Assembly: GCA_964016885.1 (NCBI GenBank) | Contig: OZ024742.1 | Coordinates: 119,722,001-119,786,000 of the forward strand | Length of the DNA: 64,000 nucleotides | Reading direction: 5' to 3' | Source of the DNA: Eledone cirrhosa | Lineage: Eukaryota | In this document: positions 1 to 64,000 of the stretch, piece after piece | Numbering within the stretch: the stretch's first letter is position 1 | Layout of the letters: each line of letters opens with the position of its first letter | Made by a program: the position numbers and the translations under genes | The notes under the pieces: model-generated | Told to the model about the DNA's origin: nothing | The model's input: the letters and a program-made list of their open reading frames with translations, nothing else | The model's database searches: none

Positions 1-928
1 CTTGAGGCAAGAGTGATTGTCTTGTTCGCATAGGACTGTCTGGCAGGTTTTCTACAGTTGGATGCCCTTCCTAACACCAACCACATTTACAGTGTGGGAC
101 TGGGAGGTTTTTGCCGTGTTGCCTACACGGCCACATTACAGCGTGGACTGTGTGTTTTTTTGTCATGACACTTACACGATCTCATTTGTTTCGGCCTGGA
201 TGGTGTGGCACCAACATAACTTTACATAGAACGGGGTGGTGTGGATGAGGTGGGGGTGGTGGGACGGGGGGGGGGTATTTTGTTAGAGATGCCTACTGGC
301 TGTAGTAGGTTTTACTATGTATTTAGGTAAGGCGGGTCTTCTCTGTTACTGAGTACCGCCAAAGGTCTCGGTCCAGTGACATTGTCTTGGAGAGGTGTAA
401 GTGTGTGAGGTCGGAGTTTATCAGCTCGTCCCAGGTTTTTCTAGGTCTGCCTATTCCGTGGCTACCGTCTATCTTTATTGCCCTGCACTTTGTTATACAG
501 CTATCGACTTTCATGCGCATCACGTGTCCATACCAACGTAGCCTTCTCTCGAGTAAACAACATCTGATCCCTCTTATTTCTAATTTTTTCCTTAGTTCGT
601 TTATGCTTTGCCGTTCACGTATATTACTGTTACACATCCAGCGGAGCATGCAAGCTTCGTTTCTCTCTAGTCTGCGTATATCCTCTGCACACAATGCCCA
701 GGTCTCACTGCCATGCAACATTGCTGTTCGTATGCAGTCATCGTACAACCTGCCTTTCATTTTTAGGGAGAACCCTTTAGCAGCTAATAGTGGTATAAGC
801 TCTCTGAACTTTTTCCAACCAGTTCTGACTCTAGCTACTGTACTTTCAGAGCACCCTCCCCCACTGCTGATTTTATCACCCAGGTAACGGAAATTGTCCA
901 CTATTTCTATTGAACCCTCTGCGCAATG
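1..928 (-). mobile_element. RTE-clade LINE 3' fragment (family A)
   Basis: ORF 323-901: FRYLG...WKKFREL...MLHGSETW...LRWYGHV...GRPRKTW, the RTE post-RT C-terminus; 3' UTR runs off window start. Confidence 0.92.
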
Positions 929-1171
929 ATATATATATATATATAGTGTGTATATATATATATATATAGTGTATATATATATTGTATATATATATATATG
1001 TATATATAGTCTAACTCTCTAGCCCACTAAATATTAACACTTCGAATATTTAATACTGCCGGCACTAGTATCTAGCACCTTTGGCATACGCTACTTGGCA
1101 AATAACTATATGTATCACCTATCCCCCCTTTTTTTCTCGATACGTAAATACTATATAGTATATATATATAT

Positions 1172-2079
1172 AAGCTAACTAAGAACATAGATTTTACATG
1201 TGGCCGGTGTTCTGGGGCAATAAGTAGCAGCAAGTGCCACAAAATACTAGCTCTTTCAACTGCGCAGAGGGTTCTATAGAAATAATGGACAGCTTCCGTT
1301 ACCTGGGTGACAAAATCAGCAGTGGGGGGAGGGTGCTCTGAAAGTACAGTAGCTAGAGTCAGAACTGGGTGGAAAAAGTTCAGAGAGCTTATACCACTAT
1401 TAGCCGCTAAAGGGTTCTCCCTAAAAATGAAAGGCAGGCTGTACGGTGCCTGCATACGAACAGCAATGTTGCATGGCAGTGAGACCTGGGCATTGTGTGC
1501 AGAGGATATACGCAGACTAGAGAGAAACGAAGCTTGCATGCTCCGCTGGATGTGTAATAGTAATATACGTGAACAACAAAGCATAAACGAACTAAGGAAA
1601 AAATTAGAAATAAGAGGGATCAGATGTTGTTTACTAGAGAGAAGGCTACGTTGGTATGGTCACGTGATGCGCATGAAGGACGATAGCTGTATAACAAAGT
1701 GCAGGGCAATAAAGATAGACGGTAGCCACGGAATAGGCAGACCCAGAAAAACCTGGGACGAGCTGATAAACTCCGACCTCACACACTTACACCTCACCAA
1801 GACAATGTCACTGGACCGAGACCTTTGGCGGTACTCAGTAATAGAGAAGACCCGCCTTACCTAAATACAAAGTAAAACCTACTACAGTCAGTAGGCATCT
1901 CTAACAAAATACACCCCGTCCCACCACCCCCAACCCATCCACACCGCCCCCTTCTATGTAAAGTTATGTTGGTGCCACGCCATCCAGGCCGAAACAAATG
2001 AGATCGTGTAGGTGTCACGACAAAAAAACACACAGTCCACGCTGGAACACGGACGTTAAACGTTGATGATGATGATGAT
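1172..2079 (+). mobile_element. RTE LINE 3' fragment (family A), inverted relative to 1-928
   Basis: ORF 1307-1864 nearly identical to 323-901; ends in (GAT)n tail. Confidence 0.92.
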
Positions 2080-2119
2080 ATATAGTGTATATATATATAG
2101 TGTGTATATATATATATAG

Positions 2120-2211
<92 letters not shown>

Positions 2212-2421
2212 TATATATATATATATATATAGTTTTTAAAATCCAACGCCAATAAATACACCAGGATTTTTTCATTCTGATGATTGAAAGCAAAATTTTT
2301 TTGCTTTTAAGAAACCACTGGTAAATGAAATAATTGCCTTATGTTGTTTATTACATCACTATATAGTGTATATATATATAGTGTATATATATATATATAT
2401 ATAGTGTATATATATATATAT

Positions 2422-2456
<35 letters not shown>

Positions 2457-2460
<4 letters not shown>

Positions 2461-3263
2461 CAATGCTGCATGGCAGTGAGACCTGGGCATTGTGTGCAGA
2501 GGATATACGCAGACTAGAGAGGAACGAAGCTTGCATGCTCCGCTGGATGTGTAACAGTAATATACGTGAACGGCAAAGCATAAACGAACTAAGGAATAAA
2601 TTAGAGATAAGAGGGATCAGATGTTGTTTACTCGAGAGAAGGCTACGTTGGTATGGACACGTGATGCGCATGAAAGTCGATAGCTGTATAACAAAGTGCA
2701 GGGCAATAAAGATAGACGGTAGTCACGGAATAGGCAGACCTAGAAAAACCTGGGACGAGCTGATAAACTCCGACATCACACACTTACACCTCTCCAAGAC
2801 AATGTCACTGGACCGAGACCTTTGGCGGTACTCAGTAACAGAGAAGACCCGCCTTACCTAAATATATAGTAAAACCTACTCCAGCCAGTAGGCATCTCTA
2901 ACAAAATACACCCCGTCCCACCACCCCACCCCCCACCCGATCCACACCACCCCGTTCTATGTAAAGTTATGTTGGTGCCGCGCCATCGAGGCCGAAACAA
3001 ATGAGATCGTGTAGGTGTCACGACAAAAAAACACACAGTCCACGCTGTAATGTGGCCGTGTAGGCAACACGGTAAAAACCTCCCAGACCCACACTGTAAA
3101 TGTGGTTGGTGTTAGGAAGGGCATCCAACTGTAGAAAACCTGCCAGACAGTCCTATGCGAGCAAGACAATCACTCTTGCCTCAAGTGGGACTACCCCCGT
3201 CCAAACCCATGCAAGCGTGGAACACGGACGTTAAACGTTGATGATGATGATGATGATGATGAT
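2457..3263 (+). mobile_element. RTE LINE 3' fragment (family A) with complete 3' UTR
   Basis: ORF 2463-2861, UTR and (GAT)n tail. Confidence 0.92.
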
Positions 3264-3329
3264 ATATATATATAAATGGAATAGAATGAACGAAATTTCA
3301 TTTCTCACTCTTAGTACGGCACTTACTTA

Positions 3330-3500
3330 AATGTAAGTATGTATGATTGTATACATACATACATATATGTATACAGACGTACAATAGTATGCATATATAT
3401 ATACATACATGCACACATATATATATGCATATATATATGTGTGCATGTATGTATATATGTACATACTACTGTACGTCCGTATACATATATGTATGTACGT

Positions 3501-3532
<32 letters not shown>

Positions 3533-3597
3533 GTGTATATATATATACATACTACTGTACGTCTGTATACATATATGTATGTACGTATACATACATA

Positions 3598-3643
<46 letters not shown>

Positions 3644-3646
3644 GTG

Positions 3647-3679
<33 letters not shown>

Positions 3680-3900
3680 GTATATATAAATACTTTATAT
3701 ATATATATAGTGTATATATATATATATATATAGTGTGTATCATCATCATCATCATCATCATCATCATCGTTTAACGTCCATATTCCACGCTTGCATGGGT
3801 TTGGACGGGAGTTTTCCCACTTGAGGCAAGAGTGGTTGTCTTGCTCGCATAGGACTGTCTGGCGGGTTTTCTACAGCTGGATGCCCTTCCTAACACCAAC

Positions 3901-3944
<44 letters not shown>

Positions 3945-3958
3945 TATATATATATATA

Positions 3959-3996
<38 letters not shown>

Positions 3997-4108
3997 TATA
4001 TATATATATATAGTGTGTGTGTATATATATATATATATATACACTATATATATATATATAGTGTATATATATATATATATATATATAGTGTATATATATA
4101 TATAGTGT
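3330..4108. repeat. Compound (TA)n/(TACA)n microsatellite containing a minus-strand RTE 3' terminus (about 3739-3901)
   Basis: Direct reading; (CAT)n-cgtttaacgtcc...ggatgcccttcctaacaccaacc. Confidence 0.9.
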
Positions 4109-4976
4109 AGTTCATTCAGTAAAACACCAGTCTGATGAGCAGATTGATTCTCATCAGGTTCCATAAATAACATTAAGCCAATTATCATTGAAACGTGTGT
4201 AGCAGGTTAGCACTCAATAAAAACATAAATACATGTAAACGAACCTTCATCATTTTTTCTCATTATATCTATATGTGCGCATGTGTGTGTTTATCTGTAT
4301 ATATAAACAGTTATTATCTGATGAGGATTCATTGAATCTTCCAGTTGTGAGTTGTGTGAAGTTGATGGTAGTCTTTGTGCATGAATAGTTGGAAATATAA
4401 ACATATTTCAAGAGATTAGGAAGAACTTTCAGTTTGGGGTAGGTTTGAGAAAGAAGGACTGAGGTTTCATAGTATGTAAGAGATCAATAGATTATACATC
4501 AAACTACAATTTAATTCCAATATAAGGTTCAGTATTCATTTAATTATTGTAAGAGAAGTCAAAAGCTGCTTAGATGCATATACTAAGAAATATTTCATAT
4601 AGGTTATATAAAGTATAGCAAATAAGAAAATGCCATAAAAATGGCAATGGGAGAGCACTAACTTCACTGATGAGCCAGTAACAGGAAAGTAATGATAAAA
4701 TGATTTCGTTTGTAATCAGAAAAAGGAGATCAATTTAAATAACTTCAGCAGTTTTTATTGCTTCGATTAATTTTCTGTTACACAAATTAGGAAAGACCAA
4801 ATGAATTGTGTCCAAATTTGTGTATAGTATAAATAACTAGAAGCTGTAGCCAAAGTTGATCTCTAATAAAATGGTAAGAACCAATAAAATTGTCAAGATC
4901 ATATATATATTATAATATACATATATTAGATGATATATATATTATATAATATATATTACATAATATATATATATAT

Positions 4977-5430
4977 GTCTTCCTCTTCTAGTGTGTCCAT
5001 GTAGGGGCTCCCAAAGGAGTACTGAGTGCAATGTCAACTCTGGATGTCGGTGACCATGTCCAGCCAACCTCAGTCTCCTCTGTGTCACTTTTGAGCTGAC
5101 TTTTGGGATGCTCCCATACAGCTCTGAGTTTTTCATCCTCAGTGTATACTGATTAATGTTCAGAGCCATCCTCAGCATTCTCGTGTAGCACCCATCCACC
5201 ATCTGAGTGAGTTTCTTGGTCAGTGTCCAAGTCTCATACCCATACAGCAGCACAGACTCCACTACAGCAATGAAGAGGCGGATTTTCAGGTCTCTACGAA
5301 GGTCCGACTTCCACACCGATCTCAAGCTGTGGCACGCCGCCCAGGCCTTGCTCTTCCTCTCAACCACATCATCTTCCGTATTCCCAATCTTTGCTCCCAA
5401 ATACAGGAAGTCCTCAACCAATTCCAGGTT
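4977..5430 (-). mobile_element. RTE-like LINE C-terminal fragment (distinct family)
   Basis: ORF 4942-5655 contains DFLYLGA...SVLLYGYETWTL...RRLRLAGH...RRGR. Confidence 0.85.
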
Positions 5431-5577
5431 AACGTATGTTGATGCCCCTAAGGACAGACACTGGTCTGTTGGAGATGCAGGACATGGCAGCGATAATGAG
5501 GGACAGAGACCGCTGGAGAGAACTCGTCCATGGATCTCGGGAATTTTACCCACCTTAGATTGATATATATATATATA

Positions 5578-7583
5578 CAAGCGATGGAATGAGACATACA
5601 GGAAGGTGTGGAGAAGAAAGGTCTGGAAGCTAAAAGACCTTTCACTAAAATACAAATTTAGGAAAGCCCTTCAAAATGTGTATGACGAAAAAGAAGACGA
5701 TTTAGAGACGTATGGCATAGATAATAACTGGAATTTCTGACGTGACAACTTACTGCAGGCTACTGATGAAACTTGTGGCTAGAGCAGAGCTCCAACCAGA
5801 CAGAGAGTGACCTGGTGGTGGAACAGCACAGTAAATAAGGCCATTAGAGACAAAAGACTAGCATGGAAGGCTTGGAAAAATGGTGGGAGTAGGGAAGGAT
5901 ATACAGCCGCTAAGAGAGAAGCTAGACATCAGGTGTACTTAGCACGCAGGGTGGCTGAGAGTAGGAGGTTTGCCAATATTCTGCGACGGGAAGATCAGAG
6001 GCGTGTGGTGTTCCACATTGCAAGGCAGTGTATCAATGCAAATCAGGATGTTGTTGGAGATAAATGTGTCCGGAATGATGCTGGTGTACTTAGTGTCACG
6101 AATGATCAGAAAAAGGAGGCCTGGAAATGTCATTATGAGAGACTGATGAATGTGGAGAAGGAATGGGAGAGAGAGAAATTACTCTCAGTATATCTGACAG
6201 AGGGACCAGCTATTGCGATTGATGAATATAGGGTCCAAGAGATGATTAAGGAAATGAAAAATGGTATGGCTGCTGGACCATCGGGGATAGTTGCTGAGAT
6301 GCTGAAGGCATCAGGGGATGTAGGCACTAAACTGGTTGCATGCATCATCAATCAGGCTATATATGGTGGTGTCATACCCAAAGACTGGTGCAGCAGTATT
6401 CTCATAAATTGCTACAAAGGTAAAGAGGATGCTCTGGAGATGAGCAATTATAGGGGTATAAAGCTGATGGATCAGGTTATGAAAGTGGCAGAAAGGATAT
6501 TAGCACAACTAATTAGAGAAAGGGTCAAACTAGATGAGATGCAGTTTGGTTTTGTGCCTGGGAAGAGTACAACAGATGCCCTCTTCTTGGTGAGACAATT
6601 ACAAGAGAGGTTCTTAGAGAAAAATAAGCCACTATACTAAGCCTTTGTTGACCAAGAGAAGACCTTTGATAGGGTACCCCGATCTGTCATCTGGTGGTCC
6701 CTAAGGAAACTAGGTGTTAAAGAATGGCTTGTGAGGACAGTGAAAACTCTGTACAGAGGTACTGTCAGTAAAGTCAGACTAGGAATGGAGTTTATTGAGG
6801 AATTCCAGGTATAAGTAGGAATACAGCAAGGTTTGGTCCTCAGCCAGCTCTTGTTCATTATAGTCCTCCAAGCCATAATAGAGGAGTTTAAGACTGGCTC
6901 TACATGGGAACGTCTCTATGCTAACGATCTGGTTCTATTAGCAGAATCAGTAGAGGAGCTAGAGAATAATTCTGGCTATGGAAACAGCAGTTGAAAGTGT
7001 TGATGAGTAGAAAAGAGGACAAAACTCTGATTCCGTCAGGGAAATGGCCATGTTCGATATGCAGAAAAGGAACTGGCATAAATTCTATAAAATGCACACA
7101 ATGCAGATCCTGGGTACACAAGAGATGTAGCGGGATGGCAGGCAAACTAACAGGTAGGGAGAAATATGTATGCAGTAGATGTACAGGGAAATTAGACAGT
7201 AGAAGTCGCATTGATAGACACATTTTTCAAATGCAGGCGGGTGCTATAGAAGTGGTGGATAGCTTCCGGTACCTAGGAGATCAGATTGGCATTGGAGTGG
7301 GGTGTTTTGAGGCCATAGTATCTAGAATAAGGATGGGTTGGAAGAAGTTTAGGGAGCTGCTGACGAAGAAGAGTTTCTCTCTGCGTACTAAAGGCCAGTT
7401 ATATGATGCATGTGTGAGGAGTGTGATGCTGCATGGTAGTGAGACATGGGCAGCAACTGCAGAGGATATGCAACGGCTGGAGAGAAATGAGGCAAGCATG
7501 CTCCGTTGGATGTGCATGTCAATGTGTGTGAACGACCCAGCTTGAATGTGTTGAGAGAGAAACTGTGTCTGAGAGGGATAGAA
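5578..7583 (+). mobile_element. RTE LINE (family B) internal fragment with disrupted reverse transcriptase
   Basis: TWWWN, NYRGIKL, QFGFVPGKSTTDA, degenerate YA(N)D, Cys/His finger, FRYLGD; several in-frame stops. Confidence 0.92.
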
Positions 7584-7595
7584 TGATGATGATGA

Positions 7596-7651
<56 letters not shown>

Positions 7652-7802
7652 ATACTTTGGGAGGGTCATGTTGCCAATAAGAAACACACGCACCAGTTGC
7701 TTTCACTTCAATTTAATTTATTATATATTTATAAATTTACAAATTTATAAATTTCTGGTTGGTTGGTTGGTTCCACAACCAGATAGTTGTTTATATATAT
7801 AT

Positions 7803-7847
7803 AGTCATAGTTCTTTCGTCACACACTCTGTGACCTCTTCAGTGACT
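7803..7847 (-). ncRNA. Mirror copy of the minimal hammerhead motif
   Basis: Exact reverse complement of 7971-8015. Confidence 0.65.
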
Positions 7848-7970
7848 GGGGATTTCTTTCTTCGTTTCTGTGCCTTTCTTTTCTTCTATCCTACGCCATT
7901 TTGAAAATGGCGTAGAAAATGCCGTAGGATAGAAGAAAAGAAAGGCACAGAAACGAAGAAAGAAATCCCC

Positions 7971-8015
7971 AGTCACTGAAGAGGTCACAGAGTGTGTGAC
8001 GAAAGAACTATGACT
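7971..8015 (+). ncRNA. Minimal type I hammerhead ribozyme motif
   Basis: agtca-CTGAAGA-g-gtcaca(gagtg)tgtgac-GAAA-g(aa)c-TA-tgact: stem I agtca/tgact, 6-bp stem II, vestigial stem III, CUA cleavage triplet at 8008-8010. Confidence 0.65.
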
Positions 8016-8373
8016 ATATATATATAAACAACTATCTGGTTGTGGAACCAACCAACCAACCAGAAATTTATAAATTTGTAAATTTATAAATATATAATAA
8101 ATTAAATTGAAGTGAAAGCAACTGGTGCGTGTGTTTCTTATTGGCAACATGACCCTCCCAAAGTATAACAATATCGGTTTCAACACACGATTTCAGATAA
8201 AGAATCTTGCTAAACAAATTCAGAAACGAAATATATATATAAATATATATATATATTATATGATATATATATATATATATTATATGATAGTAATAATAAT
8301 AAAATGGAGACTAAAATCCAAAGAGGGCTCGATAAGGAAAATATATATCAAATATATAAGAACCGTAGAGCAA

Positions 8374-8869
8374 ATATTTATTAAAATAACAGATTAAAGT
8401 CTAAGCAAAGAATCGCTGCTTTCACCCTTAACGGGATCTTCTGAAACTAACAAAGTCAATCTGTAAACGCAGAACTGGATATTTCAAAAAACGTTGCAAC
8501 CGGAGGAAGACAGGAAGACGATACTTTGGTTCGTGGAAACGTTCGTTCATTGCCAGAGAACGTCTCTATGCACCACCTAAGAGAACATTAGTCTCTGACA
8601 TCTTTTATACCATAAACGTGGTTCTGTCTTTGCGCGTAATTGTTTTTCACCGCTCCTATTAATGACGTATTATTCGTTTTTTCCTGTTCTTTGCCAGCGA
8701 ACGTTTCCACGAACCAAAGTATCGTCTTCCTGTCTTCCTCCGGTTGCAACGTTTTTTGAAATATCCAGTTCTGCGTTTACAGATTGACTTTGTTAGTTTC
8801 AAAAGATCCCGTTAAGGGTGAAAGCAGCGATTCTTTGCTTAAACTTTAATCTGTTATTTTAATAAATAT
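8374..8869. repeat. Inverted repeat, about 172-bp arms (8374-8545, 8698-8869) around a 152-bp spacer
   Basis: Arms reverse-complementary with two mismatches seen. Confidence 0.9.
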
Positions 8870-8977
8870 ATATTATATGATATATATATATATATATTAT
8901 ATGATATATATATATATATATTATATGATATATATATATATATATATTATATGATATATATATATATATATATTATA

Positions 8978-9052
<75 letters not shown>

Positions 9053-9173
9053 GATATATATATATATATATATATTATATGATATATATATATATATATT
9101 ATATGATATATATATATATATATTATATGATATATATATATATATATTATATGATATATATATATATATTATA

Positions 9174-9212
<39 letters not shown>

Positions 9213-9313
9213 GATATATATATATATATATTATATGATATATATATATATATATATTATATGATATATATATATATATATATTATATGATATATATATA
9301 TATATATATTATA

Positions 9314-9354
<41 letters not shown>

Positions 9355-9377
9355 GATATATATATATATATTATATG

Positions 9378-9410
<33 letters not shown>

Positions 9411-10163
9411 GATATATATATATATATATAAGAGATTCTACAGGACTAGAACTGTTTCATTCATTAGAAATCATCAGGAAATATTATATAATATATATAT
9501 ATATATATATTATATAATATATATATATATATATATATTATATGATATATATATATATTATATGATATATATATATATATTATATGATATATATATATAT
9601 ATTATATGATATATATATATATATTATATGATATATATATATATATATTATATGATATATATATATATATATATATTATATGATATATATATATATATTA
9701 TATGATATATATATATATATATATATTATATGATATATATATATATATATTATATGATATATATATATATATATTATATGATATATATATATATTATATG
9801 ATATATATATATATATTATATGATATATATATATATTATATGATATATATATATATATTATATGATATATATATATATATTATATGATATATATATATAT
9901 ATATTATATGATATATATATATATATATTATATGATATATATATATATATATTATATGATATATATATATATATATTATATGATATATATATATTATATA
10001 TTATATGATATATATATATTATATATTATATGATATATATATATTATATGATATATATATATATATATTATATGATATATATATATATATATATTATATG
10101 ATATATATATATATATATATTATATGATATATATATATATATATATTATATGATATATATATA
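8870..10163. repeat. Compound satellite [TATTATATGA(TA)n]m
   Basis: Dozens of ttatatga units separated by variable (TA)n; a short unique insert at about 9431-9480. Confidence 0.95.
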
Positions 10164-10164
10164 C

Positions 10165-10468
10165 TATCATCATCATTTTACGTCCATTTTTCCCTGCTTA
10201 TAAGGGTGGGACGGGAACTGATTCTGGCTTGATTTCTACAGCTCGATGCCCTTCCTAACACCAACCTCATTTACAATGAGTGGTGGGTGGCTGTTGCCAT
10301 GGCACCTACACGACCACTTTGCAGTGGAATGATGGGGACCCGAGTCCCTATCATCTCATTTCTACAGCTGAGTAAACTGGAGCAATGTGAAATAAAGTGT
10401 CTTGCTCAAGGAAACAACACATCACCCGCTCTGAGAATTGAACTCACAACCTTTCGATTGCAAGTCCA
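10165..10468 (-). mobile_element. tRNA-derived SINE with RTE-type tail, 5'-truncated
   Basis: Near-identical to 58461-58797. Confidence 0.85.
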
Positions 10469-10535
10469 TGATATCATAATATATATATATATTATGATAT
10501 CATAATATACATATATTATATACATATTATTATAC

Positions 10536-11363
10536 CTAAAAATGAAAGGCAGGTTGTATGATGCCTGCATACGAACAGCAATGTTGCATGGCAGTGAGAC
10601 CTGGGCATTGTGTGCAGAGGATATACGCAGACTATAGAGGAACGAAGCTTGCATGCTCCACTGGATGTGTAATAATAATATACGTGAATGGCAAAGCATA
10701 AACGAACTAAGGAAAAAATTAGAAATAAGAGGGATCAGATGTTGTTTACTCGAGAGAAGGCTACGTTGGTATGGTCACGTGATGCGCATGAAAGACGACA
10801 GCTGTATAACAAAGTGCAGGGCAATAAAGATAGATGGCAGCCACGGAGTCGGCAGACCCAGAAAAACCTGGGACGAGCTGATAAATTCCGACCTCACACA
10901 CTTACACCTCTCCAAGACAATGTCACTGGACCGAGATCTTTGGCGGTACTCAGTAATAGAGAAGACCCGCCTTACCTAAATACAAAGTGAAACCTACTAC
11001 AGTCAGTAGGCATCTCTAACAAAATACATCCCCGTCTCACCACCCCTACCCCATCCACACCGCCCCTTTCAATGTAAAGTTATGTTGGTGCCACACCATC
11101 CAGGCCGAAACAAATGAGATCGTGTAGGTGTCACGACAAAAAAACACACAGTCCACGCTGTAATGTGGCCGTGTAGGTAACACGGTAAAAACCTCCCAGC
11201 CCCACACTGTAAATGTGGTTGGTGTTAGGAAGGACATCCAGCTGTAGAAAACCCGCCAGGCAGTCCTATGCGAGCAATGACAACCACTCTTGCCTCAAGT
11301 GGGAAAACCCCCGTCCAAACCCATGCAAGCGTGGAACACGGACGCTAAACCTGATGATGATGA

Positions 11364-11367
<4 letters not shown>
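10536..11367 (+). mobile_element. RTE LINE 3' fragment (family A)
   Basis: ORF 10653-10979 plus full UTR and (GAT)n. Confidence 0.92.
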
Positions 11368-11405
<38 letters not shown>

Positions 11406-11423
11406 TATATATATATATATATA

Positions 11424-11492
<69 letters not shown>

Positions 11493-11744
11493 GTTGCTTA
11501 ACCACAATAACTACTTTTCTTAACAAGGCTAAAAATTTAAATGCGTGTTTACTAAAAATGCATACAACCATAAGTCTGCCCCACAACTATCCCCACTTTC
11601 TCTAAATATATAAATATATATATAATATATCATATAACATTATATAATATATATATGTTATGTTATATAATGTGTATATATTAGATAATATAATATATAT
11701 ATATATAATATATGAAAATGTGTACCAGCAATAGCTGGAGATTT

Positions 11745-11862
11745 AACCCTGTGAAGGACTGGCGTCCTGTCCAGGGGGGAGTCTTGTACTCTCAGTCGCT
11801 TCAAGCCATGAAACCGGGATAAGCACCGGCCATATGAGCTTTCTGGCTTAAGACAGACTTTA
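11745..11862 (+). mobile_element. 3' part of a SINE
   Basis: aaccctgtgaaggactggcgtcctgtccagggg...gaaaccgggataagc resembles a widespread invertebrate SINE body; a related minus-strand relic lies near 28990-29260. Confidence 0.5.
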
Positions 11863-11870
11863 GAATTTAG

Positions 11871-12580
11871 ATCATCATCATCATTTTACGTCTGCTCTTC
11901 CTGCTTGCAAGGTTGGGACGGCTCTTATTCAGCACAGCATCTCTCCACTTGTCATGGTCCTTCATCATCTCCACTGTGAGATTCAGCGATCTGAGATCTG
12001 TTCTCACCACCTCCGCCCATTTTTCGTGGTCTACCTCTACCACGTCTTCCTTCAACTGGCATTTCCTGGCACTTCTTCACCCATCGGTCATCCTCCATGC
12101 GCATCACATGTCCATACTACCTCAGTCTCCTCTCCCGTACACTACATTCTATCCCTCTCAGACACAGTTTCTCTCTCAACACATTCATGCTGGGTCGTTC
12201 ACTGCACATCCAACGGAGCATGCTTGCCTCATTTCTCTCCAGCCGTCGCATATCCTCTGCAGTTGCTGCCCATGTCTCACTACCATGCAACATCGTGCTC
12301 CTCACACAGGCATCATATAACCGGCCTTTCATACCCATAGAGAAACCCTTCTTCGTCAGCAAGGAAGCAGCTCCCTAATCTTCTTCCAACCCATCCTTAT
12401 TCTAGACACAATGGTCTCGGAACCCCCCCCCCCCTCCCATGCTAATCTTATCTCCTAGGTACCGGAAGCTATCCACCACTTCTATAGCACCCGCCTGCGT
12501 TTGAAAAATGTGTCTATCAATGCGACTGCTACTGTCTAATTTCCCTGTACATCTACTGCATACATATTTCTCCCTACCTG

Positions 12581-12582
<2 letters not shown>
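11871..12582 (-). mobile_element. RTE LINE (family B) 3' fragment
   Basis: Close reverse complement of about 7154-7583, continuing to a (GAT)n tail. Confidence 0.9.
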
Positions 12583-12635
<53 letters not shown>

Positions 12636-12835
12636 TGTAATATATATATTATATATATATATTCTAATATATGTATATTATAATATATATATATATATCA
12701 TCTAATATATATATATATTATATAATATATATATCATCTAATATATATATATATTATATAATATAATATATATTATATGATATATATATATTATATAATA
12801 TATATATATATCATATAATATATGTATATTATAAT

Positions 12836-13147
12836 ATCATCATTTTACGTCCGCTTTTCCCTGCTTGCAAGGGTGGGACGGGAACTGATTCTGGCTTGAT
12901 TTCTACAGCTGGATGCCCTTCCTAACACCAACCTCATTTACAGTGAGTGCTGGGTGCTTTTTTGCCGTGGCACCTCCACGGCCACTTTGCAGTGGAATGA
13001 TAGGGAACCCAGTCCTATCATCTCATTTCTACAGCTGAGTAAACTGGAGCAATCTGAAATAAAGTGTCTTGCTCAAGGAAACAACACATCACCCAGTCTG
13101 AGAATTGAACTCACAATCTTTCGATTCCAAGGCCAATGCTCTAACCA
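12836..13147 (-). mobile_element. tRNA-derived SINE with RTE-type tail
   Basis: Near-identical to 58461-58797. Confidence 0.85.
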
Positions 13148-13230
13148 ATAATATATATATTGCAAGGCCAATGTTCTAACCAATAATCTATATATTATAT
13201 TATATATATATATATTATATATATTATATC

Positions 13231-13405
13231 AAGACATTTCGGATAAACATCCTACATCCGGATATGTCTCCATAAAAAATAATTCTCTACTTGAGTGGGC
13301 CATGGTGTCCAAATCCTGATTTGAAAGACTTTACCAGGTGGTGCTATTAAGTTAGACGTGGCCTGGGCCAATACTGGCCGAAACCTATCAAAGTTATCAA
13401 AGTTA
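13231..13405 (+). mobile_element. 3' tail of CR1-like LINE
   Basis: Matches 3' ends at about 48220-48390 and 56120-56295. Confidence 0.75.
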
Positions 13406-13560
13406 TATAATATATATATATATATAGAGAGATGACATTGTAGTGCTTAAATTAAATACATTGCTAATGCTTGAATTGTTATGCAAATTAGGACAGACTA
13501 ATATAGTTTTAACTAAGTTTGTACATAATATAAATAGCTATAAGCTACTATACTCTTTGT

Positions 13561-14722
13561 CATCATCATCATCATCATCATCATCACCGTTTTACGTCCG
13601 TTCTTCCACGCTAGCATGGGTTAGATGGGTTGTCCTGTTGTGGGCAGTGTCTGGTCGGCTGACCATGCCTTGCTCATACAGGAACTGATTTGGCTTGATT
13701 TCTACAGCTGGATGCCCTTCCTAACACCAACCTCATTTACAGTGAGTGCTGGGTGCTTTTTCGTGGCGCCTACACGTCCACTTTACAGTGTGGGCTGGGT
13801 GCTTTTTTGCTGTGGCACCTCCACGACCACCTTGCGGTGTGGGGGCATATTGTCTATATGCTTCAGCTTGTACCCATGGGAGGTCGGGTACTCTGTATTA
13901 CTGCGTGACGCCAGAGGTCACGGTCGTGTGTCATCACCTTTGAGAGGTGTAATTGGGTAAGGTCAGCTTTTATCACCTCATCCCAGGTCATCTTGGGTCT
14001 CCCCACTTCGCGGTTTCCATCGACTTCTAGTGCTCTGCACCTTTTTATGCAGCTGTCATCCTTCATACGCATCACATGTCCATACCAGTGCACACGCCTC
14101 TCCTGCACACAGCATTTGATTCCTCTTATGCTTAGTCTCTCTCTCAATTCATTTATGCTTTGCCGTTCACGTATATTACTGTTACACATCCATCGGAGCA
14201 TCCAGGCATCATTTCTCTCTAATCTATGTAAGTCTTCCACCTTCAGCGCCCAGGTCTCACTACCATGCAACATCGCTGTTCGGATACACGCATCATACAG
14301 TCTGCCTTTCATTTTGAGGGTGAAGCCTTTTGCAGCTAGCAGTGGTAGTAGTTCCCTAAACCTCTTCCATCCCGTTCTTACCCTAGTTATTGTACTTTCT
14401 AAACACCCACCTCCGCTGCTAATTCAGTCACCTAGGTAGCAGAAGCTGTCTACTGTTTCTACAGAGCCCTCCCAGAGATTGGTGGTACTTGTTTCCTGTG
14501 GCTGTTTGCTGCTTGCTGTCCCAGCACAGCTGCTGCATGTGAAGCCTACATTCTTAATTAAGCTTCCTGAGATCCCGCTACATCTCTTGTGTACCCATTG
14601 TTTGCATTTGGGGCAGAGAATGGAGTTCCTACCTACACCTTTCCTACATACTGAGCAAGCCCATTTCCATGAGGGGATCTGGGTTCTGTTTTCTCGTCTA
14701 CTTACAAGGACCTTAGTCTTTG
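13561..14722 (-). mobile_element. RTE LINE 3' fragment (relative of family A)
   Basis: ORFs 14424-14834 (Cys/His finger, FCYLGD) and 13863-14312; UTR and tail. Confidence 0.9.
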
Positions 14723-17070
14723 TGCTCCGAGAAATTAACAACAGACCTGATAAAGAATTAAAAGTGCTAAATTTAGGTTGATATGTTTCTAGTTGCCAAA
14801 AGAAAAAGATGTATTTATTAAAAAGCACCCACACTGTTAAGTCATACTTTACCCAAAAGAAACACTGTAGTGCTCTGTTTGTACATATAAATATATTATT
14901 AATTGAAGAAAAAACACTGGATACATGATATAGTTTAAGTTTATTGTGAAAGATGGCAGAAAAATTCAGTAATCATGGGTTTTTATGCAGTGACTCCGTG
15001 GGCAGTTGAAGAAAGTACCCACTTTTTTAGTGGACTTTTATAACATGCTGGGATATGGTATGCCTTTTCTCAACTGGATACATACAGAAATCTCTGCGAA
15101 AACTCTTACTGGCTATTATAAAAATCATACTTTCAGTAGTGACTCTTTAAGCTCACTAAGCTCTTAAGTGACTTTTAGAAGACCTTACAAATAAAGCTGA
15201 ATATGTGCATTTTTTTCCTGCTTGGTGGGATCTCCTTTCTGTAGCATCATCTGATGGTGGCATTCACTTGCCAATTGTAAAATTAATTTCAGATATTGGA
15301 TAGCAGCTTTTTGCAATCAACCAATTATTGGATAATGTTTCAGATAACAAAAAATAGAAGAGAAAATGTCAACAGACACATGAGCTACTTTTAATCATGA
15401 TGAAGTTTGACATAGGAATAATTATATCGTAGGATCAAGTATTACATCATTTTCAAATGACTAGTGTTTCTTTACTATCTTCTGTCCAAGAATTGAATAC
15501 AGCTTGTGCAGTCTGTGGATATATTCAAACAATGTGGTTTATTTTTTCAGACATTGAGCTAAAAGCCCAAAGCTCTTATTTTAAAGACCAACACCACTCT
15601 TGAAGTAAAATCATGAGTATGATGATTTCACAGGTTCCAGGACCCTCAATTCACTTATTAACTCTCAAATGCCTTTTTAGAAGTTGAAAAGCAAATAATT
15701 TGTTTTGCCATTATTTATTGCTTCCTATGAACGGTGTATTTGGTTTCCTTCATCAATTATAGGTAATTACACCAGAACAATTATAAAGAGGCAATCAAAT
15801 CATGTGAATTATAAAAAGTTTTAGTGAAGAATTTGTGCTTTTAACTCAACTAAAAAAAAAAAATTATCTTTCTTTTCATATTGGCAACAAATAATATCTT
15901 ATAGAGTTACAGTTTCACTATTCTATAACTGAACATTTTTGGAGTCTTCTTTTCCAAAGGACCCCTTTAGAATATATGCTACAACTCATGAAGTAACTGG
16001 TCTTCAAGATCAGATTAAGCTATTTAATGACCAGATTAAGCTATTGCTGGGCCTTTTAGTTGTTCTTTCAACAAAGATTGAATGTTTCACAAATGTATTT
16101 CCTAGGGCAAGCACAAATGTGCAATGGCTTATAGATGTAGAAATATAATCCATGAGAATTTGGCTTTAGCAATATGTGAAACTATGTTGCAGTCATCTGT
16201 ATAAATGATATCTCAGATAAGAGATTGAAAGACTTCCACATCGACAGTGAAATACTGCATATTGAAGAGGTGACCAGAAAATCAGTAGCTCACATATATC
16301 TCAGAAGAGCGATCAGCAGCAAAAGGATGTACAAAAAATAATTGTATTTTCTTGCTTTCACACTACATGCACACACATATGTATGCTTACACACATAAAC
16401 AAGTGTTTAACTTTAAGGATAGGATATGTTTGTTAATTCTCTTGGGTATATTTATACTACTCAAGTTTATCACTGACTGCAAAGCCCATGCCATGCAGCT
16501 CATAAGCCTTTGATCTGAGTCTTTGTTAGTGATGTGTTAATGCTTCTTTTTTTCATCCTGACCTGGAGTCAACCAATCTTGTCTTCAGTGAGGCAGCAAT
16601 GTCTATATTGTCAATAATCACCATTTCTCTGATATTACTTGGCTGTTATAAATTAGTGTTAAGTCTACGATACATTTTCTGATATTCCAAATCCCCTAAT
16701 TGAGTGGGGTTGATCTTCTTTGTTTCTGAGTATTCAATTTGTTTGATGTTTGGTTGATTTACCTCATGTTCAAATACTTGAGGCAGGTAGAAACTGATTA
16801 AGGTAAATTAAAAGATGTTCTCACTATATGAGTTGGCCTGCAGTGCATTGTTTAAAGGTCAATTTAAGAAGATTTATTGTTTATGACAATCCCTCCTTTG
16901 TTGATTTCATGCTTCCTATGTATAGATTAGTTACAAATGAATGAGAAAGTCAATACATTTAAAAATTAAACACAGATGGATTGGTAATGTCTGTATCTCT
17001 CTACTCCAGGCGTGGGGAAGAGGCCTGTGCAAATGTGTAGCTGTGAGAGGTCATTATTTTGAAGGAGACA

Positions 17071-17259
17071 TGTGGCGGTGGATTGTCAGTATTGGTAGAG
17101 GGTCGGACGCCATGCTTTGACGCATAGACTTACGGCCCTTGCCATTCTGAGTTCAAATCCCGCCGAGGTTAACTTTGCCTTTCATCCTTACGGGGTCGAT
17201 AAAATAAAGTACCAGTAATACACTGGGTAATTGCTGGCCTTCTGCATAACGTAGAAACA
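17071..17259 (+). mobile_element. tRNA-derived SINE with 18-bp target-site duplication
   Basis: A-box-like tgtcagtattgg, B box gagttcaaatcc, body gcctttcatccttacggggtcgataaa; TSD attattttgaaggagaca at 17053-17070 and 17260-17277. Confidence 0.9.
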
Positions 17260-17741
17260 ATTATTTTGAAGGAGACAACTTTGTAAGCCTATGAAAATAA
17301 ATAATGTCTCCTGAAATTTTCTAATTACTTATTGTGCATACATATATACATATATATATATACATATATTATCATCACCATTATCGTTTTAACATCTGCT
17401 TTCCCTACTAGCAAGGTCTGCATAGACCAAGTCAGTACTGAAGCAATGGTTAATCTCTCAGACAAGTCAGGGAACTTTTGTTTCACTTATGTACAGTCTC
17501 ACATTCTACCAAGTGCACAGAGAAGGTTGTCATGTCTTTGACACAACTCACGATCCTCCCAGCCCTGTGTATTTGTGTGTGTGTGTATGTATGTATGTAT
17601 ATATATATATATGTGTGTGTGTGTATGTGTATGTATGTATATATATGTGTGTGTGTGTGTATGTATGTTTATATATATATATGTGTGTGTGTATGTATGT
17701 ATATATATGTGTGTGTGTGTGTGTATGTGTGTGTATGTATG

Positions 17742-17784
<43 letters not shown>

Positions 17785-17798
17785 CACAAGTATATATA

Positions 17799-18186
17799 TC
17801 ATCATCATCATCATCATCACCGTTTTATGTCCGTTCTTCCATGCATGGGTTAGATGGGTTGTCCTGTTGTGGGCAGTGTCCGGTCGGCTGACCTTGTCTT
17901 GCTCATACGGGAACTGATTCTGGCTTGATTTCTACAGCTGGATGCCCTTCCTAACACCAACCTCATTTACAGTGTGGGCTGGGTGCTTTTTTGCCGTGGC
18001 ACCTACATGACCACTCTGCAGTGGGAGGAGGTGGGGGCATATTGTCTATATGCTTCAGCTCCGGCTTGTACCCGTGGGGGGTCGGTCTTCTGTATTACTG
18101 CGTGACACCAGAGGTCACGGGTGTGTGTCATCGCCTTTGAGAGGTGTAATTGGGTAAGGTCAGCTTTTATTACCTCATCCCAGGTC
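17799..18186 (-). mobile_element. RTE LINE 3' end fragment, preceded by (TG/TA)n microsatellite from about 17575
   Basis: Similar to 13561-13990; TWDEVIKADLTQLHL in ORF 18003-18224. Confidence 0.85.
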
Positions 18187-19520
18187 TGTGTGTATTTTTT
18201 CTTTATACATACATGTATATTCAAACAAGCTTACATTATATGCATATGTGGATTTGTGTGTGTATATATATATGTGTGTGTGTGTGGAAGGAGTTTGTAT
18301 ATGAACAAATGTATGGATTCTTGTCTGTATGTATTTTGAATTATTGTGAAATTAGGCTGTGTGTTTGCCTTTTCCTCAGCTTACGGGGAGGATCAAACCC
18401 ACTAGTTATACAAAGATACCAGAAACAGCTTAATTTGACTTAAATTTGCAGCAAGAGTAAATTCATAGAAATATGAATCTTCATAGCTATTTCTTCATAA
18501 CCATGCTGTATTGGTGCTCTAGAAAATATATCAGTAGGTGTATGTGTATGTATGTATGTGTATAAATATATTTGTAAATATGTATGTGTGATATGTATGT
18601 GTAACTATGTACATTCATGTTGATATGTGTGATCAGTAAATGTGTGTGTACACTTTGATTCTGATATTTTCGTTTCTTATTTTGTTTATTGGAAAGGATG
18701 TGATATAGTGAGATATTCATATTGACCTAATGATATATGGACATCTTTTTTTATGTCTTTTGTGAGGTATCTTTTATGTAATAGTGGTGTCTATTTATGG
18801 CATTTGGTTATTAAAAGGCATTGAAAAAGCTCTATAGAATATATCTTTATGTTCTCTGCACAAAAATACATTTTGTTAAGTTTGCACTTAATTAATGTTT
18901 TATTGGATCAGTCCAATGTTAGGGATCTTTTTATGCCTGTTTTTATTCACCATGAGGAGTAATTTTTGTTTTCTTGAGCAAGTTAATGCTTTACTCTATG
19001 TAAATATGTTTTTGTATTAGACTAAACATTTTTGGGATGTATATAGGTTTTTCCATATCTTGAATGACAATATTTAGCAGCTTAGTTTATACATTATCCT
19101 ATTTAAATTACTGTTAAAATCAATTAACATGATACAAAACTTTTAATACTGTGCAAAAGGTAATGTTGTGTACAGAAAGCCAAAGCAATCTAATGATTTT
19201 AACCCATTTTATTTTTTCCGATAACTAATGTAACTTAATATGAAAATTATAAAAAAAAAAATAAAACCTTTTCAGTGAAAATTATTTTTTAAAAAATAAC
19301 ACCTTTTCAGTGAAGGAAAGACAAAATTTGGCTGGCAATACATGTGATAACTTTGAAAAAAATATATTATCACTAATATGAAAGTATTTTATATGTCTGT
19401 TTGAGTTCTGGAACTATTTTTTCAGTTTCAATCTAAAGGACTGTATGTATATAACTATCAAGATGCTACTGTTATCTATAAAATGTATATTGTAGTGGGA
19501 GTGTAAATTATTTCTTTCAG

Positions 19521-19559
19521 GTTATTTCTTACCTACTCCAGGCTTGAAGCCTACAGACG
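19521..19559 (+). CDS. Candidate 39-bp cassette exon (phase-symmetric), possibly of the alpha-2/delta gene
   Basis: tttctttcag acceptor, perfect gtaagt donor, length divisible by 3, open in phase 1 (YFLPTPGLKPTD), GC-richer than flanks; no recognised homology. Confidence 0.45.
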
Positions 19560-22500
19560 GTAAGTGGAGGAAAATCCTCTGCTAATTTGAAACTCTGTGG
19601 AAGTTTTTCCACAATGCTGTGAAAGCAACTTTAAATATATTTATAAAGATCAAAACATAGATTTTTAAAATAGTTAGAAACAAAGTAGTATATATTGTAA
19701 AAAAATTGTAATTACTTTAGATTGCTTCCTTGTTATAGTATCTTATCTTTAATTGAATGTTTAAATGTTATTCATAATCTGTCTTACCAATCCAAATACA
19801 CATCTAAGTAAACTCCTAAGTATTAGTGAGTAAAGAAGCCAAACTGACAAATATCCTATTAGAAATACATAAATTCTTTAAAAACTAGCTTGTTTTATTT
19901 GATAAACTACCTGGCAGTTGCACTGAACACCTATGTTTGCTACACTCTGTTAATCTAAATTTGTAAACCACATCTCTATATTTTAGTAAGAATAGCACAT
20001 ATTCTACAAGATTCAAATTCAATTTTCTTTCAGCAAATGTTTTAAATTACTGTCTTTACTATTACAAATCAGCACCTCATTTTAGAGTTAGCATTTTTAT
20101 CTCTTTAAAATGTTAATCTTGTCAATGTTGTTTCAATTTTATATCCTCATGCTTTCAGCAATGATTACATAGCCAAATCAAATTGAGTGTGCAAGTATAG
20201 ATGTTATTAATGACTGTTTTTCAGGCTATTTTCTCATATTAGATGTGTTGTTGGCAGTGTTTGGTTAAAAAGATATTATTCACTATGAAAATCACTTCAG
20301 AAAAAATATAAATAAGTATTAGTTTTTATGGAAATAATATTGTTTGTTATTATCAATATTGGATAGATATCAGTATAAGAGAACAGAACAGATAGCTTAA
20401 TTCTTCACTGTATCTTAAATATATGGATATCTATGTATGTGCATGCATGCATATACACACATTCACACAATGTAGCTCATTTATCCAGCCTGTTCAGAGC
20501 TTGTGGTTTGACATGTAGAGTTTTTGTTTTAAGAAACCTAAGGATAACACAAAAATATGAAATTGTTTTAAGATTATTTTACTTTAATACTTAGATGCTT
20601 ATTTAGTACTCTTTTCATCCAGATACTTTTCTGTAGACATTTCTGCCAAAGCAGCTTTGGGTTTATAATATTAGGGCTGAAAAGAGCATTGAAAATATTG
20701 GCAAAAATCATGAATACAAGTCTTCCCCATAGATTGGACTCAAAATGGTTCCACATCAGTAATAACACCATAAATTATAATAATTACATTTAGTATTGGT
20801 ATGCATTGGCAGTTATAGTGTGAATCTAGTGTGAATGTAGGCATCAAAAGAGTTTTCTTCTTGGAATAAACAGTTTGTATGAAGCATGTGTAAAAAGTGT
20901 TATATTATGCAGCTGAGAGATATGGAAATGGAATACATAATATCTGAATATGATACATTGGGTGTGTAATGTGAACTTGCACAAAAAACAGTGTAGATGG
21001 GCTCTGAGAGAGCATTAACCATTTTGTTATCATATTTCTAATAGAAGACACTGCTTACAGTTTTCAAATAATTTTGAAAATATTCAAGAATTTGGAAGGA
21101 TTTAGTAATATAACTAACTTCCTCGTTATTTAGCTGTTGTTCGAAGCGTAACTTAGTAAAGGTTCTTACATAAAATTATGATGGAAGATTTTTAGTTAAA
21201 TATGAGCACTTTAAAAATTTGTATTGCAAAAGCAGGGGTGGTTTCAGGAAGTTTTGTATCCATACTGAAGTATGGAGAAATGATGGCTGCATTAGTATAG
21301 ATATGTAATATATATGAAGAATGAGTGTTGCGTAAAAGTGTAGCATTTGTTAAAAATAGCAAAGAATGAGGAGTAAGAGTCATATCAAGAAGTTGGAACT
21401 TGCAGATGAAATGATATGTCATGATATAATTGATGTAAATGTTTATAGTAATATCATTTTAGGCCAGGCCCGTCTAATTTTATCAGAATAAAATATGTAT
21501 TAAAACTGATGGTGATGATAATTATCCACCCATTTAGAAAAATAGATTAAAGTGTTCAAGACCATACTTAAACAAAATAACACCAACGAGGGTGTCCCTA
21601 GGGTTGCTTCACCTATTAGAAAGAGCAGCCAAATTTACTCAGATCATGCCACATTGAAAAAATGCAGTTAATGCAGTCCAAAAAACCCTAAAAGAATGAG
21701 TTGATCAATTTTGGAAAATCTTTGATCATGGGCTGATCTGGGGCTAAAGAAAACAACACAAAAACGAAATTATTGAGACAACAAGGTTTTTTTTTATATT
21801 GTTGCTCAACCTTCTAAAAACAACAGCCTAATCTCCCTCAAATCACACTTCTAGCTTTCAAAAAAGGCTTCACATTAAATAATATGACAATTAGATATCC
21901 TTTAAAAGATGGAGTGGTCACAGCTGGAATGCCTTTCAGAATGAGTCTGATTAATCAGATTGACCTGGGGTTAAATAACATTAGCAACATCAACTTGTCA
22001 TATACTGTGAGAACAATGAACTAGAATAATCCTTTATATACTTTGTCACATCTCTAATAGTAGTTTGAATACTAACATTAAATTCAGTAATGTGTGATAC
22101 AAATTCCCTTGATCCCATAACAGTTATAAATCTAGAGATGTTGTCTATATTGTTGATGTCTGCACAAGTCTCATACGTCTTAGTATAAGTTTTTAAGCTT
22201 GCTTACTTTACACATACTCTGTCATTCCTCATAACACCAAATAGACATCTAGAGACACATTTTACAGTGAATATTGGAGTCTAATTAACATATGCAAAGA
22301 CACTCTATACACATTTCCACAATTGGTGACATTATAGATGAGACACTTTGATCATCTGTTATGCATATTAAACACCTTGTAAAATAAATTAAAACATTGG
22401 ATTATATGAATTTCGAAGTTTTTCTAACTGGCTCTTATCTGACTGGGTTGGATGGTTGGTGGTCAATATTAAATTTGCTACCCAGACCTGTTAAAATTAC

Positions 22501-25500
22501 ACACAGAAAACAATTCCAAACACAAAAACTTTTGTTTTGTTCATGCTTATTCTCTTAAATCATTTATCCCTTTTAACTAAACAGTTTGTACAAAGAAAAA
22601 ATAACAAAATGTACAAATAAATTCAGGTAAGATTTAGTATTTAGACAAAGTGTATCATTAGAAATTAATATCAAAGAATAAAAGAAATAACAAGATTTAG
22701 AAAAAAAAAATGTAATTTTGGGTCATATTTTTCTTTGTTCACAGCATAATACTGTTCATGTTGATTTTGAATTTTGTGAACTGATTTTAATTGTGTTCTA
22801 CACAAATGAATAATTTGGTGTGGGCTAGAAAAAATCATTATTATGTGGTGGTTCAAAATTATTTAAAGCTGTCAATACTAGTTGTCACTCAATTTTACCA
22901 TGCTGCTTGATCAGAACAGAATAAATACTTTGGTTTGTTTCAGAAAGCAAATATAACATGAATTTGAAGAATATGCAAATACAAAATAGGAATAAAATCT
23001 ACTTGATTCTAAAACAAATTACTGTATAATACTGCTGGCTGCAACCATAAAATTACATGTCATTATACCAAGATTGCTTAGAATATTATCAATGCAACCA
23101 AGTTGTATGAGTCTATATTGTAGTTCTGTATGACTAGACTTGTCGATTGTTTATTTGAAGTAAACAAACAGTAACTTCTAGGCTCATTACACATTTGCTG
23201 TAATTGGCATATGGAGATGATGATGTTTACAGTGATTGGCTATGGTGGATTTCACATTGGCTCTGTATTTTTTTGAGAGAAATACTCTGGCAAGTGTCTT
23301 CCTGATCAGCAATGAAGTTTCTCTATAGTTATTCTAATCTAGTCATTCGTACTATCTTATCCCCAAAACACATCACCAAACACTTTCTCCAAATATTTGT
23401 AGAACTGCAACGGACTCTTTCCTTATGTTTTCATCACATATATCAACCTGAAGAAATACATGGTGAACATCAGTCACACTAATCTCACTAGTCTGTGCCT
23501 GGATACTATCTTGCAATGCTTGGACACTATCTTCCCTCTCCTAATAGAATGGATATAACAAACAGACTTTTAATTTTAAGTTTAGATGTTAAAATTATTG
23601 ATGCTTTATGGAGCTCTACATCTAGCACATGTGAGTTTTAAAATCAGCAAAATCACTATAAATTCCTGGAGACTTGTTGCTCCTGAATGTACCATATTAC
23701 TTTTCAAATTTCTTCCAGGTTTACATGCAGGGTTAGGTTAGTGGCTCTGGAAGCGTTTGTATTATAATTGAAATAGATATAGGTGTATTCTATTTGAGAG
23801 TGTAAAGAGCTCTAAGCACTCTAGCAATTTATTGAGATCACATGGTAATGAACTATCTTTCTATTTTAGAGTAATAATCCTTACAGTTATATGTTTCTAT
23901 TTATTGCCACGAGGGCACAAAAGAAGGGGACAAATATAAGGGGGGGGGGGGGGGGTTACACGAAAGAACGAGTAAAAAAAGCAAATAACAAATATAAAAT
24001 TAACAATAAAGTTCTCAATAGGGAGGAGGCGTTTTTGGGGGTCGCACACACCCCCAAAAAGTGTGCAACCCTTCTCCTCAGGAGCACAGAGAGAGGGTGC
24101 TCCCTTGTTCTTCCATCTTTTTCACCTACAGGCTGATATAGAGAGAAGGCCCATTCACACGGGCCATTCTTGCCACTTTCCCCCACCTCTCATAAAACTG
24201 GCTGGGGTGGAGCACCTCTCTCTCCATCCTGATCCTTCTTCCTATATGATTCAGAGCCTCCCAGTTTATGGTATACTGCTCACAAGTCACCTACATTCAA
24301 GTATTAATTAATCTATGGATATTAAATATTTAGTAACATTTTTGTAGCAGTCCTTAACATGCACATATTTACATTGATTGTATATTATAGCATTCTGTAC
24401 ACACATTATTAATCTACTAACAGCTAGAGATATGGTATAATACCTAGTCGATATTGCACTAAATAAAGCATGACTATATGAATAAGATTATAGTTTTTGT
24501 TTTCTGAAAGGGAAATAGCTATATAGCAGAATATTTATTTATGTTTAACATAGAATCTAAATACATTTCATACCACATCACAGCATTACTAAAATATTAG
24601 ATATAAATAGTATTAAATTTACGAAATTTATTGAACATTCCATATGTATAGTATGAGATTTTGGGAGTTTATCACAAAATAATTTCTGCTCATAGTATAT
24701 TAAACATGAAGAAAAAATTATTCATTTATCTTGTGACCCTAATGAGCTTGTTTATATACATGCATATAGTATGCTAATGTATGTGTTTGTAACAATAAAA
24801 ATGCACATTTATATACATATACAGCAATTCAAATAGCTATGTTATACAAAGTAAACCATTCCATTTATCAGCTGTCAAACCAATGTTTTCCAAATTGTTA
24901 CTCACTACTAATTAGTTTTAAGTTCATAACTGCATGGGTTGTATTCCAAATTTGGTTGACTTGATGTTTCATCTTTTTTATATTGAAAGAAACTGATCAA
25001 CTAAAAAGGAAATATATTACTTAGGGCAATGAACCTCATATCTACAATCTGGTATTTATATATTTAAATGAGATAACGAGTTTTTGAAAACTACTTTTCC
25101 TTCTGAGTTTTTATTTATTCCAATTAAAATTAATAGATTTCAAAATGACCAGGTAACTGACCTAAGTGATAGCCTAAAAAGGCAATGAAATAGATCACTC
25201 AATATGTCTTAGTTTACTTATTTGATAATAATAGGTGTCATTTATTTTTCATAATTGAATTGCAAGTGTTAATATAAGAATGTAACATTGCAATTCCTTC
25301 TCCAATAATTCACTAAAATATCTTAATTTGCTTGCATGGACAAATGAATATAAAACTGTATTTGTATCTTAAATCATGTGTTTGTGTATGTATCTGTCTG
25401 TAATTGGTTCACTCAGTGTTTGAGGAGCCATGATGTTTGTAGTTTCTCAGTTAACATTTTATTATCTATCCTGTTATTCTATGTCCATTTTTTCTCTGTT

Positions 25501-27582
25501 ATAAAAATCTAATCTTGTGTCTGAATATTCATGCTCTATTCAATCGGTACATCTATCATATATGCGTATATGTGTCTGTACATTAGTACATGTATGTTTA
25601 AAATTCTGTCAATAAGCCTATATGCTTTCTACAATTATTAGTTCCTATCGTTGTGCATTATTGATTCCCAAATTACTTCCTTGGGTTGTTTTGTTATACA
25701 CATCATATATTAATCCTAAGTCATTTTTTATTGTAAGTCTTTTCTGTCAGGTTTCACACTTTCTTTATAAATAATTCAATGATGAGAGTTTTGTTATTTG
25801 CATATTTTAGCTCCCAGTGTTGAATCCCATAATAACATTAAGTATTTTTTTCTCGAAACTCAGTGATTCTCCTTAAATGAGAAATTTTCATTTTTTATAA
25901 AAATTTTAATATTTTAAAATTCTGTTAGGTAATTGCTACTTAGGTCACTTCTTCTGGAATGTTTTCCTTGGAGATTACTCTACATCGATTCTAAATTAAA
26001 CTACTATGTTATATTTATAAATTGACTTTTATCTCTATTGATTTATATCATTAATTCTTTCCTTAAGAAACAATTTTTGTCATAACCTTTCATTATTGGG
26101 CTTCCTGAACTCAGCAATTTCTAATAGTTGTCATAGTACTTTGGAAATAGTAAGAACACAATTGCAATAAGTTTTTATACATATAATATAAGTCTTCTAA
26201 TAATGTAGAAAATATAATTAAAAAGAAAAAAAGAAACACTGATCAGTTCTCCAGATAATTTGTTAAATATTTTGTCAACAATGATAAAAATGTTTCTAAA
26301 CTTCATTTTTATAGTAGACAAGCTTCAAACATTTTTTAAAAATTACAAAGGAATAATACTGAAATAAGGCAGAGAATAATTATATTATGTCTCCTTTGGG
26401 GCAAGTTGAACTCATTGTAATAAATTCTCTTGAGATTGTTGCTGTGATGCCATACTTTAGTATATAATGCAAATCAGAAAATATTCTCCTCTCTGTCCAA
26501 TTCTCAATATCTTTTTATGTTTGAAATTAATGTTTTTCTCCATAACAAATTGAATATTCATAAACTTCAACAATATTTATTGATAAAACTTGGCAATTCT
26601 ATAAGTCAATATGCATAAGATATAGAAGTTTTATAATAGACAAAGAAATTATATCACATCTGAATTATCACGATGCTGTCTTGCTTTGTTATAATTCCAA
26701 AGTCATTTATAATTATATTGCTAAACATGCATTCTGTTTCATTTTGCATCAAATAAAATAAAACAAATTTCTTTCCATGGCAAAATTATAGAAATATTAA
26801 CTCCTTTTCATGAAATAAATACTTTTATAAATGAAGGAATGCAGTTGGTTATTGGTGATGAAAGGCAAGTTGACTCTCAACTCAGAAATAAAAGTTTAAA
26901 GTATCTAATCCTATTTAATATCAACTTAACAGCTGAATTGCTCTGAAATTTAACCCACAGTTACTCAAAATTGATTCTAGATTAGCTGGCCAAAAACTTC
27001 AATTCACAGCTTTAGAAAATCTAATAAAGAAAGTATATTAATTTATATTTTAGATTTAATTCCAAAATGAGAACTTATTTTGAAATATATGAATTAAAAA
27101 GTCACAAAGGAACATTACTATTCTTACCATTATAATAATGGCAGTGATAAATTACAAATCTCTCCTATAATCATCCATTATAAATACAAGTCTCCTACAA
27201 CAACAAACTCTTTATGTTAAAATTGCCCACCTTAATGGCACTTACCTGATTTTCACTAGGATAAGGATGGTTTTATATTAGACAAATATACAATTGTCAA
27301 CCAATATACCAACCAAATTACTTATCATTCATTGACAAGTAACACATAAAACACAAGGAAAAGTAGAAAATTCATTTACCTTGATCAAACCAAGTTCTTA
27401 TCAAATTAATTGTTACTTTCAAAATATCCTCATCATTCTCTGAAAAACATAAGAAAATTAAAAATTATGAAACAATAGTTAGTTATTTCTCAGACTTCCA
27501 TAAAAAATAATACATTTTCAAGCAATAATGACTATCGATCAAGTTATTTATGCTTCAAAAATGAATGTATCATTTTTATCAG

Positions 27583-27827
27583 TTAACCCTTTTGATACCA
27601 ATCCACCTGAAACCTCTCCTGTTTCTGTGATGTAAAGTTGTTTATTTTATCTGAAAACATTCCCACATAATTTTATGTTAAGAAACTTTATTATGTTCCA
27701 AACATCAGATAAATAACAATAAAGTCATTTATATTACTAAATCACACAAAATTCTTATTTATTTCCAATATTAATAGAAAATCACTGGCAGTATCTTTCA
27801 TTAGAGATATGATAAAGAGGAGGTTAA
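27583..27827. mobile_element. piggyBac-type MITE (family 2)
   Basis: TTAA-CCCT...AGG-TTAA ends; related copies near 39149-39385 (opposite orientation) and 59350-59615. Confidence 0.6.
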
Positions 27828-28416
27828 AGCGTCAAAACATTCATTTGTAATTACTTGACAGATCCTGAACAAATCATCTAGAAACTTTCTGAACTTGTAC
27901 CTAGTACCAGTTAGCAACAGTTATTGGAAACAATGCATTGAACATTACAAGATTAAAGTGTCAAATTTAATGCTAATAACTATTAGGCAATCTTAATCTG
28001 AAATCTCAAAAAGAAGCTTACTACTTCTCCCACAAAAAAGTATGTTCCCTCTCTTGATTCAAAGTATTACTTAAATTTCAGATGAGTTTTTAATAGCTTG
28101 TATAACTATGTAGTCCTCTGAAATTACTATTAGAGAAGTAGCTGTACAGAGTCTCATCATCAGCAGCATCCTCTAATATTATCAACATTTATTATCATCA
28201 TTCCTCACATCATTATCATCCCATCATCATCTCTAACATCATCACCATCTCTATTATCGTTATCATCTTTATCTCAATCATTATCCCCATTTCTATATTC
28301 ACAACCATCACTAATATCAGCATCCCTGTCATCCTCATCCTCCTCCTCTTCCTTATCATCATCATCAATATAAGAAAAAATGGAGAAATGGTATATATAT
28401 ATATATATATATATAT

Positions 28417-28733
28417 GAGCGTCGGGCTTACAATCATGACGTTAGTTTGATTCTTGGACCAGATAATGCGTTGTATCCTTGAGCGAGACACTTTATTTCA
28501 AGTTGGTCCAGTTCACTCAGCTGGAAAAATGAGTTGGAACGTCACTGGTGCCAAGCTGTATCGACCATTGCTTTTCCCTTGGACAACATTGGGGGCATGG
28601 AGGGGGGAGACTGATATGCATAGGTGACTGCTGGTGTTCCACAAAACAACCGTGCCCAGATTTGTGCCTCGGAGGGGAATTTTCTAGGTGTAAATCCCAT
28701 GATCATTCATAACTGAACCGAGTCTTTACCATT

Positions 28734-28735
<2 letters not shown>
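28417..28735 (+). mobile_element. Degenerate tRNA-derived SINE
   Basis: Shares ccttgagc.agacactttatttca...cagtt.actcagctg body with the SINE at 58461-58797 but has a different 3' part. Confidence 0.7.
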
Positions 28736-28769
<34 letters not shown>

Positions 28770-29750
28770 GTGGATGAAAAACTCATAACAGTGTAGGTGT
28801 AGAAAATAAAAGTTCATCTGTAATCATTTTAATAAGAGCTCAAACTATTTGATCAGTTGTTGATGACAAGTGGATTTCTTTGTTGATTTACAGAAAGCTT
28901 TTAATAATTAGAAAAATACTCAAATTATTTAGATACGTGTATTAAAGACTGTTACTACTGATAGTTATAATTATGTTAGGTATCTTTTTATGGACATTTT
29001 CCCATGCTTACATAGGTTGGACAAAGCTGGAGCTTATCCTGATTTCATGGATATTAGACATTAGGGTGGATGAGAGGAGAAAATATTCCCCTGGGTGGGA
29101 TGCTAGTCCATTGCAGAAATTATTCCCAGTTGCCACTGGTATTCATTTTTAGTTGAGTGAAATGGAGAAATGTGCAATGAAGAGCTTTGTTCAATGACAC
29201 AATATGTCATCTGGCACCTTATAATCATGAACCCATTTCCCTAAGTATTCTTTAACCCAGATTTGTATATGTATAAATTATTAGTTTCTATCTGATAGAG
29301 AGAATATAAAAAATCATGTATTTCATCCTGTCAGATGGTATTTATTTAAAATAAATATAAACATTTGCCAAATTGCCAACATGCTTTCAAAACTTCATTA
29401 CTTTGTATATACAAAGCATCACCATCATCATCATGTCCACTTTTCCATGTTTGCATGGGTTGGGCATATCTCAATATGCTTAAATGCTATTTAAATTCTT
29501 AAATATGAGGGGTTTATTTAAGAAAATTTGTTCTATCGTATCTTTCTGGCATTAAATATTCTTAAATTAAAGTGATCTTCATGTTGCAAGTCAAATATAT
29601 GTGTAAAATGATGTCCTATTCATGGAAATGCAGCCTAATAAATATTTCTAGGAGAACTATAACATAATATGAACCATTAGATATTTATTTTCTTTCCTTA
29701 TTGAAGTTGTTGACTAGATTTAGAAAGACATAAATAGGAAGTATGAAAGC

Positions 29751-29977
29751 TTAACCCTTTAGTATTTAAACTGGCCATATGCAGCCAGAATTCTCTCACT
29801 TCTTTTGGTTAAAGCCTGCTGTAACTGGCCGTTCATATAACATTAAGTATTGTTCTTAAAATAAATGATATCAAAATCTCATAGATTCAATATTATGTGA
29901 GATAATTATGTGAGGTAAAGCTTTTACTGTGAAAATATAATAGTAAATATAGAGTAATGTAAATGTTAAAGGGTTAA
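29751..29977. mobile_element. piggyBac-type MITE (family 1)
   Basis: TTAA TSD, TIR ccctttagtattta / taaatgttaaaggg; second copy at 40875-41102. Confidence 0.85.
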
Positions 29978-32892
29978 TGCACTTGTCCTAAAATTTCGCC
30001 ACATTCCAAACATTGCATTGTATTTTTGTGCAAAGCCACTTGAGTTACTTTCTTTAGCTAATTTATTTAGCTGGAAAGTTGTCATAATTGGTCAAGGTGT
30101 TAAACCTGTTAAGCCTTTTTACTGGTGGAGTTATGACTTTACGTCATAAGAACTATACTATATACTCTTGACAAGAATTAAAACAGCTCCTATTTCACTG
30201 ATCTGATATCAGATGAGATACATACTGCTGCTCTTTACCATGTCAGCTGTCATCATCTAAACCTATGATCAAAGTCATTGCAATCATTACCATTCTTGTC
30301 TTATTTTTTTTTTATACATAGTGTATTTTGGATTATATTATCCAATGTGCATTTTCCTTTCTTTGAGATGGTAGAATGTGATATGAAGTAGATTTGGCTG
30401 CTATTTTAGCCAATCACATAACCTCTTATTTACCAAGCAATGTAGAACATCTATTTAAAGGAAAATTGACATGTGGTATGAAGGTTTACATATCAAATTC
30501 CATTAAAAGACCAGTACAGTATTATTCAAAGAGATATTTTACTTTTATCTTTACTGCAGAAACTGGCAATAAATATTAGTTATATGGTGAGATATTGTGA
30601 GTCCATAAAAATGTTCCCATACTTGAATAACAAATTTTAGCAATATCAACAAATAATAAAATTAATATATTTTCTGTTTTAATATTCAGTTTGACATTAC
30701 CATAAATTAATATCCCATTTTAAAGGAAAAAAATCGCAAAATAAAATTCAAATTACTAACTAGATCTATGAATATTAAATAAAAATTTTATCAACTTTAA
30801 CAGATATAAAACATCGTAGATTAACACAAGACTATGAAATAAGTAGATGGGCTAAGTTTGACTTTATAATGTAGTTTGGTCAGTGCACTGCAAACTATGA
30901 AAATCGTTGACTTATCTATTACCAATCTCTTCTCAAAAAATCATATGATAAATCACATTGAAAAGCAGAAAACATATGGATCATAGATGGTTATCTTAAA
31001 AACAGAATAATATATTCATTCATCTATATTTCATATATATATATACACGTACGTATATATAAATATTCCTCTAATATAATTTCAACTTTGAAAGCTAATG
31101 GATGCAACATTTAAAATATCATATTAGTAAATTTTAAGGGATTTTGATTTTCATATCAGTTAAATGATGCTAAAGTGTTTCTCTATCAAATTTGATTAAG
31201 TTTTAAAATAATTAAAATATAAGTCACTAATTTTTTATAATATGTAGTCATAGCAGTTTTCAGGTTACTCTATATAATCAAAATATTTTTTAAACATAAA
31301 AGCCTTGAGGAAAAATCCACTGAGTTTCAAATGAGTTTGTTGGTAAGTTATTTTAGTAATTGTCATTCTTCATTGAAGTACTGCTATGTTTTTGCTGTTA
31401 GTGATTAGCTTAAATAAAAGAAGTTTGTTATATAAAGAGTGGAGGGCAGTATTATTTTTGTTGTTATTAAAAATGTGTCAATGTAGCTGAAGTAGAAAAT
31501 TAGCTTGCTTGTTATTTAGTTTGGAGTCTTGCCACATTTTCTTTTGTCAGATAAATATGATCATTCTTTTCACTGAAACATGCTTCACTCCTTTCACATA
31601 AATGTAATCCTTCCTTTCAGTTAAACATAATCCTTCTTTTCAGTCAAATACACTCCTTTCTTTCAGTTAAACAATCCTTTTTTCTAGTTAAACTGGCTCT
31701 TCCTACCAATTAAGCACTCTTTCACCAGAAGAAAACAGAAATTAATCCTTCCATAAAATTAAGCACCACACTTTATACACTAAATTAACAAAGCAATGTT
31801 ACATTTTAAACATATTTAATACAAAATATCACTAAAGTATCAAAATAATTTCACAGTTAATGTTTATTTATAAATAATCTGATTAACTGAGCAATTTTGT
31901 TTTTGCTACTGTCAGAATCTTGTCTAATAGCACCCAGTTAATGCTGTAGATATAATCATACTGTAATGAGAAAAAACTTTCCTAACTTCCACAAAAATGA
32001 ACCTTCCTCAATTTTAATCAGTCAATCTGCTAGGAAAGTAGATAAATCATTTTCAAAATACTCCTTGTCATCTTTAAGATAGGGATCAATTATTCAAGTT
32101 CTAAATATCTTGATATCAGATAGTCAATATAGATGAGATGGCAATGGTGCTAGAACAGCAATCAAAATGATTCTATGAACAACTATCTCTATGTCATTGT
32201 ACTAGAAGAGCTAAAATGATAAATTGTATTGTGAATTTGATCCATCCGTTCAACTAAACACAATCTTTTCCTCATACTGGAATATAACCTTTCTTCTCTT
32301 TAATAAACATTCCTTCCAAAATTATGATCATTCCATTCAGTTACGCATGTTCTTTTCTTTCAGTTGAATATGATCCCCAATATGAAATATTTATTATTAT
32401 ATGTTTCCTTTTCTTCACAATATTGTAATGTTGTTTCTCTACAGTTGTATTTATAGTCAAAACAAAAATGGGAAAATATAAATTCATTACGCCAATTATA
32501 TAATGAATTTCACCATTGTTCGAACTTTATTTTTGCAAGCAATTCAGTGGTGAATGCACATATATACTCACACACTTGTGTATGGATATGTGTCGTTGTA
32601 TGTGTAAACTCATACAAACACACATATGTGTACACAGAGTAAGCATGTTTATAACAACTGGATGTCCTAATATGAAGCCTGTTTCACTTCTAATAGCTCA
32701 ATAATTCAGTCCAATATTAAATTAATGTTACATTCTTGGTTGTAGAAGCAATAAAAAATGATGATGAATCTTAGCTGTTGCTAGCTGTTCTTTTACTAGC
32801 AAATAAAAATTGGTATAGTCAATATATTTTTAGATAGGCTTCAAGTAAATGAGCTGTGCTTTCTAAATAGGTTAGCAACTAAATACAGCCTG

Positions 32893-33599
32893 TATGTATG
32901 TATGAATGTATGTATGTGTATATGTATATATATATATATATATATATGTTTATATATGTATATATATATATGTATATTTGAATATATATATGTGTGTGTG
33001 TGTGTACATATGTATATATATATATATATATGTATATATATGTGTGTATGTATATGTGTGTGTATGTATATGTGTGTATATGTATATGTGTGTATATATA
33101 TATGTGTGTGTATATATGTAAATGTGCATATATGTATATATATGTGTGTATATATATATATGTGTGTATATATATATGTGTGTGTGTATATATGTATATA
33201 TATCTGTGTGTATATATATCTGTATATATATATATGTGTGTATATATGTATATGTGTATATGTGTATATGTGTATATATGTATATGTGTATATGTGTGTA
33301 TATATATGTATATGTGTGTGTATATATGTGTATATATATATGTGTGTATATATGTGTATATATATATATGTGTATATATATATGTGTGTGTATATATGTA
33401 TATATATGTGTGTGTATATATGTATATATATGTGTGTGTATATATGTATATATATGTGTGTGTATATATGTATATATATGTGTGTGTAAATATGTATATA
33501 TATGTATGTTTATATATATATATATGTATGTTTATATATATATACATGTATGTTTATATATATATATGTATGTTTATATATATATACATGTATGTTTAT

Positions 33600-33631
<32 letters not shown>

Positions 33632-33894
33632 TTATATATATATACATGTATGTTTATATATATGTATGTATATATATGTATGTTTATATATACATATATA
33701 TATGTATATATATGTATGTTTATATATACATATATATATGTATATATATGTATGTTTATATATATATGTGTGTATATATATGTATGTTTATATATACATA
33801 TATATATATGTATATATATGTATGTTTATATATACATATATATATATGTATATATATGTATGTTTATATATATATATATATATATATGTATGTT

Positions 33895-33932
<38 letters not shown>

Positions 33933-33966
33933 TGTATATATATATATATGTGTGTATATATATATA

Positions 33967-34013
<47 letters not shown>

Positions 34014-34018
34014 ATATA

Positions 34019-34050
<32 letters not shown>

Positions 34051-34192
34051 CATGAATATATATGTGTGTATATGTATATATATATGTGTGTATATATGTG
34101 TGTATATATATATATGTGTATATATATATGTGTGTATATATGTATATATATATATGTGTTTATATATATATGTGTTTATATATATATGTGTG

Positions 34193-34226
<34 letters not shown>

Positions 34227-34346
34227 TGTGTATATATATATATATGTGTATATATATATATATGTGTATATGTATATATATGTGTATATGTATATATATA
34301 TATATATGTGTATATATATATATATATATATGTGTATATATATATG

Positions 34347-34411
<65 letters not shown>

Positions 34412-34419
34412 ATATATAT
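32893..34419. repeat. 1.5-kb compound (TA)/(TG) microsatellite
   Basis: Direct reading; source of the long Y/I/V/C/M pseudo-ORFs. Confidence 0.97.
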
Positions 34420-34420
34420 T

Positions 34421-34871
34421 CGCTTGTATGCAAAATGCTATGCTGCATTGTTCTGAAACATGCGCAGTGACTGTAGAGAATATGTGCAGTTTGGAGAGAA
34501 ATGAAGCGGGCATACTTTGATGGATGTGCAATGTTAATTAAGAGAACAGCAGAGCTTGGATGAATTGAGAGAAAAACTGAATATAAGTGGAATGAGAACT
34601 AGTGTGCAAGAGAGACAACTACATTGATATGGACATGTGATTTGCATGGATGTTGGTCAGTGGATGAAAAAGTTTAAGGAAATCCCAGTGAAAAGAAGCT
34701 ACAGTAGAGCTAGACCAAGAAAGACCTCGGGAAAGGTAGTGAGAACTGATTTAAAATTGCTGAACTCACAGTGATGATGACAAAGGATTATGAGTTGTGT
34801 AAAGATGCTGTGCTGGAATGGACTCATTCATCCCATGCAAGCATAATTAAACGAATATAAAAATGATGATG
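34421..34871 (+). mobile_element. Old RTE LINE C-terminal fragment
   Basis: AMLHCSET...LERNEA; degenerate tail. Confidence 0.75.
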
Positions 34872-35266
34872 CTGGTGATTTTATTGCTTGATGACTCTGT
34901 GATAAACAGGCGAAACTCCAGAGAAACCAGACTCCCTTTTTAGCCTTAATAATAATGAGTATCATTACCATCATCACCATCATCATTTAACGTCCATTTT
35001 CCTTTCCACGCTAGCATGGGTTAGATGGGTTGTCCCATTTGAGGTAATTTGGGTCAGGTGACAGTGTCTTACTCATATAGAACTATTCCTGGCTAGGTTT
35101 CTACAGCTGGATGCCCTTCCTAATACCAACCTTATGTACAGTGTGTGTGTGTGTATATATACATATGTGAATATATGTGTGTGTATGTGACCACCTTTTG
35201 CAACCTACTGGCAAGACTTGCTGCTGGAGTAAAATGCCAGCCAGAGAGAGAGAGAGAGAGAGAGAG

Positions 35267-36262
35267 TGACTGGTGACAGAGGCAGCCATTAAAGCCAAGA
35301 GACAGGCATGGAAAGACTGGAAAAATGGGAATAGCAACGAATGGTTCCAAGTAGCTAAGGCAAAAGCTAGGCGACAGGTGTACACATGCTGGAGAGAGGC
35401 TGAAGAACGTAAATTTGTCAATGTCTTGAGTTGTGAGGATCAGGGGCGTGAAGTGTTTCATATTGGAAGGCAGTGTATTAGTGTGAATCGAGATGTTGTT
35501 GGGGGAAAAAAGCTGTTAGAAATGATGTTGGTGCACATAGCACCACTGATGCCCCAAAGAAAGACCTGGAAATGTTACTATGAGAGATTGATGAATCTAG
35601 AGAAGGAATGGTAAGAAAGGAAACTACCCCAAATCACCCAAAGGAAGGACCAGCTATCAAAGTTGATAGTTTTAGGGTTAAAGACACAATCAAGGAGATG
35701 AAAAATGGTAAAGCTACAGAACCATCAGAAGTAGTTGCTGAGATGCTGAAAGCATCGGGAGTGGTAGGAGTCAAAATAGTAACACGTATAGTAAATCAAG
35801 TTATACATCATGGAGTCATACCCAATGACTAGTGCAGCAGTACAATCATAAATTGCTACAAGGTCAAAGGTCATGCTCTAGAAAGGAGCAACTCGAGAGG
35901 AATAAAACTAATGGATTAAGTTATGAAAGTGACCAAAAGAATTATAGTACAGCTAATTAGGAAAAGAGTCAAAATAGATGAGATACAGTTTGATTTCATG
36001 CCTGGGAAAAGTACAACAGATGCACTCTTCTCAGTGAGGCAACTACAAGAGAGGTTCCTAGCTAAAAATAAACCACTATATTTAGCTTTTGTTGATCTAG
36101 AAGAGGCCTTTGATCTATTATCTGGTGGTCCTTAAGGGAATTAGGTGTAGAGGAATCGCTTGTGAGGGCAGTGCAAGCTATGTACAGAGGAGCTATCAGT
36201 AAAGTGAGAGTATGAAATGAGTGTAGCAAGGAATTCAAGGTACAGGTAGGAGTTCATGAAGG
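35267..36262 (+). mobile_element. RTE LINE internal fragment (family B-like), frameshifted
   Basis: ORFs 35273, 35608, 35923: QFDFMPGKSTTDALF...LAFVDLEEAFD. Confidence 0.88.
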
Positions 36263-36269
36263 AGAATGT

Positions 36270-37740
36270 CTATATAAGGTACAACAGGAAATGTTTTTAA
36301 TCTGACAAGATTGAAATTAAAATCCAAAGTTTTCACTTCATTGGTTAGAGACTCGCTGTATATCGATGATTGTGACTTTGTTAGTCATACAGAGCATGGC
36401 TTGCAATTATTTATTTCTTCATTTGATGCAGCTTGTGATGTCAATAAAAATGGTTCTTTGAACTCAGAAATATACTTGAGAATTCAAAAGGCTGAAAAAT
36501 CTTTTGGGAATTTAGAATCTTATGTGAGGTCACATATTAAAACCAAGACAAAAGTTTCTTTTGTGCTGTTGTCTCTTCTTTATTCTTCTGAGATATGGGG
36601 CATGCTATAAATGCCATATAAAGCTACATGAAAGATTTCATCTAAAATGTTGGTGCAGAATCCTGAAACTCTCATAAAACATCAGTGTCTGCCGTGAAAG
36701 AGGTCCAACTGCTGTTGGTATTCCTTCAATTTAATCTTTAATCTTTAGAAACCAACTCAGATGGTTGGAGCAACTTGTGCACATGCATGACAAACATGCT
36801 CCCAAACAGTTGTTTTCTGGGTTAGCAGTGCAAACCCAGGAAAAAATTTATGGATGCATTGAAGGATTGTTTGAAAAACATCGGAATTGATGCAAGAATT
36901 GATGTTTTGACAGCAGATCATAATAATTGGAACTCAAAATTATGGGATTGTATGAAAAGTTTTGAGGAAAACAACATAAAACATGCCAATCTAAAACGTA
37001 AAATTAGGAAAAACCAGGTGGTTACAGAACATGAGAATGGCACTAAGGTTTCGTCTTATGAAGTTTGTGACAAAATATGCCTATCTCTTGCTGGCCATAA
37101 ATCCCACACCAGAGTATACAACAATCATCATTATCATCCTCATTTTACATCCATTCTTCCACGCTAGCATAGGTTAGACGGGTTGTCCTGTTCTGGGCAG
37201 TGTCTGGTCGGCTGACCTTGTCTTGTTCATACTGGAACTGATTCTTTCTTGATTTCTACAGCTGGATGCCCTTCCTAACACTAACCTCATTTACAGTGAG
37301 TGCTGGGTGCTTTATTTCCGTGGTGCCTACACGTCCACTTTACAGTGTGGGCTGGGTGCTTTTTTGCTGTGGCACCTCCATGATCACTTTGCAGGGGGGG
37401 GGGGGGGGCATATTGTCTATATGCTTCAGCTTCGGCTTGTATCCGTGGGAAGTCGGGTCTTCTGTATTACTGCGTGATGCCATGTCTCATATTAACTATA
37501 GCAGCTACTTGACAGTAAAGCCTAATCAATGCCACATCTGCCACATTTGTAAATCATAGGGAGGTTTAAAGAGACAAGTACATCAAGTGCAGGCACCACA
37601 GTCTTTGCCAAAAGTTACCTGTAGTTTGTGTGGCTGACTTTGTAATTTGTGTGCTTCCATACCTGGTTTAAAAAGCCACATAAGACACCATGCTGGAAAT
37701 GATCTTCATATGGTCAAGTTCTGTATTGAATATACAACCA
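36270..37740 (+). mobile_element. BovB-like RTE fragment interrupted by a minus-strand RTE 3' end (about 37126-37481)
   Basis: FNLTRLK...LYIDDC (YADD-like), LLYSSEIW, C-terminal C2H2-like motifs on both sides of the insertion. Confidence 0.75.
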
Positions 37741-39719
37741 ACATGTATGTATATGCATCATCATTATCATCATCATCATCGTTTAATGTCCATCTTTCAT
37801 ATATATGTATTTATACATCTATATGAAGCTTCCATGTTTTTATAGATGTGTTATAGTAATATACATGAATGCCAAAGACCTTTCCTTTGCTATTATGGTG
37901 CTATCTACCTTATCATTCCATCATCATGTCACTTTCTGTTTTGCTGAGACTTTGCTACAGCTGCAATCATGGTCCACAGCTTTCAGCAGATTGTCTTGTA
38001 GAAATTCCCAATGTTTCTCTATGCTGTAGATTTGCATTTCTTATTGCTGTAGGCATCAATATACATACAGACATACACATATATACAAATTAATATCCAT
38101 ACATATATACATTGTCATCCTTTAATGACTCTTCTACAGATTACACACACGCACATATATATATACATTATCATCATTCTTTATACATCTGATTCTCTAT
38201 GCTAGTATGGGTTGGATGTGTCTTTTTCAACGCAGATTCCCTCTAATCATAATGATTTTTGTTGTATCCTCTGTGAAGCTTAGCATTCTGAGATCTTTCA
38301 CTACTTTTGTCCAGATTTTCCTTGGCCTTCCATATATACATTCATATACACCCACATATATACATATATGCACACACACACATACACACAAGTGTGCGCA
38401 CATGCGCGCACGCACGCGCACACACACACACACACACACACATACTCTCTTATTTAGTAGAATAAAGATTACTTTTGAATATTCTCACATATATAAACAT
38501 GCATATTGAAAGTCTAAGAATATTCATGTGATGTAAATAGATCACTATTGAACAATTATTGAAAAGGTGTTTAGGAGAGGAAAATGGAAAGTTGTAATGT
38601 TTTTGCTTTCCTAATAGCACAAGTAACATAATTGAAGTTAAACGGCTTCAACTAAGATTGCAGCCTAATAAAATAATAAAAAGCTTGGTGAAGATTTGAC
38701 ATATTCAAGAGTTGAATGTAGCAATAGTAGTACCAATAAGTTTTTCATTGCTATCTAGCTTACATACTTGATGCATAAACAGTAGTAGTTGTAGTATTAG
38801 TAGTACTAATAGTTGTTGTTTCAGAAGTTTTAAGGACATAGACTTGTGAGATGAATAACTAATAATGACTATTGCTGCTAATGTATATGAATGCTGTAAA
38901 ATGAATTTGCTCTTCATTTTATTTTATCTTTATTATTCTAACTTCATTTAATTTGAATGCATGAATTATTTAGTAGAATAAAGATTACTTTTTGAATAGG
39001 TGTACAGTAATTTTATATATTTACTGCTTTTAAAATTTTAACACATTTTTCTTTTTAACACATTTGTTTTCCATTAATATGGTTTAAAAATTGATAGTAA
39101 AATATTGATAACTACACGGTAATTTAGCTTTACTATTAGTTTAGTAGTTAACCCATTTGTTTCTATATTTCTAATGAAAGACTATGCCTATGATTTTCTA
39201 TTTATTTGAGAGATAGTCAAGAATATAACTTTTTCGTTATTAAGCTGATGATTGGAACAGAACTTCACAAAGATTCTTACATAAAATTATAATGAAAGGT
39301 TTTTAGTTAAACATAAACACTTAAAAAAAAACATTTTTGTATCATAGAACCAGGGGCAATTCCAAGCAGTTAGGTACCAAAAGTCTATGGCAACTTTTAT
39401 TCACAGTTGTATAAATAACAGAAATTGTTTATAATTTTTTCAGAATGAAAATATAAACACATAACAAATACAATTAACTATTGCTGGCAACCTCACAAAT
39501 ACAATGCACAAAAATACATGATTAAAACGAAAGAAAAAAAGAACCCCATCAATTCATCACTAAATGCAACAATCAGCTCCACATTATAAGGGTCAATGGA
39601 AAGTTTTGAGGCAAGCCAACACACTTGCGGCTTTACCACGGGTGATGGCAAAGCTACGGTGCTTAAACAACCAAGCACCCTCAGGAGCATCACTTGACAC
39701 CTTGGTAAGGTGAACCACC

Positions 39720-40300
39720 AATGATGATAAGAACTTTGGTGGAGCTGTCAGCGGCCCAGCTCTAACCAAACGTCTGAAATGCCACAGGCTGGAAAAAATA
39801 GTTGTTTGATAGTTCCCGGTATTTAAGGATTTTATTTTGTTTGGTAATGGAAGCAGTGACCCTCATATTTACTGCAGCATTCATGATGTGGGAGGGAGCA
39901 AAAGTGTCACTGACTGTGGCATCTCAGATGGGTTATCTGCCTCTTACCCAGGAATAAGGGGTAAAATCGTCTGATCTCTTCCCATTAATTCTGGAGAATC
40001 CAGTTGGCTCCAGAAATGAGGGGATATTTAACCAAGCTAGGGCCTGCTTAATGATGAGGTTTAGCTCAGTGTGGCAGGCAAAGCAACCAACACTCAGGTG
40101 ACAGGACAAACCATGGAGACCTGTGGAGTCGAGGGACCTACCACAGTGACATCTCATACCCCCCACAGTCATCGACTCCCACTCATAGTGCAATGGAGAT
40201 GTGGCATTCATCCAGACTAAGAAGACCACAAATGTTGGCATCAATACAGTTTTATCGACTGGGACCATGAGATGACTGCCATCTAATGTTTTGCAAAGGA
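39720..40300 (-). mobile_element. CRE-clade-like non-LTR element, zinc knuckle + restriction-like endonuclease relic
   Basis: CHCG...GLHGLSC...H.ELN..IKQAL...IPS.LEP.G....GKR.D..T..W.RG, then DATV.DTFA. Confidence 0.75.
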
Positions 40301-40874
40301 CAAGGGATAGTAATATCATCAATGAATAGTTCTTTTAAGTATGAGTCAACTGAATATAATTGGTGATATAATATGACTTTTTCTATTTTGACTAGTTTAA
40401 ACATATTTCCCTTTTATCTAAAACCAGTAAAACATACTTCTGAAGAAGAATAAATTATAGGCTTTACAGAAATGGGACTTTGATCAGTTTTTAACAATGT
40501 TCTATTGATTCAATAGAAAATTAATTTGAAGGTTGATCAGTAACCACACACCTTAATGAATAGAATTAAAGTCATTTTATTTTAACACTCTTGGATGAAT
40601 GGTCACGCATGTTATTATTACCCATAATAATACCAATCACCCAGAGGCAGTAATTTGTCTTGCTTCCAATGATGTGTTTTGACTCAGGAGCCATGTTTCA
40701 ATTAAAAAAATACCATTTATATCTTCTTGTAACTATGTTTAGGGTCAGTTTATCTTCATCTTTATCACCTTCATCAACTTGATCATTATCATTTTTTAAT
40801 TATATTCAGCTGTAGCATCACCTTCACTGCCATCTCTGTCTTTGTTAGCTTTTTCATTGTTGTGGTTGTCAGCA

Positions 40875-41102
40875 TTAACCCTTTAGCATTTAAACCAGCT
40901 GTATCCAACCAGAATTCTCTCACCTCTTTCTGTTCAAACAGGCCTTATATGGCTGCTCATCCTTTTTTAAGGTATTGTTCTCAAAATAAATGATACCAAA
41001 ATCTCATGGATTCCATATTATGTGAGATAATTATGTGAGATAAAGCCTTTACCATAAAATTACAACAGTAAATATAGAGTAATGTAAATGCTAAAGGGTT
41101 AA
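40875..41102. mobile_element. piggyBac-type MITE (family 1)
   Basis: TTAA-ccctttagcattta...taaatgctaaaggg-TTAA. Confidence 0.88.
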
Positions 41103-41782
41103 ACTTCATCACTATCACCAACAGTTTATTTTCATCAGCATCATCACCTTTGTTGTATTTGTCATTGTTGTAATCATAGTCAGGTTTGTATTTATGCTTG
41201 TTGTTATCCCCATCATAGCTGTCATTGCCTTTGTGTTGTCATCACTTTTGCTGTGTTGTTTTCATTGCTAGTGCCATTCTGACTGCTAACATTATCATCT
41301 CAACACCTTCATTCTCTTCATCTTCCCCTGTCATCATTTTCGCCATTTTCACTTTCATCTTCTTAATCAGTTTCATCGTCTTCCCCATAACATCCATTTT
41401 TCTGTGCTGATATAGGTTGGACAGCATCTATCAATTCAGTTTAGTTTTGAAAAGAAATAATCCACAAGCATCTTCACATGTAGTAAAGATGTACTCAACT
41501 TTGAATGACAGCTTACATAATGTCAATTATAGAAACATAATCGGTAAACACAATTCTCACTGACATTGGTATGAATAATTCATTCTTGTTGAATACATTC
41601 AATTCAATACTATTTAATGTCATATTTTACACCAAAAATTCATGTTTTAATACAAATACAAATACAATGCAATAATAAAATTGTTCAATAAGTGTTACAT
41701 TGAAGCACAAACAGATATCTAAACATGTCAAGATATGTTAGAAATCACAAGCCAACAAGGGAATCTGTGTGGCTGCTTGCTA

Positions 41783-42080
41783 TCTATATATAAATTTAGG
41801 TGAATTCCGTCTGTCTGTCCTTCTGTCAAACACCAGCGATGACTGAGGAAGGAAGGGGTAATGATGTCACACAATAGATATGATTGAGGAAAGAAGGGAG
41901 GATGACGTCACACACTAGAGATGACTGAGGAAGGAAGGGGTGATGACGTCACGCACTAGAGATGACTGAGGAAGGAAGGGGTGATGATGTCACGCACTAG
42001 AGATGACTGAGAAACAAAGGGGAGATGACAGACCAAACAGCGTCTAACATTCACTATGCTTGTGTGTACAATCTGCACAT

Positions 42081-42111
<31 letters not shown>

Positions 42112-42141
42112 TAAGTGTCAGTGTGTTGAAAAAAATTCTAG
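41783..42141 (+). mobile_element. Non-autonomous Helitron-like element
   Basis: Starts TC, ends CTAG, lies between A and T with no TSD; removing it restores ggctgcttgcta|tattagaaatagc, a repeat seen intact near 21602-21632; carries internal 41-bp tandem repeats. Confidence 0.7.
41838..42030 (+). repeat. 41-bp minisatellite, about 4.7 copies
   Basis: Unit gatgactgaggaaggaaggggtgatgacgtcacgcactaga. Confidence 0.92.
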
Positions 42142-42220
42142 TATTAGAAATAGCAATCAAATCTTTCTCAAATGACATTCTGTCACCTTAAAAAGGAAGG
42201 ACATATTGCATAATTATAAT

Positions 42221-42403
42221 TGTTTCTACTTTTGGCACAAAGCCAGCAATTACCCAGTGCATTACTGGTACTTTATTTTATTGACCCCCGTAAGGATGAA
42301 AGGCAAAGTTAACCTCGGCAGGATTTGAACCCAAACTGTAAAGGGCCGTAACTCTATGCTACAAACATGTTGTTCGACGTTCTACCGATACTGCCAATCC
42401 ACT
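42221..42403 (-). mobile_element. tRNA-derived SINE (same family as 17071)
   Basis: Reverse-complement similarity along whole length. Confidence 0.8.
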
Positions 42404-42737
42404 ACATAATTGTAATGCTACATAGATAGAAAAATGGAATGGTCATTTCTAAAATTCCATTGATTACCAATCAAGTGTGACCTTGATCTAACAACATAGC
42501 ACTGTTTAACTATATGACAATCCTAAAGAAAAAATTACTTCTAAATGTATATATAACATTTATTAGCTAACAGCTACATAAACAATCTTTACTTGGAACA
42601 AGTAGCTACTATCTGAAATGATTTTATTCTTCTTAAACTGTGGCCATGGAATATTTCTTCCAGTGAAAGTTGTTTACACTTTTCACCACCCTCTAAAGTC
42701 CTTTCCAGTTTGATTTAGAGCTATTGTTATTTTACAC

Positions 42738-42960
42738 TGTGGTGGATTGGCAGTATCAGTAGAGCATCGGACAGTGTGCTTTGTGGCATAGAGTTATGGT
42801 CCTTTGCATTTTGTGTTCAAATCCCACCGAGGTTAGCTTTGCTTCTCATCCTTAAGGGTCGATGAAATAAAATACCACTGAAATAAAATACCCACTGGGG
42901 TCTATTTAATCGAGCCCCCTTCCCCCGCAAAATTGCTGGCCTTAGGCCTAAAGCAGAATG
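42738..42960 (+). mobile_element. tRNA-derived SINE (same family as 17071)
   Basis: ggtggattggcagtatcagtagagc...gttcaaatccc. Confidence 0.8.
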
Positions 42961-43329
42961 TAATAGAGTAAAAGTGTACAATAAGGTGATCTGTATATAT
43001 CCATGTGCCTGGCCATTTTCACTTTCATCTTCTTAATCAGTTTCATCATCTTCCCCATAACATCCATTTTTCTGTGCTGATATAGTTTGGACAGCAATTC
43101 AGTTTAGTTTTGAAAAGAAATAATCCACAAGCATCTTCACATGTAGTAAAGATGTACTCAACTTTGTACATTTTGTGCAACTTTGTACAGATTTTGGAAC
43201 TTGCTTGGGCTTCAGGACATTGAGTGGATACTCTTTTGCAAGGAACTAATTAAGAGGGTGCACTATTGAAAAGCAGTGGGGTGGGGCAGGGCGTCAGTGT
43301 CACCCAGTATGCCCTCCCCTTGCCATCAG

Positions 43330-43790
43330 GCCTATCATGTGAACTTGTTGAAGGGTATTTAAGAAAGTGGTTTGCTTTTCTTATCATCTTAAAACAATAT
43401 AAATGCTGTTTATCTTTCATCAGTTGGGCATCTGTATTGTAGCATCATGAAAGATACTCAATGATGTGAACACAAAGTAATTACAGATCATTTTTATATC
43501 ATTTATATTTATGTGAATTGGAAAGTATGTTAAACCATACTACCTCATGTTTGTTGTCCATGATAGACTCCATAATTCTAATATCTGCATTTTCCTCTAA
43601 TCTGATTCATCATTGTTCAGACCAAACACTGTGGTATCATCCACAACCTTTATGATCCTAATGGGATTATTTACGATGCAGTTACAGATGATAAGTTCAG
43701 CATAAGGGGCTTGGCACACATCCCTGTAGTACACTAGGTACCAGGTTAATAGAAGAAAATGTGTTAGTGTCTGTAAACATAGAATTTAGT
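43330..43790 (-). mobile_element. Highly degenerate non-LTR RT fragment
   Basis: Reverse strand reads QGCVPSPL near 43700-43730. Confidence 0.45.
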
Positions 43791-44236
43791 TTGAAAAATT
43801 CTATATTTACATATTGTTTTTATACAGAACATAACAGCATTATTCCAATATTCAAATATCAGCTCATAACTGCAGTGCACTGTTAAATATTATATATTTG
43901 TATGCAAATGATGAGTTCATTTAATATTTTAAATAATTTTTTCTTTTATTATTTGATGTTTATTCACTTTTTGTTTTTGTATATATTTCATAGTCATTTT
44001 CTTTTGATGGAATTGGAGGGAATTTATTATGCATTGCTTTCAATAAAGTTTCAATTTTTTTTCAAATAGAATATTTATTTTCATCCTTTATAACCATTTA
44101 ATTTGTTTGTTTTAATTTATTAGTTCTGAAATGTTACTTGTAATTACCTTATTTTTTCTCATTTAGAAGATAAATATGTTGGTTTATGAAATCTGAATTT
44201 TAGAATATTGAGCCATAATTGTTAACTAATTCCTTG

Positions 44237-44278
<42 letters not shown>

Positions 44279-44409
44279 ATAATAGTATTGGTGCTCTGAA
44301 ATAGCGATGTATACATGAATGTATGTATAGTATATTTGGCAATATACTGTATGTTTAATTAAACAGTATATTGCCAAATATACTATACATACATTCATAT
44401 ATATATATA

Positions 44410-47317
44410 GACTCCTGGAATTCTGTAACCTAACTATCTGTAACACAAACTTCAAAAAATGAGAAAACCACTTGATCACCTATAGATCAGGGGAACATGC
44501 CAGTCAGATAGATTATATCCTTACTAGAAGATGTGACAAAGTGTCTGTTGTAAACATTAAATCCCTCCCCTGTGAAGAAGGCACCTCTCAACATAGGCTA
44601 GTAGTTAGTGACCTCATAGTCAGGAATAGATGTACTCGACGACAAAGGAGGCCTACCTTGAGGAGGAGAATATGGAAGTTGAAGGACCCCATAGCCAGTG
44701 ACAAATTTAAAAGCTTATTACTTGATGCCTTTGACAATAAGGAAGAGCAATTAGAGACGTGCAATATAGAGGAACAGTGGGAATTCTTGAAAGTGAACCT
44801 GCTGAAAGCAACGGATGAAATCTGTGGCTGGAGCAGACCTATTGGCAGGAGGAGGGTAACTTGGTGGTGGAACAGTAAGGTGGAGGAGACAATCAAGGCC
44901 AAAAAGCAGGCTTGGAAAGTATGGAAGGATGGGGGAAGTAGAGAGAACTATCAAGTGGCCAAGAGAGAAGGTAGGAGACAAGTGTACCTTGCAAAAAGTG
45001 AAGCAGAGGATAGAAAGTTCAAGCATGTTCTACAACATGAGGACCAAAAACGTGGGGTGTTCAGGATTGCTAGACAATGTGCCAAGGAAAACCGTGATAT
45101 TGTCGGGGAGAAGTGTATATGTAATGATAACAGTGTACTTGCAATCACTGATACTGATAAGAAGATAGCCTGGAAGTGTCACTACGAGAGACTATTAAAT
45201 GAGGAGAATAAATGGGAAAAAGATAGTCTGCCCCAAATCGATCCAGTAGAATGACCAGCGGTGCAAGTTAAAGGTAGTATAATAAGTAAGGCAATCAAAG
45301 ATATGAAGACAGGTAAGGTAGCTGGGCCTTCGGAGGTGGTTCCTAAGATGTTGAAGGCATCTGAAATGGTAGGACATACTATGGTCACCTGTATAGTTAA
45401 CCAAGTAATACAGAATGGGGTCATACCAAAAGACTGGCGTAGCAGCAGCCTCATTAACTGTTACAAGGGTAAAGGGATGCTCTAGATAGGGGATACTATA
45501 GAAGCATTAAGTTAGTTGACCAGGTCATGAAGGTCACAGAAAGAGTTATAGCGCAACTAATCAGAGAGCGAATTGATCTAGATGAAATGCAGTTTGGGTT
45601 TGTGTCAGGTAAAAGTACTACAGACGCTCTTTTCCTTGTACGACAACTACAGGAGAAGTACCTAGCTAAAAGTAAACCCCTCTACTTAGCTTTTGTAGAC
45701 CTGGAGAAAGCCTTTGACAGAGTACCCCACTCCATTATCTGGTGGGCTCTTAGAAAACTAGGTGTAGATGAATGGCTTGTGAGAGCTATGCAAGCTATGT
45801 ATAAAGAAACAGTCAGTAAGGTTAGAATTAACAATGGATATTGTTAAGAATTTAGTGTAAAAGTTGGTGTTCATCAAGGCATGGTCCTTAGCCCCCTCCT
45901 ATTTATTATTGCCCTTCAGGCTATAACAGAGGAGCTCAAGACTGGCTTCCCCTGGGAACTCCTATATGCTGATGATCTAACGCTCATAGCTGAATCTATG
46001 GCTGAACTAGAGAAGAAATTTGAAACATGGAAGCATGGCCTAGAATCAAAAGGCCTTAAAGTTAACTTGTCTAAGACTAAAATTCTAGTTTGTAGAAAGG
46101 AAAATAGGGCACAGGTGCCCTCAGGGAAATGGCCATGCTCAGTATGTAGAAAAGGAGTAGGCAGAAATTCCATTTTATGTCCCAAATGCAAATTATAGGT
46201 ACATAAAAGATGTAGTGGGATCACAGGTAAACTATCTAAGAACATAGACTCTATATGTGGCCGATGCTCAGATGCAATAAGTAGCAAGTGCCTACAGGAT
46301 ACTAGCTCCTTCTATTGCCCAGATGGTTCTATAGAAATAGTGGACACTTTCCATTACCTGGGTGACGAAATCAGCAGTGGTGGAAGGTGTTCAGAATGGG
46401 ATGGAAAAAGTTCAGAGAGCTTATACCGCTGTTGGCCACAAAAGGTTTCTCTCTAAAAATGAAAGGCAGATTGTATGATCCCTGTATACGAACAGCAATG
46501 CTCATGGCAGTGAGACATAGGCATTGCGTGCAGAGGACCTGCGCAGACTGGAAAAGAATGAAGCATGCATGCTCCGCTGGATGTGTAATAATATTATACA
46601 TGAACGGCAAAGCATAAATGAACTAAGTGAGAAATTAGGAATAAGAGGGATCAGATGCTGTTTACTTGAGAGAAGACTACGTTGGTATGGTCACGTGATG
46701 CGCATGAAGGACGACAGCTGTATAAAAAAGTGCAGGGCGATCAAAATTGATGGAAGTTACGAAGTAGGTAGACCCAGAAAAACCTGGGATTTGATAAATT
46801 CCGACCTTACACACTTGCACCTCTCAATGTCACTGGCCCTCAATGTCACTGGACCGAGATCTTTGGCGCTACACAATAATACAGAAGACTCACCTTACCT
46901 ATATACAAAGTGAAACCCACAGTCAGTAGGCACCTCTTAACCAAATATACACCCCAATCCACTACCCCTACCCTATCCTCCCACTCCCACCAACACCACC
47001 CCCTCTCTGTAAAGTTGGTACCACAACATCCAGTTCAAATAAATGAGATGATCAAGATTGTGTAGGTGTCACGACAAAAAAACACACAGTCCACGCTGTA
47101 ATGTAGCCGTGTAGGTAAAACGGTAAAAAGTTCCGCCAATGTGGTTGGTGTTGGGAAGGGCATCCAGCTGTAGAAAACCTGCCAGATAGTCCTATATGAG
47201 CGAGACACGGTCACCCGACCAACCTTGCCTCAAGTGGGACAACTCCCGTCTAACCCATGCTAGCGTGGAAGATGGACGTTAAACGAAGAGGATGAAGATG
47301 ATGATGATGATGATGAT
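44410..47317 (+). mobile_element. Longest RTE LINE copy (family A): end of APE endonuclease, RT, PHD-like finger, C-terminus, 3' UTR; inactivated
   Basis: SQIDYIL, SQHRLVV, QFGF, FVDLEKAFD, LSPLLF, LYADDL, CSVC..CPKC, GRPRKTW; stops and frameshifts; (GAT)n tail. Confidence 0.95.
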
Positions 47318-47391
47318 ATATATATATGAGTGTACTATAGGTTTGGTAGAAATATTCCAGTGTAAGAGCACTCAGTCCATAGGATAAGTTA

Positions 47392-47449
47392 AGTTACAAC
47401 AGTGACATATACAGGTACTTTAGTACTTGTATATATCACTGTTGTAACT
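47392..47449. repeat. 58-nt hairpin/palindrome
   Basis: agttacaacagtgacatatacaggtact-tt-agtacttgtatatatcactgttgtaact, 28-bp stem with two non-Watson-Crick positions. Confidence 0.85.
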
Positions 47450-47750
47450 AATTATATATATATATAAGCCCACTGAATGGAAAAAGATGTTAATTTTTTC
47501 TGTTCAGTGAGCTTATGCACCCCTTCTTCTTGTTCTTCTTCTGCGTGTTCTCCTTGTTGTTGTTGGTGTTGTTGTTCTTCTTCTCCTCCTTCTTCTTTTT
47601 CTTCTTCTCCTTCTCCTTCTCCTTCTTCCAGCTCACCCTGTCAAGTTCCTGAAAAACATATGTAGCAAATAAATTGCTCCACAGTTCACCTAAGTCAGTT
47701 ATGTCGAGATCTAATTCGATCTTAAAATTCTGCTCACCATTTTTATTTAT

Positions 47751-47818
<68 letters not shown>

Positions 47819-47859
47819 CTGTTGTCCACTGTAGTCTCCTTATACGAAACACAGTATTA

Positions 47860-48388
47860 GGAAAATTGAAGTACCTCAAAGGTCAATCACAAAAAAGATA
47901 GACGGCATGACATGCCTTGACTATTGGGGTCGACTAGAAAAGCTCAAACTCTACTCTCTCTAATACTGCCATGAGCCCTACATTATCTGCATGATGTGGA
48001 AAAATTCCATCAGCATTGCCCAAATGATGTTGGCATCATCTTTAATGTACACCTAAGGCTTGGGCCCTATTCTGTTTGCCCACAACAAAAATCAAACTCA
48101 CATCACATAACTACATTATGGCACACTTCAACTGGTCCTGCTCTCTTTAACATTACACCAAAATACATTAAAACAGAAACAGATCCCATAAAATTCAAAT
48201 GGTCTATGGAAAAATTCCTCGAAGAAATCCTGGATAAATCTCCTACACTCGCATATGTCTCCATAAACAATAACTCTCTACTTGAATGGGCTATAGTGTC
48301 CAAATTCCGATTTGAAAGATTTCATCACGTGGTACTATTAGGTTAGATACGACCTGGACCAATACTGGCCAAAACCTATCAAAGTTAT
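47860..48388 (+). mobile_element. CR1-group LINE 3' fragment
   Basis: Reads IDGMTCLDYWGRLEKLKLYSL...YIICMMWK; tail shared with 13231 and 55901 copies. Confidence 0.75.
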
Positions 48389-51124
48389 ATATATATATAT
48401 AAATCACATATGTTTAGAAAATGTGATCAGACCAAACAAACTTGGCACAAAGAGCAGAAATGGCTCTTTGTTTAAATTACATAACAAATGCCTCACAATC
48501 CTATTCTATGTTTTTTTAATTTTCTTTTAGCTTATAATTGTAGGACCTAAAATTCTGTCAGGGGAAATACATGGTCTTTGGTTCCTTTAATAAGTCCTGT
48601 TATACCAACAAGCTTTTAGAATAGTCTTCCAGTGAAAAAATTCATGGTTCTTGAAATGTACTAATTAAGAAGAAAAAAAATCTAGCTTTAAGTATGTGAT
48701 TTAATGAAAGCATTTATGTAGGTAAATTAGTTGAAGTAATTTAAAACATTTTTCTTTTATTTATATAAAAATGAGAAAACTCATTGCTAGAACACTTGTT
48801 GACCACTTGCCACTGGTCTCTGTCCTCTGAGGTATTTTTGCCCATCACTGTCTTTTACACCATTTAGCTGTTTTAACGGCTGTTCTAATGATGAGTATTC
48901 TCATTTTTATATGTATTCAAATACACTTTCGCTTCATCTCGATCAGAGACAATATTGTTTTAATTTTTCTTTTTATAAATTTCTTTTTAAAAAGACATCT
49001 ATAAACTATAACTGTTCTATGCTGGGGATACACACACACACAACTTTCTTTAAACTATGCCTGAAGATACATTTCTATATCTATGAACTTTGTGGGTATC
49101 TATACTAAAATATCGTTTTTCCTTTTCAAAGTATTGAACTCTTTCTTGCTTCAGATGGAAGAGGTTATTTATAATACATTTCTCCCAAAATATGTTTTAG
49201 AGATTGTATTTTTTCCCAAATTGTTTCTGTATCATCTTTATTAGAGTAATTTATTTTAAAGCTTTCTTTCGAAAACAGCAACATCAATCAAATCAGTATT
49301 TGCTTTTTATTTATTACAATATTGTCTAGATTTGATTATTTAATTGTTGTGTATACAAAACTGATCTAATCTGGTGTAATGTCAGGTAACTGAAAGACTC
49401 AAAGATTTTTACACAACTTTATGGGAAACAAACTAAATACAACGCTAGAATATTGTCAATTTAACTTATATAAGATGTTCCTTTTCATGAGTTCGATAAA
49501 ACAACCAATATTCAATTACATTTCTTTGTACTTGCTGAACTAAAATCATTGCCTTGTCATAGTTTAATATCAAATCAATACATCTATAATAATTTTAATG
49601 TGTATTTTCTCTTACCCTGTATAATAAACAATATTCTTTGTCTCAACCATAGAATCCTTCAATATAAAATATTTTAACTCAATTTATTTAAAATTATTGA
49701 CTTTCCTGTTTCAATAGATATCTCCATATCCATGGAGCTAATCTTAATTCAGTTACTCCTCCCAACTCTACTTTACAACACAGCACATCATTTTTATCCG
49801 ATTCTATTCTAGACACGATAGAAACAGTAACTTTATTACACCAAATATACTTGAGCTGATTCTCTATATTGTCTGTCCCTTTATCATAAAAAATATCTAT
49901 TTCCTGTCAGAATAGGTAAAAGTTCTTTGAACTTCTCAACTATGAACTGTAGACACTCTACTTCACTTAGTATTGATTATGTCTATTATTTTTGTATTCA
50001 TATTCGAGTTTTACTTTCCATTGATGTTCATTGGCAATATTGCTTATGAATGAAGTGTGAGTTGTTAGTCTCAAATTTTACTTTTTTATATGCTATTATA
50101 GAGAAAATAACAGCAATGAAATAACATCTAAGATATTTTTGATATTTGTTTGGAAATGTAAAATAGATTATATTTGATTAATGCAGTGTTTGTATGATGA
50201 AATATGAAACCAAACTAAAATCCAGTATGAATAATTTACCAGATTTTAAATGGAACAGTAATAAATGACTAGACAATCAGTTTTAGGTGTCAGTCACAAT
50301 GGAGAAAACTGAGAATGTTTTTAATGGGTGTATTTAATTGAAATGTTGTTGCTGCATGGGTAGTGAGTCAAATATAAAATAGATGGATAGTGTGCAAAAT
50401 AGCAGCTGTTGGTGTGATGTGCAGTATGTTAAACCATGCAGTTTAATTTGATTAGTAATGAGGCAGGTGATTATGATATGTACAATTTTCAGTTGATCTT
50501 TTATCTCTTACCTCCAGTTGCTATCCAGTTACCTTAGCTATTTAGTCTCTATAATATTTTCTGATACAATGACGAATTGTTGTTTTTCTCAAGGTTAACC
50601 TAATTCAACAGACCTATGATCAAAAGTGTTTTTGCCATGACCATCTATTTTCTTTTTTCAGCAATGTAGTACTCAGAACTACAGTACTCAATGTGTTCTA
50701 TCTTTTTAAAGATTATATGATGTAATTCCAAGGAAATTTGGTTGCTAATTCTAACAAGTCAAGTGATAGATATGTAAAAAGTAATAGATGTTTGAAACTA
50801 AAATCTATATTTTGTGGATTATTTTCTTGGTTAATTCTTAAATATGAATTACATTTTGTTATGTCAATTTAAAGTATATAAACCCATAAAGCATCAAGTA
50901 TACAGGATTAATATGAATGTTTCATAACATTATACACCACCCCTTAAAGAGAGAGAATTTTAGAACATAGAGACTTTTTTTTTTTGAAGAACAGGGCCCT
51001 AACGAAAATATTTTGTGATACCCCTAGATGGGAAATCAAGGAAAAATTTAAGTTTAGTTTTATTATTGAAACAATTTGTGAAGCTCGTGCTAAAATGACA
51101 AGACTATTGTTATACACTAATACA

Positions 51125-51352
51125 AATGTATTCTCTCTCTCTGGCACTCCGTCAGTTACGACAACGAATGTTCCACTTGATCCGATCAACTGGAACAGCC
51201 TGCTCATGAAATTAACATGCAAGTGGCTGAGTATTCCCCAGACATGCATACTCTTAATGTAGTTCTCTGGGAGATTCAGCATGACATCAAACATGACAAG
51301 GCTGGCCCTTTGAATTAATGATACAACTCATTTTTGCCAGCTGAGTGGATTA
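51125..51352 (-). mobile_element. SINE fragment
   Basis: Ends in ctcatttttgccagctgagtgga, the reverse complement of the SINE body seen at about 28508-28535. Confidence 0.55.
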
Positions 51353-51477
51353 TTGTGAGCTGAATACCTTAAAAACACAGCCACATGCCTTTTACATACA
51401 AATGTATTAATTACCTCAAATACTTATGCTTAGAGATGCATCAATAAGCAAATTGGCCAATTACCAATTAATCAGCC

Positions 51478-51607
51478 TGGTATTTTATTTTATCGACCCT
51501 ATAAGGATGAAAGACAAAGCTAAAATTGGCAGGATTTGAATTCAGAATCTAAAGGGCCTATCAAAGCATATTGTCTGACACTTTACTTATACTGCCAATC
51601 CCCCACC
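51478..51607 (-). mobile_element. Degenerate SINE (17071 family)
   Basis: ttttatcgaccc...aggatgaaag...ggatttgaa...ctgccaatc. Confidence 0.7.
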
Positions 51608-52108
51608 TTTTGCCTATTAATAGCAATTATCAAAACTGATTAATCAGCAAAAATAAATAAAATGAAAAAGCTGATACTGATTAATCAACAAAATGGCCAA
51701 TATGGCTGATATTGATCTACTGATTATCTGCAGATTAATTGGTGCAGCCCTGCTCATGATTATATTTAATTGTCAGGTCAGGTCATAAAAATCCATATAG
51801 CTAATGTATCTAAGAAAGAATATTACCTACAACAATTCTATTATTTTCCTTGTGATAATATATTTTCTTAGATACATATCAATTACAGATCATTACAAAA
51901 ACATTAATTGTTGGGGAAAATATTATTTGTCAAAGAGGTTACCTGTAGAAATTGAAAACCAGTTTCTTCTGACCAACTTAAATAGATTCAATTAAGAAAC
52001 ACCCAAATTTCAACATGAAAATAGAAATAAATAGGATGTTTCACAAATTCTGTATAAGTATGTATATTTATATAATAATAGTCAACCTTCTTTGTTTCTG
52101 AATTCTAG

Positions 52109-52283
52109 TACAGTGAAATTCTGTTATAATGAAATTCACTAGGTATAAAAAAATTTTGTTGTAATGAAAAATTCTTTATAACAAGATTAACCAAAACAAA
52201 TTGAGCATTGTGTTGTTATTATCTCGGGAATTGAAAAAAATTTGTTATACTGAAAAATTCGTTATAACGGAATTTGACCTATA
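52109..52283. mobile_element. Tc1/pogo-type MITE
   Basis: TA-cagtgaaattctgttataa ... ttataacggaatttgac..-TA imperfect TIRs. Confidence 0.6.
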
Positions 52284-52755
52284 TTCTAAAAGTTATCTAA
52301 TAAAACTTGCATAAAATACAGTTAATTTATATATATACTTGAAATTAACTCACTTTAAGAAAGTTTTATTAGTGTTAATTATTCTAGCATTTAAAATAGC
52401 AGTGCGATATTGCTAAATGCCTTAAAGCAATGAGTCATCTATTTGTATATCGATAATTTACAGATGAATGATTTCATAAATAGCCACTTTATAGTTTTAT
52501 AGTTTAAATACTATTTCATATTTTCTCAACTTGGCATCAATTGGTTCAATTGGCCCAAAGCTAATCCATTCATCCACATATAAATGCAAGACTTGCATAT
52601 TTTACTTTGGAAAATATTATTTGGGGATTTTGTTTTCATATTTGCTATTTTCAAGTTAATATGAATATATCCAAATATGGTGTATGTCACAATTTTGATT
52701 TTTTCATTTTCTGTGATAAATTAATGGATTTTCATTTTCTGTTTTATATTTACAG

Positions 52756-52887
52756 ATATAGACATACTCAATGGATTAGGATGGTCAGCACAACTTGATA
52801 AAGTTTTTGAAGAGAATTACAGAAAAAATAATAAGTTGCTGTGGCAGTATTTTGGAAGCCAAAGTGGCTTTATGAGAATGTATCCTG
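52756..52887 (+). CDS. CACNA2D: Calcium channel alpha-2/delta subunit, exon A (132 bp, phase 1-1)
   Basis: tttacag acceptor, gtaaat donor; translates (D)IDILNGLGWSAQLDKVFEENYRKNNKLLWQYFGSQSGFMRMYP, matching the alpha-2/delta motif LN.L.W...LD.VF..N......L.WQ.FGS..G..R.YP. Confidence 0.95.
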
Positions 52888-53884
52888 GTAAATTATATTT
52901 TTGTTTTAAATTCTAAAATTCTAATATATTCATATCATTAAATAAAAGATAAATCCCATAGAATGGAAAGAACTGCTTTGTTTCGTGCCATATTGGTTTC
53001 ATTTGTAAATATTTCTTTCCACTTGTGAATAAGAGGGCAAAAAGCTGACAGAAAAACAGAGCACTAGTTTCTTCACCATGTTTCACATTTTGAACTCAAA
53101 TATTACTGGAAATCTGTTTTGGCTTTCATCCCACAAAACCAGTGATGCATTGGGGTTGATTCAGTTAATTATATTTCTGAATTTAGAAAAAAACAAAACA
53201 AAATAGGATTTCTGATTTTCTGATGTCATCTAATATCACATATTCATTTCACAAAATTTAAAGCATGTTTGTCATATCATTTGAGAAAAGCAAAAAAAAA
53301 AATAAATACAAAATTTATTTTGAAAAACTTTGAATACAAAACTCATAACATTGATTCACATGAAAATATTGTTAATCCAGTTAGATATATGGTGTGTTTA
53401 TAAATAAACATTTTGAAAGCTTCAGCTATGAATTTGGAAACTGATGATGTAGCACCATCTGGCAGATTCCAGCAGAAACAAAGGGTGGGTAACTGTCAAT
53501 GATGTCGTTTCTGACTCTGGTCATTATTAACACAGTGCTCTCTTACCATGCTCTCTTCTGGAACTCAATATAGGCAAAAACATATAGTTTTGATACCTAT
53601 GTAGATAGGCTGATTATCCTCATTTTCATATAGAGCTATTGGCTGGCTCGGCTGAAAAATAACATTAAGGAGTTCGCTCTTACATAGCTTAAAGCTATAA
53701 GTATGTTTATTTATAAACATACCATATATCACTAGATATACAAAATATTCATACTTTAACAGATTAGATGAGTTGTCCTCTTGCCTCTTGGGAGCAATAC
53801 TAGGTCAGGTGATCATGTCTTTGCTTATAACAGAATTGATTTTGGCTTGGTTTCTACAGCTGGATGCCCATCCTAATGACTGGG

Positions 53885-55370
53885 TCATATAACCTGATGG
53901 GAGACTTCAATGCCCATATTGGCACAGACCACCTGATATAGAAAAGAGTAATTGGAAGGAATAGCAACCCTGATCTAAATACAAATGGAGAGGCCCTACT
54001 AGACTTCTGTTCTAGTAATGGACTCTCTATTATGAACACCTTCTTTCAGCACAGAGACATCCATAAATATACATGGTGTAAGGGAAATCGGGGACAGAGA
54101 TCAATAATTGATTTTGTTATTGTCTCTTTGATTCTGTGCTGGATGTTAAGAGTGGGGCTGAGCTGTCAACTGATCACCATCTAGTTATCTGAGACTAACT
54201 AAAGCCAAAGAAGCCCACAAAACTGGCAGGTACAGGGTGACCTACAGGATAAAGTGGGAAGCATTGGTGGATAAAGAAATCAGGATCAGGTATGCAGATA
54301 CTATTGCATTCAAATTCAGAGATCTCTCTGAGCAAACTGAAGGCGTTGAGACAGAGTGGAAATTGTTCAGCACAGCAGTTTCTGCTTCAGCTGTTAAATG
54401 CTGCAGGCGAAAGAGGCTTGGTGTGGTACTGGATGGCAGGAAAACCCCTTGGTTCAATCAAGAGGTCAAAGATGCCATCCAAGCAAAGAGGAGGCTTGCA
54501 AAGCTTGGCTTATAAATAAGACCTCCTTCTTGCATTTGCAGTACAATCAGGGATGAAGAATCACAGTAAGAGAAACTAAAGGCGTCCAAAGTTAAGATAT
54601 GGGAGGACTTTGGGGTTAAGCTGAAATCCGACTTCAGATCAGCAAATAAAGTGTTCTGGCAGACCAATTGCTGACTTTGTAATAAGAAGCCCTCCTCCAC
54701 ACCTGCTATTAAGGACACATCTGGGGTTCTCCTCTCTTCAGAGAGGGGCTTCCTCGCGAGGTGGAGAGAATATTTTGCTGATCTCCTAAACCCAATCACA
54801 ACAGCATATTCTGATGTACATGAGGTGCATCTGGGAGCAGTGACTATTCTCAGAGACTGAGGTCACAAGAGCAATTAAAGAGTTCAATTGTGGCAAGGCT
54901 GCTGGGGAAGATGAAATGTGGCCCAAGAATTAAAAGCCTTAAATAGAGAAGGTATCCTCCTGCTGATCCATGTGTACTGGGTGGCCTAGATCTCTGGAGA
55001 AGGGACCTAAGAAATGGCAATCAGGAGTGATAATCCCAATTTTTAAAAAGGGAGACAAAAGAGATTGTTCTAATTACAGAGGGATCTCCTTGTTAAGCCT
55101 CCCCGGTAAAGTCTATTCTAAGTGTCTGGCAAAGAAATGCAGGGAGATTGTTGAGTCCAAGCTAGCTGATGAACGGTGTGGTTTTCACCCCAGACACAGT
55201 ACAACCAACCAAATATTCACACTGCGACAGGTCTTCAAGAAATCATGGGAGTATTGCCAAGAGGTATATTCTTGTTTTGTTGACCTTGAAAAAGCATATG
55301 ATCATGTTCCTCAGGATATGCTGTGGAAGGTTCTGCAGGAGTATGGGATCGATGGTCAGTTCCTTGCTGC
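53885..55370 (+). mobile_element. Expander/Rex3-like RTE LINE fragment (APE endonuclease to RT N-terminus), degenerate
   Basis: GDFNAHIG, NTFFQH, IDFVIV, STDHHLV, PIFKKGD...NYRGISLL, FVDLEKAYD. Confidence 0.88.
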
Positions 55371-55793
55371 CCATTCCCATCTGAACTCTTGACCAATCCA
55401 CTAACACAATTGATATTTTCAATGAAAGGAATACAACTACGAACACTGCTGCTGCTGCTACTACCACCTCTCTCTCTATACTCAAGAGTTACTTTTACAG
55501 TCTCCTTCTCAACAAAGAAAATGCAACAACTTACATCAACGCTTAATTTTAAATCTTTAATTTTTTAGTTTTTAATCCTTATTAATTCTTTTTAATTGTA
55601 ATACTCAATATTTGATAACATGAATTTTACTAATACATCGAAACCGGTAATACTTTATATACTTTATATACATTATAAAACTTTTTTTTAAAAGCATTGT
55701 CTCTCTCATTTTTTCAATAATGCCACGAATCAAAGAAAAGAAAAAATAAGAAAAACAGACCCTTAAATATATTTTCAGTGCTATTTCCAATCT

Positions 55794-55853
<60 letters not shown>

Positions 55854-55900
55854 ATATATATATATATTTATATGCATATATATATGTGTGTATATGTGTA

Positions 55901-56292
55901 GTGGAAAATATTCCATCAGCATTGCCCAAATGATGTTGGCATCACCTTTAATGTACACCCAAGGTTTGGGCTCCATGCTATCTGCCCACAACAAAAATCA
56001 AACTTGCATCTCATAACATGAATACGCCACAGTTATTTCACCTCAATTGTCCCTTCTCTCTTTAACATTACACCAAAACATATTAAAACAGAAATAGACC
56101 CTATAAAGTTCAAGAAGTCTTTGGACTTCATGAAATCCCGGATAAACCTCCTACAATTGGATATGTCTCCGTAAACAATACCTCTCTAATTGAGTGGGGC
56201 ATGTTGTCCAAATCCTGATTTGAAAGACTTCACCAGGTGGTGCTATTAAGTTAAACATGGCCTGGGCCAATACTGGCCGAAACCTATCATAG

Positions 56293-56295
<3 letters not shown>
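55901..56295 (+). mobile_element. CR1-group LINE 3' fragment
   Basis: Homologous to about 47995-48388. Confidence 0.75.
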
Positions 56296-56329
<34 letters not shown>

Positions 56330-58026
56330 TTAAAATGTTGAGAAGTGACACACGAGTTGATGTATATTAAGAAAATAAGAAAAGAAGTAGAAAATGTCAA
56401 TGGGATTTTTTCATAGAATAGCAACAAAACGTTTTTTTAAAAGTAATTTATCGTACCGGTTTCAGCCGATACTTGTTTCAGCTTCTTCATGCTAAAGGAA
56501 ATATGATAAAAAGTATGTAATTAAATTAAGGTGTATATTAATTAGAAGAGGATATTAGAGATCATAGTTTACATATATATATAAGAAATTTCACATTTTC
56601 GTTTATCTCTTTCTTTCTCTCCTCCTTGGTGGTTTGGTGGTAGTAGTAGCTGGAATAGAAGTTGGTTTGTTCCCTGTTATTGTTTGACATACATATATAT
56701 ATCAAATGAGGCAACGGAGTAATGGACTCGTGTTAATCCCTGTAATTTAATGAGCTCAAGGAAATTTGTCTGTGTTCTTCAAAATATAATATAAAGAGGA
56801 GAGAATATATGAAAAGAATGTGTTTTCATTACAGGGTATATTACCACCAGAGTGAAAAACATAAAAACTGCGAGTGGTACAGCAAATCCATTATAATCAA
56901 ACAGATTAATTAAAATGTAAAATGTAACTTTATAACTATGACACCTGTACAGTCCCAGAAAATGGAAACCCTAAAACTAACATTACACCCAACCCCCAAT
57001 CCAGGACAAAAAGTCGATTGCAAGCATTTAAGAGATCCAGAAAAAATTGAGGAAAGATAATTGTGCATAGATCTGCAAAACACTGATAGTCTTTTCGCCC
57101 CCTTTCACTCTACTTTTTCTATAAATCTAGTCATTTCTGACTGGTCTGGAGGTCATATTCGTTGATATCACATGAAAAAATAAATTGTATAGAAAACTCC
57201 CAGGTGGAGTATCCTCCATTCTCCAGGAAAAAAGTTGATTGCCAGTATCTTGGAGGTCAGATTGATAACACACACACAACAAAAAACAAAAAAAGAGGAA
57301 AAATATTTTTTGCACTGAAATCGGGGTGTGTGTTCTATAATAATACCGGAAATATTTAAGAAGTTTTAATATTTTGATATTTGAAATATTATATCTTTCA
57401 TAATCAATAGGGAATAGTTGAAAGAGATCAACTAAGAGAGCACAGAGTAGTGTGTGGGAGTGAGGGAGGAGTAAGAGACAGAGTGAGAAAAAGACAGGGT
57501 GAAAACAACAGTAGGGAGAGAGAGAGCAAGCAAAATAAAACAAAACAAGATTAAAGCAAAAGTATAATTAAATCGCAGAGAGTGTATGTGTATGTGTGCA
57601 TATATGTGAAGGGGATATTTATGTATTAAAAAGTTCAAATAACAGAAATTTGTTGGAATTGTTTTCAAGGCAATGCATAATTAAAACTCATGCAGTAAAT
57701 GTAGAAAAACAGTGTTTCATTGTGAAATAATTACTCCAAATATTTTAGTATCTTATTTATGTAGAATTTGAAATTAGTGAAAATCCTCAAAGCATTGATA
57801 TCAAATATAAGCCGACCTCCTTTCCCATTTTACCATCAAAGTTTTGATCATATATTCCTTGGCTTATATTCGACTATATACGGTAGTTTATTACTTTCAA
57901 CATAATCAGATGTGGTAATAATTTTCATTTGTAAATACATAATAAATGTTTATCTAATGAAAAAGCAATTGAAAGGTTATTTATTTGTTTTCAGAATTTA
58001 CAAATTCCTTAGTGTTTTTATTGCAG

Positions 58027-58084
58027 CAAGCAGATGGAGAACACATGGTAGTGTTGATCTATTTGATGTGCGTAGACGTCCATG
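58027..58084 (+). CDS. CACNA2D: Calcium channel alpha-2/delta subunit, exon B (58 bp, phase 1-2)
   Basis: ttgcag acceptor, gtaaga donor; (A)SRWRTHGSVDLFDVRRRP(W), the conserved DL(Y/F)DVRRRPW motif; in frame with exon A. Confidence 0.95.
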
Positions 58085-58460
58085 GTAAGATCTATTAAAT
58101 TTAAAAAATTGTCAGTAAACCTTTAGTGATAGTTTAACTTGTTAATTAGATAAAATATTTTTCAAATTATGTTTTCAATTAATATTCTTTTTAGACAAAC
58201 ATAATATTTACTTTGTTATTTAATATTACATTTAATAAATGAAAATATTTTTACTGGTAAATTAAATACAGATTATGTTTTTATGAAAAAAATATGTTAA
58301 CATTGAATGTATTATTATTAACAACATTCTAAGAAAATTGGTGTGTGGAATCAGAAAATTTAACCTTCATTTTTTGCCTTTAAATTTGTTGCCATTTGTT
58401 ATGCAAATCCTCATATAGTCATTATACTATTCTATTAAAATGAATGATGATGATGATGAT

Positions 58461-58797
58461 CATCATCATCATCATTTTACGTCCGCTTTTCCCTGCTTGC
58501 AAGGGTGGGACGGGAACTGATTCTGGCTTGATTTCTACAGCTGGATGCCCTTCCTAACACCAACCTCATTTACAGTGAGTGCTGGGTGCTTTTTTGCCGT
58601 GGCACCTCCACGACCACTTTACAGTGGAATGATAGGGACCTCAGTCCCTATCATCTCATTTCTACAGCTGAGTAAACTGGAGCAATGTGAAATAAAGTGT
58701 CTTGCTCAAGGAAACAACACATCACCCAGTCTGAGAATTGAACTCACAACCTTTCGGTTGCAAGCCCAATGCTCTAACCACTAAGCCATGTGCCTCC
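58461..58797 (-). mobile_element. Full-length tRNA-derived SINE with RTE-derived 3' tail
   Basis: Minus strand: A box tggcttagtgg, B box gagttcaattc, hairpin tgatagggac-tgag-gtccctatca, tail ggtgttaggaagggcatccagctgtagaaa...(GAT)n shared with RTE LINEs. Confidence 0.9.
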
Positions 58798-59973
58798 ATA
58801 TTAAATCTATTATACTATTCATTAGACCTATTTAAGTCTTTATTCTAAATTTAATAGTTTTCATTTGCATTTAGTCAAAGCACTTTTTACAGTTAGAATT
58901 TAAGGAAAAGAATTTCTCTTTAATTGGTGAGTCACAGGTGACTGAATCAATAGGCCAAAAGTGCCACTTTGTTACTTACTGTCCTTGGTCAAAACAAATA
59001 ACATTTAAAATTACAGACCCCCATGTAACTGTAAATAGGTAATAATGTACAAGCATATAGCTTATAACTGTAAGCAATGGTGGTACTACAAGACTAACTA
59101 GTATTTTGTGAGGTTGAAGAATTAACTTCATATCTTCCTGTAAATATTTGGAGAAAGGTGAACTTTGTTTAGTTAATCTGCCTTTAGATACTGCCCTTGA
59201 AGATAATATATTCAAGTGATACCAAGTAATTACAAACTTTTTAATTCAGATATTCTTACAATTTTATTAAATGAATTTTTTTATGGTGGTAAGCTTTTGT
59301 AACTAACAAAGATACACACTGCAAAAATTACCTGATTTTAATACACATAAAATGTTTGAACATTTTGGGACCAACCTACCTGAATCCATCTATGGATTTA
59401 TGATACAAAACTGTTATTTTAGAGTTTATAATCATCTAAAAACCTTCCATTATAATTTCTATGTAAATTCCTTTGTTAAGTTATGCTCCAAACACCAGCT
59501 TAATAATCAGAAAATTATTAGAATAAATAATTAGAAAATATTACAAAATCTCTCAAAATTATTTGAAAATCATGGACAGTGTCTTTCATTAGAAATAGAC
59601 TAATGAAAGGATTAAAGTATCATCATTTTAATTATTTTAGTTGATTTTTATTCTCAACTTGAGTGTTTTATATGTTAAACTTAGATTTTTTTCAACAATC
59701 TAAATCTCTCATAAATTTGATTATACATATATCACAATACTTGCAAATAGAAGATACTCATTACATTAAGAACTAAAGTAAAGATATATAAATCATTGTG
59801 TTAGCATGTTCAACAAAAGGGATACAAAAATGTTACCAATGTTACACTTGAAGCTGCTTTGGTTTTATTTTTTCATTCTTAACAATATGTTTCTGTATTA
59901 AATGCTTTGCTTAATTTTCTTAAGATGTTCTTTCATGATTATTCCAATAATTTTTGTAATATTTTATTGTCAG

Positions 59974-60024
59974 GTATACTCAAGGAGCAAGTTCACCCAA
60001 AGACATGATGATTATTATCGATAC
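59974..60024 (+). CDS. CACNA2D: Calcium channel alpha-2/delta subunit, exon C (51 bp, phase 2-2), start of VWA domain
   Basis: tgtcag acceptor, gtaagt donor; (W)YTQGASSPKDMMIIID(T). Confidence 0.95.
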
Positions 60025-61136
60025 GTAAGTATAATCTTTCAGATTTAGTAGATATTGTCCCATTATTGTCTGGAGAATTCTTACGAAAATTAAAGGTATC
60101 CATTTGTCTGTTGATCTTACCAAGTGTAATATATCAGTCATTTTCTATAAGGTTTTAGTGTTTGTTCATGATTTCTTTGTTCATATTGTTTCAGTATTAG
60201 TTTTCTTTTATCCACTCAATAATTTTGAACTGAAAACATCTTAATGTAATAAACTTACACGTTTAGATTTATAATATTGTTTATGTCTTGAAATTTCAAA
60301 GTATTAAGCATTATCTTCATTACATTTTCTATTATATTCTCCAGTAATTTTAAGATGAGTCTGTATGTGATCTATGACGTATGTAGTGGTGTGTATAACA
60401 GCAGTTCTATCTGATGTTAGCAGTACTTCAATGTAGCCCATTTCTTGTCCCTGATAATTAAAGCACATGATGATTTGCCCTGGAAATTAATGTTAAAACA
60501 TGTTTTTTAATGTTAATTATCAAATTACTGAATTTAATTTTGTTATAAGTATTTCATTTTTTGAGGTTTTGTTTAAAATACATTTATACTCATTAGCTTA
60601 AGACTCGTTGTTTGCTAGCTGGGAGATTAACACTATGAATTGTTTTATTTGTGTTAGATTGAGTCACTGGAAAAGATATATAATTCTCAATAGCTCTGTC
60701 TATTTAGCTTTGAAATAAGTATTGCAAGAAACGACAACACATAACTGTAAATAGTGGTAGCATTGAATAATTGATGAGTTTTGCTAACATTGTATGCTAA
60801 CATTTCAAATGTTTTTATTTTTGCCAGAGTCTTTTATACTGCCATTCTTATCTAGAAAAATGTCTCCCATATGTTTAACATCATGAAATTCATGATAAAC
60901 AGTTCACATTGTTTACTACCATTCAGCAGGTAGCTAGTTCTCACACACAATGATTTATAGTAAACATTCTTGTGCAAATTACTTTCTGTCCACCCATATT
61001 CAATATTCAAAGCTTGCCTAAGCTTCAGATATCCCCCATTAATGTACTTAAACGCAAGAAACAAATGCATAAATTATGACATACATTTGTATGTAATTAT
61101 ATTTGTATAAACCTCTTTTTTCTCCCTTTGTTGCAG

Positions 61137-61236
61137 GAGTGGTAGTGTGCACGGGCAAGCCCTTCAGCTTATTAAGGTGGCAGTGAAATCTTTATTGGAT
61201 ACTCTGGGAGAAAACGATTTTGTAAATATTGCTCAT
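61137..61236 (+). CDS. CACNA2D: Calcium channel alpha-2/delta subunit, exon D (100 bp, phase 2-0), VWA MIDAS
   Basis: Long pyrimidine tract + ttgcag, gtaaga donor; (T)[33 protein letters not shown]; completes DTSGS (DxSxS). Confidence 0.95.
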
Positions 61237-61478
61237 GTAAGAAATAATTAACTACAGCTTCTGTTGTTGTTTTGCCATGGGGGTGGGTGATTGTTTAGTA
61301 AATATAATGATTTCTTTTTTTTTTAATTCTTCTTCTTTAATAATCAAAATGTCCAAAAGTGGCAGTACTTTTACATGTCATTCACAGCAGTAGTAGTGGT
61401 AGTAGTAATAATAATAATGGTTTCTTTATTGGCCACAAGGGCTAACATGTAGAAAAACATTACAGATTGCACAGGATG

Positions 61479-61509
<31 letters not shown>

Positions 61510-62696
61510 TGATGACAACAATAATAACAACAATAATAAAAAAGAAAAGGAAACAAAGGAAAAAATAATAGGAAAATATAGAGAAAGAAGAGAAAAAGAA
61601 AGAAAACTGATTGTTATATGTATTTTCTTGCTGAAGCTATTTAAATGAAAAATATAAATGTTTTGTAAAAACAAAGTTGTTTTATGAGTAAATTGTTAAT
61701 TATTTTCCATTTAGGAGGAAAATATGTAATTGCAAGTTGTCAAAAGATAGAAAATGTTTGATCTATGTAAGAAAGCCATCTATGTACAATAAGGAATACT
61801 TAATAAAATATGTTGTTAGTTGATATGCTCTGTAGATATGGTTACTTCATCTTGGTGACCTGGTGTTTAGAAATTAAAATTTAGAGCATCAAATCTCAGT
61901 ACATAATATAGGACGTGTATAAAGGAAGATTTTATTGAAATTGTATAGTCAAGGGGTTTATATAAAGTCAAAGAGATTATATAAAAGCTCTTTTGGTGTT
62001 TTTTTCAAAACATATTATATATATTTTGAAGAGACTGAGCAAACTATAGCCTTGGAATAATTACTCTAATGCTTGTTGTTGATCTACAAGATAAAAGTGA
62101 TTGATATTCAATATTTTTATTAGCACATAGCTTTTTATTATCAATTTTTAATATCATCTCAGAATGCAAAAGACTATTTTTTCAGGTAAATTATGTAGTC
62201 ATGCTCCCAAAAACTATGAGTTAGCAGCATCAAATCAATTGTTTTTATCAGTTTCTCATTGTAGATTATTACCCACAAACATCAATAGAGGGAATACTTT
62301 TAACTATAAATTTATATATACATATATATATGTGTGTCTGTGTGTGTATACATATGTGTGTATGTATGTAAAGAGGGAGAGAGAGGCGGTATGTAAAATA
62401 TTGATACTGAAAATGGACACTGTTGGTGTTTATGTAGTTTGGGTTTTGCTTTGGAGCCTTAGAAAATAAAGGTCTTGTTTGAAATATTTAAATTTATTTT
62501 AATCTCATAACACTCTAGCATTGATCATATTTTAAACCTCATTTACATAATATTTGCCAATGTATGCAAGTCGTAGTTTCTCTCTAACTAGAATAAAGTA
62601 TTAAAGCACAGTAAGATTTAGTGTTGTTTGTTATATTGTTGATAGTTTTTGAAAGTCTATTTACTACTCAAAGCAATTACTATCATTTTTTTCCAG

Positions 62697-62768
62697 TTTT
62701 CGAAAGAAGCAAGTTTTGTCAGCTGTTTTAATGACACATTTGTGCAAGCTAATTACAGAAATAAAAAG
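62697..62768 (+). CDS. CACNA2D: Calcium channel alpha-2/delta subunit, exon E (72 bp, phase 0-0)
   Basis: ttttttccag acceptor, gttagt donor; FSKEASFVSCFNDTFVQANYRNKK, matching F.......SCF...(L/F)VQAN..NKK. Confidence 0.95.
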
Positions 62769-62873
62769 GTTAGTATATTTTCATACATTGAGAATAGGTA
62801 ATTCTAAAGCTTAATTGTTTTCTGCAAATATAAAACAATAGCCATCTTGCCTTTTACACGCACACGCGCATGC

Positions 62874-62917
<44 letters not shown>

Positions 62918-62984
62918 CCTCATTTGTCCATCCATATGAGTATGCATAGATATGCCCAAGACTCGTTGAGAAGTCCTTTTTTCA

Positions 62985-63670
62985 CCAATTTGCTGACAGC
63001 TCTATACTTTCTCAGCTTCAGCTTCTTCTTAACTCATCATCTCCTGGCATGCTCATATGCTAGAGCATGTTTCTTTATGAGACTAGGATTAATGATGAAG
63101 TCTTTTAGGGAGACCATGAGAGAACTGTTGTAGAGTTTATGCTGCCCACCAATTATTCATTTACCCAATACTAACTCCCTATAGAATACATATTTTAGAA
63201 GTCCTCATCCATTCTGACAGTGTGGTCTGCCCAGTGCAGCAGAACTCTGCATAGAAGAATGTGGATGTGAAGTAATATCATACAATTGAGGACCTTAGTT
63301 TCTGGGACCTTATCCTTCCAATAAATGTGCTGCAATTTACACAGACAGCAGAGGATATGTACGTTTCTTGGTATTTCTGCAGTTCATTCACATATAACAA
63401 AGCTAGAATAACAACCCTGTAGAATTTCAATTTGGTTTGGATACTGAGACCCTATCTCCCCCAAACTTTCCTGAGGAGTGTATCAAAGGCAATGCTGGCT
63501 TTGGTATTGATTTTATCATAGATGTAGATGATCCTTGGGAGATGTTGCCAAAATATGCAAACCTGACAAATCCACAGCCATGATTGCTATGTCTTGTACT
63601 TCTTGTGGTGGGGGTGTCTGATTGGTAACATGACTTTGTGCATCTCAGACACTAAACTTTCATTGAAAGA
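62985..63670 (-). mobile_element. Degenerate RTE/BovB-like C-terminal fragment
   Basis: Reverse strand reads FAYFG, YRVVILALLY, LHWADHTVRMD. Confidence 0.6.
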
Positions 63671-64000
63671 ACATTCAACTACAAACAGAAACTCACAAAC
63701 TGCAAATTTCTTCATCTGATAATGTCTGATAAAGCTATTCTGGATACATCAGTCAGCATGGCTGTAACCAAAAAACATACATAAAAACACAGGGGCCAAC
63801 ACAATCAAATTTAACATTGTGGTTTGGAATATTGCTATTGACTCTCAATCATCAATTACACTGGCAAATCTGCCCCCATAGAATAACCATACTAGGATAA
63901 TATATTGGCACTGGTACACATACAGTTACACATTTTCAATCATGTAGTTCTTAATCACTATTTTTGTTTCATTATTTTCGGTGGATTGATTGGCAGTATT

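Follow-up and report, generated by a model that had tools for sequence, protein, structure and literature searches.

The window, the whole stretch of 64,000 nucleotides of Eledone cirrhosa DNA analysed here, contains an exon that encodes a VWA_N domain of the calcium-channel alpha2-delta type. Another VWA_N match, less strong at E 0.13, is found 49 kb to the left of the window (L168 318-451), and the splice donor of that exon and the acceptor of the exon in the window join in phase, as consecutive exons. The intron between them is approximately 101.8 kb long, and a large palindrome lies 56.7 kb from one of its ends and 44.6 kb from the other. A preliminary description of this DNA had placed the palindrome in an ion-channel intron. 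The intronic location holds, but the host gene encodes the alpha2-delta auxiliary subunit and not the pore of the channel.

Beyond this exon, Pfam searches of 340 reading frames from the window yielded mainly LINE-type reverse transcriptase (RT) and PHD fragments. LINE-type fragments carrying an RT and a C-terminal PHD finger, several of them arranged as inverted pairs, are located at positions 1-3300, 5680-7585, 10500-14970 and 44460-47330. A tRNA-like match above the Rfam cut-off lies on the minus strand at 58727-58790 within a repeated element and is probably a SINE head.

The features of the palindrome, its surroundings and the host exon are the following (pLTR, pseudo-LTR).

7600..7643, no strand: (TA)n target tract to the left of the insertion, seen in the sequence; a target-site duplication is indistinguishable inside the tract
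7644..7903, minus strand: inverted pLTR arm without tail (element -1 to +259), 100% identical to the 3' pLTR of the full-length copy L031
7803..7847, minus strand: mirror copy of the minimal hammerhead, from sequence and descriptor match
7904..7915, plus strand: junction, a 12-nt copy of the first bases of the arm followed by a restart with G>C at 7922, seen in the sequence
7916..8174, plus strand: pLTR arm (element +1 to +259), 99.7% identical to the 5' pLTR of L031
7971..8015, plus strand: minimal type I hammerhead motif, from sequence, descriptor match, fold of the isolated motif and variation among 245 copies; cut predicted after A8010
8149..8234, plus strand: ATG and first 28 codons of the element ORF, matching the N-terminus of the L031 and L051 ORFs
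8175..8234, plus strand: 60-nt tail (element +260 to +319) on this arm only, from comparison with element copies
8235..8289, no strand: TA-rich target tract to the right, seen in the sequence
52756..52887, plus strand: host exon, VWA_N of the calcium-channel alpha2-delta type, matching alpha2-delta-1 (E 7e-8)

As previously described, the assembly sequence holds a near-perfect palindrome, with arms of 259 bp each (7644-7902 and 7916-8174), a single mismatch (7896/7922) and a 13-nt centre. Pairing of the arms ends at 7643/8175, and position 7922 is the sole rare variant across both arms. The centre holds a perfect 12-bp mini-hairpin, and positions 7904-7915 read as an abortive 12-nt copy of the start of the arm. 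This junction has one match genome-wide, meaning that it is unique in the assembly. The allele at position 7939 (element +24) is present in approximately 2% of raw reads from other samples, yet it occurs at 23 of 85 loci here, which were chosen by likeness to the window. Possibly, this allele marks a very recent sublineage.

The hammerhead letters noted earlier are also confirmed, including those of the mirror copy. Stem I consists of 5 bp (AGUCA/UGACU), and the core is formed by CUGAAGA at 7976-7982 (C3 to A9) and GAAA at 8001-8004. An extra G (nucleotide 9.1) at 7983 precedes the 6-bp stem II (GUCACA/UGUGAC), which begins with the G10.1-C11.1 pair. Stem III is very short, with a G-C pair (15.2-16.2) that closes a 2-nt AA loop and with U16.1 and A17 at 8009 and 8010. 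The minimum free energy fold of an isolated 51-mer contains stems I and II, with a z-score relative to shuffled sequences of only -1.1. Rfam hammerhead models, including the Hammerhead_1 type suggested in the preliminary description, gave no match at E<=1 across the whole window or at E<=10 across 7940-8060. Rfam microRNA matches to the window hairpin are sub-threshold and caused by the hairpin itself, and a microRNA reading was rejected.

A young Penelope-like parent element

The palindrome most probably represents both ends of one insertion, with two pLTRs of a young Penelope-like retrotransposon arranged head to head. The preliminary description had recognized an inverted Penelope-like pLTR with a minimal type I hammerhead, and this assignment is borne out by the pLTR identity and by the ORF of the parent element. 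The genome-wide copy search that it had proposed reveals full-length copies and a tandem array with an open ORF that has RT and GIY-YIG matches. The window arm matched 56 places, most of them with 98-100% identity (40 scored of 146 candidates). Exact copies in the genome number 5,206 for a 33-mer from the hammerhead and 24,983 for a 27-mer near the outer (3') end of the arm. A pattern for short head-to-head palindromes (<=60 nt between arms) has 397 matches with varied centres, a few loci being counted twice. Given the numbers of hammerhead 33-mers and short-palindrome matches, the window locus alone is an ordinary retroelement stub, and the information lies in the family.

The full-length copy L031 has direct pLTR repeats 4,312 bp apart and is preceded by a truncated copy; its ORF is broken by a stop codon and a frameshift. 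A tandem array has a spacing of 4,423 bp, and the start of the ORF lies within the pLTR. In L051 the ORF is open and encodes 1,319 amino acids, with an RVT_1 match below the Pfam cut-off (E 2.6e-5; 24.5 bits compared to 29.6) and a GIY-YIG match above it (E 5.4e-5). A Pfam search with the whole L051 ORF gave no match, and a PDB search with the element ORF gave only a weak homing-endonuclease match (E 0.27). The Atlas neighbours of the element ORF carry RVT_1, HTH_animal and GIY-YIG. In the N-terminal half of the L051 ORF, the frame is kept open by long asparagine/histidine-rich repeats that resemble the N-rich inserts of Adineta Penelopes.

The full element carries, immediately upstream of +1, what we take to be ETS-, NRF1- and YY1-like motifs. 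We infer a transcription start near -10, in a stretch that is mostly missing from the window stub. Tracts of (TA)>=5 are present on both flanks of 60 of 78 head-to-head units. Units in unique DNA (L033, L044, L097, L240) show 12-13-nt target duplications, and that of the window unit is masked by (TA)n. A CX4CxxC linker is visible in the L051 ORF, and the Neptune clade is reported to combine a CX2-5CxxC linker before a CCHH-type GIY-YIG domain with (TA)n targets (PMC8557442). The linker and the targets point to membership of this clade.

Two other classes of mobile element were considered and rejected. A MITE or DNA transposon does not fit the unequal ends created by the tail, the variable centres and a sequence that is the end of a retroelement. 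A non-LTR retrozyme would be a non-autonomous element with short tandem hammerhead repeats, whereas the window arms are head to head and the parent is autonomous.

Other repeats share some of these features. Directly to the right of the palindrome, positions 8290-8870 belong to another abundant family of repeats (1,228 candidates; L127-L137) with the same geometry, in which head-to-head arms with two alternative outer ends approximately 95-100 nt apart are located in TA tracts. This family carries a hammerhead-like CAGAAGA...GAAA sequence with a non-standard core. A relaxed descriptor also detects other, sequence-unrelated hammerhead-like motifs in L030/L033, L032, L074 and L076.

Sister copies with probable RNA-editing marks

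Two loci in the untargeted sample show dense A>G changes in the element-sense orientation. With a hypermutated locus defined as one having at least nine A>G or at least six T>C changes on an arm, ADAR-type hypermutation is present at 15 loci (L210, L211, L232, L248, L255, L256, L257, L259, L261, L263, L264, L265, L267, L272 and L273), a number that gives no frequency because most were obtained with targeted patterns. L259 is counted once together with its identical twin L260; the two are located approximately 10 kb apart on G000:C2 in opposite orientations and carry the same 19 A>G changes, reflecting either a duplication or one large inverted event.

There are 17-49 A>G changes per edited arm, and the background in 259 copies is at most four rare A>G and at most three T>C changes. 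The 5' neighbour is rarely G (35 of 188) and the 3' neighbour is preferentially G (83 of 172). ADAR enzymes have this preference, with G depleted on the 5' side and enriched on the 3' side. The changes are almost confined to element positions -28..+253, which is the span of a short palindrome arm. This pattern likely results from RNA editing of the ADAR type.

The edited loci include two classes. In Class I, A>G changes are common to both arms: 30 of 30 in L210, 24 of 25-26 in L211, 12 of 12-15 in L263 and 17 of 24-26 in L267, these loci being distributed over G000 C1, C3 and C2. The overlap of A>G changes between loci has a median of 0.25 and a maximum of 0.46 (127 pairs). Sharing of sense A>G changes indicates that both arms go back to one sense RNA and argues against an antisense template, whereas the partial sharing in L267 counts against one RNA per insertion.

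In Class II, an arm with A>G changes faces a partner with T>C changes, with respective counts of 17 and 28 in L255, 22 and 17 in L273, 17 and 6 in L248, 7 and 10 in L272, and 2 and 23 in L264. Weaker candidates are L269 (5 and 5) and L232. The simplest reading is that one hairpin RNA spanning the palindrome was likely edited on both strands and recopied whole. The tails of the tailed T>C arms of L264 and L248 have A>G and not T>C changes, as is predicted by a second priming on the sense tail, although the numbers are small. When the T>C arms are considered as antisense RNA, no clear preference for particular neighbours emerges (5' G 6 of 19, 3' G 10 of 32), and cDNA deamination within an RNA:DNA hybrid is a possible alternative. 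A strict T>C search pattern found one copy, which looked unedited, and a second pattern found six matches, four of them with clustered T>C changes.

The catalytic core is destroyed in several edited copies that were nevertheless inserted, indicating that insertion continues with a destroyed hammerhead core. The edit-marked sister copies as a whole also indicate that pLTR duplexes were edited in the germline. The preliminary description had proposed the hairpin as an ADAR substrate. This holds at the family level, where A>G and T>C changes are preserved as fossils, but not for the window copy, in whose arms no editing is seen. Penelope transcripts are reported to be heavily A-to-I edited in RNA reads from lizard and frog (PMC5625713, PMC10636886), and another report describes genomic G>A editing together with A>G in RNA traces (PMC2873906). 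No description of edit-marked inverted arms of Penelope-like elements (PLEs) was found in the largely open-access literature searched.

Formation of the palindromes and fate of the hammerhead

For the formation of inverted repeats and one-sided tails in PLEs, PMC3846280 proposes self-priming on antisense RNA, and the steps are called unresolved in PMC8557442 and PMC11167929. A young family with approximately 25,000 ends and edit-marked copies permits a direct genomic test of the template strand and of template number. Exactly one arm is tailed in 106 of 107 head-to-head loci, including the window locus; these loci were mostly chosen by best match or pattern and not at random. When 14 loci with unclear junctions are omitted, the remaining 93 comprise 40 with equal arms (within 3 nt), 28 with a longer tailed arm and 25 with a longer tail-less arm. 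This split indicates that neither arm is regularly copied from the other. Differences of at least 30 nt favour the tailed arm in 13 loci and the tail-less arm in 17, and loci at least 97% identical include only three such differences (two and one, respectively).

Other comparisons between the arms bear on the number of templates. The arms are discordant at common polymorphic sites in four loci (+24 in L003, L015 and L103; +48 in L093), which suggests that two templates are used at times. In L211, each arm carries sequence that is missing from the other. The nearest neighbour of an arm is its own partner in 12 cases, another locus in 28 and a tie in 45, so that ties predominate. On G000:C1, five places share one junction whose centre is a single nucleotide; this junction occurs with the tail on either side and may mark the 5' end of the RNA, perhaps with a cap-derived C.

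We moderately prefer double priming on a single uncut sense RNA to a fold-back of the first cDNA. The element protein would cut both target strands 12-13 nt apart, and cDNA synthesis on that RNA would be primed at +319 by one target 3' end and at +259 by the other. The sequence at each site is AATAT|CG, which thus matches the TA target. Both cDNAs would extend to the RNA 5' end near -10 to +1, and their 3' ends would be joined by a template jump or by microhomology, in the window after a 12-nt false start. The anole PLE is reported to cut and extend both strands in vitro, with two internal start sites that bound the tail (PMC11167929). Because the promoter-like stretch upstream of -1 is missing from the window stub, the stub would be transcribed by host read-through only, and the read-through RNA would zip into a 259-bp duplex that serves as an ADAR substrate without cleavage. 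In the full proposal, in which we place about even confidence, palindromes finished by priming from opposite target strands would later give rise to transcripts that undergo editing on both strands and return to the genome as whole units. Such a second, non-autonomous life cycle would need no working ribozyme, and the clustered A>G changes would act as single-molecule barcodes for the making and recopying of hairpins.

Self-priming of the first cDNA to make the second arm, with later central deletions creating unequal arms, is possible but somewhat unlikely. This fold-back route accounts for the shared A>G changes, for private variants common to both arms (11 in 85 loci) and for the equal 5' ends in 40 of the 93 loci, and a perfect mini-hairpin is present in the centre of the window palindrome. 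When combined with central deletions it yields the same sequences as two primings, and it equally explains L210 because the long arm of that locus contains the tail. Strongly unequal young loci, moreover, are few. However, no tail can be copied from an arm that has none, and a short tailed arm cannot be the source of 5' sequence beyond its own end, so that in approximately one-quarter of loci simple fold-back has to be followed by deletions. It expects the tailed arm of solo palindromes never to be the shorter, yet this arm is the shorter in the 25 loci with a longer tail-less arm. Recurrent 1-nt-centre junctions would require a 1-nt loop, and fold-back by itself gives no account of the fixed stop at +259.

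Two further routes fare considerably worse than two primings on sense RNA. Reinsertion of RNA transcribed from an older palindrome, which is seen in L255 and L273 and so exists in the family, is an improbable origin for the window copy; the window junction is unique in the assembly and both arms are unedited. Self-priming on an antisense template, as proposed in PMC3846280, is very unlikely to be the source of the head-to-head repeats. Arms with T>C changes show that antisense RNA can be copied, but most of these arms have an A>G partner, the arrangement expected from one hairpin RNA, and T>C changes were observed on both arms in no locus, whereas sense A>G changes on both arms in four loci place both on sense RNA.

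The hammerhead appears to be maintained in the family. Among 245 copies, the minor-allele fraction is 0.009 in the core and 0.008 in the stems, compared to 0.060 in loops and N sites and 0.069 in the flank. The common variants are located in loop II, loop III and N17, sparing the core and stems. This distribution, resting on three variant sites and without compensatory pairs, suggests that the active element preserves the motif. The stem covariation raised in the preliminary description is absent, with no compensatory change in the 40 commonest motif variants of these copies, a family too young for a strong test.

Inserted copies appear to derive from uncut RNA. In a series of 90 copies (consecutive ends, one contig, untargeted), none has a 5' end at +85 to +99, around the cut site at +95, whereas 11 have one at -26 to +7, some far-upstream values being rough; the absence of ends at the cut site bears only on inserted templates. 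The anole PLE is likewise reported to insert in vitro without ribozyme cleavage (PMC11167929).

The preliminary description had envisaged that RNA from the intron could change between a 259-bp duplex, in which the ribozyme is silenced, and a self-cleaving fold. Such a switch, taken here as one that would regulate the alpha2-delta transcript, is hardly tenable. The core is intact, the location is intronic and duplexes of the family are edited, but the whole hairpin is predicted at -490 kcal/mol and transcription of the plus strand produces the antisense arm first. The forced hammerhead fold is predicted to lie 70 kcal/mol above the duplex once the motif is complete and 76 kcal/mol above it afterwards. 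A self-duplex of stem III is not stable (+1.4 kcal/mol), with the AA loop leaving two A.A mismatches; GA is found instead in 32 of the 245 copies. Minimal hammerheads are reported to lack activity as monomers and to have little as dimers (PMC4209133), and that of the anole element to require the element protein (PMC11167929). Furthermore, editing strikes the catalytic core in sister copies, and the locus is a very young copy, one of approximately 400, situated 45-57 kb from either exon. The palindrome is predicted to be a trap instead of a switch, with the hammerhead a passenger locked in the hairpin.

A fold-back artefact of assembly is barely credible: the raw DNA reads (three reduced-representation runs and one contig set) contain the family at high depth and none of them bridges the window junction, an uninformative outcome, but the tail is one-sided, the mismatch private and the centre non-symmetric, and the short-palindrome matches elsewhere have varied centres, with target duplications around sister units.

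Comparison with known systems

In L1 twin priming, the two target strands prime on one RNA to create an inversion, and the cDNAs cover different parts of the RNA. In the Eledone family, by contrast, the two cDNAs would overlap and thereby produce a palindrome.

The window insertion unit appears to be that described for EN+ PLEs in PMC3846280 (Arkhipova et al. 2013). As reported there and in PMC8557442 (Craig et al. 2021), these elements share with the Eledone family a single ORF with RT and GIY-YIG domains, a pLTR that holds the ORF start, an inverted 5'-truncated copy with a one-sided tail, N-rich inserts in the ORF and a preference for (TA)n, and sister units of the window copy also show target duplication. 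The Eledone tail is 60 nt long, compared to 30-40 nt in those reports, and the one-tail rule is near absolute. The Eledone genome is also distinguished by its number of ends and its approximately 400 solo palindromes.

The metazoan minimal hammerheads of PLEs (Cervera and de la Pena 2014, PMC4209133) are similar in their core, in the nucleotide between 9 and 10.1, in the G10.1-C11.1 pair, and in having a long helix II, a short helix I and a vestigial helix III. The extra nucleotide and minimal stem III are described in that report as standard traits, and it already documents opposite-strand pairs separated by 100-700 bp. The low variation of the Eledone motif resembles that reported for D. virilis. 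The window motif, a putative ribozyme, differs in that loop 3 (AA) is not palindromic.

Hyper-edited Penelope and palindromic-repeat RNAs (Porath et al. 2017, PMC5625713; Xenopus, PMC10636886) are reported from RNA reads, whereas the changes in the Eledone family are fixed in the genome on one or both arms. Further parallels come from in vitro work on the Anolis Poseidon element PAc (Frangieh et al. 2024, PMC11167929), which likewise has two internal start sites bounding the tail, an AT-rich target and a ribozyme dispensable for insertion. The main text of that report does not treat inverted arms; the proposal made here is that each start site would be used once per insertion, from opposite target strands.
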